The position numbers and the translations under genes are program-made. The notes under the pieces are model-generated. The model did no database searches, had not been told where the DNA came from, and saw nothing but the letters and a program-made list of their open reading frames with translations. A DNA stretch of 64,000 nucleotides from a virus (taxonomy: Duplodnaviria; Caudoviricetes), in IMG/VR virus record IMGVR_UViG_3300020577_004283, positions 4,987-68,986 of that record; one strand, written 5' to 3'. How positions within the stretch are numbered: the stretch's first letter is position 1; each line of letters starts with the position of its first letter. Shown one piece after another: positions 1-64,000 of this stretch.

Positions 1-298
1 CTAGGTTACTAGGATCCAGATATATACTACGTGAAACGCCTAGTATGGTTCAGGGTCGGTGTAATAGGGATACTAGGTTGGGTGGTTGTGGTATGTGGTG
101 GGTGGTCCGGGGTTGTTGTGATAATGAGCGCGCGGCGGCGTGGTTGTGTGGTGTGGCGGTCGTGCGTGTAGCGTTTAGGATCGTTCGGGTGAACGTTCGG
201 GTTGGGGTCGGGTCCGAAAGGTCGTTGAACCAGCCTCAGAACTTTCATCCCCCGGCTGTTTCCGCTAGAATACTCGGGTTGTTCCGTTCTGCCAGGAG

Positions 299-715
299 AT
301 GGATCTGATGGCATCGTTTGTTTCACATATCGATCGGTTGCGTCGCGTCCAGATGCAGATTGATGATTGCCGTGCCGATATAGCGTTTCGGAAGCTCGTC
401 AACGAAAGTTATGGTGCGTTGGAAGACAAACTGGAAACTCTCATCGCCCGACACGACCGTTACCACGCCGACACTGTCGCGGTGGCGTCCAAGCCTCCAC
501 CCCCGGATCAGTCCCGCCGTTTGGCTGAGAAACAGCAACGTCGTGACCAGCGGGACGAGAAGCTCCGTGCTGAGATTGCCGAATGGAAAGAGAAACGATC
601 TGCCATGATCCGAGAGGGAAAGAAAGGCCGTCGACTCGAGCGAGTGAACCGCACGATTGACCGTCTGAACGCTCGTCTCAATGACCCGAGTATTGTTCTG
701 ACAGGTAACGAGTAA
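299..715 (+). CDS. hypothetical coiled-coil protein upstream of terminase
   Basis: 138-aa ORF, charged and helical, same strand as the packaging genes; no family recognised. Confidence 0.5.
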   Translation: MDLMASFVSHIDRLRRVQMQIDDCRADIAFRKLVNESYGALEDKLETLIARHDRYHADTVAVASKPPPPDQSRRLAEKQQRRDQRDEKLRAEIAEWKEKRSAMIREGKKGRRLERVNRTIDRLNARLNDPSIVLTGNE

Positions 716-1002
716 GACGAATGGTCGAAATTTCTTTACCAAGGTAAGATTTTAAGTTAAATGAGCATTCTGAAAAAATTCTCCGGGCAGCCACGATAAC
801 TCATGCCCCAAGACTGTTAGTTTCCGAGCCGCCAGCACTGGACAACAGCTGATGACTCGCCGCTTGTGGCGCTTAGATCGTGGTGGCGAACCGATCTTTG
901 TTGTAGCAAGCAGGACGCAGGGGACGTATGTGAGGCATGCGTTGTCCTGTGTTTGTCCGGTGCTTTTGTCCAGTGAGGCACCGGACTCGATGGAGATGAA
1001 CG

Positions 1003-1494
1003 ATGGGTCGTAGGGTCAAGCCGACTGGTGCTTCAGGCAGCGAACCAAGGAAACCTGGTCGCCCACACGGAGTGAAGAACGAAGCAACCCAGGAGCGTGA
1101 GACACGACTTTCCGAGGCTATGCGTATTGCCGCAGAAACTCTCGGTGAGGACAAGATCGATCTGATGAGTCCTCGTGAAGTGATCGAGTTCACCATGCGG
1201 CTTGCCGCGAAGGCTGGGTGGTGGTTCCGTGCTGCCGAACTAGCGAACATGGTCGCCCCATATGTTCATCCGAAGCTTCAGTCCACAACACTGACAAATG
1301 GGAATGCCGATGAGTCTCGCTCTGATGTCGACCTCGCCGCAGAGCTTGAGGAAATCAGAAATCGCCAGAGCGCTGCAGATCGAGCGCGAGCTTTGGCGGC
1401 GAGAGTGTCGCAGAAAAATGACGAGCTGGGCCATTCAGGCACTCTCGATACAAGCACTGACACCGGCCCCGCATCACGCACTGCTGTCCACTAA
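1003..1494 (+). CDS. terS: terminase small subunit
   Basis: Immediately upstream of and overlapping TerL; N-terminal GRPHGVKN motif and APYVHPKLQS motif typical of small terminases. Confidence 0.75.
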   Translation: MGRRVKPTGASGSEPRKPGRPHGVKNEATQERETRLSEAMRIAAETLGEDKIDLMSPREVIEFTMRLAAKAGWWFRAAELANMVAPYVHPKLQSTTLTNGNADESRSDVDLAAELEEIRNRQSAADRARALAARVSQKNDELGHSGTLDTSTDTGPASRTAVH

Positions 1495-2830
1495 GCTGGA
1501 GGCAGTGGCCCGAGGCGAAATTGATCGTCTGATGGTCTGCATGCCTCCGGGCCATGCAAAGTCCGTGTATTGCTCTACACTTTTCCCATCATGGTGGTTT
1601 GCCCAGCCGGGTCTTGAACGAACAGCCATGATAACCGTTTCGCACACGAGTGAGCTTGCTGAAACGTTCGGTCGTCGTGTCCGAAACCTCGTGGCCAGGG
1701 AACACGAAATTCTCGGTTATTCTTTGCAACAGGACAGCAAAGCCGCTGGTCGGTGGGAGACCAGCAAAGGTGGCGAATACTACGCTGCCGGCATCGGTGG
1801 TGGTATCACTGGTCGTCGTGCCGATTTGATCGTGATCGATGATCCGGTTAAAGGCAGCGATGAAGCAAAGAGCGAGAAGACTCGGCAACGAGTTTGGGAC
1901 TACTATCGGTCTGAGCTATACACACGACTAAAGCCTGGTGGTCGTATCATCCTCGTCATGACTCGGTGGGATGAGGATGATCTTGGTGGTCGTTTGTTAA
2001 ACGAAATGGGGTCCGGAGGCGATGACTGGGATCTTCTGAAGCTCCCCGCATTGGCCGAGGACCCACGAGACTTTTCGGACGACGCTACAGAGACCTGGGA
2101 GCCTGACCCCTTGGGCCGTCAGCCGGGCGAGGCGCTGTGGCCCGACTGGGAAAGTCGTGAAGCACTTTTGAGGAAACGATTGGCTGTCGGTGAGCTTGAC
2201 TGGTTCGCATTGTTTCAGCAACGGCCCAAGCCACCACAAGGTGTTCTGTTCAACACCGACAAGATCACAACGCTCACGAACCGACCGAACCTGCGATCCA
2301 TCGTTCGCTCATGGGACCTGGCAGCGACTGAACAACAGGGGACCAATGATCCTGACTGGACAGTCGGGACTCTCCTCGGGCGAACCACAGATGATCGTTA
2401 CGTTGTCTTGGATGTTGTCCGGGAACGGTTGCCTCCGAATGGTGTTCTTGATCTGATCACTTCGGTGGCTGACAATGATGGTCGCACTGTCCCGATCCGT
2501 TTGCCAGAGGACCCTGGTCAAGCAGGCAAGAGCCAATCTGCGTTTATGGTCGCCAAGTTGGCTGGTCATAAAGTGACCATGGAGCGTGAAACTGGCAGCA
2601 AAGTCGTGCGAGCCACTCCGTTTATCACACAGGTGAACGTTGGCAACGTGTCCATGCTCGAAGCTCGGTGGAACAAAGGCTTCATCTCCGAGCTTCGCGA
2701 TTTTCCGAACGGCCGCAAAGATGACCAGGTAGACTCCGTCTCTGGGGCGTTCAACATTGTCGGAACGAGACAGCCTGGGTTCCGCATCAGCCCAGACGTT
2801 GTCAGATCTATGGGGATGGCACGCCGATGA
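1298..2830 (+). CDS. terL: terminase large subunit (true start probably somewhat downstream of 1298)
   Basis: Walker A-like MPPGHAKS, GITGRRADLIVIDDP Walker B, VMTRW motif, C-terminal nuclease SWDLA...DDQVDS. Confidence 0.95.
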   Translation: MGMPMSLALMSTSPQSLRKSEIARALQIERELWRRECRRKMTSWAIQALSIQALTPAPHHALLSTKLEAVARGEIDRLMVCMPPGHAKSVYCSTLFPSWWFAQPGLERTAMITVSHTSELAETFGRRVRNLVAREHEILGYSLQQDSKAAGRWETSKGGEYYAAGIGGGITGRRADLIVIDDPVKGSDEAKSEKTRQRVWDYYRSELYTRLKPGGRIILVMTRWDEDDLGGRLLNEMGSGGDDWDLLKLPALAEDPRDFSDDATETWEPDPLGRQPGEALWPDWESREALLRKRLAVGELDWFALFQQRPKPPQGVLFNTDKITTLTNRPNLRSIVRSWDLAATEQQGTNDPDWTVGTLLGRTTDDRYVVLDVVRERLPPNGVLDLITSVADNDGRTVPIRLPEDPGQAGKSQSAFMVAKLAGHKVTMERETGSKVVRATPFITQVNVGNVSMLEARWNKGFISELRDFPNGRKDDQVDSVSGAFNIVGTRQPGFRISPDVVRSMGMARR

Positions 2831-5028
2831 TCAACTGGTTCGTCCGCAAAGGACAGCGTGGGATTGATCGTGTTGAACCCACGATCGTTGTCCCGAAACC
2901 ACGTATCGTTCAGGATGAACGTCCGAAACCTCGTGGTCTGCGCGTCAAGCCTGAACATGTTGCTAACGCCATGATGACTCGGCGTAACGATCCACTGACT
3001 CCGACCAGTGGTCCTCGTGGCATGGACTCAATCGCAAGGACATTCCAGCATGCTCCACTTCCGGCTTTCATTGATGCGCCGGGAGCTGGCGGACTGGCGA
3101 TGGACAGCCAGACGTATGTTGCAGACCCTACCTACATGGCATATGGGCAATGGTCGGAGAACCTTCAGTGGCTTGGCTTCCCGTATCTGGCGGAGCTAGC
3201 ACAACGACCCGAGTATCGGCGTATCAGCGAAACGATCGCCAAGGACATGACCCGCAAGTGGATCAAGGTCCAGGCTGCGGGCGAGGACGACAAGAGCGAC
3301 AAGATCAAGCTGCTTGAAGCAGCGATGGTCAAGCACAAGATCCAGGACAAATTCCGGCGAGCCGCTGAACTTGACGGGTTCTTTGGTCGTGGTCATCTCT
3401 ACATCGATATGGGGACCACGGACGACCCAGCAGAGCTGAAGACTCCGCTGATCTTGAGTCGTCACAAGATCGGCAAGAATAGTGTCAAAGCGTTCAATGT
3501 TGTAGAGCCAACCTGGACGTATCCTGGCTCGTATAACTCAAACGATCCACTTGATCCGGAGTTTTACTTGCCGCGAACGTGGTATGTGATGAGCAAGGAG
3601 GTTCATCGCTCACGGCTGCTCGTGTTCATCTCTCGTGAACTACCTGATCTTCTGAAGCCAGCCTACGCCTTCGGTGGTTTGTCCATGTCTCAGATGGCCA
3701 AACCCTATGTGGATAACTGGTTGCGCACCCGTCAGTCGGTCTCCGATCTTGTCTCTTCGTTCTCGGTCAGTGGACTGAAGACCAATATGCAGGAGATTCT
3801 GAACGAGGGTGGATCTGAGCAGCAGGCGCTCCGCTCGGCCCTGTTCAACCAGTGGCGGTCCAACGCTGGTATGATGATGATCGACCGAGACACGGAAGAG
3901 TTTTTCAACGTAACGACTCCGTTGGGCACTCTTGATCATCTGCAGGCACAGAGCCAGGAACAGATGGCCAGTGTCAGTGGCATCCCACTCACGATCCTGC
4001 TCGGTATCACGCCGAGTGGTCTGAATGCGTCTAGCGAAGGTGAAATCCGGACATATGAAGCATGGATCCACGCCATGCAGGAGCACCTGTTTCGACGCAA
4101 TCTGAACGCTGTTCTTCAGGTGTTGCAACTGGATCTTTTCGGAGAGATTGATCCACACATCGAGTTTGTCTTTGAACAGTTGCACGAGATTAACGACTCG
4201 GAGCAGGCTGGTCTTGCGAAAACCGAAGCTGACACCGACAACGTCTACGTCACGATGGGTGCTCTTGCTCCAGAGGAGGTTCGGCAAAAACTCGCCAATG
4301 ATCCTGACAGCCCCTACTCCGGACTCGACCTCTCACAGCCGCTCCCAGAGCCTGAGCAGGAAGGCGACCCGCTGGCCGGCCCCGACCTTGGTGACGACCC
4401 TGGCGACGACCCAGCCGGCTCTGGCGCCCCACCCTCACCCAAGCCTCCACCCCCGGCTCAGCCGTCACCTGCTGGTGGAGGGCAGTCGCAGGACAAATTC
4501 CCTTTCGCCCAAGACTCGTGGCCAAGGGTCACGCGGCGTGACGTATGTGGCCTCTCGGTTGCGGTTGAAACACGAAGGAACACGATCCGTTCTGGTGTGA
4601 GTGAGGATGGTCGGCCCTGGTCTGTTGTGATGCCTGCAGACTATGGCTACATCCATCGGACCACCAACAACGATGGGGAGCAATTAGATCTTTTCATGGG
4701 TCCTCAGTGGCGTAAAGCCAAGAGCCTGCCAGTCTACGTCATTTCTCAACGTGATCTGAAAACCGGAGGACATGACGAGGACAAAGTGATGGTGGGCTTT
4801 GAGTCGTTGCTCCAGGCCCAACGTTGTTACGATCTTGCCTATCCGCCGGGTGTTGGTCCGCTTCAGCGTGCCGGGGGCATTGAACAATGCTCGTGGGCTG
4901 CTCTGGAAGATTGGTGCGCCGCTGGGGGTGGAGTCGGTGATCTTGCTCAAGACGCCAAGGACTTTGATGAGTCCAAGGTGGAACGTGACTCTGACGGAAA
5001 GTCCGCGAAAAACGCATCTGGAGCATAG
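2827..5028 (+). CDS. portal protein (DUF1073/HI1409-like) with a Pro-rich linker and a C-terminal inorganic-pyrophosphatase-like (InPase) domain
   Basis: Follows TerL; GIPLTILLGITPSGLNASSEGE portal motif; C-terminal DYGYIHRT...DGEQLDLFMGP...DEDKVMVGF matches the InPase domain of polyvalent proteins. Confidence 0.85.
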   Translation: MINWFVRKGQRGIDRVEPTIVVPKPRIVQDERPKPRGLRVKPEHVANAMMTRRNDPLTPTSGPRGMDSIARTFQHAPLPAFIDAPGAGGLAMDSQTYVADPTYMAYGQWSENLQWLGFPYLAELAQRPEYRRISETIAKDMTRKWIKVQAAGEDDKSDKIKLLEAAMVKHKIQDKFRRAAELDGFFGRGHLYIDMGTTDDPAELKTPLILSRHKIGKNSVKAFNVVEPTWTYPGSYNSNDPLDPEFYLPRTWYVMSKEVHRSRLLVFISRELPDLLKPAYAFGGLSMSQMAKPYVDNWLRTRQSVSDLVSSFSVSGLKTNMQEILNEGGSEQQALRSALFNQWRSNAGMMMIDRDTEEFFNVTTPLGTLDHLQAQSQEQMASVSGIPLTILLGITPSGLNASSEGEIRTYEAWIHAMQEHLFRRNLNAVLQVLQLDLFGEIDPHIEFVFEQLHEINDSEQAGLAKTEADTDNVYVTMGALAPEEVRQKLANDPDSPYSGLDLSQPLPEPEQEGDPLAGPDLGDDPGDDPAGSGAPPSPKPPPPAQPSPAGGGQSQDKFPFAQDSWPRVTRRDVCGLSVAVETRRNTIRSGVSEDGRPWSVVMPADYGYIHRTTNNDGEQLDLFMGPQWRKAKSLPVYVISQRDLKTGGHDEDKVMVGFESLLQAQRCYDLAYPPGVGPLQRAGGIEQCSWAALEDWCAAGGGVGDLAQDAKDFDESKVERDSDGKSAKNASGA

Positions 5029-5528
5029 AAGGCAACCGACTTCCACACACCCAAGAGTTTGATCATACCCAGCTAGGCAAGAGAAAACTGGGTTGTCACT
5101 GAAAGATTTGAACCCTAACCTTTCTGACAACGATAGTGTATCTTTTTGTCTCTGGTCTTGACGACAAGAAAAAGATTGAAGTTGGTCGCCTTCTCGAAGT
5201 GTTGGAAGGTAATTTCACTTCATTCACGTCTCGTGTTCATCGTATGTTACACGATCCGAAAGATACTGAGGCATACTTGTCCACCCAGTTGATCTTCGAT
5301 GATTGCATGGGAGCCATGACTGGAAACATCTACGGTCGTGGTCACTCAAACGGCTATTACCGGCAGAATTCGAACCGCCATGCTTCTGAAATGTTCGCAA
5401 ACTACGTGTGCCTGACTCAAGGTCCTAATGGAGCAGCGTTTAAGAAACTTCTTCATACAATTTCCCCTTTGTCATGTAAAGGGTTTGACGCTATACTAGC
5501 CCGTCGAGCCTCGGGTAGTCCCAATTAA
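5029..5528 (+). pseudogene. probable degraded or frameshifted continuation of the portal extension; ORF 5136-5528 resembles the C-terminal half of a zincin-like metallopeptidase domain
   Basis: GHSNGYY...SEMFANY motif without an HExxH; protein-like fragments in different frames, separated by stops, between 5029 and 5135. Confidence 0.4.
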
Positions 5529-5564
5529 ACAATCTTTGCTCTCGGCTTATCACCAGAAAGACAA

Positions 5565-5777
5565 GTGAGCGTGGCGAGAAAAGGCAACGAAGATACGATA
5601 GACGACTACCTCGAGATGTTCGGTGACACACCGACACTGATCGGGTATGGCGACAAAGAACTTCCCAAGGTTCTTGACCTGATGGAAGAAGCCATGGACG
5701 AAGGCGAACCGATATCGGATGATACGATCCGCGAGAAACTCGGCCTGGAGCCTCTGTCTGTGGATGTCGTTATCTGA
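5565..5777 (+). CDS. small acidic protein, immunity-like partner
   Basis: 70 aa, strongly acidic, YLEMFGDTP pattern; RBS-like AGAAAG upstream; stop abuts the MuF start. Confidence 0.6.
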   Translation: MSVARKGNEDTIDDYLEMFGDTPTLIGYGDKELPKVLDLMEEAMDEGEPISDDTIREKLGLEPLSVDVVI

Positions 5778-6613
5778 TGGCGCGCCGGGCGACACGAGTG
5801 AAGACTCTTGCTCCAGTTCGCCCGAACGTTGGTATCGAAGCCTCGTATCGTCGTCGCATGGAGCGACTGATCGACGAGATGAATAACTCCCTCCTCTACT
5901 GGATCTCAGCGCAATGGCGCGCTGATGAGCCGTTGATGGTGGGTGCTGCATCCGACGAGATGATCATTGCTCAAGATGCAGGGCCGACTGTTCTGCTGCG
6001 TCGGATGATGCGCAAATTGGCCAAGCGTTGGCTTGATCGGTTTGACGAGGCGGCTCCGAAGCTGGCGAACTACTTCGCTGCTGAAGCCACCAAACGGGCT
6101 GACATTAATCTACAACAGATCCTGAACGAGGCCGGTATGACGGTCAAGTTCAGCATGACCCCCACAGTGAGAGACGTCCTGGAGGGGTCTATCGGCGAGA
6201 ACGTTTCGCTGATCAAGTCCATCGCCCAAGAGAACCTGTCCCAAGTGGAAGGGATCGTGCTGCGGTCAGCCGCTGCTGGTCGTGACCTTGGTATGTTGTC
6301 CAAGGAACTTCAAGAACGTTTCGGCAGCACTAAGAAACGGGCTGCGTTGATCGCTCGTGATCAGAACAACAAAGCCACTGCGGTCATTACTCGCGCGCGA
6401 CAGATCGAGACTGGTATTCAGCAAGCCCGCTGGCTGCACTCGTCTGCTGGCAAGCACCCGCGACCGGACCATGTTGCGTTCTCGCGTGGCAAACTTGGTG
6501 GCCCCTTCTACGATGTTCAGAAGGGCGCGTTTATTGACGGGGAGTGGATCTTCCCTGGACAACTGATCAACTGCCGGTGTGTCAGTCAGCCTGTAATCGC
6601 GGGGTTCGAATGA
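5777..6613 (+). CDS. head morphogenesis protein (MuF / SPP1 gp7-like)
   Basis: [26 protein letters not shown] and PGQLINCRC motifs. Confidence 0.9.
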
Positions 6614-9252
6614 GCGAACCTCGCGCACTGTTGGCGATGGATCGTTCGATGCGTTCGTTCGACCAAGATGGTCGTTTGCACGTTGAAACGTCTCCGATCA
6701 CCAAAGCCAACGTGTGTCCATACTACGGCCGAGAAATTCCTGGGTTCAAGGAACTTGGTCTGGACGAGAACAAGATCTACAAACTGTTACGTGATCCGGC
6801 GGAACTGGAGAAGGCTGCTAAGACCTTCAACAACATTCCAGTGTTGATTAAGCACATTCCAGTGTCTGCCGAAGAACCGAGCCAAGAAGACGTTGTCGGG
6901 TCAACTGGAACCGACGCAGAATGGTCGGCCCCATACCTGAAGAATAGCCTGGTCATCTGGGTTCAACTGGCCATTGATGCCATTGAGTCCAAACAACAGC
7001 ACGAACTTTCGGCAGCCTACCACTACACCCCTGACATGACCCCCGGTCGGTTCGGAAATGAAGATTATGATGGTGTGATGCGGGACATAAAGGGTAATCA
7101 CGTGGCACTTGTCGAAAATGGCCGTGCTGGTCGTGATGTTGTCGTGATGGATGCTGACTTTGATGAAAGTAAAGTCAAGCGCAGCAGTGGGGGACAGTTC
7201 GCGAGGAGTGCTTCTGGTGCGTCTGAAGGGATGGCTCACCATGCTGCGCAAAGTAACGAACACCGCAAGGAAGGTGGTGGGGGTGGTCATGTCGCACGAC
7301 CCCATGCCCGTGCTTCGCGAGCATTCGCCGAGGCTGCAGAACATTACGATGCCGGTCGGACTGAAGAAGGTCACGCGAAGTATGCTGAAGCTGAGGAGCA
7401 TGCTCGTGTAGCCGAAAAGCGTGCTGCACAACACGAGAAAACCAAAGGGTCTGAGCCGCCTGCGAAGGAAGAGCCTGCGAAGGAAGAGCCTGCGAAGGAA
7501 GAGCCTGCGAAGGAAGAGCCTGCGAAGGAAGAGCCTGCGAAGGAGAAACCTGCGAAGGAGAAACCTGCGAAGGAAGAGCCTGCGAAGGAGAAACCCAAGG
7601 TCAAAGAGAAAGCGACAAAATCTGTTCATCACGGTGAAGAGATGATGCGCCAACTCGGGGTGAAAACTCCTTTGTTCACACCTGATGAACACGGCGGTGG
7701 TGTTGCTGAAGGTCGTTTTCATGGTCCAATGGCTGAGAACGATGCCAGAGACGCACTGAAACAACTCGGGTTTGGTCAAGGAGAACGTTTGCCTGAAAAG
7801 TCGTCTAAATCAGGCAACCGCCAAATCCGGGAATTTGTCACGAAATACACCCACCCTGAAGGGCACGAAGCAACGTTGACGACCACCAACATTGGTGATC
7901 CTTTGGGCCCTCGCGGGAAATGGGTCAGCAGTTCGGACACAGGTGTGTCTGTCAAAGTTTCTCCGCTCAAAAACGGAGAAAAGAGCCAATTTTCTGTTCC
8001 TGAAAACACCAAACCACTACAAACCAGTGGTGTTCATAGTGCGTTGAAAGCATCTTTTCTTCGCCCGAGAACCACCACTGCCACAAGTATTCGTGGTTAT
8101 AGTAACACACATGGAGACTACCAGGTTGGTGGTGGCGGCTCACACCATATTGTGACACCGGTCCTTCCGAATATTGTTGGCTCTGGTGGTCGTGAAGAAG
8201 CTTCGAAGCACAAGTTGTCCGCGATTAGCGACGCACTGAAGAAAGCTGGTGTCCACCACGAGATGGGTGATGGTCACGTGAAAATCCCATATCACCAGCC
8301 AAAGACCACCCAAGCTCATGACTCTCAACTGAGGAACAACAACATGGCGGCGACGAAGATGGTCCTGCGAAACGCAATCGTTCAGGGTGCGCTTGCAGCT
8401 CACCTTCGACCGCTGATTGCGCAGGACGCGAAGATCGACTTGCGTGCACTGCTCACCAACACTGCGCACAAGGACTGGCAGACTCAGAAGGACCGGCTCG
8501 TGGCTCTTCTGCCGTCCTATCTGAAGGACAAGACCTTGGCCCAGGACGCAGGGGTCGGTGAGCTCGTCGAACTCCTGGACGGTCTCGGCGGGGGTAACGG
8601 TGCCCCGCCCGAAGACGCAGCGCTCGTGTCTGACGATGAGCAGGCTGGGCAGGGCGAACAGGACGCCGATCCGCTGGACACCAACATGGTGGCCGGCGAT
8701 GACGACATGGCTGAACAGGTCCAGCAGCTGCTGGCTGGTAAGTTGTCGGACGAGGATATGACAGCCCTCCTCGATATCATCAAGCCCGCCGAGGCGACGA
8801 TGATCGGCGAGGAAGCTGAGGAAGACGCGAAACAGGACGCCATGGCCAATGGTGGCGAAGGCGACGATGACGAGGACCCTGCGAAGGACAACGCGATGAA
8901 GAACATGGTCAGCAAGCCGGCGATGGACGCCGCGCTGAGGGCGACGCGTGATCAGGTGCGGCGGGAAACGATCGCCCACATGAACGCCATCGCCGCAGCG
9001 ACTGAGGCGGTGCAGCCCTACGTCGGGAAGCTGACCGTCGCGATGGACAGCGCTTCCGACATCTACAAGTTCGCTCTGAACAGCCTCGGCGTCGACGTCA
9101 AGGGCGTTCACCCGAGCGCCTTTCCGAAGATGCTGGCGCTGGTCCCCAAGCCGTCCGACACCCCCCGGACCACTCGTGTTGCCATGGACTCCAAGTCCAC
9201 GACAGCGTTCTTGGAGCGGTTCCCCCATGCAGCCCGTATGCGGGTTCGGTAA
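6610..9252 (+). CDS. DUF2213-family prohead protease/scaffold with a large central insertion
   Basis: N-terminal [16 protein letters not shown]...ELSAAYHY...[12 protein letters not shown] domain; acidic scaffold-like C-terminus; ATG 6610 overlaps the MuF stop. Confidence 0.85.
7459..7593 (+). repeat. nine tandem 15-bp units (CCTGCGAAGGAAGAG / CCTGCGAAGGAGAAA) encoding [10 protein letters not shown]
   Basis: Read directly: 5x PAKEE, 2x [15 protein letters not shown], in frame within the DUF2213 gene. Confidence 0.98.
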
Positions 9253-9264
9253 AGGAGAAGATCG

Positions 9265-10188
9265 ATGGGTTTCCAGACTGTCGTCAACAATCAGCCGGCC
9301 CCCGCAGTCGCCGGCGATTTCGCAGGAGCCAACCCTCGCGCCAATCTGCTGGCTGGCGCTGGTGCTTTGGTCGCGGGCCTCAATGGCCTGATCGTGGGCC
9401 GTTTCGGCTGGGTGTCGGATGTGGACCTGGTGTCCACGACCAATTCTGGTGCCGGTGTCCCCGACGGCTTCGTCGCCCGTGAACAGCAGGGTCTGATCAC
9501 GGTCTTCCTGGCCGAAGCCAGCATGGTTGTGCCGCGTGGCCTGCCTGTCACTCTCTATACTCAGGGTGATTTCTGGGTCAAGAACGACGGCAACACGGTC
9601 GCTCAGGTCGGCCAGACTGCCTACGCGAACCTGGTCAACGGTCAGGTGAGCTTCGGCTCCTCGGGTCTGACAGCGTCGTTCGCCGACACCACCGGTTCGA
9701 TCGCCGCCAGCACCAATGGGTTCACTGGTTCCATCGTCGACGATATCCTGACTGTCACTTCCGTCAGTTCCGGCACCATCGTCCCTGGCACCCTGATCTC
9801 CGGCACTGGCGTCGCTTCCGGCACCCTGGTCCAGAGCCAGCTGACCGGCACTGCCGGCGGCGTCGGGACGTATGCTGTGACTCCTGCGTCGCAGAACGTC
9901 GCCGCTGGCACCGTGATGACCGGTGGTTACGGAACCTACACCGTCAGTGCATGGAACAACGCTGTTCCTGTCGCAGTCGGTGCAGTCCTGTCGGGGTCTG
10001 GCGTGACCGCTGGCACCACGGTCATGGGCTTCGGGACCGGCACTGGTGGGACCGGCACCTATTACGTGACGCCATCGCAGACCGCTGGCAGCACGAACAT
10101 CCTGGCCACCATCACTGTCGCGACCAAGTGGAAGGCAGCGTCTTACGCCGCTGTCGGCGAACTGGTCAAGATCAGCTCCTGGAACTGA
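9265..10188 (+). CDS. head decoration / capsid-associated structural protein with two inserted Gly/Thr-rich beta modules
   Basis: [21 protein letters not shown]-terminus, located between scaffold and major capsid gene. Confidence 0.75.
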
Positions 10189-10200
10189 GGACAAGCATCG

Positions 10201-11244
10201 ATGCGCAATCCTGATCTGATCCGGCTCGAGAGCCTGTTCGGCATCCACATCCCCGAGGTCAACGATTTTCTGAACCCAATGCTGGCTCAGGACTTTCGCT
10301 TGGCGATGGACGCCCAACCTGGGCTGGTGACCGTTTCCAACTCGGGCATCCCGTCCTATCTCACCAACTACATCGATCCGAAGCTGATCGAAGTCCTGGT
10401 GTCCCCCAACAAGGCCGCCGTCATCCTGGGCGAGGTCAAGAAGGGCGACTGGACGACGCTGACGGCGACGTTCCCTGTGGTCGAACACACCGGCGAAGTC
10501 TCCAGCTATGGCGACTGGAACAACAACGGTTCGACCGGCGCCAACACCAACTTCCCTCAGCGGCAGTCGTATCACTACCAGACGATGACGCAGTGGGGCG
10601 AGCGACAGCTGGAGATGGCGGCCCAGGCCAAGATCGACTGGGCGTCGCGTCTGAACATCGCCAGCGTGATGGTGCTCGACAAGTTCCAGAACCAGTCCTA
10701 CTTCTTCGGCGTCGGCGGTCTGCAGAACTATGGTCTGTTGAACGACCCGAGCCTGTCCGCGGCACTGACTCCGGCAGTCAAGGCTGCCGGTGGTGTGGCC
10801 TGGATCAATTCGGCTGGTCAGATCATCGCGACGGCCAACGAGATCTACGCCGATATCCAGGCGCTGTTCATTCAGTTGACAGCGCAGGGCAACGGCTTGA
10901 TCGAAGCTGGCTCCTCGATGTGTCTGGCGATGTCTCCGACGGCCTCGGTTGCTTTGACGGCGACCAACAGCTACAACGTCAACGTCTACGACCTGCTGAA
11001 GAAGAACTTTCCGAACATCCGGTTCGAAACGGCTCCTCAGTATGCGACGGCGGCGGGACAGCTGGTTCAGCTCATCGCGTCGGAGGTCGAAGGTCAGGAG
11101 ACCGGCTACTGCGCCTTCACCGAGAAGCTGCGTGCCCACGCCATCGTCAAGGAGACGTCGGCGTTCAAGCAGAAGAAGTCGCAGGGGACCTGGGGGGCCA
11201 TCATCTTCCAGCCGTTCGCCATCGCGGCGATGTTGGGAGTCTGA
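10201..11244 (+). CDS. major capsid protein (DUF2184-like)
   Basis: 347 aa, strongly biased codons; GDWT...FPVVE.TGE..SYGD and GLLNDP motifs; N-terminal AMDAQP. Confidence 0.9.
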   Translation: MRNPDLIRLESLFGIHIPEVNDFLNPMLAQDFRLAMDAQPGLVTVSNSGIPSYLTNYIDPKLIEVLVSPNKAAVILGEVKKGDWTTLTATFPVVEHTGEVSSYGDWNNNGSTGANTNFPQRQSYHYQTMTQWGERQLEMAAQAKIDWASRLNIASVMVLDKFQNQSYFFGVGGLQNYGLLNDPSLSAALTPAVKAAGGVAWINSAGQIIATANEIYADIQALFIQLTAQGNGLIEAGSSMCLAMSPTASVALTATNSYNVNVYDLLKKNFPNIRFETAPQYATAAGQLVQLIASEVEGQETGYCAFTEKLRAHAIVKETSAFKQKKSQGTWGAIIFQPFAIAAMLGV

Positions 11245-11248
11245 GTCC

Positions 11249-11611
11249 ATGGCGAGCACTGACACTGTCACGGTTGCCTGCAAGTTGCCGAACGGCCTCC
11301 ATCTCGACGTGAACGGGTTCGATCGTGTCACCATCAAGGGGAACGCTCTCCCCTTCGGTGAGTCTGCGGTCGACTACCGAATCGTCGGCGGCTACGCTCT
11401 GACCCCCGGAGTGCCTCGGGATCTCTGGGACGCATGGCTGAAGGACCGGACTACGATGGACATCATCGTGAAGGGGATCGTGTTTGCGCAGGAGAAGCCT
11501 GCCGACGTGGTCGCTGAAGCGAAGAACGGCGCCAAGGTGATCACTGGTCTGGAACCGATCGATCCCGACAAGCCGGGCAATGGCCTGGAGCGGGTTCCGG
11601 TGGGCGGCTGA
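11249..11611 (+). CDS. conserved virion-associated protein
   Basis: ATG 11249 (MASTDTVTVACKLPNGL); position after the major capsid gene. Confidence 0.7.
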   Translation: MASTDTVTVACKLPNGLHLDVNGFDRVTIKGNALPFGESAVDYRIVGGYALTPGVPRDLWDAWLKDRTTMDIIVKGIVFAQEKPADVVAEAKNGAKVITGLEPIDPDKPGNGLERVPVGG

Positions 11612-11613
11612 AC

Positions 11614-12060
11614 ATGACCGTTGTCCCGTTCGATTATTCCTGGTGGTCAGATCGGTATCCCGAGCTGGCTACATACACGCCAGCGATGGTGGCGGAGGGA
11701 TACTTTGAACAGGCAACGGGCTTGTTGGACAACACCAATCTGAGTCCTGTCACTGACTTCACTCGGCGACAGGTTCTTCTCGGGTTGCTCACTTCGCACA
11801 TCGCTGCTTTGTTTGCACCAGTGAACGGCCAACCTTCTCCACAGGCTGTTGGTCGTATCGCTAGTGCGAGCGAAGGTTCAGTCTCTGTCTCTTTTGATTT
11901 CACCACCCCACCGGGGGCGGAGTGGTATGCCCAGACCAAGTATGGGATGACATACTGGACGTCCACGACCCGCTATCGCACTATGCGGTATTACCCTGGC
12001 CCGACTCCGTTTCGCCAGTTTGGTGGGCGTTGGGGCGGCTCTGGATATGGGGGTTGGTGA
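11614..12060 (+). CDS. head-tail adaptor (DUF4054-like)
   Basis: LLTSHIAAL...GRIASASEGSVSVSF...WYAQTKYG motif. Confidence 0.85.
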   Translation: MTVVPFDYSWWSDRYPELATYTPAMVAEGYFEQATGLLDNTNLSPVTDFTRRQVLLGLLTSHIAALFAPVNGQPSPQAVGRIASASEGSVSVSFDFTTPPGAEWYAQTKYGMTYWTSTTRYRTMRYYPGPTPFRQFGGRWGGSGYGGW

Positions 12061-12506
12061 TGGCTGAGATAAAGGGCGGCGAAAAGTTCAAAGCTGTTCT
12101 TCACAGCATGGAGAGCAAATTAGAAGGTTTGCCGACCGTGAAGGTCGGGTTCATGGAAAACTCAACGTATCCAGACGGGACATCGGTCCCGATGGTTGCT
12201 GCGTTGAACGAATTTGGTGTTCCATCGAAGGGTCAGCCTCCTCGCCCGTTCTTTCGGCGGATGGTTCGTGACAAAGGTCCGACGTGGCCTGCTGGTGTCG
12301 CGACCCAACTGAAAGATACCGACTACAATGTTCCGCTGACACTACAACGTGTCGGCCAAGGGATCAAGGGACAACTTCAGGCTTCCATTCGCGATCTCAC
12401 TGATCCGCCGCTGGCACCGTCGACGATCGCCCGTAAGGGTTTCTCCAAACCGCTGATCGACACTGGCGTGATGTTGAACAGTGTGGATTACGAGGTCGAC
12501 GTATGA
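12060..12506 (+). CDS. neck / tail-completion protein
   Basis: VKVGF...YPDGT...EFG...PPRPFFR...PLAPSTIARKG.SKPLIDTG motifs; ATG 12060 overlaps the upstream stop. Confidence 0.8.
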   Translation: MAEIKGGEKFKAVLHSMESKLEGLPTVKVGFMENSTYPDGTSVPMVAALNEFGVPSKGQPPRPFFRRMVRDKGPTWPAGVATQLKDTDYNVPLTLQRVGQGIKGQLQASIRDLTDPPLAPSTIARKGFSKPLIDTGVMLNSVDYEVDV

Positions 12507-12619
12507 CCGTATATACAGCCCGTTTACAGGCCGCTACAGCCGCCCTTGGCGCGGGGGTAACTACCCTAGCGGCGCCTAGCGTGGGCGCCGTTGGTAACGA
12601 CTGGGGGGCTGGACAATGA
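12503..12619 (+). CDS. 38-aa mini-ORF bridging two neck genes via ATGA overlaps at both ends
   Basis: ATG 12503 overlaps TGA 12504-06; its TGA 12617-19 overlaps ATG 12616; no internal stop. Confidence 0.45.
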   Translation: MTVYTARLQAATAALGAGVTTLAAPSVGAVGNDWGAGQ

Positions 12620-12984
12620 ACCTGCACGGTATAGCCTCCGCCGCTATCGGCGTGGTCAACCCGTTCCGGACTGCCGACCTTTGGGTCAGCACTGGCTACA
12701 CGATTGCGGACGATGGCTCCCAGGTTCCGACATACAAGATCTATCCGTCTGTCCAGGTCCAGCTACAAGAACAAAACAACGCCGAGCTGCGACAGGACCA
12801 GAGCCTGAACATTCAGGGCGACACGAAGAACGTCTATCTGAACGGACAGTGGTCAGGTATTCTCCGACCCGAACGCAAAGGTGGCGATCTTTTGGTCATC
12901 GATGGCCAAAAGTGGCTTGTTACAACCGCGTCAGAAATCTGGCCGGATTGGAGCAAGTTGGTTGTGACACTCCAGAACCCGTAA
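12616..12984 (+). CDS. head closure / head-tail joining protein
   Basis: MNLHGIASAAIGVVNP...GGDLL...W.V...EIWPDW pattern in the neck gene block. Confidence 0.75.
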   Translation: MNLHGIASAAIGVVNPFRTADLWVSTGYTIADDGSQVPTYKIYPSVQVQLQEQNNAELRQDQSLNIQGDTKNVYLNGQWSGILRPERKGGDLLVIDGQKWLVTTASEIWPDWSKLVVTLQNP

Positions 12985-12993
12985 GGACAGAAG

Positions 12994-13515
12994 ATGCCCA
13001 CTCCCGTTTTCACCACTCCCGGTGCGCAGATCCCGATCACTCAGGACCTGATGACGTTTTCGTATGCTGTGACCGGTGGCACCATGCAGGGTGTCGCGAC
13101 CAAGACGCCGGATGGCACGACTCGTGCGGTGGGCCTGGCGTTCGTGGCCAACAGCAACTTGCCGAACGCCAAATTCACTTCGATCAACGTCACGACCGGC
13201 GCGTTGGCCGCTGGCACCATCACTGGTGCCAACAACGTCTATCTGATGTCGACGAACGCGACCCCTGGCAATCAGCAGGTCCGTTCCGCGGCACAGATGT
13301 TGGCCGACACGAACCAGGTCGCCGGCTATTCCTACACCCTGCGCATCACCAACACCGGCGCTGGCACCCTGACTCTGGTGGCCGATGCCGGTGCGACCGT
13401 GACCCTGACTGGAACGATGACCGTTCCGCAGAACACGTTCCGTGACTTTGTTGTGACCTTCCCGACGACCACCACTGCGGTCATCCAGGCGACCGGCGTC
13501 GGAACCTACTCGTAA
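12994..13515 (+). CDS. probable virion structural protein (Thr/Ala-rich beta protein)
   Basis: RBS AAGGA, highly expressed codon usage, inserted in the neck block. Confidence 0.6.
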   Translation: MPTPVFTTPGAQIPITQDLMTFSYAVTGGTMQGVATKTPDGTTRAVGLAFVANSNLPNAKFTSINVTTGALAAGTITGANNVYLMSTNATPGNQQVRSAAQMLADTNQVAGYSYTLRITNTGAGTLTLVADAGATVTLTGTMTVPQNTFRDFVVTFPTTTTAVIQATGVGTYS

Positions 13516-13519
13516 CGAC

Positions 13520-14236
13520 ATGGCAGCACTCGTCGACTTTGGAGAAGATGTAATTCTCACGGCGGTCAGGAGCGTGCTCACCACGCTTCTACCCCCGGAC
13601 GTCGACGTGATCCGTGGTCAGGTCAATCGGGTTCCGGAACCTCGTGGTAACAACTTCGTTGTCATGACACCCACCATGAGAACGAGGTTGTCCACGAACA
13701 TTGACTCCGTCACTGACACCATTGTCAGTGGGTCTGTTTCCAAAAACGTCCTGATTGTGGATGACATTGTTGACGGTGTTCTTCGTGTTGGCCAAATGGT
13801 GTTTGGGGGTGGGTTGCCTTTGAACGCTGCGATCCAGGCTTTCGGGACAGGTTCCGGGGGGGTGGGGACCTACTCGTTGAATGTTTCGGCTGAAATCACA
13901 TCGACGGTGTTCTACGCTGGTGTTAAGACAGCCATGGCTCCCAGTGAATATCGGCTGCAACTGGACTTTCATGGTCCTCTGGGTGACCAGAATGCCCAGA
14001 TTGCGTCTACGATGTTTCGTGATGAGTATGCCTGCTCGCTGATGCCGCCTGATGTCCAGCCGCTCTATGCTGATGATCCGAAACAAATCCCATTCATCAA
14101 CGGCGAACGGCAATATGAAAACCGGTGGACTCTTGACTTAATGCTGCAGACCAATCAGACCGTGATTGTTCCTCAGCAGTTTGCAGACCAGTTGTTCGCC
14201 GGTCTGATCAACGTTGATGTTGTCTATCCTCCATAG
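13520..14236 (+). CDS. tail terminator / neck protein with an inserted beta module
   Basis: VIRGQVNRVPEP and QLDFHG...QPLYADDPKQ.PFINGE.QYE.RW motifs; precedes the sheath. Confidence 0.75.
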   Translation: MAALVDFGEDVILTAVRSVLTTLLPPDVDVIRGQVNRVPEPRGNNFVVMTPTMRTRLSTNIDSVTDTIVSGSVSKNVLIVDDIVDGVLRVGQMVFGGGLPLNAAIQAFGTGSGGVGTYSLNVSAEITSTVFYAGVKTAMAPSEYRLQLDFHGPLGDQNAQIASTMFRDEYACSLMPPDVQPLYADDPKQIPFINGERQYENRWTLDLMLQTNQTVIVPQQFADQLFAGLINVDVVYPP

Positions 14237-14247
14237 GAGCACGGTAT

Positions 14248-15978
14248 ATGTCCGGCAGTGCAATTCCGGCCTCGGCAATCGTTTCGGTCATTCCGAGTGT
14301 CATCAGTGCTGGTGGCAACGCTCTCGATCTGAACGGGTTGCTGCTCACACGAAACACCCGAGTGCCCATTGGGTCCGTGGTGTCGTTCTCTTCTCAGGCT
14401 GATGTTGCCTCGTATTTCGGGGCGACGTCGACTGAGGCCAACGCTGCCAGCAACTATTTCTTGGGGTTCGACAACTCGAACGCCAAGCCGGGGGCGATGC
14501 TGTTTTTTCAGTATAACTCGACAGCAGTTCGCGCCTACATGCGCGGCGGTGCTCTGACTGCGGCGAACCTGGCTCAGCTGATCACCTTGACCGGCACGAT
14601 CAGCATCACAATCGATGGTGTCGTTCGCACCAGCTCCTCGGTCAATCTGACCAGTGCGACGTCGTTCTCGGACGTTGCTGAGTTGGTCACTGTTGGTCTA
14701 AATCTTGCTGGTCCGGCCCAGGCGTCTGTCACAGCGGCCATCTCTGGTACGACGATGACGGTATCGGCCGTGGCCTCGGGCACACTGGCGGTCGGCCAGG
14801 AGGTCCGCGGTGTGGGTGTCACAGCAGGCACCCTGATCACTGCTCTGGGAACCGGTGTCGGTGGCACTGGAACTTACACTGTCGGGATCAGTCAAACAGT
14901 GGGCAGCAGTGCGCTGACCACCAACACTCCGCTGATCACGTTTGACTCTGTTTCGCAAGCGTTCCTGGTTCAGTCGCCCACCACTGGTGCGTCTTCGACC
15001 ATGGGTTATGCTACTGGCCTTCTTGGCCCACAGATGAAGCTGAATGCGATCCAGGGTGCTGTTCTTTCGCAGGGTGCGGCTGCGACTAGCCCTTCGGCCG
15101 CGATGAACACGATCGTTTCCCAGACCCAGAACTGGGCAACGTTCACCACCGCGTTTGATCCTGATGCGTCGGGCTTTGCTCAGAAGCAGCTTTTCGCTGA
15201 CTGGGTCAACGCTCAGAACAGCCGGTATCTCTACATTCCGTTCGACACCGACGTGTCCCCGACACAGTCGAACAACGCGACCAGTTCCTTCGGCGCCGCG
15301 TTGAAGAACGCTAACTACACTGGTGTCGAATTGGTCTGGGCGTCCAGCACCCTTGTCGGCATCGCCTTGTGTTCGTTTCAGATGGGTGCTATCGCATCCA
15401 TCGACTTCACGCAGACCGATGGCCGGGCGACGATGGCATTCCGTTCCCAGACAGGGATCGCTGCCGATGTTGTCAACCAGACGGTGGCTGACAATTTGAT
15501 CGCCAATGGCTACAATTTCTACGGGGAGTATGCCACGGCGGACGATCAGTTCATCTTCTTCTACCCTGGTTCCATGATTGGCCCATATCTCTGGGTCGAC
15601 AGCTACATCAACCAGATCTGGTTGAACAACCAGTTCCAGTTGGCACTGATGGTGCTGCTGGTGCAGATGAAGTCGATTCCCTACAATCAGCAGGGTTATA
15701 CGCTGATCAAGGCTGCTCTACAGGATCCGATCAACCAAGGTCTCAACTTCGGTGCCTTCCGTGCTGGAGTGACTCTGTCCAACGCCCAAGCGGCGGAAGT
15801 GAACATCGCCGCTGGTGTCAAGATCAGTGACACCCTCAGCACCCAAGGGTGGTATCTCCAAGTGAAAGATGCCATTCCACAGGTCCGGGCTGCGCGTGGT
15901 TCTCCTCCCTGCACGTTCTGGTATATGGACGGTCAGTCGGTCCAGAAGATCAACCTGGGCTCTGTGAACGTTCAGTAA
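14248..15978 (+). CDS. contractile tail sheath protein (DUF3383-like)
   Basis: IPASAIVSVIPSVI, QNWATF, GYNFYG, IPYNQQG and WYMDGQSVQKI motifs. Confidence 0.9.
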   Translation: MSGSAIPASAIVSVIPSVISAGGNALDLNGLLLTRNTRVPIGSVVSFSSQADVASYFGATSTEANAASNYFLGFDNSNAKPGAMLFFQYNSTAVRAYMRGGALTAANLAQLITLTGTISITIDGVVRTSSSVNLTSATSFSDVAELVTVGLNLAGPAQASVTAAISGTTMTVSAVASGTLAVGQEVRGVGVTAGTLITALGTGVGGTGTYTVGISQTVGSSALTTNTPLITFDSVSQAFLVQSPTTGASSTMGYATGLLGPQMKLNAIQGAVLSQGAAATSPSAAMNTIVSQTQNWATFTTAFDPDASGFAQKQLFADWVNAQNSRYLYIPFDTDVSPTQSNNATSSFGAALKNANYTGVELVWASSTLVGIALCSFQMGAIASIDFTQTDGRATMAFRSQTGIAADVVNQTVADNLIANGYNFYGEYATADDQFIFFYPGSMIGPYLWVDSYINQIWLNNQFQLALMVLLVQMKSIPYNQQGYTLIKAALQDPINQGLNFGAFRAGVTLSNAQAAEVNIAAGVKISDTLSTQGWYLQVKDAIPQVRAARGSPPCTFWYMDGQSVQKINLGSVNVQ

Positions 15979-15990
15979 GGAGACGAAACA

Positions 15991-16422
15991 ATGGCCACGA
16001 TTACCGCAGCCAACTCGATTTACATGTTGGTGATCCCGTTGCTGTTTCCTGTTCCGCAGCAACTCCAGGGCTACAGCGCCGACGACGTGTTTACCACTGA
16101 CCCGGTTGAGCCTGTCGAAGTCATGATGGGTGTGGATGGCATTCTGTCGGGCGGGTGGACGCCCACCCCGAAGCCACAATCCATTAGTCTGCAGGCCGAC
16201 TCCCAGTCGAACTTGATCTTCGACACTTGGTTTTCTGCGCAACAGGCGGCGAACGACGCCTACATTGCACAGGCGACCATCACGTTGCCGTCCATCAATC
16301 GTCAGTATGTCTGCACCAGAGGGTTTCTGACTAGCTACCAGGCCATCCCCTCTGTGCGTCGGGTTCTCCAACCCCGGCAGTTTCGCATCACATGGGAGTC
16401 TATCGTGGGGGCTGCCCTGTGA
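15991..16422 (+). CDS. tail tube protein
   Basis: 143 aa directly after the sheath; TITAANS...LQGYSADD...MGVDG.LSGG...LQADS motifs. Confidence 0.85.
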   Translation: MATITAANSIYMLVIPLLFPVPQQLQGYSADDVFTTDPVEPVEVMMGVDGILSGGWTPTPKPQSISLQADSQSNLIFDTWFSAQQAANDAYIAQATITLPSINRQYVCTRGFLTSYQAIPSVRRVLQPRQFRITWESIVGAAL

Positions 16423-16892
16423 GGAAAGAAACTATAGTCACGATCACCAGCTCTGGTCGTGATCAGGGCAAGACGTTTTTCATCAAGGAGATGAGCGCGC
16501 TGGCCGCCGAGTCCTGGGGTGCACGAGCTGTTTTGTGTTTGGCCAAGTCCAACCCGGAGCTGCCTGAGGATTATGCTTCGTTGGGTTTGGCTGGCCTCAT
16601 GGCCTTCGGTATCCGGGCGTTGGCCGGGATGCCTTGGTCTGAAGCCAAACCGCTCCTTGATGAGATGCTTTCCTGCGTAACGGTCATTCCTGACCCGACT
16701 CGCCCGCAGGTCAAGCGGCAGCTGATCGAGGATGATATCGAGGAGATCGGCACGTTGCTGCAACTCCGGGACGAGGTGATCAATCTTCACACGGGTTTTT
16801 CAATCGCCGTCTTTTGCTCGGGATTGAAGGGGCAGCAGACGGCGACACAAGTGGAAAGCAGTGGGCCAGCTACCGGAACATCTCAAGGATAG
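16419..16892 (+). CDS. tail assembly chaperone (G-like)
   Basis: GRDQGKTFFIKEMSA...DIEEI.TLLQLR pattern; located between tube and tape measure. Confidence 0.8.
   Translation: MRKETIVTITSSGRDQGKTFFIKEMSALAAESWGARAVLCLAKSNPELPEDYASLGLAGLMAFGIRALAGMPWSEAKPLLDEMLSCVTVIPDPTRPQVKRQLIEDDIEEIGTLLQLRDEVINLHTGFSIAVFCSGLKGQQTATQVESSGPATGTSQG
16793..16799 (+). other. putative -1 ribosomal frameshift heptamer G GGT TTT
   Basis: X XXY YYZ in the chaperone frame; the -1 frame is open into ORF 16814-17029. Confidence 0.6.
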
Positions 16893-17029
16893 TTGGTGAG
16901 GTCGTTTCTGCCAGATTGGCCACACTACACGAGTTGGACACAGTCTACAGTAACGAAGATCTTCACCTACTCTGGGAAATCGTTGCAGTAGATAACTACA
17001 ACAAATGGCTGGCCACCAAAAAGGACTGA
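16814..17029 (+). CDS. tail chaperone T-like segment (probably expressed as a frameshift fusion)
   Basis: LATLHELDTVYS.EDL..LWEI..VD motif; overlaps the chaperone gene in the -1 frame. Confidence 0.7.
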   Translation: MLGIEGAADGDTSGKQWASYRNISRIVGEVVSARLATLHELDTVYSNEDLHLLWEIVAVDNYNKWLATKKD

Positions 17030-17032
17030 CCG

Positions 17033-19033
17033 ATGCCCACGGTTATCGACGAACTCATTGTTCGTATCGGCCTTGACGCCGGCGAGTTTCGTCGTGGCTC
17101 TAAAGTCGCTCAGGATGAAACGAAACGCACCCGCGAAATTGTTGTTAAGTCTGCTAAAGAGATCGAGTCAGCCGGTATGCAGGCTGCTCATTTCTTCACC
17201 AAACTTCGCAATGAGGCGCTTGCGCTCTTTGGTCTGTTCATGGCAGGCCAGGGCTTCAAAACGTTCATTCTCAACACGACAGCTGCTGAAGCAGCCGCTG
17301 GTCGACTTGCCAAAAACATCGGTATGTCGACGAAGGAACTTACTGCCTGGCAAGGTGCTGCAGAGCGCGCAGGCGGGTCTGCCTCTGCCACCGGGGCAAC
17401 GTTCCAGGGTCTCGTTCAAGGCTTTCAGCAGTTTGCCCTGACCGGGCAATCGTCAACCATTCCATACTTTCGCGCACTCGGCGTTGAGGTATCTGATCTT
17501 GAAGGTAACATGCGTCCTCTTAAGGACATCATGTTGGACCTGGCAGATCGGTTTAGTGGGATGTCCCCACAACGTGCCAATGCGTTCGGCGCTGGACTTG
17601 GTCTTGACCAAGGCACGATCAATCTTCTTCTGAAAGGACGCCAAGCCGTCCAGCAGTTGCTGGCAGAACAAGAGAAGCTCGGCACGATCAGCGACGAAGA
17701 CGCCAAGATTGGTGAAGAATTCCAGAAATCCCTGATGGATATCCAGCAGGTGATGACTACGTTGGGTCGTGAGATTGTCAACGTTCTTGCACCAGGGATC
17801 AAAAAGCTCCTTGAAATCTGGACTGATTGGATCGCCAAGAACCGCGAATGGTTGTCCTTAGAAATCGTCAAACGAGTCACGGACTTTGCAGTCGCAGCCG
17901 ATGCTGTTGCAACATCACTCGGTGGTTGGCTGAAAGTAACAGAAATTCTGTTCGGGTTGTGGCTTGGGTCTAAATTCCTTGCTGTGCTCGCTAACCTGAC
18001 TAAACTGGTGACCTTCTTGGCCGCTATACCGGGCACCGGTATAACTTCGGCGGTCCTAGCGCGACTGGGTATAGCGGCGTTGCCTTTGAGCTTGAAAGGT
18101 GACACCCAGAAGCCTGATGGTCCTGACCCCAACTATAATCGTGAAGAAGAGTCACGAAAAGTTGACGAGTGGTGGAAATCCCGCCCGACGTTGTCAGAAC
18201 GCCTTGGCATTCCTGGCGCTGCCCCCGCAGAACGTCGTCTCAGGGACATTCTACCACGTTGGCTTGGTGGCAATGAACCACGCACAGCCAACACACAGCT
18301 AAACGCCACACAAGAAGGTTTCTTGCGCACCCTCTCTGGACCGGAGTCACACGGAGCCTATAACGTCAAGAACGGTGGTGCTACTTTCTCCAGCTATGAC
18401 CAATTCCCAGAGGGTGTGTATCCTGGCGGAACTTCGACGGCTGCTGGACGGTATCAGTTCACATCTGGGACGTGGGAAGAAGTCGCTGGCGAACTTGGCT
18501 TGAAGGACTTCAGTCCGCAAAGTCAAGACATTGCTGCTTGGTATCTTGCACAACGTGAATATCGACAAAAAACAGGTGGTGATCTAGAGACCGATCTGCG
18601 GGCTGGGAAAACTGCACAGATCGCTGCTGCTTTGAAAGGTCGTTGGCCAACACTACCTGGTGGGTCACAATCTAAACAGTCTCAAAGTGATTTCGATCGA
18701 AATCTTTTGCTGAACATGCCAGACGCTGCCGGAACTCCCACTCCGCAACCGCCTGCTGGTCAGCGACCATTTCAAGCGCCAGTCGACCGCATCGTCCCAG
18801 GCGAACCCCCCGGTCGTCCTTTGTCAGGGATTGACCCGTCGCTCTTCAACAACCAGAATCTCGCGTCCCTTGGTGCTTCTCAAAGCTCGATCAATAACAG
18901 CAGTGAAACCAGCATCAATGGTCCGATCACTGTTCATACAGCCGCTACTGATGCGAACGGTATCGCTCGTGGTCTTGGTGATGCTCTTCGCCGTTACACC
19001 TTTGTGACCCAGGCCAACACAGGTCTCGCCTAA
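17033..19033 (+). CDS. tape measure protein with a lysozyme-like (lambda R / GH104-like) domain
   Basis: Helical N-terminus; ESHGAYNV...TAAGRYQF...TW...DFSPQSQDIAA lysozyme motif. Confidence 0.85.
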   Translation: MPTVIDELIVRIGLDAGEFRRGSKVAQDETKRTREIVVKSAKEIESAGMQAAHFFTKLRNEALALFGLFMAGQGFKTFILNTTAAEAAAGRLAKNIGMSTKELTAWQGAAERAGGSASATGATFQGLVQGFQQFALTGQSSTIPYFRALGVEVSDLEGNMRPLKDIMLDLADRFSGMSPQRANAFGAGLGLDQGTINLLLKGRQAVQQLLAEQEKLGTISDEDAKIGEEFQKSLMDIQQVMTTLGREIVNVLAPGIKKLLEIWTDWIAKNREWLSLEIVKRVTDFAVAADAVATSLGGWLKVTEILFGLWLGSKFLAVLANLTKLVTFLAAIPGTGITSAVLARLGIAALPLSLKGDTQKPDGPDPNYNREEESRKVDEWWKSRPTLSERLGIPGAAPAERRLRDILPRWLGGNEPRTANTQLNATQEGFLRTLSGPESHGAYNVKNGGATFSSYDQFPEGVYPGGTSTAAGRYQFTSGTWEEVAGELGLKDFSPQSQDIAAWYLAQREYRQKTGGDLETDLRAGKTAQIAAALKGRWPTLPGGSQSKQSQSDFDRNLLLNMPDAAGTPTPQPPAGQRPFQAPVDRIVPGEPPGRPLSGIDPSLFNNQNLASLGASQSSINNSSETSINGPITVHTAATDANGIARGLGDALRRYTFVTQANTGLA

Positions 19034-19686
19034 TGGCAATGACGCCGACGCCTGTCCCGCAGTATCCTAACGTCCCCAAACAGCCGGGGGTGCCGCCGCT
19101 GCTGCGGTCGCCTGCGCAGGCTCCTGTGTTCAAGACTATACTCCTCGTCGCTGATGTTATCAGCATCCTGCGGCTCTTCCTAGGGCCGCAGTGGGGTATA
19201 TTCACTAGCGGGGGTGCGCCGGTAGCCATTGCCTCGTCTGTTTTGAATGTTGAGTTTCGCCGTGAAGCTCGCATTCCGACATATCCACAAGAGCAGGGAG
19301 CTTTTCAATCCTACAACAAAGTCCAAATGCCTTATGACGTGCGGGTGCGGTTCGCTGTCAGTGAGTCTTCGTCGTTTCGTTCTCAGTTTCTGCAGGCGAT
19401 TAACAGCGCCTCGTTGAGCACTGATCTCTACACTGTGGTGACTCCTGACGCCAACTACAAAAACATGAACATCGTTCATTACGACTACCGTCGTGATCAA
19501 CGTGAAGGTGTCAGTCAGCTTGTGGTCGACGTGTGGCTTCAGGAAGTTCGTGTTGCCAAGCCGACTCAGTTCAGCAACACGAAAACACCGGCGGGTGCCG
19601 CTCAAACCAACGGTGGCACTGTGCAAGGTTCGCCGAAGCCTCCGACAGTGAATGAGAACCAACCTTCTGGCTTTGGGCAAGGCTGA
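19033..19686 (+). CDS. tail/baseplate protein (tube initiator-like)
   Basis: PQWGIF...YPQEQGAFQSYNKVQMP motif; follows the tape measure gene. Confidence 0.75.
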   Translation: MAMTPTPVPQYPNVPKQPGVPPLLRSPAQAPVFKTILLVADVISILRLFLGPQWGIFTSGGAPVAIASSVLNVEFRREARIPTYPQEQGAFQSYNKVQMPYDVRVRFAVSESSSFRSQFLQAINSASLSTDLYTVVTPDANYKNMNIVHYDYRRDQREGVSQLVVDVWLQEVRVAKPTQFSNTKTPAGAAQTNGGTVQGSPKPPTVNENQPSGFGQG

Positions 19687-19988
19687 TGTTGTATATCCCA
19701 CTCCAAGCTGTCCCATCCCAGTTGGTGAATGTCACGCTTTCTGACCAGGCATGCCAGATAGCCGTTTATCAGTTGTCGACTGGAATGTTCGTCAATCTGT
19801 TTGTCAACAACGCGTTGGTTATCGGTGGGGTCATCGCTGAAGACCGCAACAGGATTGTTCGTTCAAAGTATCTTGGGTTCGTTGGTGATCTCGCGTTTGT
19901 CGACATACACGGCAAAGAAGATCCAGTCTATACCGAGATCGGAACCCGATACTTCTTGGTTTACCTAAGCCCGGAGGAATTACCATGA
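19686..19988 (+). CDS. small baseplate protein
   Basis: IPLQAVPSQ...L.DQ.C.I...GDLAFVD..G..DP.Y..G.RY.LVY motif. Confidence 0.75.
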   Translation: MLYIPLQAVPSQLVNVTLSDQACQIAVYQLSTGMFVNLFVNNALVIGGVIAEDRNRIVRSKYLGFVGDLAFVDIHGKEDPVYTEIGTRYFLVYLSPEELP

Positions 19989-20887
19989 GTGGTTCTTTTT
20001 ACGCCACTCAGCAACAACAGCCATTGCTGCGCCGTCGAATGGAGGCTATTATAGCTTTGGGCGAAGGTAGTTTCGGCAACAGTGGTTTCAACACAGTCAC
20101 CCTCCGTGGACTACAAATGTCTGCTACCGTCATCAAAGCTGGCGGAGCATCAATGGGTAGTCTGCAACTACACATTTGGGGGATGGAGCTGTCCAAGATG
20201 AACCAGCTGTCCACCCTCGGCAAGTTGCCAATGACCATACGAAACAACACCATTTCCTTGAAGGCTGGCGATGATAGCGCTGGCCTTGGTGTGGTGTTTG
20301 AGGGAACGATCGCTGAAGCCTGGACCGATTTCCAGCAAGCTCCAGACAGTGTTTTCCACATTACTGCCTACTCTGGGTTGTTGGCAGCGACACGTCCTAT
20401 CCCGCCGTTCACTGCACAAGGAAGTGCAGACGTTGCCACGATCATGTCTAGTCTTGCTTCACAGATGGGCCTGACGTTCGAAAACAATGGCGTTACTGTG
20501 AAGTTGCAGAACCCGTATTTTCCCGGGACTGCCCGTGAGCAGGCACAACGTTGTGCTGATGCAGCTGGCATTAACTGGATCATTGACAACGGGAAGTTGG
20601 CGATCTGGCCAAAAGGCAAGAACCGTGGCGAAACCAACGTGGTTGTTTCGCCCGAAACCGGCATGATTGGCTACCCGACGTTCACTTCAACAGGAGTTGT
20701 AGTCACCACCTTGTACAATCCCTCATTGGGATTTGCGTCCAAAGTTGATCTGAAAACAATCTTGAAGCCAGCTCAAGGTGTGTGGGTCATCTACAATCTG
20801 ACACACATATTGGAAGCTGAAATGCCAGGAGGATCTTGGATGACTCGCTTCGAGGCAGCCCCACCGGGTTACACCCCTGTCCGGTAG
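19985..20887 (+). CDS. baseplate hub protein
   Basis: 300 aa; GMIGYP motif; located before the spike gene. Confidence 0.75.
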   Translation: MSGSFYATQQQQPLLRRRMEAIIALGEGSFGNSGFNTVTLRGLQMSATVIKAGGASMGSLQLHIWGMELSKMNQLSTLGKLPMTIRNNTISLKAGDDSAGLGVVFEGTIAEAWTDFQQAPDSVFHITAYSGLLAATRPIPPFTAQGSADVATIMSSLASQMGLTFENNGVTVKLQNPYFPGTAREQAQRCADAAGINWIIDNGKLAIWPKGKNRGETNVVVSPETGMIGYPTFTSTGVVVTTLYNPSLGFASKVDLKTILKPAQGVWVIYNLTHILEAEMPGGSWMTRFEAAPPGYTPVR

Positions 20888-20963
20888 TGGTGTCATTGAC
20901 TCCGGCTATTTTGGCCAGGAGCAAGTTGAGAGTGCCGGCAATGATCTGAACGCGCAGGCGTTC

Positions 20964-21539
20964 TTGATCTCTCAGATGATCAACAGAATGGCAACAACGA
21001 CTGTTGTGAAAGTCGTTTCAGTCAGCAACAGTGGTGGTGTTTCTCCTGTAGGAACAGTGAACGTTCAGCCATTGGTCAATCAGATCAACGGCATCGGTGA
21101 TGGAACCCCACACGGGATCGTGTATGGGCTCCCGTATTTCAGATTACAGGGTGGTGCTGATGCAATCATCCTAGACCCGAAAGCTGGTGACATCGGGATT
21201 GCTGTGTTTTGTAGTCGAGACATATCGGGCGTCAAATCGACAAAGAAGATCTCCAATCCTGGTTCATATCGGAAGTTTGACTGGGCTGACGGTCTTTATA
21301 TCGGCGGCGTTCTGAACGGGACTCCTTCTCAGTATGTTCGTTTCGCCAGCGACGGTATCTACATTGTTTCGCCAAGCAAGGTCACTGTCACGTCACCTAC
21401 TGTCGAGATGTCTGGCAATCTTCGTGTGACTGGCTCTATCACTGCTGGCTATGGAACGGGCGGATCCGTTGGCCTTCAGTCCCACATTCACTCTGACCCA
21501 CAAGGCGGTAGTGTTGCTCCGCCCACCCCAGGAACGTAG
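20964..21539 (+). CDS. baseplate spike / assembly protein V (Gp138-like); real start probably upstream of 20964
   Basis: VNVQPLVNQ...LPYFRLQGG.DAIILDPKAGDIG...CSRDIS...DGLYIGG and C-terminal HIHS metal-binding motif. Confidence 0.85.
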   Translation: MISQMINRMATTTVVKVVSVSNSGGVSPVGTVNVQPLVNQINGIGDGTPHGIVYGLPYFRLQGGADAIILDPKAGDIGIAVFCSRDISGVKSTKKISNPGSYRKFDWADGLYIGGVLNGTPSQYVRFASDGIYIVSPSKVTVTSPTVEMSGNLRVTGSITAGYGTGGSVGLQSHIHSDPQGGSVAPPTPGT

Positions 21540-21542
21540 TTC

Positions 21543-22970
21543 ATGAGTGGCACGACGAGCGTTCCGTTTCCTGTGCTTGGTCCTCGGGGGTATATCATCC
21601 CGCCCGAGACTGAGATTTTGCTCGGTGTCCAGGCCGACCTGAACGCCGCGTTTGGTGGAACATTGAACCCTGCTCTGGAAACTCCTCAGGGCCAATGGTC
21701 GATGAGCACCACCGCGATTATCGGTGACACCAACGACCAGTTTCTCCTACTGACCAACAATGTAGACCCTGCCTACGCCAGTGGTCGCATGCAGGATGCG
21801 ATCGCTCGTATATACTTCCTGGAGCGACTGCCTGCCCAGCCGACGGTTGTCAGTGCGCTTTGCACCGGGTTGGCCGGTGTTGTGATCCCAGCAGGGTCCA
21901 GAGCCCAAGATCAAAACGGCAACATTTACGTATGTGCGTCTGGTGGAACCATCGGTTCAACAGGCACCGTGACGCTGAGCTTTGCCAATGTGGTGACGGG
22001 TCCGATCCCTTGCCCAGCGACTACTCTTGACACCATCTACCAGGTTGTCCCTGGATGGGATACCATCAGCAACCCAGCCGATGGTGTCGTTGGCCGTGTC
22101 GTTGAGTCGCGCGCCGATTTCGAGTTGCGACGCCAGCAGTCAGTGGCTGTCAACGCGCTCGGGTCCCTGACTTCAGTGTTTGGGGTCGTCGCCCAGGTGT
22201 CGGGTGTTGTCGATCTCTACGTGACCGAGAACTCGACTGGATCCCCTGTCACGCTTGACGGTGTGACTCTGCCTGCCCATTCGCTGTATGTGTGTGTTGC
22301 AGGTGGTGCCGACGCCGATGTCGCACACGCCATCTGGTCCAAGAAAGCTCCCGGATGTGCCTATGCCGGAGGCACGACTGTTGTCGTCCAGGACACGACT
22401 GGGTATTCACCCCCATATCCTTCCTACAATGTGAAGTTCCAGCGACCTACAGAGCAGCCTTTCGTCTTCACAGTTACGATAGCGAACAGTGCCCAGGTTC
22501 CGAACACTGCACAATCGGAAGTTCAACAGGCCATCCTTGATGGCTTCTCTGGTGCCGACGGTGGGCAACGGGCCAAGATCGGTGGCACAATCTACGCCAG
22601 TCGATATTACACGAACGTAGCCATTCTCGGGTCCTGGGCTAATATCATTTCAATCAAAGTTGGTTCAACCGCGACGACAGCGGCAGCATTCACAGCATCC
22701 ATTGCTGGCTCTGTCATGACCGTAACGGCTGTTGGGTCTGGCACACTCGCCGTTGGTCAAACGATCTTTGGAGCTGGTATCCCCGTTGGTGTTCGCATCA
22801 TCAGTCTCGGGACTGGTGCTGGAGGGACCGGAACCTACAATATCAACATCCCTCAAACCATTGGCAGTGAGTCCATGACTACGGTTCTGCCTGGACTTGA
22901 TAGTGTGGTTATCGGAGTTGCTCACGTTCCTGTGTTATCGGCTGACAACATTCGTTTGGTGCTGGCCTGA
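21543..22970 (+). CDS. baseplate J-like wedge protein with an inserted beta module
   Basis: LETPQGQ, SGRMQDAIARIYFLER, ESRADFELRR and LYVCVAGG motifs. Confidence 0.9.
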   Translation: MSGTTSVPFPVLGPRGYIIPPETEILLGVQADLNAAFGGTLNPALETPQGQWSMSTTAIIGDTNDQFLLLTNNVDPAYASGRMQDAIARIYFLERLPAQPTVVSALCTGLAGVVIPAGSRAQDQNGNIYVCASGGTIGSTGTVTLSFANVVTGPIPCPATTLDTIYQVVPGWDTISNPADGVVGRVVESRADFELRRQQSVAVNALGSLTSVFGVVAQVSGVVDLYVTENSTGSPVTLDGVTLPAHSLYVCVAGGADADVAHAIWSKKAPGCAYAGGTTVVVQDTTGYSPPYPSYNVKFQRPTEQPFVFTVTIANSAQVPNTAQSEVQQAILDGFSGADGGQRAKIGGTIYASRYYTNVAILGSWANIISIKVGSTATTAAAFTASIAGSVMTVTAVGSGTLAVGQTIFGAGIPVGVRIISLGTGAGGTGTYNINIPQTIGSESMTTVLPGLDSVVIGVAHVPVLSADNIRLVLA

Positions 22971-23536
22971 TGTTGAACGTTGATGAAACCATCATCTCCC
23001 AGTATTCTACTGCGCCGACTCTGGTGCAGATCATCCACAACCTCAACACGTATATCGACGCTCGCCACAACCTAGACGATTTCTACAACCAAGTCTGGAA
23101 CGTGGACACTGCGGTCGGTTGGGGTCTGGATGTTTGGGGTCGCATTGTTGGTGTCGGTCGAACACTCAGCATTGCTGTCAACAAATACTTCGGGTTCGAT
23201 GAGGCGACGAACGTCAGTGCTGACCCGTTTAATCAGTCCCCGTATTACTCAGGACAAACCACTACCCAGAACTATGTCTTGTCTGATGATGGGTTCAGGA
23301 CCCTTATCATTGCCAAGGCTTTGGCCAACATCTGCGATGGGTGCATTCCTGTTCTGAACCAGTTGTTGCTGTATCTATTCCCTGGTCGTGGAAACTGTTA
23401 CGTTGTGGATGGAAACGATATGACCATGACCTACACGTTCGAGTTTCCTTTGACACCAGTGGAGGTCGCAATCGTAACAAACTCTGGTGTTCTGCCAGTC
23501 TCAACTGGTGTTGCTGTTTCGGTGGCGGTGATCTAA
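22970..23536 (+). CDS. baseplate wedge protein (DUF2612-like)
   Basis: IISQYS.APTL, WNVDTAVGWGLDVWGRIVG and YFGF motifs. Confidence 0.85.
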   Translation: MLNVDETIISQYSTAPTLVQIIHNLNTYIDARHNLDDFYNQVWNVDTAVGWGLDVWGRIVGVGRTLSIAVNKYFGFDEATNVSADPFNQSPYYSGQTTTQNYVLSDDGFRTLIIAKALANICDGCIPVLNQLLLYLFPGRGNCYVVDGNDMTMTYTFEFPLTPVEVAIVTNSGVLPVSTGVAVSVAVI

Positions 23537-24621
23537 TGGACAACGCGACACTCCCTCCTCGGTTCCCGATCCCCTGGGCGTATGGAGCAGGTGGGGCGTA
23601 TATACGCCCGATCCCGACTAACTCTCAGATCGGTATCCAAAACGGTGCTGCGTCATTGACTGACGGGTTTCCGCCGCTGAACTTTGACCCAGTTGCAGCC
23701 GGTGGTGTCCCACCATTTGGTCAGGATATGAACGGTATCTTGAACCAAATCACCAGGTGGAACCAGCGTCAGCAGGCAGGGGCTGTTTCTCAGTGGAATA
23801 GTTCGTTCAGCACGTCCATCAGTGGATACCCAAAATACGCGACGTTGGCGTCTACGACCTACGCTGGTATTCTGTGGGTCAACCAGGCAGACAACAACAC
23901 GACTAACCCAGAAACGGGCGGTGCGAACTGGGACGCTGTTCGTGACCATGTTTACCATCCGTTGATTTGGGACACCAATCTTGTTTCCGCTGATGGCGGT
24001 TATCCGATCAACGCTGTTGTGCAATCGTCTACACGCAACCGACTTCAGTGGATCAGCACTGCGAACAGCAATACGACCAACCCCGATGCTTCGCCGGGAC
24101 CGGCCAACTGGCAGCCAGTCTACCCTGGTGCGTTTTATCCGTTGCCGTGGTCGTTGTCTCTCTCCCAGGCAGCGAATGGCTACCCGAAGAACGCGATGGT
24201 TTCATCCAATACCACTGATGGTAAGTATTGGATGTCAACTGTCAATAACAACACCACTGACCCCGATACTGGCGGCGCGGGCTGGGTTCCGTTCTATGTC
24301 TATTCTTCTTCTCTGACCGGCACTGGTTGGGCAAGAATGCCAGGTGGTATGATTATCCAGTGGGGGCAATGGTCGGGAACAACTGGTGCGTTGGATGGGA
24401 ACGGCATCGCCGAAACGGTCAATGTTGTGATCAATTTGCCTTTGACATTCCCCAATGGTGTTCTCAGTTGTGTTGTGACTGCTGATGATGTCACTGGTGC
24501 TGGTAACCAAGAGATTGCCTGGTATTGTGGAGCAATCGACACAAGTCACATTGCCGGCGGTCTCAGTTGCCGAACCGCTTTCCAGTTCATGAGTGCTCAG
24601 TTCATAGCAATAGGGTATTGA
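23536..24621 (+). CDS. tail fibre protein with three ~55-aa repeats and a C-terminal fibre tip domain
   Basis: GFPPLNF.PVAAGGVPP.GQDMNGIL N-terminus; GYP..A...W...N...P...W repeated three times; GWARMPGGMIIQWG. Confidence 0.85.
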   Translation: MDNATLPPRFPIPWAYGAGGAYIRPIPTNSQIGIQNGAASLTDGFPPLNFDPVAAGGVPPFGQDMNGILNQITRWNQRQQAGAVSQWNSSFSTSISGYPKYATLASTTYAGILWVNQADNNTTNPETGGANWDAVRDHVYHPLIWDTNLVSADGGYPINAVVQSSTRNRLQWISTANSNTTNPDASPGPANWQPVYPGAFYPLPWSLSLSQAANGYPKNAMVSSNTTDGKYWMSTVNNNTTDPDTGGAGWVPFYVYSSSLTGTGWARMPGGMIIQWGQWSGTTGALDGNGIAETVNVVINLPLTFPNGVLSCVVTADDVTGAGNQEIAWYCGAIDTSHIAGGLSCRTAFQFMSAQFIAIGY

Positions 24622-24622
24622 C

Positions 24623-25150
24623 ATGTATTACTACGCAGCCAGCACCAACGGGTTCTATCACACCGATGTCAACTTGGACATACCCATTGACGCGGTCCCG
24701 ATGAACCTGGAGGAATACAACGCCCTACTCGGCGCCCAGGCACGCGGTAAGCGTATCGTGGCCGGCCCTGAGGGGCTGCCCACGGCGATTGACCCGCCGC
24801 CCCCACCCCCGCCGACCCCCGCTTCCCTGGCGGCTGTAGCCCGACAGGAGGGGCTGCAAATTGCCTCCAAATCCGTGGTCGAACGCAACGGAAAGTATGC
24901 GGTCACGATCTCACACGTTGCTCGTGTGTCGTCCGTCGCGAGCTACATCACGATGTTCAAGTCGCTGCCGGCCACGACGACACCTGAAGGTTTTGGATTC
25001 GCTCGGATCGATGCAGACCCATTCTACACCAAGGACCCGAAGGAGTTCATGACACTGGCCGCTGCGCTGTTGGCATACTCCTCTTCCCTGGACTCAATCG
25101 AGCTGGGCGTCGGCGACGTTCTGCCTGAACCCTCCGCGACGGTGGACTGA
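24623..25150 (+). CDS. tail fibre assembly chaperone-like protein
   Basis: YYYAASTNGFY...IP.DAV...EEY.ALL.AQA.GK.I...G.P motif directly after the fibre gene. Confidence 0.75.
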   Translation: MYYYAASTNGFYHTDVNLDIPIDAVPMNLEEYNALLGAQARGKRIVAGPEGLPTAIDPPPPPPPTPASLAAVARQEGLQIASKSVVERNGKYAVTISHVARVSSVASYITMFKSLPATTTPEGFGFARIDADPFYTKDPKEFMTLAAALLAYSSSLDSIELGVGDVLPEPSATVD

Positions 25151-25153
25151 CAC

Positions 25154-25537
25154 GTGAACACGTTGCTGTTGGACCAGACGCTTTGGGATTTGTGTAAAGA
25201 CGCAGCTGGCGACATCGCCGTTGCGTCTGATCCCTACGCGATTGCCCAAGATGCAGCCTCAGCAATGAGGCTCTTCGCCGGCGAACTCTGGTACAACACG
25301 ACGAAGGGCATCCCGTATTTCGAGCAGATCCTCGGCCATTCACCCCCGGTTGGCGTTCTCAAAGGCGAGTTGATACAAGCCTCTTTGAGCGTCCCAGGGG
25401 TTGTTGGTGCGAAGGTCTTCATCTCTTCGGTGGCGGATCGAACCGTTACGGGGCAGGTTCAACTGGACACTGTTGCTGGTGTCGTGGTTGTTTCTGGTTC
25501 TTTGGATGGTTCTCCGCTTATCGTTTCAGTCACGTAG
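25154..25537 (+). CDS. baseplate wedge / sheath initiator (gp25-like)
   Basis: WDL..DAAGDIAVAS.PYAIAQD...LF.GE.WYNT..GIPYF..ILG motif. Confidence 0.8.
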   Translation: MNTLLLDQTLWDLCKDAAGDIAVASDPYAIAQDAASAMRLFAGELWYNTTKGIPYFEQILGHSPPVGVLKGELIQASLSVPGVVGAKVFISSVADRTVTGQVQLDTVAGVVVVSGSLDGSPLIVSVT

Positions 25538-25547
25538 TGGGGAATAG

Positions 25548-26027
25548 ATGTCTTCTCTGACCCGCACGGTTGTTGTTCCTACAAGCCAAGGTCAGTGGTG
25601 GTGGTCGCCACCCATCCGCTGGCCTGTGGACAACAAACAGAGAAGCCTCATCTACACCGTGGACTTCGCCAACGTTCTGGCTGATGCAGGCAACCCATAC
25701 ATCACGGCGGCTTCAGTCCAATCTTCGCCATATGGCACTGGCGAGCTGACGATCGAGAATGTTTACGTTTCCGGTTCGTCTGTCATGATGAACATTTCCG
25801 GGGGTGCGGCGGGTCGCCTCTATCGTGTTCTCGTGAACATCACTGGGTCGGATGACCAAATCTGGAGCTATGTCATACAGCTTCAATTGGGGAACGAGTC
25901 CAAGATCAGTTACTCTGCATCACCACAGTTTCCTGGGTTCAGTCCAGTGGTCATCTGGGACTTGGACGGCATGTCTTTGATCGAAAGCCAACAACTTACA
26001 AGCGGCAACATCGCGCTCGCTTTCTGA
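25548..26027 (+). CDS. hypothetical virion protein (beta-rich)
   Basis: ORF with RBS in the fibre block. Confidence 0.55.
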   Translation: MSSLTRTVVVPTSQGQWWWSPPIRWPVDNKQRSLIYTVDFANVLADAGNPYITAASVQSSPYGTGELTIENVYVSGSSVMMNISGGAAGRLYRVLVNITGSDDQIWSYVIQLQLGNESKISYSASPQFPGFSPVVIWDLDGMSLIESQQLTSGNIALAF

Positions 26028-26037
26028 GGGACCTGAA

Positions 26038-26511
26038 ATGACAGCAACCACTCTTCCGGCGCTCGATGGCAACCGCGCTCCGTTCAATGTTCGTGCAGAC
26101 CAGAACGTCGACGGTTCATACGCCATCCGATCTTCTTTGGAAGTCGGTGGTGTTGCTGTGTCGACGGCAAACCCTGTTCCAATGCGTCTCGCTGCTGTTC
26201 CTGTTTCGGCGACTCCATCGTTGGCAAGTTCGTTGATCATCAAGTCTGGTGCATGCTCCTTGTATGGGATCCAGGCACTACCGACACTCACTGGATACGT
26301 TATGTTGGTTGATGCCAACAGCGTCCAAGCCGATGGTGCGATCGCCCCGAAAAAGGTCTGGTATTTCAGTGCCAGCAACGGTGCGGCGATCGACAAACAG
26401 TTTGATCCACCCTTGCAGATGAACAATGGTGCGGTCCTGTTCTTCAGTGTAACTGGACCTTTCACGCTGACTTCCAGCAATACCGCGTTTTTGTCAGGAG
26501 AGGCGACATGA
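26038..26511 (+). CDS. hypothetical virion/fibre-associated protein
   Basis: RBS GAGG, beta-rich; ANPVP motif shared with the next genes. Confidence 0.6.
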   Translation: MTATTLPALDGNRAPFNVRADQNVDGSYAIRSSLEVGGVAVSTANPVPMRLAAVPVSATPSLASSLIIKSGACSLYGIQALPTLTGYVMLVDANSVQADGAIAPKKVWYFSASNGAAIDKQFDPPLQMNNGAVLFFSVTGPFTLTSSNTAFLSGEAT

Positions 26512-26981
26512 ATACTCGTGTGAAACGGGTCCTTTCTTGGGTTTCTTGGATGCTTCTCCCGGTGGTCGCGTTGGCCGTCCCAATGGAGTTTTCCAGCAGC
26601 AACGGGAAGACTCTCCAGGCGTATGTCTCGGGATGGGTCACGTCTGGAAACGTTGCTGTTCCTGTGTCGGTCAGCAACCCGTTACCAGTCGCCGCAGGTC
26701 AGGCCGCATACGTGGCGACACCACTACTCGTTAGCTCAGTCGGCGCCTCGTCAGTGACGATTGCAGCGGCGGGGGTGGCCGCCCACACGCTGACCGTCTG
26801 CACTGGTCCGTCGCAAGCTGGTAATCTCTGGATGAACCCGAGCGGTGGGACTGCTGTCTCTGGTTCTGGGGTCGTGGCTGCTGCCTATGGTGGATGCTTC
26901 ACGTTCTCGCCTGCACCGACCACTGCTGTCACTGGTATCAGTGACACAGGCACCATCAACATCAACGGCGCAGGGAGCTGA
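26508..26981 (+). CDS. beta-rich protein with N-terminal signal-peptide-like segment
   Basis: MNTRVKR + hydrophobic stretch + VALA. Confidence 0.6.
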   Translation: MNTRVKRVLSWVSWMLLPVVALAVPMEFSSSNGKTLQAYVSGWVTSGNVAVPVSVSNPLPVAAGQAAYVATPLLVSSVGASSVTIAAAGVAAHTLTVCTGPSQAGNLWMNPSGGTAVSGSGVVAAAYGGCFTFSPAPTTAVTGISDTGTININGAGS

Positions 26982-26984
26982 GCC

Positions 26985-27464
26985 ATGAAGAAACTGCTTG
27001 GTGGGCTCTGGCTCACACTCTTTTTGGGGATCGGTGTTGCCATTGGTGCGACATACGTTGAATATGTCACACCGACCGGGAATTTCGTTACGTCCACGGT
27101 CATTCACACTCTGAACGGTGCCGGCAAGGCTGTTCCTGTCAGCAGCACCAACCAGATCCCAGTGACCCCTGTGACGCGTGTCGCTGCATCGGCGGCTGTG
27201 GCGGGCACAACGTCTGGCACACCAAACACGTTCACCAGCGCCTTGGCATCGTCGACCACACGAAACGGTTGTCTGATCCAATACACTGGTGCGGGAGTTC
27301 TCTCAATCTTTGTTGGGGCTCCAGGGTCGGGATTGGCGACGACCTCGTTCAAGTTGACTCCGAACAGCACGTTCTCGTGCACCAGCGGTCAGGTTGTGCT
27401 GACCAACGAAATCTCTGTTGCTTCGGCGACAGCCTCTGACACATATGTGGTGGTGGCACAATGA
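26985..27464 (+). CDS. beta-rich protein with N-terminal signal-peptide-like segment
   Basis: MKK + LLGGLWLTLFLGIGV + AIGA. Confidence 0.65.
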   Translation: MKKLLGGLWLTLFLGIGVAIGATYVEYVTPTGNFVTSTVIHTLNGAGKAVPVSSTNQIPVTPVTRVAASAAVAGTTSGTPNTFTSALASSTTRNGCLIQYTGAGVLSIFVGAPGSGLATTSFKLTPNSTFSCTSGQVVLTNEISVASATASDTYVVVAQ

Positions 27465-28342
27465 ACATCCGTAAGTTCATTCTTGGGCTGGCTCTTGCAG
27501 TCAGTCTGAGTTTCTCGGGGTCGGCTCAACAGATTGCGCCGTCCGGAACCCTCGTCGAAGTGATGAAGGTATTCCAGACCCCTGGCGCATGGTCTCAAGT
27601 CCTCCCGAGTGATGTTCGGTCAGTCAACCTTGCCGCGTTGTGTGGCGCGGGTGGTGCAGGTGGCAGCGGACAAGCTTCGGCAGCCACAGCTGGTGGTGCC
27701 GGCGGCACTGCTGGTGTGTGCTACGCGAACATGCCGTTGGACGTTACGCCTGGCAGCACGTTGTCCGGCACCATCGGAACTGGTGGTGTGGCAGCGGCTG
27801 TCGGTAGTAACGGCGGAAACGGTGGTAACACAACCATCACTGGTATGCTCAATCTCATGACCTACACTGCGTGGGGTGGGTTTGGTGGTGCAGCCGGGGC
27901 GGCTGGTGTTGGTGGTGCGTCCTCTGCGTCCCCGTTCAATCTCAACGGATCTGGTGGTCCTGGTGGGGCAGCGAGTGGTGCGAGCGCATCTTTGGCCGCT
28001 GCTTGGGCCGCAACCGGTAGTGTGTGGGGAGGTTACGTCTACGACGGCGGTGTGGGCGGCGGAGGAGGTCCTACAGCCGGTGTAGCCGGTAACGGCGGGG
28101 CGTATTACCCTCTAGGTGGTCGCGCCCTGGCAGGCTCTGGTAACGGTGCTGGTGGTGGGGGCGGTTCCTCCTGGTTTGGTCGCGGCAAAGACGGGACCGC
28201 TGCTGGCGCCAACTGTGGGACACCCACCTGGAACAAAGGCTGGGGTGGCGGTGGCGGATGTGGTGGTGGCTCTAACGCCACGGGCGGTGGTGGACAGCCT
28301 GGGTTGGTTGTCCTGAAATACCGCACTATGTATCCGAACTGA
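27461..28342 (+). CDS. glycine-rich protein with signal-peptide-like N-terminus
   Basis: MNIRK + hydrophobic stretch + GSA/QQ; many GGAGG tracts. Confidence 0.7.
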   Translation: MNIRKFILGLALAVSLSFSGSAQQIAPSGTLVEVMKVFQTPGAWSQVLPSDVRSVNLAALCGAGGAGGSGQASAATAGGAGGTAGVCYANMPLDVTPGSTLSGTIGTGGVAAAVGSNGGNGGNTTITGMLNLMTYTAWGGFGGAAGAAGVGGASSASPFNLNGSGGPGGAASGASASLAAAWAATGSVWGGYVYDGGVGGGGGPTAGVAGNGGAYYPLGGRALAGSGNGAGGGGGSSWFGRGKDGTAAGANCGTPTWNKGWGGGGGCGGGSNATGGGGQPGLVVLKYRTMYPN

Positions 28343-28370
28343 TCTGATCATCTGATCTGAGGACACCAAC

Positions 28371-31300
28371 ATGCGACTCACTACCATTATCCGTTTGCTT
28401 CTTCCGCTCCTGTTGGTGTTCCCGCAGCTCGCGACTGGCCAGTCCACCCCACCCCCCGGACTGGCTCGTGGTGCGAATGGCGCTGACATTCCGAACACCA
28501 CAACGTTTCGGTCCAATCTCGGTCTTGGCCCGATCTCCACTCTGACGGTTGGTGCCAATCTCACGACGTCAGCTGGTGCTCTGACACTGACCGATGCTGT
28601 GTCACTTGTTGACCGGGCCATCGCCCCGCGCCTCCAGGTGACCACATCCGGGGGCACGGCGATCGCACGTAACTGGACGGGTAGCACTGCTCCGTTGGGG
28701 TTCGCTGGGATCTACGAAAGCTACAACCCGTCCGGCACACCAGCCAGCGGTCTTGCTGCCTACAACTACATCGCCATCAACGGCGATACGATGGACGCAA
28801 GCAACCTGACGACCGCGCCAAACGCACTCCGTATTGCCCACAATGTTACTGGGGCGATCAAGGGCGGTCGTATCGGTTTCGCTTCTCTCATGAGCCAAGT
28901 TGGTCCGACCAATGCTCATGTGGCCGGTGGTCCTCTCGGTGGTCACTTCATCGCTGGCACCTTCCAATCTTTGGCAACTGCCAATGATGGTGGCACTGGT
29001 CTCGATGACAACAATGGCCGTGGAACGCTGTATGCGTTGTATCCACAAGCTATTCTTGGTCCTGCCGCAACCAACTGGATCGGACTCGTCGGACAGGAAA
29101 TGGACATCGCTGCACAGGCGGGGTCCAGTATGGTTCATAAGATCGGCAGCCTGATGGTGCTGACTGATCTTGACGCTGTTCAGGGTGTGGGAGATGACGC
29201 CGCCTACGCGATCGCTGGTGGCCTGAACGTTCCGGGCTGGAAATACGGTATCAGCTTTGGACGCAAGATCGCGGCCATGGGTATGGACCCATCTGCGACA
29301 CTGATTGGTGTGCCTTCGCAATACAACGCAGTGACCCGTAACAATCTTGCAGCCTATGGTGTCGATCTGCGTCGGGTGAAGTTTTCGGGTTCGCCGTTCA
29401 CTGCTGGCAGCTTTTCTGTTGAAGACACTGGTGGTCTATCGGCTGGTCCTCTTGTTTTCAATCCTGTGTCTGGCGGTATTACTGTCAATTCGATCCGTCA
29501 GAAAGCAGCTGTTTCGGGGGTGGCTTCATCTGTTAGTGGCTTCATCGTTGGCCAGTATTTGTATGGTCCAATGGGCGAAATCGCAGTTGTCGACACTGTC
29601 GATGGTTCTGGTAACGTAACTCGTGCGTCGTTTGTTCCAGGTCGGGAGGCCTATAGCGCCTCGCCGCCTGCAAACCCGATCGCGATGACCGGGGGTTCGC
29701 ACGCGTCCATTGGTGAGTCTGGTGTTTCGTTGAACTACACCTGGACCGCCCAACCAAATCTTCAGCTGCAGTCTGCAGGTGGTGCTACGACGGTCGGTGG
29801 CACGTTGGGCGTGACTGGTATCGGAACGTTCACTGACAACGTTGTCGCATCAAACGGCACGGCTGCACCCATCACTTTGTCCAACGGTGTTATCAGCACG
29901 CCGAGTGGGCAGAACATGACGATACGGACCGTTGGTGCTGGCACGTCAATTTCCATGGGTGCCAGCACGTCAGGTCTGGGTAACGGGTTTGTGGTCACAT
30001 CCAACAGTAATGGCAATTTCCTGTTTGGATCAGCACCAAATGACATTCAGGCAGTAAACCGCCTGACGTTTTCTACCCAGCGGTCTACAGGTGGGTCGTA
30101 TGCATTGAGCGGGAGTGCCACTCCGACAGCGATCACTGGAAACGGTTCGACGATCACTATCACGTATCCAGCACAACCGACAATCATTCCTGCTGCGTCT
30201 ACGGTCACGTTGACGGGTGTAACTCCTTCAGGGTATAACGGGACGTATTCCGTCGTGTCGTCTACATCTACGTCGGTGACAGTCAACGGGACTGCCACCG
30301 GGACTGTGACGGTGTTTGGCTCGATGGCATACAACATCGCGGCGCCTCGCATCGTGACGTGGAACTCCAACTGGTCGGGCACAGCAGCGACTGGAACGAT
30401 GTTTAATCCCTACACAATGGGTGTTGCATCTGACACAGCAGATACGGGTGGGTCTTCACCCATCTTGACGCTCAACCACAATTGGGGTGGTGCCGCGAAA
30501 GGCAGCAAGGGTGTTCTTCGTGCGACGCTCACACACACGAGTGCTACCAACGATCCTTTCACAGGCACGATTAATCAACAACACACGGTCGCTGATTTGT
30601 GGGGAACGACCGCATACAACGCGGGTGGCACAGGAAGCAACGCTCTGTCGGCCGGTTCTTTCTATGGGACCAACCCCCAGCTTTTGTTTCAACCGGGTGC
30701 TACATGGTGGCGTTTGGGTAACGCTCTTGGTGAAGTGAACCTTGCTGTATACGCCAGCTCCAACACCATCACGTTGGGGGGAACTGCGACAGCAGGTGAC
30801 ACACTCTCTATCCAGTTCACTTCAGCCGATATCGCTGGGTCTCCTGTCACTGTTTCGTGGGTTGTTGGGACCGGGCAAAATACGTCCCAGATGGCCAATA
30901 GTCTGCAGGCCGCGATCAACGCTAACGCTGCGTTGGTCAACGCGAAAGTCTCAGCAAGCGCAACCACCAACACATTGACCATCTACTGGTTCACGCATCT
31001 TGCCTCGCTGACAATCACTCCGTCGGTAACAGGTGCTGGCACTGAAACGATGGTGTTGGGGACTCCGGTTTCAGGTGCATCTGTGGACATCAAATTGATG
31101 GCCTCACTGATCCGTTTGGGGGAAGATAGTGCTCCTGGCACGTTGAACAGTGCGTTTATGTTGTTTGGGGCCCAACCCTACAGTGGTGACGCTGGCTTGT
31201 TCAACAACGGGTTGGTGTTTGGTGGGTTGTCCGGCTACGATGCTTCGTGGTCTTGGCACAAGGACTCCACGCTGATCGGCGCTGGGCTTCAGCAAACACT

Positions 31301-32201
31301 CGGCGGCAACGGTCGTACAGGCGTTCTGACCGCTAATCTAGCCAAGTATGGGGTAGACTTCCAAAGGGTCTCCTTCACGAGCACAGGCGCTGCGTGGCGG
31401 TCGCCCGGTAACATCATCGGCTACGACGGCACCCACTACATTGGTGGTTACAAGATCAGCGCTGATGGAAACGGTTTGACCATTGACACAGGTGTCGGTA
31501 AGACAGCAACGGCTGTGACGTTGGCATCTGGTGGTGGCGGCGGTGTTGGGACTGTATCCAACAACTACTATCCCAATCTTGATATTGGGTTCGCGTTGGG
31601 TGGTGTGTTGAAGGTCACTGGTGTGAACGCATCGACTGGTGCGGTCACCACGTTCAGCCCACTTGTTATGCCTTCATACCAATCTGGGTCCGCCCCGTCT
31701 AATCCTGTCACAGTGGATGGTGGATCAGGTGCCGGGTGGACTGTCAACATCACGTGGCCAACTTCCCCTACACTCAATCTGCAGACCAGTGGTGGTGACA
31801 CCAACGTTGGTGGTGGACTCTGGATCAAAGGTCTGGGGACCACGGGCAACGGCCTGAGCTTCGCTGAACACCAGCTATACGGTGCAACATCACAGCGTAA
31901 GCTCATCACGTATTATGAAGAAAACGCAGGAGCAGTCCTGCGTGGGCAGATGGGCCTGAACACTGGTAACGATTGGTTTGTCGAACAGTTTAACGCGTCG
32001 GGTGCGTCTCAGGGCACCGCTATCCTGTTTTCCTCGGCTACAGGTCTTCCGAAGTTTGGTCGGACTGGTGCATGGACCGCGAATGGTTCAGTCGCAACCA
32101 CGATGACCAGCGTGGGACCAACTGGTTCCCACACCACGGTCCAGGAGTGGTTCACTGTTCAGAACGCTTCTGGTGTCACTCGCTACATCCCTGCATACTG
32201 A
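28371..32201 (+). CDS. large (1276 aa) fibre/adhesin-like protein with signal-peptide-like N-terminus and an internal duplication
   Basis: MRLTTIIR + LLLPLLLVF + ATG/Q; Gly/Ser/Thr-rich; two YGVD[LF].RV.F modules. Confidence 0.75.
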   Translation: MRLTTIIRLLLPLLLVFPQLATGQSTPPPGLARGANGADIPNTTTFRSNLGLGPISTLTVGANLTTSAGALTLTDAVSLVDRAIAPRLQVTTSGGTAIARNWTGSTAPLGFAGIYESYNPSGTPASGLAAYNYIAINGDTMDASNLTTAPNALRIAHNVTGAIKGGRIGFASLMSQVGPTNAHVAGGPLGGHFIAGTFQSLATANDGGTGLDDNNGRGTLYALYPQAILGPAATNWIGLVGQEMDIAAQAGSSMVHKIGSLMVLTDLDAVQGVGDDAAYAIAGGLNVPGWKYGISFGRKIAAMGMDPSATLIGVPSQYNAVTRNNLAAYGVDLRRVKFSGSPFTAGSFSVEDTGGLSAGPLVFNPVSGGITVNSIRQKAAVSGVASSVSGFIVGQYLYGPMGEIAVVDTVDGSGNVTRASFVPGREAYSASPPANPIAMTGGSHASIGESGVSLNYTWTAQPNLQLQSAGGATTVGGTLGVTGIGTFTDNVVASNGTAAPITLSNGVISTPSGQNMTIRTVGAGTSISMGASTSGLGNGFVVTSNSNGNFLFGSAPNDIQAVNRLTFSTQRSTGGSYALSGSATPTAITGNGSTITITYPAQPTIIPAASTVTLTGVTPSGYNGTYSVVSSTSTSVTVNGTATGTVTVFGSMAYNIAAPRIVTWNSNWSGTAATGTMFNPYTMGVASDTADTGGSSPILTLNHNWGGAAKGSKGVLRATLTHTSATNDPFTGTINQQHTVADLWGTTAYNAGGTGSNALSAGSFYGTNPQLLFQPGATWWRLGNALGEVNLAVYASSNTITLGGTATAGDTLSIQFTSADIAGSPVTVSWVVGTGQNTSQMANSLQAAINANAALVNAKVSASATTNTLTIYWFTHLASLTITPSVTGAGTETMVLGTPVSGASVDIKLMASLIRLGEDSAPGTLNSAFMLFGAQPYSGDAGLFNNGLVFGGLSGYDASWSWHKDSTLIGAGLQQTLGGNGRTGVLTANLAKYGVDFQRVSFTSTGAAWRSPGNIIGYDGTHYIGGYKISADGNGLTIDTGVGKTATAVTLASGGGGGVGTVSNNYYPNLDIGFALGGVLKVTGVNASTGAVTTFSPLVMPSYQSGSAPSNPVTVDGGSGAGWTVNITWPTSPTLNLQTSGGDTNVGGGLWIKGLGTTGNGLSFAEHQLYGATSQRKLITYYEENAGAVLRGQMGLNTGNDWFVEQFNASGASQGTAILFSSATGLPKFGRTGAWTANGSVATTMTSVGPTGSHTTVQEWFTVQNASGVTRYIPAY

Positions 32202-32212
32202 AAGGACATCGT

Positions 32213-32587
32213 GTGTTTCGCTACATCCTCGCCATCGCCACACTGTTTCTGCCGTTGACCGTTCACGCGCAAACACCCCCGGCCCCTGCGTCGGTGGACT
32301 TTGTCATCATCCCGCGGCCGGTCCTTGGTCACGCCCTGAACATCATCGCCTATCCTGGGCAAACTCGTGACCAGGTCGTAGACGTTGTCGACGCACTCCG
32401 GGAATGCGTCTTGGTTCAGGGCAAGCTCGGGGTCGTCAACCCCCAAGCTCGGACTGAGTGTAGCAACGTCGCCCAGGCTGTGGCTCAGTGGGGTGCTGAG
32501 TCAAAGAATAAGATCACCGAGCTCGAAGCTCGGATCGTCGATCTGGAGAAAAAGCTCGCCGAACAACGTCAAACTCCGCGCCAGTAA
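32213..32587 (+). CDS. signal-peptide-bearing coiled-coil protein
   Basis: RBS AAAGGA 32201-06, GTG 32213; MFRYILAIATLFLPLTVHA/Q; C-terminal heptads. Confidence 0.6.
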   Translation: MFRYILAIATLFLPLTVHAQTPPAPASVDFVIIPRPVLGHALNIIAYPGQTRDQVVDVVDALRECVLVQGKLGVVNPQARTECSNVAQAVAQWGAESKNKITELEARIVDLEKKLAEQRQTPRQ

Positions 32588-32596
32588 GGATTTGTC

Positions 32597-33046
32597 ATGT
32601 CAATTCGCTCGTTGGCAAAATTCATAATGAACTCAAACCAACGGAGCGAGCTGCTCACTATTGTGGCTGCACTGTGGCTCACTCTTGGTGTGTTGTTTCG
32701 ACAACAACCGTTTGAGTCCAGTGCGGTGTTCTTCTCCAGCATATCACAGAATGGCCGTTACTGGGTCCCTACTGTGTGGTTGTTGGCTCTATCAGTGCTG
32801 CCGATTGTTGGGGTCGTCAGCCGAAACCTAAAGTTTCAGCTTGTCGTCAATATGCTCTGCGTTAACTCTTGGGTCTTCTTCAGTATAATCTTTTCAAGGG
32901 AATGTGGGGTATTTTCACCAGGAGTCGGCCTATGTCTAACATTGCTATCATCGAGCGTGTTGAGCAACCGGCGGATCTTTGGTCAACTCTTCGCAAAAAG
33001 GTCGGGGTCGTGGGGTCATTGGGAGACACCGTCATCGGTGCAGTGA
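32597..33046 (+). CDS. multi-pass membrane protein (lysis region)
   Basis: About four hydrophobic segments. Confidence 0.55.
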   Translation: MSIRSLAKFIMNSNQRSELLTIVAALWLTLGVLFRQQPFESSAVFFSSISQNGRYWVPTVWLLALSVLPIVGVVSRNLKFQLVVNMLCVNSWVFFSIIFSRECGVFSPGVGLCLTLLSSSVLSNRRIFGQLFAKRSGSWGHWETPSSVQ

Positions 33047-33369
33047 CTGCTGCTGGTGGTATCGCTGGTATCGTTTCGTTGCTGAATTGGTTCAGCGCTC
33101 GACAAGCCAGTCGCCGTGAGCAGTCTGTGGACATACGGCGGGTCACAGACCAGGCAACCGCGACACTGATCGCGAACCTGGAGCGGCACCGCACAGAATG
33201 TGAAACAAGAATGGCACAATTGGAGGAACGATGCGAAAGGTTGGAAGCTGTCATCCCGATCTTTCGGCTCCGGGACGACGTGATGACCGGGTTCATCAGT
33301 TCTCTTGGGCAGCCGTTGCCGCGGATGCCTTCAGTCACTTGGCCAGAACATGGGAGCGAGCATCTGTGA
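33010..33369 (+). CDS. membrane-anchored coiled-coil protein, holin/antiholin-like (start uncertain)
   Basis: N-terminal TM (AVTAAGGIAGIVSLLNWF) followed by a coiled coil. Confidence 0.5.
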   Translation: MGSLGDTVIGAVTAAGGIAGIVSLLNWFSARQASRREQSVDIRRVTDQATATLIANLERHRTECETRMAQLEERCERLEAVIPIFRLRDDVMTGFISSLGQPLPRMPSVTWPEHGSEHL

Positions 33370-33632
33370 ACAAGGACCCGTTACTTACACCACAAACCAT
33401 CATCGCCACGGTCACGATGCTGGTGTTCGCTGGCACCGTGGTCGCCGTTTTCAACTACGGTTCGGCTGAGACCATCAGTCAGGTGGTGGGCGGTGTGACC
33501 GGACTGGCCGGTATGGTGATCAGTTTCTTCTTCGGCAGCAGCAGAAGCTCGCAGGCCAAAGATCAAACCAGCGCCGAACTGCAGAGCAAACTCGCTGACG
33601 CTGTGACTACCCCGACCCCGCCTAAAGGCTGA
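33366..33632 (+). CDS. putative holin
   Basis: Two TM segments ending in MVISFFFGSSRSSQAKD, a common holin-like motif; last gene of the late operon. Confidence 0.65.
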   Translation: MNKDPLLTPQTIIATVTMLVFAGTVVAVFNYGSAETISQVVGGVTGLAGMVISFFFGSSRSSQAKDQTSAELQSKLADAVTTPTPPKG

Positions 33633-33650
33633 GCCTACCCACCCAGCCGG

Positions 33651-33677
33651 CTAGAACGACCGCTACAGTCGTTCTAG
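33651..33677. repeat. perfect 10-bp inverted repeat (CTAGAACGAC-cgctaca-GTCGTTCTAG) at the convergent operon junction; possible terminator
   Basis: Read directly; lies between the + and - gene blocks; no clear U tract. Confidence 0.7.
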
Positions 33678-33733
33678 AGCTAGGGCCGAGGGGGTAGGTC
33701 GGGGTAAGCCCCTCCCGCCGCCCTAACCCCCGG

Positions 33734-35212
33734 CTAGGGGTCGGCGAGCCAGCTTCTGACACCGTCACCCATCACCATATCTGACACGTTCTTCTTGGCA
33801 ATGAGCGCCTTGAGGATACGTTCTTCAACTGTTCCGTGGGCGATGATGTCTGTGTAGGTGACGGATCGCTTCTGACCCATGCGGTGGAAACGGTCTTCGC
33901 TCTGGACACGATGCTCCAGATCAAACGAATTTCCGTAGTAGACAACTTGGTTGCACGAAATCAAGGTCAGTCCATAAGCAGCTGCTGATGTGCTGATCCA
34001 GATATCAGCGTCTCCATACTCAAACTCGGCGACAGCCTTGGCCCGCTCGTCCGGGGGTGTTCCGCCGTGGTATTCGACCACTTTCAGCTCGGGGTGGTTC
34101 TCTCGGAAATGCCAGACCAGGGCGTCAACTTCTGGTCTACGGGCACACCAGAAGGCGGTTTTGCCAGACGAGTCGTTGATGATGTCATCGACGGCTGCAA
34201 GTCGGTTGTTTTTCAGGTGACGGATAGTCCCGTCGTCTTCGGTGATGTAGCCTCTGGCGATCTCGGTGAGTCGCATCACCTTGGTCATCGCGTGTGATGT
34301 GGAGGCGAACCCACCGTTGTCGAATTCTACCGTGGCGAACTTCGCCATCTGACGATAGAGGGATTTCTGTTCATCAGTGAGTGCCACTAGTCTTCGCATG
34401 TAGATCTTCGGTGGAAGATCCAGACAATCCTCTTTGAGGACTCGGAACCGATACGGCTCCACAAGACGCTCCAGCCTTGGGATGTCTCGGTAGCCGATGA
34501 CCTTGTCGACGTTGCGTTTGACGGTCTGCTCCTGACCGTTTCTGAACACTTTCTGGTTGAACCCGATCCGTTTCATCACGCAGTAACGTGCCCGAAATGT
34601 GTGATAGTTGGACCCCAACACTGATGACAGACCCAAGAACGCCATCTGACCCCAAAGATCCAGAGGGGACTTAGTCACGGCTGACCCGGTCATTGCCCGT
34701 CGAACCACAGCGTGCCGGCCGATACGGACCATTACCATCGTCCGATCGGCGTCGATGTTCTTGATTTTGGTGCTCTCGTCACAGATGACAGCACACGGGG
34801 CGTTCTTGACAAAGTTCTCGGCCACCACACTGGCTTTGGACTTCATACCGAACGCTTCCACGTTCATGACCAAGATCCTGAGACCACCCGGACCATTGAC
34901 AAGTCGGTGCAGACCCTTCTTCTCCTCGACCGACCCGCCACCTTCCCACTGATGGGCAACGACCGAGATATAGTCAGGAACATTTTCCGGCAGGTGCTTG
35001 GCCAACCAGTCGGCGTAGGACCCTTTGCCTGCGACGATCAACGCTCGTTGGATCTTGCCGTCAAGATACAGCTGCAACAGCTCGTCAATGGCAACTTTGG
35101 ACTTTCCAGTGCCCATCTCCATCTGGTAGAAGAAACTGGACATCCCGTATGCCTTCTTCAAGGCATCCTGCTGGTGTTTCCTCGGTGGTCTGGTCGGTAT
35201 AAGGGCGGTCAT
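33734..35212 (-). CDS. SNF2-family (SF2) helicase
   Basis: MEMGTGKS, ICDEST, MTGSAVTKSPLDLWGQ, GLTL and QSEDRFHRMGQ motifs. Confidence 0.92.
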   Translation of the reverse strand: MTALIPTRPPRKHQQDALKKAYGMSSFFYQMEMGTGKSKVAIDELLQLYLDGKIQRALIVAGKGSYADWLAKHLPENVPDYISVVAHQWEGGGSVEEKKGLHRLVNGPGGLRILVMNVEAFGMKSKASVVAENFVKNAPCAVICDESTKIKNIDADRTMVMVRIGRHAVVRRAMTGSAVTKSPLDLWGQMAFLGLSSVLGSNYHTFRARYCVMKRIGFNQKVFRNGQEQTVKRNVDKVIGYRDIPRLERLVEPYRFRVLKEDCLDLPPKIYMRRLVALTDEQKSLYRQMAKFATVEFDNGGFASTSHAMTKVMRLTEIARGYITEDDGTIRHLKNNRLAAVDDIINDSSGKTAFWCARRPEVDALVWHFRENHPELKVVEYHGGTPPDERAKAVAEFEYGDADIWISTSAAAYGLTLISCNQVVYYGNSFDLEHRVQSEDRFHRMGQKRSVTYTDIIAHGTVEERILKALIAKKNVSDMVMGDGVRSWLADP

Positions 35213-35781
35213 TCTTCTTCCTCATTCCAGGTGAGTGACTTAGTCGGCGCCTCCAGCACCAACCAGCCCGCCCTGATTGCACGACGATACATACGGCGGG
35301 TTAGACCTTCTTGAAAGCACTGATCGACTGTTTTTCCAGTCTGCATCTTGGCATAATCGTGGTAGGAGACGTTGAACATCTTGTATGGATTTGGTGAAAT
35401 TGAAACAATGATACGGGGATCAGAGACTGGCCCGTATATCCTGGGCCGACCGTGTTTTTGTTTCAATTTACCAGGTCTTGGTCTGAGATCAGACTGCCTA
35501 CGCCACCGGTAGATGTTGCGCCCCACAAGAACTTTGACGATAGACACTGAAAGTTCATCAGATCGGCCAGATAACGACAGGATCAGTTTCGCACGATCCA
35601 GCTTCGCTTTTCGGCACTGCTTGTATAGGTCTTCAGCGTCACCAGGAGGCCACACCCCATACACGAACACAGGCCACATGGTTTTGACACATAGCCAAAG
35701 ATGCTTGACCTGCCGGTCTGTGAGCAATGACAGATAGTCTTTGTCTTTCTCACCGACAACGGTTTCGTAGAGGAAGAACAT
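35209..35781 (-). CDS. hypothetical protein with a C-terminal NP..G.TV small domain
   Basis: NPYK...GKTVDQ...G shared with two other ORFs in this window. Confidence 0.55.
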   Translation of the reverse strand: MFFLYETVVGEKDKDYLSLLTDRQVKHLWLCVKTMWPVFVYGVWPPGDAEDLYKQCRKAKLDRAKLILSLSGRSDELSVSIVKVLVGRNIYRWRRQSDLRPRPGKLKQKHGRPRIYGPVSDPRIIVSISPNPYKMFNVSYHDYAKMQTGKTVDQCFQEGLTRRMYRRAIRAGWLVLEAPTKSLTWNEEEE

Positions 35782-35782
35782 G

Positions 35783-36025
35783 TTACCTTCTTGTCTTTGG
35801 CCAACCGGTCAACCGCCCAAGGTCTTTGGGGTCAACGATCCTTGGGTCACGTGTGTCGTAAACACAAACAGCCTCGTTCCACTCTATGTCTTTGAACTTG
35901 CGGCCGCGCCAATCGATGAGGGTGGTCCGAGCTTCGTTGCAGGCGAACGCATTGGTGAACCAGGTCTTCTGATCAGCGACTTCACAAGAGCCTAGCCGAC
36001 AGATAAAAACAACCAGGAACCACAC
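35783..36025 (-). CDS. small hypothetical protein, hydrophobic N-terminus, four Cys
   Basis: ORF in a tightly packed - strand block. Confidence 0.45.
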   Translation of the reverse strand: MWFLVVFICRLGSCEVADQKTWFTNAFACNEARTTLIDWRGRKFKDIEWNEAVCVYDTRDPRIVDPKDLGRLTGWPKTRR

Positions 36026-36028
36026 AGG

Positions 36029-36409
36029 TCAGGCCTCCTTCTTGTCAAAGTCCTGCATCTGGACGGTATTGTAGCGCCTTGAACTCGTCGGTGAAAGAAG
36101 ATCTAGATAAACCAATGCTTCTGTATCGTCTGGCGTTCTGAACCCGACCACCCTCCATGTGCCATTCAGTTCAATGGACGCAAGCCATGTCCCGATCGGT
36201 GCGTAGTTTTCTCCTCGCAACATACGGACCACTGTTGCGTTCGGATACAGCTGCCGCACCCAAGCGCACCAATCCTCGGGGCGAACCCCGAGGATCTCCA
36301 GATAGTTGTTGATCATCAGGAGAACGTGAAGACCTGTGACCCGTTGATCGAGTACAGGCCACGACCTTTCTGTGGACCCTTCTCCAACCGGAGATGGCCC
36401 TTGATGCAC
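36029..36409 (-). CDS. hypothetical protein (start uncertain), similar to 36814-37038
   Basis: LGVRPEDWCAWVRQLYPNA resembles LSVRGEDFDEWIKRLWPEA. Confidence 0.45.
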   Translation of the reverse strand: MHQGPSPVGEGSTERSWPVLDQRVTGLHVLLMINNYLEILGVRPEDWCAWVRQLYPNATVVRMLRGENYAPIGTWLASIELNGTWRVVGFRTPDDTEALVYLDLLSPTSSRRYNTVQMQDFDKKEA

Positions 36410-36801
36410 AGAGCACGCAGGACGTAGCTCAGGGTCAGCTTGTTGCAGTTGAACCCGCGCGTCAACTCAGGGTAGGATTTGCGGGTGCCCAACGGCAGAA
36501 GTTTGTCCCAAATCTGGGTGGTGTATTGCTGATACGTCTCAGCCGACACCTTGCCACGAGCTTTCCACGCGACATTCGGTGGAAGAGGGACGATGCCCTG
36601 TGTCGGGATCGCCAAGGGCAATCCTTCTTGGATCATCGGCGAGGGCGGGAAAGGGACCGGTGCCCGTGGTGGCTTGGGCGCCTTCACGTGTGCCTCTTGG
36701 ACAAGGACCTTCACACGGTCCGTATTGGGATGTGTCGAGATGATGACAGACACCCCATCAGGGTAGAAGATCTCGATGTCATTGACAGTGAGTTTACGCA
36801 T
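36316..36801 (-). CDS. hypothetical protein, possible C-terminal winged HTH
   Basis: KLTLSYVLRALCIKGHLRLEKGPQKGRGLY pattern. Confidence 0.5.
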   Translation of the reverse strand: MRKLTVNDIEIFYPDGVSVIISTHPNTDRVKVLVQEAHVKAPKPPRAPVPFPPSPMIQEGLPLAIPTQGIVPLPPNVAWKARGKVSAETYQQYTTQIWDKLLPLGTRKSYPELTRGFNCNKLTLSYVLRALCIKGHLRLEKGPQKGRGLYSINGSQVFTFS

Positions 36802-36813
36802 TGGCGGAACCTT

Positions 36814-37038
36814 TCAAAGCCAGTAGATGTAGAGCTCGGCTGATGCTTCGCCCTTGTTGTGAACGCCTACCACATCAGCCTGCATGTCGGGACCGATATG
36901 GGCAGTCTTGTCGCCTGGTTCTCCGTATGTTTCTCCTGCACCAGTTTCGACAATGATCTTGGCTTCGGGCCAGAGCCTCTTGATCCATTCGTCAAAGTCT
37001 TCGCCCCTAACGGACAAAAACCACTTGGTCCAGCCCAT
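36814..37038 (-). CDS. small hypothetical protein
   Basis: Packed ORF in the early block. Confidence 0.5.
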   Translation of the reverse strand: MGWTKWFLSVRGEDFDEWIKRLWPEAKIIVETGAGETYGEPGDKTAHIGPDMQADVVGVHNKGEASAELYIYWL

Positions 37039-37041
37039 AGC

Positions 37042-37644
37042 TCACACCCTCAACAAGGTCTGACCCGCCACAAACCCCCGGACCTTCCTGTGGGCCTGGT
37101 CCTGGATCCACTCGGGGGCGTCACCGAGGACTTTCTCCCACCCGTCAGCGACGACGGGAACCCAGGTCTTGCGGAGACGATCATGGGTCCGGGGGCGGAG
37201 GGCGGCGAGAAGTGACGGGTTGGTGATGAACAGCCGAAACATTTCGGCAAACCACTCCGCGTCATTGGGGCAGTAGTTTGTCAGGCGTTCTTCACGCGAC
37301 GCCTGACGAATGTCGGTGGCGTATGTGCTCCAGTAAGGTCCGGCCTGTGTGCCGGTTGCGCAGTCCGCATGGTGGCCCAGCTCATGGGCGAGGACCCCGT
37401 ATGGGGTCCGGTCGATCACATACCCAGGCCACGACCACAACGGCTTGCCGTGAGACGCTGATGCACAGAGGCTTTCACAGATCGTGATGGTGGTTGGCCG
37501 GTAATAGGCGCAGGTTCGGCCGAACCGCCAGTTTTCGCTGGCGACCTTTTTGATTGCTGGCATCACGAGATTGTTGGCGTTGCAGAACTTTTCCAGCAGC
37601 TCCACACCGCGGGCGAACATCGTGCTTTTCAGAGGACGTGTCAT
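37042..37644 (-). CDS. zincin-like metallopeptidase domain protein
   Basis: HELGH motif and a downstream EWFAEMFR third-ligand helix; start MTRPLK at 37644. Confidence 0.75.
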   Translation of the reverse strand: MTRPLKSTMFARGVELLEKFCNANNLVMPAIKKVASENWRFGRTCAYYRPTTITICESLCASASHGKPLWSWPGYVIDRTPYGVLAHELGHHADCATGTQAGPYWSTYATDIRQASREERLTNYCPNDAEWFAEMFRLFITNPSLLAALRPRTHDRLRKTWVPVVADGWEKVLGDAPEWIQDQAHRKVRGFVAGQTLLRV

Positions 37645-37943
37645 AGCGGCAACGTTCCTTCGTGGGCGGGCGGACCGCTGTTGTTCATGATGATGGTGAT
37701 CTTGTTTTGCTTGTCCCTGACAAGCACCCACCATTTCCAGTTGAACCGGTTGCCCAATCTGGCGGCCGCTGACTCCATGATAACCACGTCACCCTGGTTG
37801 GGGTTTGCGACAAATACGTCGATCATGACCTGATGGTCGGTGGCCTTGATCCGGCTGGCCTGTCGGAGTGGGAGTCGGTAGATAGTCAAGATCTCATCGA
37901 TCATGACTGCCAAGTCACGAAGCGTCATCACTTTGTTGTTCAC
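37641..37943 (-). CDS. hypothetical protein
   Basis: Overlapping start/stop codons with both neighbours. Confidence 0.5.
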   Translation of the reverse strand: MNNKVMTLRDLAVMIDEILTIYRLPLRQASRIKATDHQVMIDVFVANPNQGDVVIMESAAARLGNRFNWKWWVLVRDKQNKITIIMNNSGPPAHEGTLPL

Positions 37944-38239
37944 ACCACAGTCCTCGCGTTGAGAAATTCACCATCGAGCAACGTTCCGAGAATTTCCAGA
38001 AGACACAACGGATAGTCGTCTGTCAACAACTCCCAATCAGGGTGCGCGACGAGAATGTTGGTGGCTCCTAGTGGGAGATACAACAGGATATTTTCAGCAC
38101 ACTGAAGATCCTGTGGAGAATGCCACTGAGCAACGACAGCGAGTCGCTGGTCAACATACTGGTCTGGCGGAAGTTCGCCAACGACAAACAACTCGAGTTG
38201 GCGGCAGATGTTTCGGAGCTGAGGATAGAGACCTGACAT
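37940..38239 (-). CDS. hypothetical protein
   Basis: First gene behind promoter 38273-38309; RBS AGGAG. Confidence 0.6.
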   Translation of the reverse strand: MSGLYPQLRNICRQLELFVVGELPPDQYVDQRLAVVAQWHSPQDLQCAENILLYLPLGATNILVAHPDWELLTDDYPLCLLEILGTLLDGEFLNARTVV

Positions 38240-38272
38240 GGGAATCTCCTGGCGGGAGAACGTAACTCGGAT

Positions 38273-38309
38273 ACTCTAGGCGGTAAAGATCGTGTGTGAA
38301 AGAGCAATC
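38273..38309 (-). promoter_or_regulatory. sigma70-like promoter GATTGCTC-TTTCAC-N17-TAGAGT
   Basis: Member of a 7-copy family with exact 17-bp spacers. Confidence 0.75.
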
Positions 38310-38432
38310 TTCAGAGATCGGTGTTAGATTTGAAGACGTTCACGACCTTAATACAGCCCCTCTAGACTAGGCCGAGCGGCCTACGGTTAAGCTAAAGCGG
38401 TCGGCGAGGGCGAACCCCCGCCAGCCTTCTCG

Positions 38433-39377
38433 TCAGCCGACCTCCTCCAGGGCCAGCTCCAGAGCGCGGACCTTCATCGCGTCGCCCCGACCAAAGAGCG
38501 AGCTGCTCAGACGATGGCTATCGCTCTTGCCCCGCCGCTCGTGGTCGACAAACTCGGTCACCGAGTTGAGCCAGCCCCAGGTCGTGTCGGCAAATCCTGG
38601 TAGATCGTGCCCAATCGCGTCGCCGTTGAACAGCTCCAGGATCTTCTTGTGAACCGGACCGCTGTCCGTGTCCAGAAGCTCGGTCGTCAGGGTCATCGCC
38701 CGGTCGCCAGTGATCTCGTGGCGGGCCAGCTTCCGCATGCTGTCCATGAACGTTTCGAACGACTTGGGCGCAACACCCAGGGTCTTCTTCACCTCGGCCG
38801 GGTTGAAAGCCTTGGAATGGACGATCCGGACGCTCGGCTGATTATCCGAGTGGGCCATCCGCAGGGTGTTGTTGCAGACCACGCGGACCGACGTGAACCG
38901 GGCAGTCGTCGCGAGGCTGCCGTCGGCACTGGTGCTGATCAACAGATACCCCCGGACCGGGTCGCGGTTGTCGAGCAGCGCGTCCTCGCCGATGTAGGCG
39001 GTCGCCCAGAACCGCTTGCCGCCGAAGAGCGTGCCAGCCGTGACCATCTCCAGACCGACTGCTTCGATCAGATCGCGGAAGAACTCGACCGTCTCGCGAG
39101 GCTGGACTTCCTTGTAGTCCTTGGACACCACACCGAGCGCGGCACCGGTGTCAGAACGGTGCAACACGCGACGATCGTTGATGCTGATCATCTCATCACC
39201 AAAGACATACTCGATCGGTGACGAGTTGATGTTCCATTCCATCCCAGCGGCCATGACCCATTCGTCGATGGTGGCGCCCTTGGTGACCGGGGTGCCAAGA
39301 CCATGCCAGGGCTGGACACCCTCCACATAGGCCATCTCGACCTTCCCGCCTTCGCGGATTGACAGTTCGTGAGACAT
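38433..39377 (-). CDS. DUF932 / LGT_TIGR03299-family protein
   Basis: MAYV...PWHGLG, LGVVSKDYKEVQP, TAGTLFGGKRFW, STSADGS...TSVRVVCNNTL and TTWGWLNSVTEFVDH motifs. Confidence 0.9.
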   Translation of the reverse strand: MSHELSIREGGKVEMAYVEGVQPWHGLGTPVTKGATIDEWVMAAGMEWNINSSPIEYVFGDEMISINDRRVLHRSDTGAALGVVSKDYKEVQPRETVEFFRDLIEAVGLEMVTAGTLFGGKRFWATAYIGEDALLDNRDPVRGYLLISTSADGSLATTARFTSVRVVCNNTLRMAHSDNQPSVRIVHSKAFNPAEVKKTLGVAPKSFETFMDSMRKLARHEITGDRAMTLTTELLDTDSGPVHKKILELFNGDAIGHDLPGFADTTWGWLNSVTEFVDHERRGKSDSHRLSSSLFGRGDAMKVRALELALEEVG

Positions 39378-39409
39378 CGTCGTGTTTCCTTCAGATTGGA
39401 GTGGAGGCT

Positions 39410-39446
39410 GGCGGGAACTTACCCGGCGGGACCGCCCCGCCGGTAG
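39410..39446 (-). repeat. 5' leader hairpin with tandem CCCGCC
   Basis: CTACCGGCGGG-gcggt-CCCGCCGGGTA...TCCCGCC on the - strand; family member. Confidence 0.75.
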
Positions 39447-39450
39447 AGCC

Positions 39451-39487
39451 TTTGTAGGGGAGCTTTCCTTCGGATGAAAGAACAATC
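39451..39487 (-). promoter_or_regulatory. sigma70-like promoter GATTGTTC-TTTCAT-N17-TACAAA
   Basis: Promoter family member. Confidence 0.75.
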
Positions 39488-39514
39488 TTCGGCCGAAGGC
39501 AGGAAATCTTCAGA

Positions 39515-39748
39515 TCAGTGTCGCCGGCCTCCCGCACGGTTGGCCGCAGCCTTCACACTGTCAGCGGTCCACACACGACCGGTCCCGTTGTCGCTGACAA
39601 CGTAAAGCGGGATCGGATTGGTGAGGTCGTTGTCGTCACCACCACCGGCGCACGACATGCTGAGGAACACAATGCCCCGTGACTCGCACGCACGGACTGT
39701 GCGACGACCCAGGCGGCGAACGGCGATTTGGGTTGCAGCATTCGACAT
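39515..39748 (-). CDS. small hypothetical protein
   Basis: RBS GAGGAGG. Confidence 0.6.
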   Translation of the reverse strand: MSNAATQIAVRRLGRRTVRACESRGIVFLSMSCAGGGDDNDLTNPIPLYVVSDNGTGRVWTADSVKAAANRAGGRRH

Positions 39749-39769
39749 GACAGCCTCCTCGTTTGAAAC

Positions 39770-40204
39770 TCAGTTTCCGAACATCTTGTCCATGCACTCC
39801 GGCCCAATCCCCCGGTCAATCGACTCGGGAACGGTCAGGGTCCTCTTGCAGCGGCCGCAGCGACCCTCATGGCGGACCTCCAGCCCGAGCGAAGCCGGGG
39901 GTGCGGCGTTGGTCAAGACCCGCTCACAGAGGAAGCGGAAGGCTGCAACGGGCTGGGCGTCGTTGGTCAGAGCGGATTTCTTGGTCGTGCGGAACGCGGT
40001 GCCGTCCATCGTCCCGATGTAGACATAGTCGCTGGTGTTGTTGGGACCGGACAGCAGGGAGACGAAGAACCGGTCGCCCACGTCCTTGGCCCGTGTTACC
40101 TGATAGGTGTATCGGTTGCCGGTCTTGGCGGACTGCAGGGTCAGCAGGGCACGACCAGCGGTCGTGAATTCGCGGATCGTCGTCGGATCGTTCATCGTGG
40201 TCAT
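39770..40204 (-). CDS. DUF6011-like Zn-finger protein
   Basis: EGRCGRCKRTLTVPESIDRGIGPEC C-terminus; RBS AGGAGG before ATG 40204. Confidence 0.75.
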   Translation of the reverse strand: MTTMNDPTTIREFTTAGRALLTLQSAKTGNRYTYQVTRAKDVGDRFFVSLLSGPNNTSDYVYIGTMDGTAFRTTKKSALTNDAQPVAAFRFLCERVLTNAAPPASLGLEVRHEGRCGRCKRTLTVPESIDRGIGPECMDKMFGN

Positions 40205-40254
40205 CAGTGCCTCCTGGCGGGAAGGGGAGGGGTGGCCGGAGCCACCCCCGTTGG

Positions 40255-40515
40255 TCAGAACCAGTTGATGATGGTGTTGCCGTCCATGTTGGCGTTGATG
40301 TGGTGGCTGGTGTTCTGGCCAAAGGGCTTGACGAAGCCAGGGAAATTCTCTTCGACCCATCGGGCGATGTCGTAGGCCAGCTTGACCGAGATATCGCCAT
40401 GAAAGCCAACGCAGGGGAAGGAGCCGACCATGGAGCAAGACACGCGGACATAGCCGGGACGAGTCTTGAATTCCTTCTTGATGGCAGCGTTCATTTCGCG
40501 GGAAGAGACGGACAT
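40255..40515 (-). CDS. small hypothetical protein
   Basis: First gene behind promoter 40568-40604. Confidence 0.6.
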   Translation of the reverse strand: MSVSSREMNAAIKKEFKTRPGYVRVSCSMVGSFPCVGFHGDISVKLAYDIARWVEENFPGFVKPFGQNTSHHINANMDGNTIINWF

Positions 40516-40522
40516 GAGAACA

Positions 40523-40563
40523 TCCTGGCGGGAGCCTACCCGGCGGGACCGCCCCGCCGGTAG
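40523..40563 (-). repeat. 5' leader hairpin + TCCCGCCAGGA
   Basis: Near-identical to 39410-39446 and 42201-42241. Confidence 0.8.
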
Positions 40564-40567
40564 ACCA

Positions 40568-40604
40568 CTTGTAGGGGAGTTCTGGTTGGCGTGAAAGAGA
40601 AATC
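40568..40604 (-). promoter_or_regulatory. sigma70-like promoter GATTTCTC-TTTCAC-N17-TACAAG
   Basis: Promoter family member. Confidence 0.75.
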
Positions 40605-40611
40605 TGGACCT

Positions 40612-41577
40612 TCAGCCAGAAATCTTGGCCCGAGCCTTGGTCTGTTCGATCTGATCGTCCAGCCCGATGTCGCGACCGGCGAACGACCCTGCATGGTAGG
40701 CGTGGTGGTCGATCTTGGCGGCCTCCCGCTCCTGGCGACGCTGATAGGTTGCGCGCCAGCGTTCCTCAGCCCGACGCTCTTTCTCCAGCTCTTTCTCGGT
40801 CTTCGGCTTCACATCCTCCTGCACGACGACCGTAGCCCTATGCTTCGCGATGTATTCCTCTCGTTCCCGCCGGTATTCCTCCGCACGGATCCGGTCCTGC
40901 TCCTCGCGCTCTTTCCGGCGACGGGCAGTGGTGCCCGGTTCGTAACCGAAATAGAAATCGTTGTTCAGATCTTCCTCACTGGAAAACACGTCGGACAGGA
41001 CCAGGTCCGTTCCGTTGCCCCGACGAGCATCCATCCGGTCAGTGCGTGACTGGGCCTCCATCTCGCGACGCTTGGCGTCCAGCCGCTCGGACAGCCGGTC
41101 GGCGCAGCCGGCGAACCAACTGATGGCCGACCGGTTCCGGCGATCTTCGAACGGACACACACGGTCCATCGCCTGGAGAAGATACTCGTATGTCTGCACG
41201 ACCATTTGCACGTTGATCTTGCGACCCAACAGAGCGTGGCGACGACGGTGGCGCACCTTGCCTTTGCCGTCGGCCCGCTTGTCGTAGACCGTCACGGTCC
41301 AGTGTCGGACAAAGTTGTTTCGGGCAATCGACGACATGAGCACGACCTGCCAGTCCTGAGCGGCGGCGATGGTCGCCGGATCCTTGACCCGGTCAGACGA
41401 GGGTTCTTGGTTGTTGGTCCCGAGGCTTGCCATGCTCAGGTTGTATTCGGCCATGAGCGCCTGGGCCTTGGCAGCGGCGGCAGCTGCCTCATTTTCGTTG
41501 CCACGCGAGTCGTTGGCGAGCGCCAACAGTTTCTGAAGGCGACGGACGATGGACTCGGGAACGTTGGTCTCGGACAT
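40612..41577 (-). CDS. DUF2786-domain protein
   Basis: IVRRLQKLLALA....NENEAAAAAAKAQALMAEYNL N-terminus. Confidence 0.85.
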   Translation of the reverse strand: MSETNVPESIVRRLQKLLALANDSRGNENEAAAAAAKAQALMAEYNLSMASLGTNNQEPSSDRVKDPATIAAAQDWQVVLMSSIARNNFVRHWTVTVYDKRADGKGKVRHRRRHALLGRKINVQMVVQTYEYLLQAMDRVCPFEDRRNRSAISWFAGCADRLSERLDAKRREMEAQSRTDRMDARRGNGTDLVLSDVFSSEEDLNNDFYFGYEPGTTARRRKEREEQDRIRAEEYRREREEYIAKHRATVVVQEDVKPKTEKELEKERRAEERWRATYQRRQEREAAKIDHHAYHAGSFAGRDIGLDDQIEQTKARAKISG

Positions 41578-41585
41578 GAAAACCC

Positions 41586-41626
41586 CCTGGCGGGAGAGAG
41601 TAGCCGGCGGGACTGCCCCGCCGGCC
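41586..41626 (-). repeat. 5' leader hairpin variant
   Basis: CCGGCGGG/CCCGCCGG stem retained, flanks diverged. Confidence 0.7.
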
Positions 41627-41631
41627 AGATT

Positions 41632-41668
41632 TTTCTAGCGGATCCTCCAGACCCGTGAAAGAGAAATC
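41632..41668 (-). promoter_or_regulatory. sigma70-like promoter GATTTCTC-TTTCAC-N17-TAGAAA
   Basis: Promoter family member. Confidence 0.75.
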
Positions 41669-41669
41669 T

Positions 41670-42191
41670 TCAGCCCTTCTTGGCCTCGTCGACGTTCACG
41701 TGACCTTCGCTCGCGGCGTACCGCAGGGTGCGGTGGGCACGGCTGGAGCTGTAGCCCAGGGCGACGACACCGGCCACAAACTCAGCGACCGTCTGGCCGG
41801 TCTTGAAACAGTCGAACCGAGCGTTACCACCCGACCCCTCACGGCGGGGGTTCTTGACCGTGACACGAGTGATGATCATGTCATCGCTGAACTTCGGCTT
41901 GCGGCCAGCGCGCACACCTTCAGCCTTCCTCGCGGCCTTCTTCTCCTCGGCAGCCACCTTCGCAGCGATTTCCTTGGCCACGTCGGCCGCCAGGCGGACC
42001 TCGGGCTGGTCGTCGGTGACCGTGATGACCAAAGAGTCGTCGGCCAGGAGACCCTGGAGGCGCTCGGACAGAACCGCCACCGACAGGCGCTGAAGGGTGG
42101 AAGCGGCCGGAGCCTTGAGGTCTGACAGCTCGTGAGCCTGACGGATCAGACCGACAACGACGGACTTGGAAACGGTGGAGATGTCGAACAT
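41670..42191 (-). CDS. hypothetical protein with the NP..G.TV domain
   Basis: KNPRREGSGGNARFDCFKTGQTVAEF. Confidence 0.65.
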   Translation of the reverse strand: MFDISTVSKSVVVGLIRQAHELSDLKAPAASTLQRLSVAVLSERLQGLLADDSLVITVTDDQPEVRLAADVAKEIAAKVAAEEKKAARKAEGVRAGRKPKFSDDMIITRVTVKNPRREGSGGNARFDCFKTGQTVAEFVAGVVALGYSSSRAHRTLRYAASEGHVNVDEAKKG

Positions 42192-42200
42192 TTGGATGCC

Positions 42201-42241
42201 TCCTGGCGGGAGCCTACCCAGCGGGCCAACCCCGCCGGTAG
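42201..42241 (-). repeat. 5' leader hairpin + TCCCGCCAGGAGG
   Basis: Family member with a different loop. Confidence 0.75.
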
Positions 42242-42245
42242 AGCT

Positions 42246-42282
42246 TTTCTACGCCAGGATGGCAAAAAGCCAAAGAGAAATC
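42246..42282 (-). promoter_or_regulatory. sigma70-like promoter GATTTCTC-TTTGGC-N17-TAGAAA, overlapped by inverted repeat AAAGCCAA/TTGGCTTT (42266-42290)
   Basis: Promoter family member. Confidence 0.65.
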
Positions 42283-42442
42283 TTGGCTTTGGCCCAACAT
42301 TTTTCATGGTGCCTATGGCGGCATATATGTAAGGTGTAGGGGGTTGGCATTCAGGCAGCGCAGCAGCCGCTACAGTCGTCGCAGGCGGGCGATAGGTTTG
42401 GCCGACCCTAGCCTACCCTATCGCCCGTAGAACGGCTGGTGC

Positions 42443-42913
42443 CTATAGAAGAGGCGGCTGGCCGAAGTTATTCGGGTGTTCCCGTAACCGGTTCAGCACC
42501 GAACCCCAGGCCCAGTTTCCTGGGCCATCAAACCAGCGGCCAGCGACACAATGTGGCGGGAGCAGCAGACCCCTGTCACAAAGCTCGCGGACGTAGAGTC
42601 CAGGGACCAACCACAGCTCGTCAGTGGCCTCTCCCCTTCTCGGGCCAGCATCATGTTGTTTGCGAACAGCGACCCAAACACGACCACCGGCTCGGCTCCT
42701 TTTGTGGATCCAACCAACTTGCTCAGCGCTCAGGCCAACGGCCCATGCGCTGGTCGCCTTGTATTCGATCCAGAACTCAACCCCATCAAAGCAACCATTC
42801 GAGTCAGGGATGCCGGCACCAACACCCCCGGACTCAATTGCCTGCCAATGAATATCTGGGAGCCAGCTCTTGAACAGACCCCGCAGCCCATTGTCGCTTT
42901 TCCGTTTGGTCAC
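42443..42913 (-). CDS. PD-(D/E)xK nuclease, VRR-NUC / Holliday junction resolvase-like
   Basis: GAGIPDSNG...FWIEYKA...Q..WIHKR..AGG motif; GTG 42913. Confidence 0.8.
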   Translation of the reverse strand: MTKRKSDNGLRGLFKSWLPDIHWQAIESGGVGAGIPDSNGCFDGVEFWIEYKATSAWAVGLSAEQVGWIHKRSRAGGRVWVAVRKQHDAGPRRGEATDELWLVPGLYVRELCDRGLLLPPHCVAGRWFDGPGNWAWGSVLNRLREHPNNFGQPPLL

Positions 42914-43452
42914 TTCTTCTTGGGCTCTTTCTCTTTCTCGGTCGGAGGCTCCTCGACACGGGGCGGACCCACCAGATCTGACAAATCGGCAGGAACCCAG
43001 CCGGGGGGTTTCGTGATCTTGAAGGTGCCGTCGGGAGCGGGTTCCTTCATCATGTTGTGGACGTGGACACGGCGCCACGCTTCGTAAAGATCGTGGCCGT
43101 GCTTATCGGCAGTCCCGACGGCGACGTAAATGCTGTCGACCTCGGCGTCCAGGATCTGCTCCTGGTTGTTGGCTTCGATAGCGTCGGCCAGCTCGGTCGC
43201 TTCCTCGATCTGGAACTTACCACGAAACTGAGCTTCGTCCAGCGGCATCGCACGCGGCGGGCCGTCGTACGACTGGTTGAACTTCTTGTGAAATTCACGG
43301 ACGTCAGCCAGAAAGTCCGGCGGCTCGGACCACAGTAGACTGTTGATCAGGTTCAGGATGACGTCCACCGGGCGATCGTCTCGGTTGACCACCAAGACAT
43401 ACGAGTCGGTAGATTCGCCAGCGTGGACGTGAGACAGGGACACGATTTTCAT
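42910..43452 (-). CDS. MazG-like all-alpha NTP pyrophosphohydrolase (dUTPase/dTTPase candidate)
   Basis: VREFHKKF...EEATEL..A......ILDAEVDSIYV..G...AWRRVH..NM.K...KP.GW motif. Confidence 0.8.
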   Translation of the reverse strand: MKIVSLSHVHAGESTDSYVLVVNRDDRPVDVILNLINSLLWSEPPDFLADVREFHKKFNQSYDGPPRAMPLDEAQFRGKFQIEEATELADAIEANNQEQILDAEVDSIYVAVGTADKHGHDLYEAWRRVHVHNMMKEPAPDGTFKITKPPGWVPADLSDLVGPPRVEEPPTEKEKEPKKK

Positions 43453-45419
43453 GCGGCTTCTTTCATTGCGATGACCTGATCCCAGGTCTTTTTGGCATTA
43501 CCCCAATTGGTGCCAAACTCCAGATCAACACGGACTGGCACATGGAGTTTGACAACGTTCGTCATGATCTCGTTAACTTCTAGCGCATCTTTATACCTCC
43601 CGAATGAAAAGTCCAGTTCGTCGTGCATCTGGACCAAAGGAATGTAGCCAACCTTGTAGCACTCGACCATCGCCATCTTTGTCTGGCGGGCAGCGCTCCC
43701 CTGGATCAAACCGTTCATCGCCTGATAGGCAAAGGCTCGTTCCAGTGGTTGGTTTGGCCAACGGGCAAGAGCCTGCTCCCAACGAGCGAAGCTCCCTGAC
43801 TCACGACCTTTCTTCGGCTGCCACAGATTGAAGTGACGGCGGGTGCCGTCAATCATCCTGATGAAGCCGAAGTCTTTGGCACGTCGCTCGCAAAACTGAG
43901 CAAGGCCACGGACCCAAGGGACACGACCGTGGTAATCTTCCATCAGAATTTCGCCGTCGGCCACCGATATTCCGAGAGATCGCGCCAACTTCTCGATCCC
44001 CATTCGGTAGAACAGGCCAAGGTTGATGTCTTTGGCTACACGTCGTGGTTTGCCGGTCATTTCGGCAACCATTTGATGAAAGTCAGCATCTGGACCTTTG
44101 TCGCGATAATAGGCTATCGCGTCTTCGGTCCCGTCCATGCGGATACCCAACTTTTGTGCATGTTTGGCACTAACGTGTGCGTAGTGGACAGACAGTCTGG
44201 GTTCTTGCTGGCTGTAGTCAGGTGCCCCCCAAATCTCACCATCTTCTGGGTAGAACAACCCACGAATGATCGGGGCCAGTTCAGGGTCTCTGGATGGCAT
44301 CTGCTGAAGGGGTGGGTTTGCGTATGAGAACCTTGTAGTTTTGGCGCCGAGTTGTTTAATCTCGGCGTGGATGCGGCCACGATGTTCAAAGCCGAGAATG
44401 TAGTTTCCTATGAATTTTTCACCGAGGTCCTCAAGCTGTCTGGCTTTACGGACATACCCTGCTAAATCGCTGTTGTTGCTTTCTAGCCACTCTTTCGTGA
44501 AAGATGGTTGCCTGGTCTTCAGTGTTCTAGGATACGATATACCTTCAAGATCAAAGATCTGAGCCAGGGACGTCGGAGATCGGAGATCGTCAATTGTTGT
44601 AGTTCGACGCCAGGGGTTTTTGATCTTCTTAAGTTCTTCCTGGGTCATGACACGGATATCAGCTCTGGCTTTCTCGCCGGCTTTCGTGGATATCCGTATG
44701 CCACGTTCCCTCATTTTGTGGAGAACAGGAACCAAAGCCATCTCAGTCTTGTAGGATTGCTCTAGATGTTCGTCCTGGATCTTGTTGCGTAGGTGGCGAC
44801 CCAACTGCAGCGTCGCCACCGCGTCTTGCTCGGCGTAGGGTCCAACGTAGCGGGCTGGGATTTTCCAGAGGCCATGCTTGATGCTGCCATCACGTTTGAC
44901 AATACCGAAGGCGGCGGCTGCATCGTCTAGCAGTCTCTCATCTTTTCCAGGGAAACCTTCCCTCGCGCAGCAGTCGTCAAGGTTGTAGGTCGGCCAATCT
45001 TCGTCAAGGAGACGAGCCATGGTGCCAGCGTCATCAGCTTTTTCCGGCCACACTTTGCAGCCTTCAGCGAGAAGCCAACCCATGTCGTACATAATGTTGA
45101 AGAACACAACACGATTGTTCCGTAGAAGGTCTTCGACCCAGCGTATGACCGAACCTAACTCACGGTTTTCAGTGTCGGGGTGCCGAATTGGCACATAGAT
45201 TGATTGGTTGTTCCAAGCAACGGAAACACCGAGAAGGTAGCCATCATTGTAGACCCAGCCTGGACCTTTCTCTTTATCCAGACCACCATCTTTTGTTTCA
45301 GTGTCTAGACCGATTTCCAAACCACGAAGGTCCGGAAGGTTCCCTGTGGGGGGCACCCACAGGGACTTCGGCATGAACATCTGCAGCTGACCTTCAACGG
45401 AAAGTGTTCGGCCAGCCAT
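43449..45419 (-). CDS. family A DNA polymerase with a 3'-5' exonuclease domain
   Basis: GLDTET, FFNIMYD, YAEQDA exo motifs; PDYSQQEPR (motif A), AKDINLGLFYRMG (motif B), QMHDEL (motif C). Confidence 0.95.
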   Translation of the reverse strand: MAGRTLSVEGQLQMFMPKSLWVPPTGNLPDLRGLEIGLDTETKDGGLDKEKGPGWVYNDGYLLGVSVAWNNQSIYVPIRHPDTENRELGSVIRWVEDLLRNNRVVFFNIMYDMGWLLAEGCKVWPEKADDAGTMARLLDEDWPTYNLDDCCAREGFPGKDERLLDDAAAAFGIVKRDGSIKHGLWKIPARYVGPYAEQDAVATLQLGRHLRNKIQDEHLEQSYKTEMALVPVLHKMRERGIRISTKAGEKARADIRVMTQEELKKIKNPWRRTTTIDDLRSPTSLAQIFDLEGISYPRTLKTRQPSFTKEWLESNNSDLAGYVRKARQLEDLGEKFIGNYILGFEHRGRIHAEIKQLGAKTTRFSYANPPLQQMPSRDPELAPIIRGLFYPEDGEIWGAPDYSQQEPRLSVHYAHVSAKHAQKLGIRMDGTEDAIAYYRDKGPDADFHQMVAEMTGKPRRVAKDINLGLFYRMGIEKLARSLGISVADGEILMEDYHGRVPWVRGLAQFCERRAKDFGFIRMIDGTRRHFNLWQPKKGRESGSFARWEQALARWPNQPLERAFAYQAMNGLIQGSAARQTKMAMVECYKVGYIPLVQMHDELDFSFGRYKDALEVNEIMTNVVKLHVPVRVDLEFGTNWGNAKKTWDQVIAMKEAA

Positions 45420-45424
45420 CTGGA

Positions 45425-46111
45425 TCAGAACCGCGGAACGCTGCGGGCGAGGCGGCGAGACAACCGAGCCTGCTCAGCCCCCCGGTTGTTCTCCCACTCG
45501 TCGCTCCGTCGAGCTTCGGGCGGGTCTTCCGGGGGTGGTGCCGGAGCGAACGCGATCGTGTCGGTGATGGTGTCGCGAGTGATCGTTTCCCAATGGTAGA
45601 CGGCGATGACTCTCAGCTCTTCCTCGCTGAGCGGGTGCTGAATGAAGATGCTGTTGATGGTTTTCATCACCCCAAACATCGTGTCGAAGTCAGCCCACTT
45701 GGTGTGCTTTCCGAGGAAAGCATCCATGTTCTTGCTTCGAGCGAGTAGGATGTTCTTGGCGGATTCGTCGGACACCGTTGTGTTCCACACTGGTGCCGGC
45801 CGGATGTCCTGAATGCTCTCGGTTGACAGTGCGTCAGTCTCCATGGTCATCATCGCGTAGACGGCCAGGTCAGCCAGACTGTCGGCATGGCCGCCGCGAT
45901 GTAGCGACCGAGCATACCGGGTCAGCTTAGTCACCAGATGGGCGAACAGGATCAGCCGACGATAGTCGTTCGGCTTGGACATCTGGATACCATTGGGGAG
46001 CATGGCGTCCATAACGGTGCCAAACTCCATGTAGTTTCCACCGTAATCAGCGTTCCGCTTTTCGAACAGATCGGCGGCATCGCGAAGAAGTTCGGGGACA
46101 GTCTTGGTCAT
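45425..46111 (-). CDS. DUF1599 / Nmad1-like nucleotide-modification-associated protein with a C-terminal extension
   Basis: KRNADYG...KLTRY...DSLADLAVYAMM motif. Confidence 0.7.
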   Translation of the reverse strand: MTKTVPELLRDAADLFEKRNADYGGNYMEFGTVMDAMLPNGIQMSKPNDYRRLILFAHLVTKLTRYARSLHRGGHADSLADLAVYAMMTMETDALSTESIQDIRPAPVWNTTVSDESAKNILLARSKNMDAFLGKHTKWADFDTMFGVMKTINSIFIQHPLSEEELRVIAVYHWETITRDTITDTIAFAPAPPPEDPPEARRSDEWENNRGAEQARLSRRLARSVPRF

Positions 46112-46647
46112 AGAGCCTCCAGAGTGAAAAGTCGTGTGCCGACGTAGAACTTGATCCGCTCTTGTTGGGCGGAGTCTGGCCAGCTGATCATCTCGCCTTG
46201 GATGAACGGCATGACTGCACCGAACACCGGCCTCGCGTATCGGTTGCCGATATTCAGCTGTTCGATTGCCCATTCGAACATCTCCATCATGTCGGCTAGC
46301 TTGATCAGTCGCCGCCAATGTTCATCCAAAGACTCAGGCGTTGACAGCAACCATTTGCTGGACATGTCGATCCGGGCGTGGATCTCCAACTCGTCCATGA
46401 CCTTCTTCAGACTGGGATTGTCTTTCTTGATCGGATAGGGGAGATCACCAGTCTTGATCTCACCCACGTCATGAAACAACGCGTGACTGATCACGTAGCC
46501 TGGTGCGTCAGGCGCAATCGCGAGGACGATGCGCGCGACGTTCCAGCCGTGCTCGGCGACAGTCTGCTGACCAACCTGCGGCCACGTGTGGTAACGGACC
46601 ACACGACCTGCCAGGCGCGGATCAGTCCTGATGTCATCAGGGTTCAT
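46108..46647 (-). CDS. HD-domain 5'-deoxynucleotidase (YfbR-like)
   Basis: VVRYHT...TVAEH...HALFHDVGEIKTGDLP...IKLADMME. Confidence 0.88.
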   Translation of the reverse strand: MNPDDIRTDPRLAGRVVRYHTWPQVGQQTVAEHGWNVARIVLAIAPDAPGYVISHALFHDVGEIKTGDLPYPIKKDNPSLKKVMDELEIHARIDMSSKWLLSTPESLDEHWRRLIKLADMMEMFEWAIEQLNIGNRYARPVFGAVMPFIQGEMISWPDSAQQERIKFYVGTRLFTLEAL

Positions 46648-47675
46648 CAGATCTTGCCCCGCTTCTTGAGCCACTGTCGGGCAGCGAACCGCCAGTCGGT
46701 CGGGACGACCTTGTTGATGTCGTCCTCGGTGATTTTCACCGAGGTCTTGAACATCCAGTGAAGCCGAGCCATCGGGACGAGAAGGTCCTGGAACGGCATC
46801 GGTGCCGACCAAGGAACTTCCTGATAGCTGTGTTGACGTGGTTCACGGAGCCACCGCTTTAACTCGTCGTCGAAATCGCCAGGATGGACACCTGCGAACA
46901 ACGGGGTGGTAGACACGATCTTCTTGGAGTAGAGATCGTTGACCGGTTCGTCGGGATCGAACTTCCCCATCGTCGCTTCGTAGATGTGGGCGTTGTTGGA
47001 AACGGTTGTCATCGATCCAACACCGACGTCCAGCCGAAAGGCCAGATACTCCATCAAGACAGAGAAGTGAACCGCGTTCGCACCGAACAACCCCCACACA
47101 GCGTCGTTCGAGCGACAGCAGACGGTCATGTCCAGATGGTAGAGATACCCACTGAGACTTCCGTCGCCAACCAACGGTCCGGTGGGCCGGAGTCTCAGGT
47201 AGATGTGGGTGTTGCAGGGGATGTCCTTCTTGCTGGCACCGAGGTCGGCGTCAGCGTCCCACATCGCAATGACTGCTCGACGGCTGGTCGGGTCATAGTC
47301 CAGCAGTTCGATTGCCCGTTCGATCTGGTCCATCTCGAAGTGATTTCGCCAACGGTGGCCGTAAGCTCCCCACAACAGACCATCATCTTCTTCGGCGAAC
47401 CTGGACCCGAAGTCGGAGATGTATTGGTTTAGAAACGATGGGTCGTTCTGCCCGCCCAGCATCCAGAACGATTCGAACAGATGGAAGAACGGGTTGGCGT
47501 CACGATGCGCTGAGAACAGAACCCGTTCGGTCGGACGATGCAGGGCAGTGGTGAACGGTTCCGGGTGGACAATGGCCGGACCGTTCCGGCTATCCTCGCG
47601 GACGCCTTCAGTGCTGATCACGATCATTCCGTGGTAGAATGCCGTGTTGACGTTCGGATGACTGATAACTCGCAT
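46647..47675 (-). CDS. thymidylate-synthase-family enzyme, probable dUMP hydroxymethyltransferase
   Basis: Catalytic IPCN, RSNDAVWGLFGAN (Asn at the dUMP-specificity position), NNAHIY; divergent from ThyA and embedded among modification genes. Confidence 0.8.
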   Translation of the reverse strand: MRVISHPNVNTAFYHGMIVISTEGVREDSRNGPAIVHPEPFTTALHRPTERVLFSAHRDANPFFHLFESFWMLGGQNDPSFLNQYISDFGSRFAEEDDGLLWGAYGHRWRNHFEMDQIERAIELLDYDPTSRRAVIAMWDADADLGASKKDIPCNTHIYLRLRPTGPLVGDGSLSGYLYHLDMTVCCRSNDAVWGLFGANAVHFSVLMEYLAFRLDVGVGSMTTVSNNAHIYEATMGKFDPDEPVNDLYSKKIVSTTPLFAGVHPGDFDDELKRWLREPRQHSYQEVPWSAPMPFQDLLVPMARLHWMFKTSVKITEDDINKVVPTDWRFAARQWLKKRGKI

Positions 47676-47713
47676 GGTTACTCCTGGCTGATAAGCGAGA
47701 TACGTAGTATAGC

Positions 47714-48172
47714 CTAGTCGGCGCTGGCTGAAAACGCTTTAGCCTCCTCAATCACCTGTGCAAGAAATGCTCCGGTTGCAACACGATTGGTCGGGTTGCG
47801 ATAGAACATACTTTCAAGTGAAATCTTCGGGATCAGGACCCAAGGCTTTTCCTTAGACCACACGAATGGGTCATATCGGTGGTTCATCGCCGCACCGGTC
47901 TTCGCCCCGATAAGGACAACGATACGGTTCAGCAGCATCGGTGTGAGGAACGCGGCCGATGACCGTGAAACCACATCGTCGGGAAACTTCCGGATAGTCG
48001 GATCCAGAACGTTCCGTTGAGTGCCCGATCTCCAGTCAGTCATGGAGATACCGGTTTCTTCGTGCACCATACTCCAGAGAATGTTGCCCGCCGACTGAAG
48101 CGGTTCAGGGGCGAAGTAGTCCTTCGCCACCTGCTGATCCGGGTCGCTATAACCCAGGAAGTAGACTCTCAA
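47714..48172 (-). CDS. hypothetical protein within the modification operon
   Basis: TTG 48172 overlaps the glycosyltransferase stop; no family recognised. Confidence 0.55.
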   Translation of the reverse strand: MRVYFLGYSDPDQQVAKDYFAPEPLQSAGNILWSMVHEETGISMTDWRSGTQRNVLDPTIRKFPDDVVSRSSAAFLTPMLLNRIVVLIGAKTGAAMNHRYDPFVWSKEKPWVLIPKISLESMFYRNPTNRVATGAFLAQVIEEAKAFSASAD

Positions 48173-48978
48173 GCGTTCCTCGCGTCCCAGCCGAGAGCCT
48201 TCTTCCAATGGATCTGAACCTCCAGCCGGTCCTTCATGAACCCGGTCTTGTTGTGCTTCTGCACGATGGAGACCAGGCCTGGATGAAGTTCCTTCAGCCG
48301 ATAGGCTGCCTGATCAGACAGCTCCACGTCACGATAATCAGCGCACCCGCCCGGTGCGCCGCTGAGCTGGCTGTGGCACCAGTAGCCGACGCAAAGGTTC
48401 GGGCGTCCTTTCCGGAGGCTCTGCAGGGTGCTCTCGAGGTCGGAGCGGAGGATACTCCGGGCGTAGTCAATCTGGGCAAAGTCTTCGTTGCGCCAACCGA
48501 ACACGCACATGATCCTGGTGCATTCACGGATGCAGGTCTCGGGTCCGCCGATCGGGAACGCGGTGTTGTTCATGTAGCGCGGAGACACGCCGACATGACT
48601 CCAGGTCCCTGTCTTCAGTTTCTCTTCGACCCAGTCCAGCATCTCGCCGACCTCGTCAGGCACACACTTCTTGGTCTGATGAGTCTCGGGCGATTTGCGA
48701 ACCTCGAACCGAACATCGTCGTCCATCTGCAGATGATACGGTTCGCCGGCTGCGATGGACAGGTTGCCGATGTGCTGCCGTTTCCGGGCCAACAGCATAT
48801 CGTTCGGGCAGGCCACGATCTTCACAGGAAAGTCCTTGACGGCTTTCTTGTAGAATTCGACTTGATCTTCCGGTGGGAAGAGCGTAGTCGCCTGTAGATA
48901 TCGATCAGGCAACTGGACCATCAGCTTGCCGATCACGTCCCACCGAGAGCGGACCGGAATATTGATAGACATTGTCAT
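48169..48978 (-). CDS. GT-A-fold glycosyltransferase, TAGT/GREB1(JGT)-like
   Basis: RKRQHI...LQMDDDVRF DxD motif; DLESTLQSLRKG; SGAPGGCADYR; LKELHPGLV. Confidence 0.7.
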   Translation of the reverse strand: MTMSINIPVRSRWDVIGKLMVQLPDRYLQATTLFPPEDQVEFYKKAVKDFPVKIVACPNDMLLARKRQHIGNLSIAAGEPYHLQMDDDVRFEVRKSPETHQTKKCVPDEVGEMLDWVEEKLKTGTWSHVGVSPRYMNNTAFPIGGPETCIRECTRIMCVFGWRNEDFAQIDYARSILRSDLESTLQSLRKGRPNLCVGYWCHSQLSGAPGGCADYRDVELSDQAAYRLKELHPGLVSIVQKHNKTGFMKDRLEVQIHWKKALGWDARNA

Positions 48979-48998
48979 GATGTGCCTCCTGGCAGATG

Positions 48999-49925
48999 TT
49001 ACTTCGGCGGGTGATAACGGTTTCTCGGCACCCCCTGTCCGAGTCTCACACGCTCATATTTGTCAAACTCACAGAGCGTATGTTCGACAGTCCGCATGTC
49101 CCAGCTCTGCCATTCAGCCGGCCAGTGCTTGGGATCTTGGGACAATTTCAGTAGCTCCTGCATCTCTCGGACGCTGTCTGCTTCACGAATGTTGATGCGG
49201 TGCTGACGACGGGGGATCGCGTTCGGATTGCTCCTGCCGTGCACACGATGCAGACCCCGCTTCGCCCCCGGACCAGCGTGAGCCCATGTCATGATGTCGG
49301 AGGCTCCGCGGAGAACCTCAGTGTAGATCAGGTCACATGCGATTTCGTATGCAGTGAAGCCGCCCTGTCCGGGGGAACACTCGATCCACTCGCTGAGATG
49401 TTGAACTGAGCGGATGTGTGGGTAAGTGATGTAACTCTCGGCCAACTCACGCCAAGGGCGGAGATAGAACGCGCGGACACTGAACAGGATCCCGTCCAGC
49501 TTCTTCATTCCGTCGGTGCTGCGGAGCATATACGCACCGGTCACGTAAGGACCCTTGGGGTAGGTGATCTCCAGCGCCGACTTGATCGCGGACGTGTCTC
49601 CGTTCTTCGCGATGAAGTGCTCCCACGGTGTCAGCTTCGTGAGAAGATCGGGTTGGTTGAAGATCACTTCCCCGATCTCTATCCGATTGAACCAGCGGAA
49701 CAGTGTCGTCGCCATGAAAACTTCAGGCGTGCCGTCCAACTTCTCGCGAACGTTTCGTCTGAACCAATCGGTCGTCTTGTCCAGTTCACGGAACACATTC
49801 GTGAACTTGTAGGTGTTGAAATACTCGTTCTCGGACCACGGCCACGACTTTCCGGCCTGTCGGCTCAGATAGATATTGTGGCGTTCCCGTGCAAAGGCGA
49901 AGAACCTGTAGACGCCATCGGTCAT
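48999..49925 (-). CDS. aGPT-Pplase1 / 5-hmdU DNA kinase helical-domain family protein
   Basis: ERHNIY..RQAG..WPW......YKFTNVFRELD...LFRWFNR...GPGAKRGL...EHTLCEFDKY motifs. Confidence 0.85.
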   Translation of the reverse strand: MTDGVYRFFAFARERHNIYLSRQAGKSWPWSENEYFNTYKFTNVFRELDKTTDWFRRNVREKLDGTPEVFMATTLFRWFNRIEIGEVIFNQPDLLTKLTPWEHFIAKNGDTSAIKSALEITYPKGPYVTGAYMLRSTDGMKKLDGILFSVRAFYLRPWRELAESYITYPHIRSVQHLSEWIECSPGQGGFTAYEIACDLIYTEVLRGASDIMTWAHAGPGAKRGLHRVHGRSNPNAIPRRQHRINIREADSVREMQELLKLSQDPKHWPAEWQSWDMRTVEHTLCEFDKYERVRLGQGVPRNRYHPPK

Positions 49926-49939
49926 TTTTCTCTCCTATG

Positions 49940-49971
49940 AAAAACCCGCCGTGTCTGGCACACGACGGGTT
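49940..49971 (-). terminator. intrinsic terminator immediately upstream of the modification operon
   Basis: On the - strand: AACCCGTCGTGT-gccag-ACACGGCGGG-TTTTT. Confidence 0.65.
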
Positions 49972-49998
49972 CTCCAGCCGATCAACGCAACGTCAGGG

Positions 49999-50856
49999 TC
50001 AGGCGTCCAGATCCTCCTCGACCGCCGCAGCGGCTTCCTCGGTCGGGGCGTCCGCGGTCGCGGTCGCAGCCGGCGGGGTCAGGATGATATGGCCACGTTC
50101 CGCCATCGCCTTGATCGAACCCGGAGACAGAACCTCGACCTTCAGATTCTCCTCCACCGTCTTGCCGTCCAGGATGGCCAGGAAACGATCCGAACGTCCG
50201 GTGTTCGGACGATACGGGTTGTTGTCGGCGCCGAACGGCTTGCCGTTGACGACAGCGTAGGTGATCACGGTCTTCGGGTTCAGACCACCGGTCACGGTCG
50301 TCTTGACCGCACCGTCGCCGCTCGTCTTCGATGCCTTCGCCGCTTCCTTCGCCGCAGCCTTCTCGGCCTTCTCCTTGGCCCTCGCCTCGGCCGCCGCCGC
50401 CTTGGCCTTCGTCTTCTCGGCCATGGCCTGGGCCTTCGCCGCAGCCTTCTCCTCGGCCGTCATGGCCGCACCAGTCGTCGCTTCCACAGTCATTCGTCTC
50501 TTCTCCATTTGGCCGCGATCATTCGCGATCAGTGAACACAGGGCATCAAAGTCAGTAGGGAGTGGTTGAGCTTTCTTGAACAACCCATCCCAGATCCGTG
50601 GCAACATCCCACGTCGAGCGGATCTCTCCTCGACAGGGGTCAACGTGTCCAGGGCATCGAGGATATGGTTGGCCTCCACCCCAGCGATCTTCATGATGAC
50701 CGCCCACTCGAATCTGGCGTATGCCTCAAAAACCTCGTCAGGGTCACCAAAGATTGGATCGCCGTATTGGATGAGGGGGTGGACAAAGGCTTCCTCTTTC
50801 GTCTGGAAGACGTAGGGAACACCGATACCGCCCTTAGTGATTGCTACACATGCCAT
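49999..50856 (-). CDS. Ala/Lys-rich protein with a C-terminal NP..G.TV domain (possible internal start MTVEATT)
   Basis: NNPYRPNTGRSDRFLAILDGKTVEE; AKAKA-rich, histone-like segment. Confidence 0.65.
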   Translation of the reverse strand: MACVAITKGGIGVPYVFQTKEEAFVHPLIQYGDPIFGDPDEVFEAYARFEWAVIMKIAGVEANHILDALDTLTPVEERSARRGMLPRIWDGLFKKAQPLPTDFDALCSLIANDRGQMEKRRMTVEATTGAAMTAEEKAAAKAQAMAEKTKAKAAAAEARAKEKAEKAAAKEAAKASKTSGDGAVKTTVTGGLNPKTVITYAVVNGKPFGADNNPYRPNTGRSDRFLAILDGKTVEENLKVEVLSPGSIKAMAERGHIILTPPAATATADAPTEEAAAAVEEDLDA

Positions 50857-50862
50857 ACAGTG

Positions 50863-50899
50863 ATTGTAGTCCTATAGGATAACGCTGAAAAGAACTATC
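50863..50899 (-). promoter_or_regulatory. sigma70-like promoter GATAGTTC-TTTTCA-N17-TACAAT
   Basis: Promoter family member. Confidence 0.7.
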
Positions 50900-50938
50900 T
50901 TTGGCGATATTCGATGTTTTTTCTAGTCATTCACACGA

Positions 50939-52435
50939 TCAAATTGGGTAGTGCCTCGGTGTTGTTGGCGCAATCACGCAAAGCTCCTGCTTTGCCCGTG
51001 TTGCTCCAACGTAGAACACACGAGCTTCGGCGTCGGGGTCGGTGTGGGTTTCACGCCAAGTTCTCGGTGCCATATCGGTCATTAGAGCAACACGATCAGC
51101 CTGACCGCCTTTGCTGCCATGGATCGTTGACAGCTTGATCCTAGGCTCGATCGTCAGTCGCTCTTTGTTGCGCCGGCACCGCATGAGATACACTCGGTCT
51201 TCAAGAGTGATCTTGTCCATGGACACGTGCCAAACTTCGTTTCGCAACAAACCACCGTTGTTCATCAAATCATTCATCCCGACCATATCCTCGGGCTGGT
51301 AAAACGGCAGTTTCTTGTGGCCGCGTGCGACACCAACGCCGACTGAAAACAGCTCGTAGGCTGCAACGACGTCTTTCGCCCGTTGCTTCTCGCCCCGCCG
51401 CAGTCGTTCCCAGGTCACGATACGGTCTAGGGTCGCCCTACTTACCGAGGGGTTCCCCTCACGCTCGTAGAGGACCCCTGCGGCCCGCAATGACCGCTCT
51501 ACCGGGTCTAGTTGATGACGGTTGCGGGCGAGTATCATGATACTGTCGCCGCTCAGATCAACTTCATCGATGTTGGCGAGATGACGGACGATCCCATCCT
51601 CCTCGCGTGGGTTCCATTTCTTGTCACGTCGTCGGTGGACGCGGCCGATGATGTCGTTAGCCACTGCTTGAACCCGTTTCGGCACACGCCATGATTGGCC
51701 AAGGACGGTCACGTCGCCGGGCAGATCGATCAACGTGTCAACATCGGCCCCCGCCCAGATGAAGATAGCCTGGTCATCATCGCCGGCCACCACCACTCGC
51801 CGACAGTTTGTGGCGAGTTCACGGACAACATCCCACTGGAGGATGCTCAGGTCCTGTGCCTCATCCACCAACAGAACTTCGATGTTGGGCCGAGCTCCGC
51901 GCTTCACAAACAGCTCAAGCATGTCAGTGAAATCGTAGAGATGGTGGGTCTTCTTGTATTCTTCCAGACCACGACTGAACCGTTCAAGCACGGCCCAATC
52001 CAGTTCATCGTGATCTTGCTCGTACAACTTCCGGAGTGGTATTCGTCTGATACGGGCCACGCCGTCCATGAACATCATCCGGTCGCCAATCTCATAGCCC
52101 GACCAAACACCGTCAACGGACAACCGACCAGTGATCTTCACACCAATCCAGTCAGCAAACTCTCGGACCTTGGGTCCTTGCAGGATGTTACCCCCGGCCA
52201 GTCCTCCGAAACGCATGCAGAGAGAATGCAACGTTCTGAAGTGTGGGAAGTCTCCTGACTCTAGCCCAAATTCTTCTTTGACCCGGTCCAGAGCTTCGGC
52301 TGCTGCCTTACGTGTGAACGTGACAAACCCGATACGGTCCGGGGGTGTTCCACGGGCGAGCTCTTGTCGGAGGATCTCGATGAGTTTGGTGGTCTTACCG
52401 GTTCCAGGCGGACCGAGGATGATTTCCCAATTCAC
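50939..52435 (-). CDS. SF1 (UvrD/Rep-like) helicase
   Basis: GPPGTGKTT, LLVDEAQD, AGDDDQAI, QSWR and STIHGSKGGQAD motifs. Confidence 0.92.
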   Translation of the reverse strand: MNWEIILGPPGTGKTTKLIEILRQELARGTPPDRIGFVTFTRKAAAEALDRVKEEFGLESGDFPHFRTLHSLCMRFGGLAGGNILQGPKVREFADWIGVKITGRLSVDGVWSGYEIGDRMMFMDGVARIRRIPLRKLYEQDHDELDWAVLERFSRGLEEYKKTHHLYDFTDMLELFVKRGARPNIEVLLVDEAQDLSILQWDVVRELATNCRRVVVAGDDDQAIFIWAGADVDTLIDLPGDVTVLGQSWRVPKRVQAVANDIIGRVHRRRDKKWNPREEDGIVRHLANIDEVDLSGDSIMILARNRHQLDPVERSLRAAGVLYEREGNPSVSRATLDRIVTWERLRRGEKQRAKDVVAAYELFSVGVGVARGHKKLPFYQPEDMVGMNDLMNNGGLLRNEVWHVSMDKITLEDRVYLMRCRRNKERLTIEPRIKLSTIHGSKGGQADRVALMTDMAPRTWRETHTDPDAEARVFYVGATRAKQELCVIAPTTPRHYPI

Positions 52436-52647
52436 GATCGGTTCCCTTTCACACACTGCGGACACAACCAGCGCCACTGCTTCCGTCGCCAGCCGTTGTG
52501 TAGGGCGGTGTTGGTCAGGGTAGTATAGGCGTGCCTGACCTCACGGGCTGACCCGTTGGCGACGATGTTGGGACCGTTATTCCCCACACACTCTAACGAC
52601 CGTCGGTTTCCCGGTGTGTCACATGTCAGATATATGACCGTGCTCAT
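52432..52647 (-). CDS. small Cys-rich (Zn-finger-like) protein
   Basis: LTCD...C...GW...WLCPQC. Confidence 0.6.
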   Translation of the reverse strand: MSTVIYLTCDTPGNRRSLECVGNNGPNIVANGSAREVRHAYTTLTNTALHNGWRRKQWRWLCPQCVKGNRS

Positions 52648-53255
52648 TTCGGCTCCTCTGGCGGATTGAGAGTTTTTAGGATGCCACGATGCACATATCG
52701 GCATGCATATACGTCTGCCAATGCATCGTGGTTGTTGACGAGCGGCTTCTTGGTGAAGAACTGATACGCCTCCGTCAGTTTCGGAGCCTTGTATCCGTCG
52801 ATCGTGTGGCTGCCTCCGGACGGTATCTTCATGACCTTGGCGGCGTTGATCATGGTGCAGTATTCTTCAGGCCACACCGGCGGAGGCAGTTGCTGCTGGT
52901 TGCAGGCTCGCTCGATCATACCGATGTCGAATTGAATGTTGTGGGCCACCACTCGGTCAGCATAACCAACCCAACGACTGAGCATGTGCAAGATGGTGTC
53001 AGGAGCTTCACCGAACCTTTCACACATCTCGTCTGTGACTCCGTGTTTGGCCGTGCACCGTTCGGTGATCAAATTCTTTCTGATCCCGACCCACTTTGTT
53101 TGGCTGATAATCGCCGACAACGTGGATATCACTCGGCCCTGAGTATAGCTGAGGACCGCCGCTACTTGACAGATCAATGGCTGCCCAGGGTCAGTCAACG
53201 ATGTTCCGTTGATGACGTAATCGGACGATTCGGTGTCAATGTAAAGACTGATCAT
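52644..53255 (-). CDS. DEDDh 3'-5' exonuclease (DnaQ-like)
   Basis: YIDTES, VAHNIQFD and HDALADV motifs. Confidence 0.9.
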   Translation of the reverse strand: MISLYIDTESSDYVINGTSLTDPGQPLICQVAAVLSYTQGRVISTLSAIISQTKWVGIRKNLITERCTAKHGVTDEMCERFGEAPDTILHMLSRWVGYADRVVAHNIQFDIGMIERACNQQQLPPPVWPEEYCTMINAAKVMKIPSGGSHTIDGYKAPKLTEAYQFFTKKPLVNNHDALADVYACRYVHRGILKTLNPPEEPK

Positions 53256-53929
53256 CAGTCGTCTCCGAAATGACTGTAGGAATGGCTGTCGTCAAAACCT
53301 CCACCACCGTTCGCCGACTTACGACAAGAGTCGCACATACGGTTTTTCTTGCGGTCTTTGGTGAAGAATGGCATTCTGCAAGTGATGCACGGAATCTGTT
53401 CACGTGCCGCTGTTTTCGCGACGTTGGTTGGCGTCCGGCGGTTCATCATTCGCCGGATCTTGGCGTAGATTTCGACATGGGACCGACCAGGCACCAGCGT
53501 GTAATACCCTGTACCTTGGTCAGTCCCGCCTTGGCTCACGTAGTTTGAGACAATCGCAAGCTCTTCTTTGCTCCACTTGCCTTTGTTGCCAACTTGTTCT
53601 CTCATGAGGATAGCTCTCCTGATCCTGGCGTAAATCTCTTCGGGTGAACGATGGGGAACCAAACCGCTGTAGGCGTGCTCTTCCAGCGATCCGTTGTGTC
53701 TGACGTAATCTGAAACGATCTTCAGTTCTCGTTTAGACCAGTTATGGCGGTGTGGGCCACGCCTCATCACACCAAACTTTAAGTTCAGTGCCCGAGCGAT
53801 GGCTCGCACAGCATCCAGTGAACGGGTTGGGATTTTCGCCCCGGTCTGCCGATAGTCCAGACCATCCCTCACGCATTCACGGAGGGTGGCTATTTCTTCA
53901 TCAGACCACGAAGGACCAAACCTAGTCAT
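53255..53929 (-). CDS. three Myb/SANT-like repeats plus a C4 Zn finger; putative transcription regulator
   Basis: WSDEE / WSKRE / WSKEE...RS repeats; CITC...F...RMCDSC. Confidence 0.7.
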   Translation of the reverse strand: MTRFGPSWSDEEIATLRECVRDGLDYRQTGAKIPTRSLDAVRAIARALNLKFGVMRRGPHRHNWSKRELKIVSDYVRHNGSLEEHAYSGLVPHRSPEEIYARIRRAILMREQVGNKGKWSKEELAIVSNYVSQGGTDQGTGYYTLVPGRSHVEIYAKIRRMMNRRTPTNVAKTAAREQIPCITCRMPFFTKDRKKNRMCDSCRKSANGGGGFDDSHSYSHFGDD

Positions 53930-53939
53930 CAGTCTTCTC

Positions 53940-55484
53940 CTACAACGGACTCTCGTCGTGTTGTCTCAGATCATGACGGACCTGCTCCCAAGAGAACATA
54001 TCGCTTTTCAGTATCCACACGTTGATGTTCTTGCCTTTAACCCAAAATTGCTGGGTATCACCGCCAAGTTCACGGATACGGCTCGTCATCCATGTGCGTA
54101 ACGATCCACCACGCTCACCAGTAGAAAACTTGGCCCGGTCGAGCGCTTGTTCCAGGTCACGGAGCCTGAAATACACCAGTCGTGCCTCTTCGTCATGCCA
54201 CGGTTTACCTAACAGTATCTCATCTTTCGTTTCAGCCTTGTGACGGTCAGTGAGAAACTGCTCCAAGACTTCCCCAAACTTACCCCGGATGCCCGACTCC
54301 TTGGGTGCCTCGATTGTTGTAGCTGACTCCACGATCTCCTGAACACTCCGGGTCCAGGTCTGCCGGGGGTATTCGGGTATGACCTGTCGCAGCTGTATCA
54401 GAGTCGCAAGCTGAAACTCGTGGGAGGACATAAGTTGTCCAGCAGAGACCTCAACCGTCCCGCCTGTCTTAAGAACGACGAAGAAGACAGGAGGGTCCGT
54501 CTCGAGGATGGATACGCTCTCAAGGAGAGTGGCTTCTCCGCCACTACCAACCCCATGGGGCCTGGTTCTACATATTGCAACATTACAACAAGAGACGATG
54601 GGCTGATCGCGGCAGCGATAGTTGTAGTCTTTCCGGCGTAGTCCACGAACACATGAACTGACCTCCGCCGCTGCCAGCGGTGGCGTGATATACTTTTGGT
54701 TCCATTCCTCAAGTAACTGCTCCCACCCGTCGGGCCGCATTTTCTTGGCAAGAACGCCGAGGTTCAGTAGACCGTTGTTGCGGGTCCCAGGCGGGAACCC
54801 TATGCCGGCCAACATCTCAAGACACGGAGGACCGGCTGCAAAGTCGTCTATGCGGCGTCGGAGAACTAGCGCCTCCAGTTGTGCCTGGGTAAGTCTGGCA
54901 CCCTCAGCGGCCTCTATAAAGCTCTCTACGGACATACCCCGCCCGTCAGCCCGGACCGCATACCTGTTGGTCTTGTCGCCCCCATAATACGGCATGTTCA
55001 GCCAGGACCCAAGATCGCCTCGGTCTATCAGAACTGCTTCCTGTTTGGGGAATATCTCTGAAGACCCGTGACCGATCAGCGCCGCAAGCTCACGTAGCCG
55101 GCCGATCACTACCGAGGCTGGTATAGGCTCCTTGAAAAAGATGTAGATATGAGCACCACCGCTTTTCGTTCTACAAACGAAAGCCGGTATGCGAGCATCA
55201 AGAAGGACTTTTACAAGATCAGCCGGGTCAATGTCATATACGTCAACATCGACACCACCCCACATACAGGTTCCGTCTTCACGGATCGGGACGATACCCA
55301 ACGGGCGACTACCGTCTAGGTGCTTTTCCCATAACTCTCGTGTGACAGGCTCCCGCAGTGTTCGGGCGGTCTTCTTGATTTCTTTCTTAGGACCGCTACC
55401 TGTCTCTTCGGTCCCGTATGTTCCATGCGATCTTGCCGCTCCGGCAAATAACCGCCAGAATCGTTCTGCGATTGACGGACCCAC
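53940..55484 (-). CDS. AEP-type primase / prim-pol
   Basis: GVDVD, RTKSGGAHIYIFF, EIFPKQ, LNMPY, PPCL...RNNGL and C...PI...C...C motifs. Confidence 0.85.
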   Translation of the reverse strand: MGPSIAERFWRLFAGAARSHGTYGTEETGSGPKKEIKKTARTLREPVTRELWEKHLDGSRPLGIVPIREDGTCMWGGVDVDVYDIDPADLVKVLLDARIPAFVCRTKSGGAHIYIFFKEPIPASVVIGRLRELAALIGHGSSEIFPKQEAVLIDRGDLGSWLNMPYYGGDKTNRYAVRADGRGMSVESFIEAAEGARLTQAQLEALVLRRRIDDFAAGPPCLEMLAGIGFPPGTRNNGLLNLGVLAKKMRPDGWEQLLEEWNQKYITPPLAAAEVSSCVRGLRRKDYNYRCRDQPIVSCCNVAICRTRPHGVGSGGEATLLESVSILETDPPVFFVVLKTGGTVEVSAGQLMSSHEFQLATLIQLRQVIPEYPRQTWTRSVQEIVESATTIEAPKESGIRGKFGEVLEQFLTDRHKAETKDEILLGKPWHDEEARLVYFRLRDLEQALDRAKFSTGERGGSLRTWMTSRIRELGGDTQQFWVKGKNINVWILKSDMFSWEQVRHDLRQHDESPL

Positions 55485-55507
55485 ACACTCCCCCTCTTAA
55501 GCAAATC

Positions 55508-55529
55508 GGGAGGGTCCTAAGACCCTCCC
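55508..55529 (-). terminator. hairpin GGGAGGGTC-ctaa-GACCCTCCC between the SSB-like gene and the primase
   Basis: Perfect 9-bp stem; weak U tract. Confidence 0.45.
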
Positions 55530-55538
55530 CGTCGTTGC

Positions 55539-56435
55539 TCAGAGCGGGCTGTCGTCGCCCTCGCCAGGGTCCTCGGCCGACCCGTTGATCGTGGTGGCGG
55601 CGTCGTCATCGGGCGGAGTCGCGGCCTTCAACTCGCCGGCCATGGCCAGGTTGAAGAACTTCTTTGCTTCTTCATACGCATCGCGTTGTTCCGCCGTGAC
55701 GAAACCCTCGTCCTCGACGGCCAGCGAATACCAGTCGCCGCGCTCGTTCTGCTGCCAGAACGTGCGGAGGCGAACCACCGTGGCGAACGATGGTGCGATG
55801 ATCAGACCGTTGCGGCCGCGGAGCTTCTTGTTCCGCAGCATCGTGTTCCAGGCTCGGTGCGTCTGCAGACCCGTCGACGACAGGCCGAGAACGACAGCCT
55901 CGAGCGTATCGACCATCACCAGATAGTGATAGGCGGTCGTCACCAGCTGGTGGCCATTCGGCAGCATGCGGATCGTGCGTTTACCGGTGGGGTCCTGAGG
56001 GTTGGGGACCTCCATGACCTCCTTCAGCAGAGGGGTGTCGATCGGATGCTGCGCGACAAACCCACCGCCGGCTGCACGAGGGATCCACTCGACCTCGTAC
56101 ATATCGGCATGAGCCTGCAACGCCAAAGGACCGGTGCCAGGGTCTTCAGCCTTGATCAGCCGACGGCTGGCCGTGTTGTACAGCAAACCCGGCTCGGCGC
56201 CTTCGACGTATGCCGGGTCCTTCTTGTTGACCTGAGGAGAGGTCTTCTGCAGGACACGAAGAAACGGAATGACGTTCTCTTCGCGGCGGTCGCTGGTGCC
56301 GGCACCAGCATACTGCTCCATGTCATCCGCGAGGTCCATCGGGATCATCGCGTTGGAGCCGATCACCTGAATGCCCTGCGGGGCAGGCGGTGTTTCGGTC
56401 TGCACGGTTGTCGTCTCTTCGTGTTTCTTTGCCAT
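55539..56435 (-). CDS. probable single-stranded DNA-binding protein
   Basis: PFLRVLQKTSPQV...GAEPG, NERGDWY motif and acidic C-terminal tail (...DDSPL). Confidence 0.7.
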   Translation of the reverse strand: MAKKHEETTTVQTETPPAPQGIQVIGSNAMIPMDLADDMEQYAGAGTSDRREENVIPFLRVLQKTSPQVNKKDPAYVEGAEPGLLYNTASRRLIKAEDPGTGPLALQAHADMYEVEWIPRAAGGGFVAQHPIDTPLLKEVMEVPNPQDPTGKRTIRMLPNGHQLVTTAYHYLVMVDTLEAVVLGLSSTGLQTHRAWNTMLRNKKLRGRNGLIIAPSFATVVRLRTFWQQNERGDWYSLAVEDEGFVTAEQRDAYEEAKKFFNLAMAGELKAATPPDDDAATTINGSAEDPGEGDDSPL

Positions 56436-56449
56436 GATAGTTTCCTTGG

Positions 56450-56638
56450 TTACTGTGTGAACTTCGCTGAACATTCCTGGAACTTGGTCAACGCATTGTC
56501 CAGGACGGTCTGGGCATCAGCCCTTGCGGTGTTGGCAGCACGAGCTGCTTGCACGGCAGCTGCCAAGTTGGTACGAGCCAACGTGACAGCGTCAGCGGCA
56601 TCTTTCAGTTGCTGACTAGGAGTTGGATCGGCCATCAT
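56450..56638 (-). CDS. small Ala-rich coiled-coil protein
   Basis: 62-aa ORF in operon. Confidence 0.5.
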   Translation of the reverse strand: MMADPTPSQQLKDAADAVTLARTNLAAAVQAARAANTARADAQTVLDNALTKFQECSAKFTQ

Positions 56639-56639
56639 T

Positions 56640-56840
56640 TCACCTATGGATGCTTGGTGGATACACGGACGTGGATCTGGATTGGCTGTTCACCCCCATT
56701 TGATACATGACCAACAGAAAGAAAATGGTTATCGCAAATCGCAAGGTGTTGTCAGGAATGATCCCCCACACGATGGCGAGAACGATAACAACAGCAGTGA
56801 TCGGCCAAAAGTGGGTTGGCTCGAAGACGACTGCGTTCAC
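56640..56840 (-). CDS. small membrane protein
   Basis: Two hydrophobic segments. Confidence 0.5.
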   Translation of the reverse strand: MNAVVFEPTHFWPITAVVIVLAIVWGIIPDNTLRFAITIFFLLVMYQMGVNSQSRSTSVYPPSIHR

Positions 56841-57520
56841 GCGGGCTTGCCCTTCCGAGTTTTCTTCATCTTCGGAGGCTTCCGCTTAACGACCTTGCAG
56901 ACACGACCAACAAACGCCCCGAGAAGACCCAGCTCGATCTTGGGTTTGTTGGTTTCTGGTGCGTGCGGATCGATCGGTGTTTCAACAACGTCTTTGACGA
57001 ACGTCGTGAGACTACGCCAATTGACGGACATGTCCAGGCTGGTGGCTGCGTCAACACCGTGCTTCTGCAGCCAGGAGTTGACCAGCTCGGTCAGCTTGTG
57101 AGCCTTGTCCACGTCCTCTTTCGGGAACGAAATGGAAAGCTCGGACTTGATCAGATCGCCACCACCGAGCGCTTCCAGATGGGCAAAGGCTTTCGCCTTG
57201 TCATCTTCAGCCCAATCGGCTTTGATGCTGGCATGGTAATAGTTCTGCACGACAATGTCGACGCTGGCACCAGGGATACCGACAATGTCGGTCTGAGCCT
57301 GATCAAACATCTCGGGCAGAACACGAGTGGCGAGCTGATGGCGGCGAGACGTGAGCCGGTCCAGAAGGGCCGAGGCTCGCTCAACCATATCGTCCAGCTT
57401 CACAAGTTCTTCAGCCTTGGCGACGATCTTTGCCATCGGGCTGTTGGGGTTGACGGCATCGGCCGTTATTCGGTTGGCTTCAGCGTCACTGGAAAAAAGA
57501 TCTTCCATCGACTGCGACAT
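56837..57520 (-). CDS. conserved replication-region protein
   Basis: RVLPEMF...AFAHLE.LG.GDLIK...VNWRSL.TFVK pattern, usually found next to SSB in PolA-encoding phages. Confidence 0.65.
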   Translation of the reverse strand: MSQSMEDLFSSDAEANRITADAVNPNSPMAKIVAKAEELVKLDDMVERASALLDRLTSRRHQLATRVLPEMFDQAQTDIVGIPGASVDIVVQNYYHASIKADWAEDDKAKAFAHLEALGGGDLIKSELSISFPKEDVDKAHKLTELVNSWLQKHGVDAATSLDMSVNWRSLTTFVKDVVETPIDPHAPETNKPKIELGLLGAFVGRVCKVVKRKPPKMKKTRKGKPA

Positions 57521-57820
57521 GGCGGAGTTCCTTTTGGGTCTTATACTTTAAGCCGTTCCAAGGCTTGGCGAAAGCGAGGATTTTGGTTTAACTCGTTGAA
57601 TTACCTAAGCAATCCTAGTGTAACCTAGATCCTCTTGGTGGAATAGCGGAAACTCTGGCGCTAGTCAATCTCACTCAAAGCCTTGCTGAGACTCATACCG
57701 CATCCAACGGAAGCAAGAGACAAGAAACCGGTGTCCACATTGATGATGAACCCAGTGGTGACAAGAAAGACTCCTGCCATGAGTCCCAACATGATTTTCA
57801 CAACTACCCACATGACGGAC

Positions 57821-58021
57821 CTACTTCAGTTGATACGGATACGAACCGACAAAGACGCCGAGGATCGCGACAACCACCATCGACACACCACCGGCGAAGC
57901 CATCAATCCAGAACTGGACAGTGATCATCCAGATCATCATCGATAATACGAGACCAAGGATCATCGTTTCCTCCAGAGCAAAACGAGACCAATGCCAGAC
58001 GCCAACAGTGGTAGCGTCCAC
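57821..58021 (-). CDS. small membrane protein (start uncertain)
   Basis: Hydrophobic ORF. Confidence 0.4.
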   Translation of the reverse strand: MDATTVGVWHWSRFALEETMILGLVLSMMIWMITVQFWIDGFAGGVSMVVVAILGVFVGSYPYQLK

Positions 58022-58326
58022 GGCTCTGGCACGTTCACTACACCCCCGGACCCAGGGACAATCTCCGAACCAACCGGGGGTGTGGTTTGGGGGATCGGTG
58101 GGTGATAGTATTCGGGTGGTGGCTGATGCAGCGTGCCGAGAGGGTCATATTTCACAACGACACACGTGAGAGTGACGGGGGTCACTGCAATCAGGCCCAC
58201 GCCGACCTTTGCAGCGACGCTCAGGCGTCGGGGCCGAGCCCAGGTATAGCCGTGACGAATGCGCGGCCGGACCTTGTGGAAGGTCGGGTGGACGACACGA
58301 ACGCAACGGATGATGAACGGGATCAT
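57961..58326 (-). CDS. PEP-CTERM sorting-signal protein
   Basis: C-terminus VPEPWTLPLLASGIGLVLLWRKR; basic N-terminus, TM segment and Pro-rich linker. Confidence 0.85.
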   Translation of the reverse strand: MIPFIIRCVRVVHPTFHKVRPRIRHGYTWARPRRLSVAAKVGVGLIAVTPVTLTCVVVKYDPLGTLHQPPPEYYHPPIPQTTPPVGSEIVPGSGGVVNVPEPWTLPLLASGIGLVLLWRKR

Positions 58327-58526
58327 GTGACTGACGCCACTGAGAAGTGAAACACCTTCTTGTCGGCGTCCACCGTCATCATCAGAACCTTGCCCCTGGG
58401 GACTTCGTCGACCTCAGATGTAGAGATCGATATCTCCCCACCCATCATCTGGATCAGAACGATCAGGAGCTGCTCCTGCATCGCTCGTATTGCTTTTTGC
58501 ATTTCGGCGTCGGCGGTCAGCATCAT
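58323..58526 (-). CDS. small hypothetical protein
   Basis: Packed ORF with overlapping start/stop. Confidence 0.55.
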   Translation of the reverse strand: MMLTADAEMQKAIRAMQEQLLIVLIQMMGGEISISTSEVDEVPRGKVLMMTVDADKKVFHFSVASVT

Positions 58527-58797
58527 CAGGCTCCAACAGTTTGCTGGCGTGCTTGATCAAAGCAGCACGACCAGTCGGTGTGATGTAGAACCGAGGTCCG
58601 GTGGTCCCAGAACGTTTCGCCAACCATTTACGCTCGATCAACGCAATGATGTTGCGACCGTCTTCCCGCCGTCCTTCTTCAAGCTCACCGAAGAACCACA
58701 CGAACTTCTGTGGTCCCTGGCGAAAATACTGGATGAACCCTTGGTGGTCCATGATCCGCTGGAGGCACTTGATCTGAAGGACTGACGGAGGCTTCAT
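58414..58797 (-). CDS. hypothetical protein, possible winged HTH
   Basis: IIALIERKWL...FYITPTGRAAL pattern. Confidence 0.5.
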   Translation of the reverse strand: MKPPSVLQIKCLQRIMDHQGFIQYFRQGPQKFVWFFGELEEGRREDGRNIIALIERKWLAKRSGTTGPRFYITPTGRAALIKHASKLLEPDDADRRRRNAKSNTSDAGAAPDRSDPDDGWGDIDLYI

Positions 58798-59102
58798 CAG
58801 ACGAAACCCAACGCTTCGCGGAACTTGCCTTGAGCGTCGTTATGTCCACGCGAGTAGGCGCGGTTGATCATCCGAATAACGTTCTCGGCCTCTTCTCGGG
58901 TGTTGAAAACCGACGTTCCGAGAGCACCCGGTGGTGGTTCACCTGCACCACCGATGTAGAACTTCTTGTCATGCTCTATCAGGAACCACGGGGCGAACCA
59001 GAAGCGATGACAATCCGGAGTGAACGGCATCCGTGACATATTGTTGATCGGATGGTGCTGGACACCGGCGATGCCGCGAGGATAGCCTGGACCGTTGCTC
59101 AC
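58797..59102 (-). CDS. hypothetical protein
   Basis: Packed ORF. Confidence 0.55.
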   Translation of the reverse strand: MSNGPGYPRGIAGVQHHPINNMSRMPFTPDCHRFWFAPWFLIEHDKKFYIGGAGEPPPGALGTSVFNTREEAENVIRMINRAYSRGHNDAQGKFREALGFV

Positions 59103-59347
59103 GACTCAAGCTCCTCGGTCAGCTGTTCACGGATCTTGCTCATCATCGCTTTTACGTCGACGTTGGTCAGAGCGTTCACCTGCGCGACGAGGGTCTCGTA
59201 GTCGTAGTCGCCCTGAGCATAGGCATGGTCAACCGGAACGGTGTTCAGGATGATCCGAAAAGCTGTGGCCCCATCAATGATGTAGCGCAGGTTCTGCTCT
59301 TCTTCCCGAAGCCGTTGCTCCAGACGGTTACGATCGATCACGTTCAT
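59099..59347 (-). CDS. hypothetical protein
   Basis: RBS AGGAG behind promoter 59381-59417. Confidence 0.6.
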   Translation of the reverse strand: MNVIDRNRLEQRLREEEQNLRYIIDGATAFRIILNTVPVDHAYAQGDYDYETLVAQVNALTNVDVKAMMSKIREQLTEELES

Positions 59348-59380
59348 AGGTATCTCCTGGCGGTAGACATTGACCGGATA

Positions 59381-59417
59381 ACTCTAGGCTCAAGGCTTTT
59401 GGCGTAAAAGACCAATC
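59381..59417 (-). promoter_or_regulatory. sigma70-like promoter GATTGGTC-TTTTAC-N17-TAGAGT
   Basis: Promoter family member. Confidence 0.75.
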
Positions 59418-59462
59418 TTTGGCGTAATTACCGGTTCCGCCCCGCAGGCCGCTGCTAGGCTG

Positions 59463-59565
59463 AGGCGCCGCTAGGGGGTTATAGCCTACGCGCGCCCTAG
59501 CTAGGGGGGCTGTAGCGGTCGTTAAAACGGGCTGGCGGTAAGGGTTAACCCGTAGGCAACGGCTG
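59463..59565 (-). repeat. dispersed CCGCTACAG-core element
   Basis: Reverse complement shares GCCCGTTT..CCGCTACAGCC..CCCTAGCGGCGCCT with 12518-12577. Confidence 0.7.
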
Positions 59566-59581
59566 AAGGTTCGGCGCGGGG

Positions 59582-59950
59582 TCATTTTTCAGTGTAGAAG
59601 CTGACAGCAGGGTAGACCGCCGCGTCACGGGCAATTTTCCGTAGCTCTTGGTTCTTGGCAGCCTTGGCTCTGGCAATCGTTTCCAGCGCCTTGCGAAGCC
59701 GAGAGTTCTCCTCCTCAAGAAACCCCCGGACCTGTGCGTCCAGTGGGTCCGCCGGAGAATGGTAGCTGTATCCTTGTGAAGCAGCGGCGTCGGACCTGAC
59801 CAGTCGACCGGTCATCGCCCAAAGCTCGGGGTTTAGCCAGTCAACTTGGTAGAGCCATCGGGCAGCATGGAGGCCGGTAGACCAATGCTTCAGCCAGTGC
59901 CACGGTTTGTCCAGATGCTCAGCCGGGGGTAGACAGCGTGGGTGACTCAT
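59582..59950 (-). CDS. hypothetical protein, paralogue of 62218-62655
   Basis: CLPP...WHWL...YHSPADP...N.RLR.ALE.IA. Confidence 0.6.
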   Translation of the reverse strand: MSHPRCLPPAEHLDKPWHWLKHWSTGLHAARWLYQVDWLNPELWAMTGRLVRSDAAASQGYSYHSPADPLDAQVRGFLEEENSRLRKALETIARAKAAKNQELRKIARDAAVYPAVSFYTEK

Positions 59951-60351
59951 GCTCCCTCGTTCGCTAGTTCGGTTTCATCGACCAGTGCCAGAATGGCTAA
60001 TGCGATTCTGGCTCTTCGCTCTTCGGGTGCCGTGACCTCAACAAAGCATTGACGCTTGGCTGCTTGGATAGACGTTCTACCGCTCCGCTCCACGGTCATG
60101 TTGAACGCCCACCCCCTGTCCCGCAAGGGATTGAACAGGCTGTCAGCATGCTGCAGATCGTAGAGAAACTCCGGAGCAACTTTGTGGAAGGCTCCGGAGT
60201 GAGGGTTCACCCATCCTTTGGCAACCTGTCGCCAACCCATGGTCCGTGCGATGTTCACGTGAACAACGTGCCGTGTGACAAATGAGTAGTCGCCAGCTAC
60301 AATCTTGTCAGCCAGCGCTTTGGCGGCTGTGATCCCGTCTGGTCCGATCAT
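59947..60351 (-). CDS. hypothetical protein (phage ABA-sandwich-like)
   Basis: Helix-beta-helix pattern ending ARIALAILAL. Confidence 0.5.
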   Translation of the reverse strand: MIGPDGITAAKALADKIVAGDYSFVTRHVVHVNIARTMGWRQVAKGWVNPHSGAFHKVAPEFLYDLQHADSLFNPLRDRGWAFNMTVERSGRTSIQAAKRQCFVEVTAPEERRARIALAILALVDETELANEGA

Positions 60352-60356
60352 TCTGA

Positions 60357-60623
60357 TTATCCCCGTTGTTCACGATAAAGCTTGACGCTCTTCTCGATAA
60401 ACTCCAGTGCTTGCTCTTTGGTTATGTAGCCAGCGTCCGGCCACTCACCGAAAGGTTCTGTGTGCTCCCAGTCAGGTGCCAAAACCGGTTCCTCACCGAT
60501 CCCCATCGACCACTTAGCGCCTCGTGAACGAAAGTAGAACGGCTGACCATCCACCGTCCCCTCAGCCTGGACTGGGGCCATTCCTCCTAAGTATTCGAAC
60601 ACCACTCCTGGATCGTTGATCAT
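60357..60623 (-). CDS. small conserved hypothetical protein
   Basis: PVQAEGTVDGQPFYFRSRG..WS motif. Confidence 0.6.
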   Translation of the reverse strand: MINDPGVVFEYLGGMAPVQAEGTVDGQPFYFRSRGAKWSMGIGEEPVLAPDWEHTEPFGEWPDAGYITKEQALEFIEKSVKLYREQRG

Positions 60624-61104
60624 TCTTTCGCTTCCTTGGTTTCGTCATCCACGTTGGGTAGAGTAGGACGAGAGACTGTGCAACCTCTATTCCCAGCTTC
60701 GTCATGGTGAAGTAGGTCATGTCTTTGCTAGCAGGCAACAGCCGATCGCGGGTCATCAACCCATGGTTGACCAACGAAACACAACGTTCATCGTCAGTGT
60801 CGGTGTAGAAATAGGTTCGGTATCCAGCTTTGAACGGGTCGCCCTGATCTGCACCCCAAGCATGGAGCAAACAGCTTGTTTCTTCTTCGGTCAATTTGTC
60901 CGCAAGCTCGTGGCGAATAGGTAGGAAAACATCACGTGTCGGGTTACGAAGGACACGTATGTCAATGATAGATTGAACGACCCCATCCATGTTCAGCCAG
61001 GCACTGTAACGAACAACACCTGCCGATGGACCAAAGTAAACGTCAGAACCAACCAACCCTCTGACGTAGACTGACCAAGCCTTGCGGCGGCGGACTAGGG
61101 TCAT
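60562..61104 (-). CDS. hypothetical protein
   Basis: AWSVYVRG N-terminus; LLHAWG...YRTYF second part. Confidence 0.55.
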   Translation of the reverse strand: MTLVRRRKAWSVYVRGLVGSDVYFGPSAGVVRYSAWLNMDGVVQSIIDIRVLRNPTRDVFLPIRHELADKLTEEETSCLLHAWGADQGDPFKAGYRTYFYTDTDDERCVSLVNHGLMTRDRLLPASKDMTYFTMTKLGIEVAQSLVLLYPTWMTKPRKRKNDQRSRSGVRILRRNGPSPG

Positions 61105-61328
61105 GTCGGATAAACACTCCTGGCGTCACCACACAACGGACACGATAGTGTGATACCGTTTCGGTCAATCGTTAGTCTGCCGGAACAGTCGTGCGACTGG
61201 TGTTTCAGCGCACAATGCGCCGTCCGTAGAATGGTGTAGATCTGAGCTTCCTGTTTATCAAGCTGAGTTGGAAGCTCACAACAATTGATCGGTTGACCGT
61301 CAGGGAGGGTTGGTGTTGGCTTGGTCAT
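61101..61328 (-). CDS. small Cys-rich protein
   Basis: CC...HDC...CPLC. Confidence 0.5.
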   Translation of the reverse strand: MTKPTPTLPDGQPINCCELPTQLDKQEAQIYTILRTAHCALKHQSHDCSGRLTIDRNGITLSCPLCGDARSVYPT

Positions 61329-61539
61329 CGCGAGGTACCCACTTCTTGCACTTTTTGCCGTATTCAGGGTGTATATACAGCACGTTGTTGAAGCCAGAGT
61401 GTGGCTGAGGCATGTTATCCCGCGCCCACACACAGGACCCTTCTTTCGATCTCCCGATGAAAAGGCTTTCCCGCCAATCGTCGGCCCACCGGCACGTCTC
61501 GCAGCACTGTTCAGTCATCACCAAACTCCGTTGTTGCAA
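61300..61539 (-). CDS. small Cys-rich protein
   Basis: CCETCRW...C...C..W. Confidence 0.5.
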   Translation of the reverse strand: MQQRSLVMTEQCCETCRWADDWRESLFIGRSKEGSCVWARDNMPQPHSGFNNVLYIHPEYGKKCKKWVPRDDQANTNPP

Positions 61540-61771
61540 TGTACAACACGAGCAAACCCAGAACAGTCGAAGCCAATGCTGAACCCAGCTTGCTTGGCAA
61601 CGGCCAGTTGATCGAGGTCACCGTGGTATCAAAGACAACCCAGAACCACGCGTCAACAACCCCAAGCATCGCCGGAAACACTAGGACCGCACTGAGTGCG
61701 ATGAGGAAGTGATACACCACGCAGGCGGCGAGGGCGCGCAGGGTCGCGGGGTCAGTCCGTGTATGCGACAT
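61511..61771 (-). CDS. small membrane protein
   Basis: MSHTRTDPAT followed by hydrophobic segments. Confidence 0.5.
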   Translation of the reverse strand: MSHTRTDPATLRALAACVVYHFLIALSAVLVFPAMLGVVDAWFWVVFDTTVTSINWPLPSKLGSALASTVLGLLVLYIATTEFGDD

Positions 61772-62228
61772 AGCGAAACTTCCCTCCCCCGAACTGTTCA
61801 AACCGGCCGCCGAATGTCCCCTTCACGCGGTCTTCGACTTCGGCCCTTGTGGTGCCTTCGGGATAGACGCCTTCGCAAATCTGCGAACATGTCGTGTCGG
61901 ATTTGATGCGATAGTCGATCTTGCGGGGATCGAGCGGGCGCGGAGCGTAGGATTTGAAAGGAGTATCTCCATACATTCCCTTTGCGGCATCTTCCTTGGT
62001 CACTGCGACGCACCGGAGGCCGTTGATGTAATATGTCCGATCTTCTTCCTCGGCGTCCCATTCGCACTCTGGGCAGTATTCGCGCGGCGTTGTGCAAGCC
62101 GAACACGGTGGTCTGATGTGGCAGCTACAACCTTCAACGGCCTTTTCAGCGATGACGCCTTTGCAGCCATTTCTCATGCAGGTCTCGCCTTCCAATTCTC
62201 CGAATTGGGTCGCGGGGTCAACGGGCAT
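61752..62228 (-). CDS. Cys-rich hypothetical protein
   Basis: GETCMRNGC.G...CSCHIRPPCSAC...CPEC; C-terminal VKGTFGGRF...GGGKF.YVAYTD. Confidence 0.65.
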   Translation of the reverse strand: MPVDPATQFGELEGETCMRNGCKGVIAEKAVEGCSCHIRPPCSACTTPREYCPECEWDAEEEDRTYYINGLRCVAVTKEDAAKGMYGDTPFKSYAPRPLDPRKIDYRIKSDTTCSQICEGVYPEGTTRAEVEDRVKGTFGGRFEQFGGGKFRYVAYTD

Positions 62229-62655
62229 TGAGGGCTTCCTTTGCTGCCGAACGATTACGGTGCAGCGCTGCCGAGAAAGCATCTGCGGCAATCTCATGTG
62301 TCCAAGGCATAGTGACTGCAACTTCGCTCTTGGCGATAAACTCCAACGCCTCCCGCAACCTCTTGTTCTTGTCCATAAGATGGTCGGCAATCGCGGCGGT
62401 CCGCGCTATTTCGTTGCGCATGATTGTCGCTTCTCTCTCCAACCGCTCGCGCGCTTCGGCGTCGTCAGGGGAGGCGGGGAGGTGGTAGGTGTTGTCGTGG
62501 GCGGCCTCGGCTGGGGTTTCTCCCACGCCACCACCACACCAATACCATCCGCCCCAAGCCCACATAGCGACATGAAAGTGCCCATTCGCGTTGGATCGCA
62601 GCCAGTGATGCGTGTTATCCGCAGCACCCGCAGCCGGGCGGCATTCGTCGGTCAC
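62218..62655 (-). CDS. hypothetical protein, paralogue of 59582-59950
   Basis: CRPA...HHWL...YHLPASP...NKRLREALEFIA. Confidence 0.6.
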   Translation of the reverse strand: MTDECRPAAGAADNTHHWLRSNANGHFHVAMWAWGGWYWCGGGVGETPAEAAHDNTYHLPASPDDAEARERLEREATIMRNEIARTAAIADHLMDKNKRLREALEFIAKSEVAVTMPWTHEIAADAFSAALHRNRSAAKEALNAR

Positions 62656-63284
62656 GTCCGATCCCCCGGAAAATCGTCATCGTCGGATGGGGTGGCAGGC
62701 GCGAAGTCGAGGATTGCCATAAGCCGCTCCTTGTCGGCCCCCTCGAATACCTCTCTTGCCCTTTGAGTATCCGGCGCCCGCACGATAGCCGTCACCGCTT
62801 CCATGCTGATAGTGGACGACAGCCGCCGCTCCAAATCATCCAGCCATTCGCCGCGCGTCATTTTCTGCTTCTTTGCCGGCGCAGGCTGTTCACGGACCAG
62901 CGGCTTGACCGTGTATGGCTTGCGGGTCTTCTTCGTTTCCGTCAGGGCCAACACCATCGGCTTGTCGATGTCGGACATCTCGCTGATCCGAATCCCGCCA
63001 ACTTCCATGCCAGCCCACTTTACGGACGGGTCGCGATACAACTTCACCGCCCGACCCGCATACTTGCTGGCATCCGGTCCCCACGCCGCCACCAGAACGC
63101 GCGACATGGACTTGCACGGGCGCCACGGCTTGCCGTTGTCGCCGACATACCGGATCGTGACGGGCTGCTCGGTGCCGGGCCTGATCTCGACTTCCGTGAT
63201 CGTGATCGTCAGCGGCCCGGCAATCAGGTCGTCGGCGTTGATCTGGTCGGATTTCGGGATGATGACGCTGGACATGTCGTTCAT
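62652..63284 (-). CDS. conserved recombination-associated protein adjacent to YqaJ (possible ssDNA-annealing partner)
   Basis: IIPKSDQINADDL...PWRPCKSM.RVL...WG...LYRDP.V...G.EVGGIRIS motif. Confidence 0.7.
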   Translation of the reverse strand: MNDMSSVIIPKSDQINADDLIAGPLTITITEVEIRPGTEQPVTIRYVGDNGKPWRPCKSMSRVLVAAWGPDASKYAGRAVKLYRDPSVKWAGMEVGGIRISEMSDIDKPMVLALTETKKTRKPYTVKPLVREQPAPAKKQKMTRGEWLDDLERRLSSTISMEAVTAIVRAPDTQRAREVFEGADKERLMAILDFAPATPSDDDDFPGDRT

Positions 63285-63592
63285 GGGGTGCCCCCCTCTG
63301 GCAAGCACTCGATCTGTCGCCATCGCCACTCGTGTTTTCCGCCAACGCTATAAACGCCCCGGAAGTGGATTGTGCCGTCATCGCACAGCGCGCATAGATC
63401 ATCACCCCACAACAGAATTTGCACGACCTTGCGCGGCGGCGACGCTGCCTCTTGCACAGCATTAGGCTGAAGTGCTGCCATGTAAGCGCGGATCGCGGCT
63501 TCGACTGCTGGGTAAAACACGCCATAGCCAACAGGTATCTCGCGGTCGTAAACATCGCAGGCCACGCGCAACGCGTTCTGGTTCAAGTCCAT
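63281..63592 (-). CDS. hypothetical protein
   Basis: Packed ORF; LCALCDDGTI pattern. Confidence 0.5.
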   Translation of the reverse strand: MDLNQNALRVACDVYDREIPVGYGVFYPAVEAAIRAYMAALQPNAVQEAASPPRKVVQILLWGDDLCALCDDGTIHFRGVYSVGGKHEWRWRQIECLPEGGTP

Positions 63593-63601
63593 CTTTCCCT
63601 C

Positions 63602-64000
63602 CTACACAAACATCTCTTGCTCAACCCGCCGCTCGGTCTCGATCAGCATTGAGGTGTTCTCGGTCCAGCCCCGGTATTGCGCCATCACGGCGGCAATCCG
63701 TTCCTCGCAGGCCGTCGCAGCTTCCACGATGGCGGCTTGGATCTTGTCGTCTGGGTAGACACGCAATACAAACATCGGCAGCCCGCCCGAATAGCTGATG
63801 AAGTCGCACCACTTCCGCTCAGTCACGAGTAACGCCGTCTGGACCTGAATGACGTGCTCGGCTGGCACTTCTTGCTTGGCGATAGTCTCGATCTGGAACT
63901 TCTGCCGGCGCGACTTGCATTCGATCATGCCGTCATCGCCGACCAGGCCATCCGGTGAACAACCAAGCGTGAAGCCCCATCGGTCATTCGTGATGAACCC
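63602..64000 (-). CDS. YqaJ / lambda-exonuclease-like recombinase, 5' end outside the window
   Basis: GCSPDGLVGDDGMIECKSR...Q.Q..LLV.ERKWCDFISY. Confidence 0.88.
   Translation of the reverse strand, partial: GFITNDRWGFTLGCSPDGLVGDDGMIECKSRRQKFQIETIAKQEVPAEHVIQVQTALLVTERKWCDFISYSGGLPMFVLRVYPDDKIQAAIVEAATACEERIAAVMAQYRGWTENTSMLIETERRVEQEMFV

Follow-up and report, generated by a model that had tools for sequence, protein, structure and literature searches.

Hydrophobic-Ala-x-Asp motifs as very probable cut sites of a DUF2213 head-maturation protease in an uncultured myophage

In phage T4, a short motif with an acidic P1 residue is reused in the capsid protein, the scaffold and packaged proteins, and cargo is freed in the head and ejected (PMC5694885). 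The sites of phiKZ gp175 and SPN3US gp245 are S/A/G-x-E and A-x-E; in these giant-phage systems an N-terminal propeptide is removed from the portal, several sites are present in propeptides, the protease trims itself at its C-end, and ejection proteins are processed (PMC5694885). Among PB1-like phages, the mature capsid protein of KPP12 was found by Edman sequencing to start directly after ...SAMD (PMC3474789). Residues 1-65 of the capsid protein are invisible in the E217 structure, the Pa193 capsid retains a scaffold fragment, and neither the map nor LC-MS of Pa193 shows portal residues 1-93. Published papers on PB1-like phages, including recent cryo-EM work on therapeutic ones, call the DUF2213 protein a scaffold and name neither a protease role nor the motif, and none of the DUF2213 papers found in our literature search deals with cleavage. 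A nested arrangement of protease and scaffold is known from Mu I/Z and lambda C/Nu3, where an in-frame internal start yields an abundant scaffold that equals the protease C-terminus and targets the protease to the prohead. Cargo on portals has also been described: Iyer, Burroughs and Aravind (2017) reported a portal-InPase fusion, BcepF1.124, which they proposed to be packaged and injected, and assigned processing to zincin-like MPTase domains; they mention neither a prohead protease site nor the HPR junction motif described below (PMC5512222).

The head module studied here belongs to an uncultured, contractile-tailed myophage with a complete 69-kb genome, from which we analyzed a window of 64,000 nucleotides (IMG/VR record IMGVR_UViG_3300020577_004283, positions 4,987 to 68,986). 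Its genes follow the order portal, MuF, DUF2213-scaffold, decoration, capsid, with TerL adjoining the portal-InPase ORF, and all five are homologous to the modules of PB1-like Pbunavirus (KPP12, E217, Pa193) and Bcep781-like phages. The DUF2213 gene lies between the portal/MuF and capsid genes and is joined to a scaffold, the placement of a prohead protease.

2827-5028, + strand: portal-InPase fusion gene, 733 aa (Pfam Phage_portal_3 at 120-472, 2.4e-86; InPase at 570-697, 3.6e-31; PDB sequence match to the Pa193 and E217 portals)
5777-6613, + strand: MuF-like head morphogenesis protein (Pfam Phage_Mu_F, phrog_324)
6610-9252, + strand: protease-insert-scaffold gene, 880 aa (gene call on record P0007; DUF2213, 1.9e-44; phrog_2229, head maturation protease), its start ATG at 6610 overlapping the MuF stop
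9265-10188, + strand: decoration protein, XM1 gp53-like (Pfam PF23982), with no cut site and serving as internal negative control
10201-11244, + strand: major capsid protein (phrog_264), with a propeptide of aa 1-37 and a predicted mature N-terminus at A38

Our preferred reading, to which we give a probability of roughly 60%, is that the DUF2213 protease matures the head by A-x-D cuts, that the scaffold exists in two forms, and that a 389-aa insert in the protease gene and the InPase domain of the portal are freed in the prohead. As part of this explanation, cuts would fall after the Asp of hydrophobic-Ala-x-Asp/(Ala/Ser), x being Met or Gln at most sites and His, Phe, Leu or Glu at others (a slash after Asp marks the predicted cut). 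The one cut proven by experiment is that of the capsid protein, in a relative, and the internal scaffold start is read from sequence alone.

By modelling, the DUF2213 domain has the fold of T4 gp21 and herpesvirus assemblin, and it is predicted to be a serine protease that cuts head precursors. An AF2 model built from 42 sequences reached a pLDDT of 82.5, with D181 as the last ordered residue, and the top Foldseek matches were only assemblins and gp21. T4 gp21 (5JBL) was the best PDB match (Z 10.6, rmsd 3.0 A over 133 aa), followed by assemblins at Z 6-8.7; no sequence similarity to T4 gp21 could be detected. Residues H82, S134, D154, H164 and D181 are invariant in the 42 homologues, and the His/Ser spacing appears similar to that of gp21 and assemblin.

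6634-6642, + strand: LAMD/R (aa 9-11) at the N-edge of the protease fold, with A9 and D11 near-invariant
6643-7152, + strand: DUF2213 protease fold (aa 12-181, AF2 model), ending in VVVMD/A with an invariant D181 (VMD/A site at 7144, aa 179-181)

The protease would free itself at LAMD/R and D181. Both sites tightly border the fold, so their conservation could be structural. At the LAMD/R position, 47 of the 54 homologues with an N-terminal NUDIX domain carry A-[MQF]-D between NUDIX and protease.

Further sites lie in the capsid and MuF proteins.

10285-10293 and 10303-10311, + strand: capsid sites LAQD/F and LAMD/AQP (the latter conserved), within the propeptide
5969-5977, + strand: MuF site IAQD/A (aa 65-67)

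A35, D37 and A38 do not vary across 121 capsid homologues, 108 of which also have M36; A[MQ]D after aa 70 occurs in none of the 121. The conserved site aligns within about 2 residues of the PB1/E217 cut, and the KPP12 Edman N-terminus is the residue after ...GSAMD in the PB1 sequence. In MuF, an equivalent N-terminal site is present in four of the seven cultured relatives with a MuF gene. Inside the prohead, the capsid protein would lose aa 1-37 and MuF about 67 aa. The preliminary description of this DNA had taken the motif for a protease cleavage signal, and this view is well supported: the motif is enriched, conserved in hundreds of homologues, fits the PB1-like capsid N-terminus and adjoins a domain with a gp21/assemblin-like fold. 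Hydrophobic-Ala-x-Asp is very probably the site where the head-maturation protease cuts.

The portal carries one site ahead of its core and two around a C-terminal enzyme domain.

3097-3105, + strand: portal N-terminal site LAMD/S (A91-D93), with predicted removal of aa 1-93
4342-4515, + strand: Pro/Gly/Asp-rich linker, seen in the translation, ending in FAQD/S (4507-4515)
4516-4953, + strand: InPase module (aa 564-709, Pfam PF18823) between FAQD/S and LAQD/A
4954-5025, + strand: portal C-terminal tail AKDFDESKVERDSDGKSAKNASGA, a degenerate copy of the junction motif D/A-x-F-x-E-x-x-H-P-R...G-x-F

Just before the portal core, A[MQ]D is found in 95 of 120 portal homologues; A91 and D93 are invariant in 10 aligned portals, and the PB1 portal has VAMD/S at 74-77. 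The portal would lose aa 1-93 inside the prohead. With portal core and InPase in one ORF, the gene has the make-up of a portal-fused effector. The InPase match scores 108 bits against a cut-off of 26.8, and 10 fusions all retain the acidic residues E581, D605, D621 and D650, as expected of a putative type I inorganic pyrophosphatase-like domain. A metallopeptidase search (Pfam, PHROG) gave no match in the portal, MuF, P0004 or the small ORFs at 5136-5528 and 5565-5777, the first of which has HRMLH, not HExxH.

That sites sit at domain borders, as first proposed, is seen here: FAQD (561-563) ends seven residues before the Pfam InPase domain and LAQD/A (707-709, at 4945) lies ten after it, and in the DUF2213 protein LAMD/R, D181 and AHD edge the protease fold and the insert. 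Cuts at FAQD/S and LAQD/A would free twelve portal-borne InPase domains. In 10 aligned portal-InPase fusions, A-x-D is near-invariant directly before InPase and the linker around it cannot be aligned; a site downstream of InPase is present in three of the 10. The portal C-region of the window (228 aa) has two strict sites (A-[MQ]-D) against about 0.1 expected.

Between protease and scaffold the gene carries an insert and a predicted internal start.

7156-8322, + strand: 389-aa insert (aa 183-571), absent from all homologues
7458-7589, + strand: 15-nt tandem repeat (TRF), 8.8 copies, coding (EEPAK)n
8331-8346, + strand: GAGGA Shine-Dalgarno, 8-nt spacer and in-frame ATG at 8344, the predicted internal start of a scaffold-only product of 302 aa
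8344-9252, + strand: scaffold part, with five conserved sites (8419-8427, 8539-8547, 8920-8928, 9040-9048, 9181-9189) whose A and D columns are near-invariant

This insert, an orphan, is new here. It consists of a junction motif (7156-7224), a basic His-rich stretch, the (EEPAK)n repeat, an orphan region of ~230 aa and the terminal AHD/S (8314-8322, aa 569-571). Among protease-scaffold homologues the best query coverage was <=34%, phmmer against 1.84 billion representatives returned the insert itself only, and Pfam, PHROGs, ESM Atlas and PDB sequences gave nothing. Its reading frame has 0 stops, compared with 3-16 in the other frames. A single-sequence AF2 model of the orphan region had a pLDDT of 51, too poor for a fold search. 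Having no homologue and a low-confidence fold, the insert may be a disordered spacer and not functional cargo. Homologues contain 32 canonical copies of the junction motif, almost every one immediately behind x-x-D.

The scaffold part carries IAQD/A (8419), LAQD/A (8539), PAMD/A (8920) and VAMD/S (9040 and 9181), with the near-invariant columns seen in 42 aligned homologues; the scaffold would be chopped at these five sites. An in-frame ATG with an SD-like word follows the protease domain in five of seven relatives (at aa 182-199), and in a sixth the sole candidate is a GTG with SD, at aa 237. The gene is probably read in two ways, resembling Mu I/Z and lambda C/Nu3: as an abundant scaffold-only form from 8344 and as a rarer full-length form, whose scaffold tail would take protease and 389-aa insert into the prohead. 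Cleavage at VMD/A and AHD/S would then free the insert. Since it lies upstream of the conserved internal scaffold start, the insert is predicted to occur only on the protease-bearing, low-copy long form, a point new here and missed by the preliminary description.

That accessory domains ride on portal and protease-scaffold, also proposed at the outset, is supported by homologues. Their inserted domains are NUDIX, ART, InPase, topoisomerase-IB or zeta-kinase-like, and in many cases an A-x-D falls precisely at the gap from one Pfam domain to the next. For example, the homologue P0045 has ART at 109-276, AMD at 307, NUDIX at 314-431, AQD at 437 and DUF2213 at 450-617; in P0127, AMD at 1026 is followed by ART at 1035, and in P0129 InPase ends at 925 with AQD at 935. 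The Bcep781 portal has AQD/A at 570 ahead of NUDIX at 576, and the PB1 portal also has a C-terminal InPase domain. Extra domains fused to portal and protease between such sites are probably released inside the head as cargo; this cargo would be cut free at its borders, stay in the head and be ejected into the host. The proposal that sites bracket the cargo stands in part: it agrees with these A-x-D sites between domains, whereas strict sites are rare in portal C-terminal extensions (1.5 per 1000 aa, compared with 10.5 in the N-terminal region of portal homologues) and the site after InPase is in the minority. As a general flank of portal C-terminal cargo, strict A[MQ]D was rejected on that density and on the many fusions without any such site. 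Because strict sites are sparse in these extensions, cargo may often stay tethered.

Of the alternatives, the one that survives best, although we consider it unlikely, is that the motif is a protease site for ordinary trimming only, with InPase tethered to the portal crown by a flexible linker, the insert a tolerated spacer, and nothing delivered. In most long portal-cargo homologues the N-terminal site is indeed the only one, and the PB1 portal-InPase has no strict site before InPase. Portal residues 529-765, without density in the E217 and Pa193 maps, fit a flexible tether as well as a cut, and the orphan, partly low-complexity insert with its poor model is compatible with a spacer. Trimming alone would, however, leave unexplained an A-x-D kept exactly before InPase amid an unalignable linker, sites precisely between the Pfam domains of multi-cargo homologues, and the excess of strict sites in the portal C-region of the window.

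The distribution of the motif bears on the remaining alternatives. The preliminary description suggested comparing head with non-head proteins, and the comparison came out in its favor: strict A-[MQ]-D occurs 12 times in the head proteins (2,572 aa; 1.25 expected) and 6 times in the other 54 ORFs of the window (15,268 aa; 4.5 expected), these six falling in tail, baseplate and replication proteins at background level. Composition-matched shuffles of the head proteins gave a mean of 1.2 and a maximum of 7, with 0 of 20,000 reaching 12. In a scan of all tripeptides with no preset pattern, AMD (6 against 0.46) and AQD (6 against 0.78) were the top enriched words once the EEPAK low-complexity repeat was set aside. 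Head proteins of seven cultured relatives contain 41 matches where 6.2 are expected, compared with 10 and 12.3 in their other ORFs (Fisher p=6e-15). In 120 protease-scaffold homologues AMD is over-represented 12-fold and AQD 9-fold, and 523 sites from these gave the consensus [KR]-[LVIPM]-A-[MQ]-D/[AS]-A-[IL]. Every site coordinate reported earlier proved correct; SQDK (~4486) and KQDA, listed with them, lack Ala at P3, have neither comparative support nor conservation, and were dropped as cut sites.

It is improbable that A-[MQ]-D serves chiefly for structure or binding, for instance as a helix cap or a scaffold-shell contact, with the PB1-like capsid cut a single coincidence. Several sites do lie in predicted helical scaffold segments with repeated context (KPAMDAAI, VAMDSAE), and two others (aa 9-11 and 179-181) lie directly against the protease fold. 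Against this, capsid, portal, MuF and scaffold, four proteins of unrelated fold, all carry the tripeptide, in every case outside conserved domains; our motif scan of the window ORFs found it neither in TerL nor in the decoration protein, and the decoration proteins of seven relatives lack it too; the family's only experimentally known terminus falls exactly after AMD; and A-x-E in SPN3US and [LI]-x-E in T4 are parallel cases. Chance can be rejected: the head proteins are Ala-rich as well as Asp-rich and the pattern was defined after being seen, yet shuffles never reach the observed count, the excess is replicated in independent genomes, and positions are conserved across hundreds of homologues, including the 121 of the capsid.

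Under the preferred reading, the rule predicts the mature termini of capsid, portal, MuF and scaffold, and, for cultured phages, which of the fused enzymes (InPase, NUDIX, ART, topoisomerase-like) exist in free form inside the head; it would account for unmodelled regions in the E217 and Pa193 maps. To a domain that Pfam still lists as one of unknown function it adds a concrete, testable rule, Ala at P3 and Asp at P1. DUF2213-protease phages are a very large group, with therapeutic phages of Pseudomonas, Acinetobacter, Burkholderia and Klebsiella among its members. Tentatively, the group may share a modular cargo system in which any domain between A-x-D sites of the portal, of MuF or of the long protease-scaffold form is co-assembled, freed in the head and ejected, often via a portable junction, A-x-D/A-x-F-x-E-x-x-H-P-R...G-x-F-G-G-G. 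In that case the 389-aa insert would represent a new effector that is ejected, and its position upstream of the internal scaffold start would give it the stoichiometry of the protease. A-x-D also suggests a natural cleavable linker for putting foreign proteins into phage heads.

Programmable cargo loading, as the preliminary description called it, is itself an established idea, known as the T4 capsid-targeting sequence, and portal- or MuF-borne cargo has been published with the same polyvalent repertoire as here, namely ART, NUDIX, InPase and zeta kinase (Iyer et al., 2017, PMC5512222). The protease fold is shared with T4 gp21; P1 is Glu in the T4 prohead system and Asp here, where P3 is Ala, and the T4 portal is unprocessed whereas a portal cut is predicted here. 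The T4 cargo proteins IPI-III and Alt are separate proteins with an N-terminal tag of 10-20 aa ending in [LI]-x-E; here the cargo is fused to portal or protease, and the system works like T4-type capsid targeting and is not a member of it. With phiKZ and SPN3US it shares Ala at P3 and an acidic P1, which is Glu there and Asp here. Those are 240-280-kb phages with separate ejection proteins, in contrast to a 69-kb phage with cargo domains inside structural genes and a protease fused or nested with the scaffold. The proteases of Mu I/Z and lambda C/Nu3 belong to another family, and here a cargo insert lies between the protease and the predicted internal start. The PB1-like and Bcep781-like phages, with capsid identities of about 46-59% or less, have a capsid cut after AMD in the PB1-like case, as predicted here, and the 389-aa insert is missing from all of them. 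T4, phiKZ and SPN3US had already shown the principle at work; the present system is a variant of T4/phiKZ-type prohead processing.

The source record (68,986 bp in IMG/VR, of which the window covers 64 kb) is rated 100% complete and comes from a contractile-tailed phage whose genes include those for sheath, tape measure and baseplate. Its closest cultured relatives infect Aeromonas, Klebsiella, Pseudomonas, Burkholderia (the Bcep781 group) and Ralstonia, and the PB1-like phages are related at greater distance. The head module consists of:

1298-2830, TerL
2827-5028, portal with an InPase domain at its C-terminus
5136-5528, small ORF between portal and MuF
5565-5777, second small ORF in the same interval
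5777-6613, MuF
6610-9252, DUF2213 protein, 880 aa
9265-10188, decoration protein, XM1-gp53-like
10201-11244, major capsid protein

The first small ORF (130 aa) matches no family; its HRMLH and SEMFANY motifs give it a faint zincin likeness, with the catalytic Glu replaced. The second (70 aa), a possible gene directly upstream of MuF, has another A-M-D (EEAMD|EG; the bar marks a cut after Asp). One recurring module (phrog_21413 / phrog_38233, about 70 aa) forms insertions in the decoration protein, which has two copies, and in a neck-region protein (13520-14236), the sheath (14248-15978) and a baseplate wedge protein (21543-22970). GC3 is mosaic across 6610-11244 and the head genes, at 0.75-0.84 in scaffold, decoration and capsid versus 0.47-0.64 in portal, MuF, protease and insert; the high GC3 accounts for the long antisense ORF at 8140-11337.

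The preliminary description had noted A-[MQH]-D sites recurring through the head proteins. All of its coordinates were correct on re-check, and comparing head with non-head proteins bore out an enrichment. The 2,572 aa of head proteins contain 12 strict A-[MQ]-D tripeptides versus 1.25 expected (20,000 per-protein shuffles averaged 1.2 and never exceeded 7), while the 54 other ORFs (15,268 aa) are near expectation, with 6 versus 4.5. The pattern does not stem from its having been defined after the fact. AMD (6 versus 0.46) and AQD (6 versus 0.78) lead a scan of all tripeptides once the words of an EEPAK repeat are set aside. No A-[MQ]-D was found in TerL or the decoration protein of the window, both of which act outside the prohead. 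When the counts of seven cultured relatives are pooled, 41 sites (6.2 expected) lie in portal, MuF, protease-scaffold and capsid, and 10 (12.3 expected) in the remaining ORFs of these loci (Fisher p=6e-15).

The sites are also conserved in position. Among 121 capsid homologues (64-78% identical), A35, D37 and A38 are invariant, M36 is kept in 108, and none has A-[MQ]-D beyond residue 70; LAQD|F is a second, upstream copy that varies by lineage. A site lies immediately before the portal core in 95 of 120 homologues, at 10.5 sites per 1000 aa just before the core versus 0.43 inside it. The 120 protease-scaffold homologues contain 523 sites (AMD 12-fold and AQD 9-fold over-represented), with the consensus [KR]-[LVIPM]-A-[MQ]-D|[AS]-A-[IL], and all five scaffold sites of the window fall in near-invariant A and D columns. 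At some positions Ala and Asp are kept but P2 is F, L, H or E, which accommodates the AHD|S reported previously.

PB1-like phages provide experimental anchors. The 20 residues obtained by Edman sequencing of the KPP12 major capsid protein (PMC3474789) directly follow ...FRSGSAMD in the PB1 capsid; the cut bond is therefore the Asp|Ser after A-M-D. Capsid residues 1-65 are absent from the E217 map, and the PB1-like cut aligns within about two residues of D37|A38 in the window. Portal residues 1-93 of Pa193 are unseen in the map and undetected by LC-MS; the PB1 portal has VAMD|S at 74-77. This portal (9111-11420 of the PB1 locus) also bears a C-terminal InPase domain (aa 639-757, Pfam 2.2e-43), lying within 529-765, the portion for which the E217 and Pa193 maps have no model.

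For the DUF2213 domain model (42 sequences, pLDDT 82.5), the top structural match is T4 gp21 (Z 10.6, rmsd 3.0 A over 133 residues), followed by herpesvirus assemblins (Z 6-8.7), and H82, S134, D154 and H164 are invariant in the alignment. The ordered fold starts right after LAMD|R and stops at the invariant D181 (VVVMD|A in the window versus VVVGD|S in the consensus). A PDB sequence search found no solved structure, and a literature search on DUF2213 no paper, addressing the specificity of this family. An Ala-x-Asp cleavage rule for DUF2213 proteases is well supported.

The architecture proposed earlier, with cargo domains between sites, is present in homologues, but the strict motif is sparse in their portal C-extensions and missing from many portal-cargo fusions, the PB1 portal-InPase among them. 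NUDIX occurs on more than half of the protease-scaffold homologues among the matches listed, and ART additionally on a few. Where NUDIX is N-terminal, A-[MQF]-D separates it from the protease fold in 47 of 54, at the site corresponding to LAMD|R of the window. One protease-scaffold homologue (P0045) reads ART 109-276, AMD 307, NUDIX 314-431, AQD 437, DUF2213 450-617. Portals of homologues bear InPase, ART, topoisomerase-IB-like, zeta/AAA_33, NUDIX or LPD3 domains. Sites lie at Pfam borders in two further homologues (P0127, P0129) and in the cultured Bcep781, with AQD|A at 570 ahead of NUDIX at 576. Ten aligned portal-InPase fusions share a near-invariant A-x-D immediately before InPase in an otherwise unalignable linker, but only three have a site downstream of InPase. 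Release of cargo from portal and protease-scaffold is plausible. In the portal homologue P0129, a Hint/intein sits within the portal domain, and InPase and a topoisomerase-IB-like domain come after it.

Directly after portal core or protease, homologues carry 32 copies of a composite junction, x-x-D|A-x-F-x-E-x-x-H-P-R...G-x-F plus a Gly run, in fuller form A-x-D|A-x-F-x-E-x-x-H-P-R-x(3-8)-G-x-F-G-x-G-G-G. The junction may act as a linker, as a targeting signal or as an exosite for the protease. The window has degenerate copies, DFDESKV[EK]R...G...SGA:

4954-5025, at the extreme portal end
7156-7224, in the DUF2213 protein

A 389-aa insert fills exactly the space from D181 to the first conserved helix of the scaffold part and has AHD|S at its end. 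Within it, a 15-nt unit repeated 8.8 times in tandem (7458-7589) encodes (EEPAK)n, and a sequence search found no homologue of the insert among 1.84 billion representatives. Seven residues past AHD|S is an in-frame ATG (8344) with GAGGA 8 nt before it (8331-8346). Downstream of the protease domain, five of the seven cultured relatives possess an in-frame ATG accompanied by an SD-like word, at aa 182-199; the only such start in a sixth is a GTG with SD (aa 237). These starts suggest a nested scaffold-only product, predicted here in the same arrangement as Mu I/Z and lambda C/Nu3; the insert would thus ride only on the rarer long form.

Cargo carried on portal or MuF, portal-InPase included, has already been published (PMC5512222), and it is well known that T4, phiKZ and SPN3US process head and ejection proteins at short motifs (PMC5694885). 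In the searchable literature, there appears to be no description of an Ala-x-Asp rule for DUF2213 proteases or of its use at the junctions with cargo. The rule runs parallel to the prohead-protease motifs of those phages, [LI]-x-E in T4, S/A/G-x-E in phiKZ and A-x-E in SPN3US (PMC5694885).

Follow-up and report, generated by a model that had tools for sequence, protein, structure and literature searches.

A predicted kinase-free thymidine hypermodification operon with a TAGT-family glycosyltransferase in an uncultivated river phage

In the clusters of the Pseudomonas phages PaMx11 and M6, as in ViI, PhiW-14 and SP10, thymine is hypermodified by a dUMP hydroxymethylase, a 5-hmdU DNA kinase, an amino-acid:DNA transferase (ADDT, or aGPT-Pplase2) and a range of tailoring enzymes. 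To our knowledge, a DNA kinase is used by every characterised thymine-hypermodifying phage. T-even phages make glucosyl-hmC through a nucleotide hydroxymethylase of the thymidylate synthase (TS) family, incorporation by the polymerase and subsequent glycosylation of the DNA. In the base J of kinetoplastids, a sugar is carried on the hydroxymethyl group of uracil in DNA, and the hydroxyl is introduced by a TET/JBP dioxygenase acting on DNA.

Phage DNA is also glycosylated at hydroxymethylpyrimidines by GT-A/TAGT enzymes encoded in clusters of the 5mYOX/TET type (Burke 2021; Pyle 2024) or the T-dioxygenase type (PNAS 2026); in the accessible parts of these reports, the characterised products are on 5hmC and are made post-replicatively. 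The available text of Pyle et al. notes the co-occurrence of glycosyltransferases (GTs) with ThyS and divides metagenomic GT-A matches between 5mYOX and ThyS neighbours. The same portions of the three surveys count the ThyS-linked, U-type GT branch, and we found no characterisation of it there.

Here we describe an operon from an uncultivated river phage with a metagenomic genome of 68,986 bp (completeness 100%, CheckV estimate), of which a 64,000-nucleotide stretch forms the window. We propose, with moderate confidence, that it encodes a kinase-free thymidine hypermodification pathway, in which hmU would be made before replication and then glycosylated directly on the DNA to give a base-J-like product. 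The original prediction coupled an hmU pathway to a JGT/TAGT-like GT acting directly or through an activated intermediate. Its core, a thymidine-modification operon built on a TS homologue of the dUMP-hydroxymethylase type with a TAGT DNA GT, stands, whereas the activated intermediate is unsupported and the likeness to JGT is limited to the fold.

Layout of the operon and its relatives

The operon lies on the minus strand and forms one translationally coupled unit, PolA included, in which the junctions, read from the sequence, are ATGA or TTGA overlaps or else gaps of 5–38 nt with a Shine–Dalgarno sequence. The gene order is HMUDK_hel/aGPT-Pplase1, TAGT GT, a 152-aa protein, the TS homologue, an HD nucleotidase, a helical protein, PolA and MazG; all the genes named in the original prediction were recovered, co-directional and with unchanged coordinates. 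The 5′ boundary is an intrinsic-terminator-like hairpin with a U-run (49936..49976, minus strand; −28.6 kcal/mol; z = −5.08; none of 200 shuffled sequences equally stable) between an upstream 285-aa gene and the first operon gene.

This arrangement shares with PaMx11 and M6 the backbone order HMUDK_hel, TS, HD, small protein and PolA, a TS that is about 41% identical over its full length to those of M6-like phages and PaMx11 and has the same active-site signature, an HMUDK_hel that is about 40% identical and, as predicted for the window phage, post-replicative modification of hmU in DNA. However, where phages of the M6/PaMx11 type carry a cassette with a kinase and an amino-acid transferase (kinase/ADDT/FAD/acetyltransferase in PaMx11), the window phage has the TAGT GT and a UDG-like protein. 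Unlike theirs, its whole 68,986-bp genome encodes no P-loop or other 5-hmdU DNA kinase, no ADDT and no enzyme of the PLP, radical SAM or FAD kind. Given the two proteins in the cassette position and the missing kinase, the expected fate of the hydroxyl would be glycosylation, not phosphorylation followed by substitution, and the activated-intermediate route is unsupported because the genome has no kinase. The absence of TET/JBP, PLP and radical SAM genes, originally noted for the window, is true of the entire genome wherever tested; this genome, estimated to be complete, also contains no C5-methyltransferase, dCMP deaminase or further hydroxyl-generating or cytosine-modifying gene.

The gene set is also present in two cultured phages and at least 70 IMG/VR contigs. 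PhiJL001, a Keylargovirus infecting Alphaproteobacteria (AY576273; gp19–gp28), has HMUDK_hel, a TAGT GT (181 bits), TS, HD and PolA, but differs in a Nmad5 between GT and TS and in a dCMP deaminase. The Brevibacterium phage LuckyBarnes (gp38–41) has TS, GT, GT and HMUDK_hel, differing in its second GT and longer TS. Both lack the kinase, and their proteins are 27–43% identical to those of the window. Among 89 surveyed loci carrying related GTs, 72 combine GT, HMUDK_hel and TS, 70 of these 72 without a kinase; they span 33 GT clusters (50% identity) and two gene orders. The combination is thus neither rare nor new, and PhiJL001 has been annotated in this way since 2005. In the searchable literature we found no analysis of the DNA chemistry of PhiJL001 or LuckyBarnes and no report of the DNA product of this gene set, in line with the original statement that no biochemical characterisation was known.

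HMUDK_hel and the question of a second enzyme

The first gene (48999..49925, minus strand) encodes a 308-aa protein that covers the entire PF18723 model (1.5e-44, 152.9 bits), in agreement with its earlier designation as aGPT-Pplase1/HMUDK-helical. Its structure model (pLDDT 95.3) has an HhH DNA-glycosylase-like fold, with VIA Z scores of 10.2 to PaMx11 gp46 (8z2m), 10.6 to DUF2419 and 9–10 to OGG/Mag. Cys285, Glu286 and Lys289 are invariant in all 63 homologues, and hhalign places Cys285 and Glu281 on gp46 Cys247 and Glu243, which are catalytic (PMC11472151; PMC8989533). The protein is a paralogue of amino-acid:DNA transferases that retains the nucleophilic Cys, and 5-substituted uracil is the probable target of what would be a Cys-dependent enzyme.

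These same features favour a two-enzyme hypermodification, in which the HMUDK_hel Cys would activate hmU without phosphorylation, or the glycosyl would act as leaving group, another substituent would be installed, the GT would decorate or activate, and the final base would not be plain O-glycosyl-hmU. We regard this as possible but a minority explanation. The GT and HMUDK_hel genes are adjacent in at least 70 loci, in both orders and often overlapping, a near-constant association that may reflect one shared substrate and hence a product that is not a simple O-glycoside; moreover, in Ralstonia phage RP13, with its heavily modified DNA, an aGPT-Pplase1 is present and no kinase is detectable (10.1101/2025.03.26.645540). 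Against this, the complete circular phage MW202897 carries GT, TS and HD genes but no HMUDK_hel, which suggests that TS and GT are a sufficient core and that HMUDK_hel is probably not part of glycosyl transfer. HMUDK_hel also adjoins TS in M6 and PaMx11, the M6 homologue gp55 is dispensable for N-alpha-GlyT formation in lysates (PMC8989533), hhalign supports its match only weakly (E = 0.034, probability 1.5%), and neither hydroxide nor glycoside is a good leaving group. The HMUDK_hel gene follows the TS gene, and with it hmU, rather than the GT, and the protein is probably dispensable for sugar addition.

The glycosyltransferase and the thymidylate synthase homologue

The second gene (48169..48978, minus strand) encodes a 269-aa GT-A glycosyltransferase that matches phrog_842 (1.3e-24) and TAGT (PF20691; 30.3 bits, barely over the cut-off of 27.5). 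Both motifs that had been pointed out, MDDD (D86–D88) and GAPGGC (G210-G211-C212), are present and invariant or near-invariant across homologues, and the structure model (pLDDT 97.4) is a confident GT-A fold with an invariant DDD motif. The 'JGT-like' label applies to this fold only; at the family level Pfam gives TAGT alone, unlike the JGT/GREB1-type enzyme of base J. The TAGT family includes the T6 beta-glucosyl-HMC alpha-glucosyltransferase and phage 5hmC DNA glycosyltransferases (PMC13390438; 10.1101/2023.12.21.572611), and with its DDD metal/NDP-sugar motif the window enzyme is predicted to be a DNA hmU glycosyltransferase. T6 TAGT, the best-known member of the family, uses a sugar rather than a base as the acceptor for a second glucose, whereas the single GT of the window would have to act on the base hydroxyl.

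It is unlikely that the GT instead modifies a host envelope glycan or protein, leaving hmU or T in the phage DNA. Phage GT-A enzymes commonly serve non-DNA targets, the closest solved folds found by Foldseek are protein and glycan GTs (GnT-I, POMGnT1, LH3 and TarP), and the TAGT score is marginal. However, all 80 aligned homologues match TAGT, a TS homologue adjoins the GT in 76 of the 89 loci, the gene overlaps its neighbours within an operon for nucleotide metabolism and replication, and no features suggestive of a membrane location or of secretion were seen.

The TTG start (48172) of the next gene (47714..48172, minus strand) overlaps the GT stop as TTGA. Its 152-aa product, previously called unknown, can now be placed in the UDG superfamily as a divergent, UDG-like relative: it matches phrog_12275 (1.1e-5), PF03167 occurs in 24 of its 30 nearest Atlas clusters, and three of six homologues match Pfam UDG (best 3.7e-4). 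In the homologue alignment, the window's protein reads PKIS at the HPS motif, the His of which is gone.

The TS homologue (46647..47675, minus strand; 342 aa) matches PF00303 (3e-17) and phrog_5131 (4.6e-86). Aligned by HMMER with ThyA of E. coli and with MilA, it shows Asp143, Cys146, Asp169 and Asn177 as active-site residues; the Asn of 'RSNDAVWGLFGAN' corresponds to E. coli Asn177 and to an Asp in MilA, upholding the dUMP-type assignment. The signature KDxPCN ... RSND...N is identical in CampHawk (SPO1-like), ViI, SP10 and PaMx11, the DNA of which contains hmU or hmU derivatives (PMC8989533), and 71 of 73 full-length TS neighbours in the survey are of the dUMP type (Asn177). The enzyme is therefore predicted to be a dUMP hydroxymethylase producing 5-hmdUMP. 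That it is instead a plain dTMP synthase, a dCMP hydroxymethylase or a 5-hydroxy-dCMP synthase, with any sugar on cytosine as in T-even, RB69 and RL38JI, is very improbable: in its favour, sequence cannot prove specificity in the TS family, characterised phage DNA GTs act in cytosine glycosylation (PMC13326640; 10.1101/2023.12.21.572611), and GT and HMUDK_hel are paired with an Asp177 (dCMP-type) TS at two loci (L036 and L037), so that the module is not intrinsically U-specific, but both cytosine types are ruled against by Asn rather than Asp at 177, Asp rather than Leu at 143 and the retained Asp169 (D169N marks 5hodCMP synthases; PMC13326640), and C5-methyltransferase and TET genes are absent.

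Proposed route from dUMP to modified DNA

On the kinase-free reading that we favour, residues and homology suggest that the TS homologue would convert dUMP to 5-hydroxymethyl-dUMP. Competing dT and dU nucleotide pools would probably be lowered by two further enzymes. The first is an HD-domain, YfbR-like 5′-deoxynucleotidase of about 179 aa (46108..46647, minus strand; PF12917 1.4e-13, PF13023 7.2e-9), the true start of which (46647) forms an ATGA overlap with the TS stop; its gene adjoins TS in 49 of the 89 loci, and it probably removes competing dNMPs such as dTMP. The second, a candidate for clearing dTTP/dUTP, is a MazG-like nucleotide pyrophosphohydrolase (42910..43452, minus strand; PF01503 4e-11, phrog_671 1.3e-22) with an ATGA overlap with the PolA stop. 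Host kinases would supply hmdUTP, an assumption, as the genome has no phage dNMP kinase, and the phage family A DNA polymerase, which has a 3′–5′ exonuclease domain (43449..45419, minus strand; PF00476 4e-43, phrog_17 2.6e-89), would build it in to replace dTTP. The 228-aa helical protein encoded between HD and PolA (45425..46111, minus strand) had been labelled Nmad1, a name for which PHROG similarity is the sole support (phrog_4889, 8.5e-17, residues 70–160 of the long ORF); it has no Pfam match, DUF1599 gives none at E ≤ 10, and Atlas provides leads only (0.84–0.87).

After replication, family and context suggest that the TAGT GT would take the sugar from a host NDP-sugar (the phage genome has no sugar-nucleotide genes) and attach it directly to hmU in the DNA, at the oxygen of the 5-hydroxymethyl group. 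HMUDK_hel/aGPT-Pplase1 would probably perform covalent chemistry on some hmU residues. The expected product, a hexosyl-oxymethyl-uracil, would be chemically like base J and belong to the same predicted class. The route would nevertheless be T-even-like, with a hydroxymethylase acting at the nucleotide level before replication and a TAGT enzyme in common with T6, rather than kinetoplastid-like, with a dioxygenase acting on DNA; it would differ from the T-even route in its pyrimidine, U rather than C (Asn177 versus Asp177). The substitution is probably bulk, unlike a sparse epigenetic mark. If it is present, the sugar on hmU is likely to shield the phage DNA from host nucleases.

Organization of the operon and the proposed pathway

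The window covers bases 4987–68986 of a single 68,986-bp IMG/VR virus record, which has a CheckV completeness of 100%. Structural genes occupy the plus strand as far as about 33.6 kb, and replication and nucleotide-metabolism genes the minus strand beyond. The original prediction described a thymidine-hypermodification operon coupling a 5-hydroxymethyluracil (hmU) pathway to a glycosyltransferase. Its first gene, on the minus strand like all the others, encodes HMUDK_hel, an aGPT-Pplase1 protein (48999–49925; PF18723, 1.5e-44, 152.9 bits, model positions 4–276 of 281). It is followed by the glycosyltransferase (GT; 48169–48978; phrog_842, 1.3e-24), which matches TAGT (PF20691) over residues 3–190 at E = 4.9e-7 with a score of 30.3 bits, marginally above the cut-off (27.5). 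Then come a 152-aa open reading frame (ORF; 47714–48172), a thymidylate-synthase homologue (TS; 46647–47675; PF00303, 3e-17; phrog_5131, 4.6e-86), an HD/YfbR-like nucleotidase (46108–46647), a 228-aa helical protein (45425–46111), PolA (43449–45419) and a MazG-like pyrophosphohydrolase (42910–43452). The genes are joined by start/stop overlaps (ATGA or TTGA) or otherwise by short gaps with Shine–Dalgarno sequences, and a hairpin of −28.6 kcal/mol (z = −5.1) followed by a U-run separates the operon from the gene upstream. Because the gene matches, the junctions and this terminator-like hairpin were all found at the locus, and the quoted motifs can be read in the sequence, the predicted operon is confirmed.

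Two of the original gene labels were revised. The TAGT, aGPT-Pplase and Nmad domains were reportedly defined by Iyer et al. in 2013. The name Nmad1 had been given to the 228-aa protein; no Pfam model supports it, and this identity was dropped after the DUF1599 (Nmad1) model failed to match anything in the genome. The 152-aa ORF, originally labelled unknown, is instead probably a divergent member of the UDG superfamily, as indicated by its neighbours in Atlas, a protein-cluster resource (UDG in 24 of the 30 nearest clusters), and by its homologues, three of six of which match UDG (PF03167; best 3.7e-4). The window copy has no Pfam match, and the family profile gave no meaningful match among PDB sequences. 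The catalytic motifs of the superfamily are GE/QxPG and HPS, and the window copy reads ‘IPKISL’, with PKIS where its relatives have HPSG; ‘IPHPSG’ is kept in the homologues from phage PhiJL001 and from L005, L009, L010 and L073, four numbered loci of our neighbourhood survey. A UDG-like protein in an hmU operon could exclude uracil or thymine, or could be a mere reader or binder.

Searched by megablast, the operon matched no phage record. A search of sequencing runs listed DNA runs of three studies and no RNA run with the sequence; near-identical sequence occurs in runs of at least two studies, one labelled as a riverine metagenome. The DNA runs are represented by contigs only and carry no information on base chemistry. 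Just upstream of the terminator hairpin lies a gene for a 285-aa protein (49999–50856, minus strand) with a long Ala/Lys/Glu-rich centre and no family match. At higher coordinates on the same strand, a Myb/GcrA-like DNA-binding protein (53255–53929) adjoins a primase of the AEP-TOTE type that has a PriCT-like region (53940–55484). Its GcrA-like domain is a hint that the host, like that of PhiJL001, is alphaproteobacterial. Two more minus-strand genes (55539–56474 and 56837–57520) encode homologues of gp34 and gp33 of the Pseudanabaena phage Pam3 (PF23977, 4.7e-48; PF23984), which also encodes an aGPT-Pplase1 homologue.

We infer every step of the following pathway. The TS homologue would convert dUMP to hmdUMP, the HD and MazG enzymes would remove competing nucleotides, and host kinases would supply hmdUTP, which PolA would insert into DNA; the GT would then glycosylate the hydroxymethyl group on the DNA. 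On balance, we consider it probable that virion DNA contains glycosyl-hmU.

HMUDK_hel and the glycosyltransferase

The structural model of HMUDK_hel (pLDDT 95.3) resembles proteins with the HhH glycosylase fold. With the structural aligner VIA it matched DUF2419 (Z = 10.6), PaMx11 gp46 (8z2m; Z = 10.2) and OGG/Mag proteins (Z = 9–10), scores that are weak to modest for helical proteins (Z < 13) and that all come from one superfamily. The fold is visible with VIA-align only: Foldseek gave nothing at E ≤ 0.001, and phmmer against PDB sequences returned only a chance ribosomal match. All 63 homologues keep Cys285, Glu286 and Lys289, and a weak hhalign alignment places Cys285 and Glu281 on Cys247 and Glu243 of gp46, which are catalytic in that enzyme (PMC11472151). 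We infer that HMUDK_hel is an enzyme that acts on a 5-substituted uracil through a covalent Cys mechanism.

Such an activity raises the possibility, unlikely in our estimation, that the coupled chemistry of the GT and HMUDK_hel leads to a product other than glycosyl-hmU. Across the surveyed loci HMUDK_hel follows the presence of the TS; loci that lack a TS also lack HMUDK_hel, except for two cut by contig ends. The complete, circular phage genome MW202897 carries the GT, TS and HD genes without HMUDK_hel, which is therefore probably dispensable for sugar transfer. In a still more doubtful, specific version, HMUDK_hel would be a Cys-dependent DNA enzyme that activates hmU or its glycoside without phosphorylation and, together with the GT, would form a second route to hypermodified thymines, one independent of a kinase, with a product that is not a simple base-J-like O-glycoside. 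The same enzyme might also carry out the conversion of hmU to thymine that follows replication in M6- and PhiW-14-type phages and that has long lacked an explanation. By position, the gene of M6 that matches the HMUDK_hel family is gp55; when modification was reconstituted in lysates, M6 gp51 and gp54 alone were sufficient and gp55 was not needed (PMC8989533).

Returning to glycosylation of hmU in DNA, the assignment of the GT was extended through its relatives. An exhaustive HMMER search recovered 1118 cluster representatives at E ≤ 1e-3, and all 80 that were aligned match TAGT (best 1.6e-25); the PhiJL001 orthologue scores 181 bits. In a Pfam-A scan at E ≤ 0.01, which bears on a JGT/GREB1-type identity, the GT matched TAGT alone. 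The AlphaFold model (pLDDT 97.4) shows a GT-A fold, and the acidic motif for metal and NDP-sugar (DxD type; D86-D87-D88) is invariant among homologues. Among solved structures, the closest to the model are GnT-I, POMGnT1, the GT domain of LH3 and TarP (Foldseek probability 1.0). TAGT, the family to which phage 5hmC DNA glycosyltransferases belong (10.1101/2023.12.21.572611), has the T6 beta-glucosyl-HMC alpha-glucosyltransferase among its members (PMC13390438). We found no sugar-nucleotide genes in the phage genome, so the donor is likely to be a host NDP-sugar. We consider it improbable that the GT acts on a target other than DNA.

The thymidylate-synthase homologue and the kinase route

A HMMER alignment of the TS to Escherichia coli ThyA and the CMP hydroxymethylase MilA assigned Asp to position 143, Cys to 146, Asp to 169 and Asn to 177. 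The last of these, Asn200 of the protein itself, falls in the column of ThyA Asn177 and of an Asp in MilA, and Asp151 occupies the Leu143 position. In the TS family, Asn177 denotes a uracil substrate and Asp a cytosine one, and a non-hydrophobic residue at 143 accompanies hydroxymethylation, allowing attack by water so that a hydroxymethyl rather than a methyl group results (PMC13326640). The core residues Cys146 and Arg166/Ser167/Asp169 are present, and ‘DIPCN’ and ‘RSND’ are invariant in 61 homologues. The marks of a 5-hydroxy-dCMP synthase of the RB69 gp48 type, D169N with N177D (PMC13326640), are absent from the TS, which keeps both Asp169 and Asn177; the retention of Asp169 excludes this activity.

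The signature ‘KDxPCN ... RSND...N’ also occurs, each time with Asn177, in the TS of CampHawk (SPO1-like), ViI, SP10 and PaMx11, and these phages have hmU or hmU-derived DNA (PMC8989533). Among phages, its closest relatives come from M6-like and PaMx11-like Pseudomonas phages, whose TS shares about 41% identity with it across the full length. Prediction of the TS as a dUMP hydroxymethylase is well supported by these sequence features, and a specificity other than dUMP hydroxymethylation is highly improbable.

The characterized fate of hmU is phosphorylation by a kinase, followed by amino-acid transfer and tailoring (PMC8989533). In the whole genome, the only Walker A motif is that of a UvrD helicase, which leaves no candidate P-loop 5-hmdU DNA kinase, and the PaMx11 kinase gp49 found no match at E ≤ 10, although PaMx11 itself, the positive control, was detected. 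The idea of a split kinase domain concealed in the 285-aa gene upstream, or in some other ORF, was rejected, as neither a Walker A motif nor a family match was found. Genome-wide searches likewise gave no match at E ≤ 1 to the amino-acid:DNA transferase ADDT/aGPT-Pplase2 (PF18724) or to TET/JBP thymine dioxygenases (PF12851), and no radical SAM enzyme, C5-methyltransferase or dCMP deaminase; the original prediction that TET/JBP and radical SAM genes are missing thus holds beyond the window. Because the kinase, ADDT and other components are absent from the whole genome, the kinase-dependent route cannot operate here.

The phage differs from M6, PaMx11, ViI, PhiW-14 and SP10, whose hypermodification uses a P-loop kinase and ADDT, and from the base J pathway, which relies on a TET/JBP thymine dioxygenase. 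PaMx11 shares the HMUDK_hel–TS–HD–PolA backbone but has ADDT, FAD, acetyltransferase and kinase genes where our phage has the GT. In SP-15, YerA41 and Carin-5, which have a different system, the sugars are attached to a dihydroxypentyl linker.

Distribution and implications of the module

We surveyed 89 GT neighbourhoods: 80 loci recovered from IMG/VR by pattern matching with a 12-sequence GT alignment (a single-sequence pattern had given no match), loci from exact-protein look-up, four annotated phages and the window. Every ORF was searched with iterated HMMs to score the neighbours. The GT has a TS homologue next to it in 76 of the 89 loci, and HMUDK_hel is present in 75; the triad of GT, HMUDK_hel and TS occurs in 72, of which 70 are kinase-free. 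These triad loci represent 33 GT clusters at 50% identity, and their genes occur mainly in two orders, GT>HMUDK_hel>TS (36 loci) and HMUDK_hel>GT>TS (26 loci), so the linkage reflects more than the inheritance of one arrangement. Asn177 was found in 71 of 73 full-length TS neighbours.

In the two exceptions, L036 and L037 (3342–8846), GT and HMUDK_hel proteins of the same families accompany a dCMP-type TS carrying Asp177 (‘PYDIF’), an arrangement that points to a cytosine form of the module. A kinase route can also stand alongside a sugar route, in hybrid clusters: L031 (4555–10831) has ADDT, a P-loop kinase, HMUDK_hel, the GT, a second HMUDK_hel and TS, and L073 (5467–12059) has HMUDK_hel, GT, kinase, GT, UDG-like and TS genes. 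In the closest large relatives, L005 (4722–9438) and L006, whose GT is 44% identical, a radical SAM/SPASM enzyme directly follows the GT and a GNAT acetyltransferase lies upstream of HMUDK_hel, which implies a further-tailored sugar or base. Outside the window, the L089 locus (G000:C1) encodes a 198-aa ORF (1662–2258, minus strand) with a weak, below-cut-off match to nucleoside 2-deoxyribosyltransferase (PF05014, E = 7e-5), possibly another nucleotide-pool enzyme.

Kinase-free modules are also found in cultured phages. PhiJL001 carries HMUDK_hel, TAGT, Nmad5, TS, HD and PolA genes, and in its record, AY576273, a gene beside the TS is already labelled glucosyl transferase, while the TS is compared there to the dUMP hydroxymethylase of SPO1; the Brevibacterium phage LuckyBarnes carries a TS, two GTs and HMUDK_hel. 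The literature that could be searched contains no characterized glycosyl-hmU phage and no identified DNA product for a ThyS + TAGT (U-type) cluster. Pyle et al. counted metagenomic GT-A matches adjoining ThyS without characterization. The window is one more member of a recurrent, uncharacterized variant of thymidine hypermodification, of interest as a class and not as a singular discovery.

With PhiJL001 and LuckyBarnes in culture, the question is open to direct testing, and the kinase-free setting is the cleanest genetic background for establishing the role of the aGPT-Pplase1 family. If the proposed pathway is correct, phages make bulk base-J-like glycosylated thymine by a non-kinetoplastid route, which would extend thymidine hypermodification to a form independent of a DNA kinase and would complete a symmetry with the T-even phages, hmC plus sugar against hmU plus sugar. 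Given how widespread the module is among the surveyed loci and GT clusters, such DNA could be common in environmental viromes, where it would affect sensitivity to restriction and CRISPR, bias in sequencing libraries and hmU-labelling tools.
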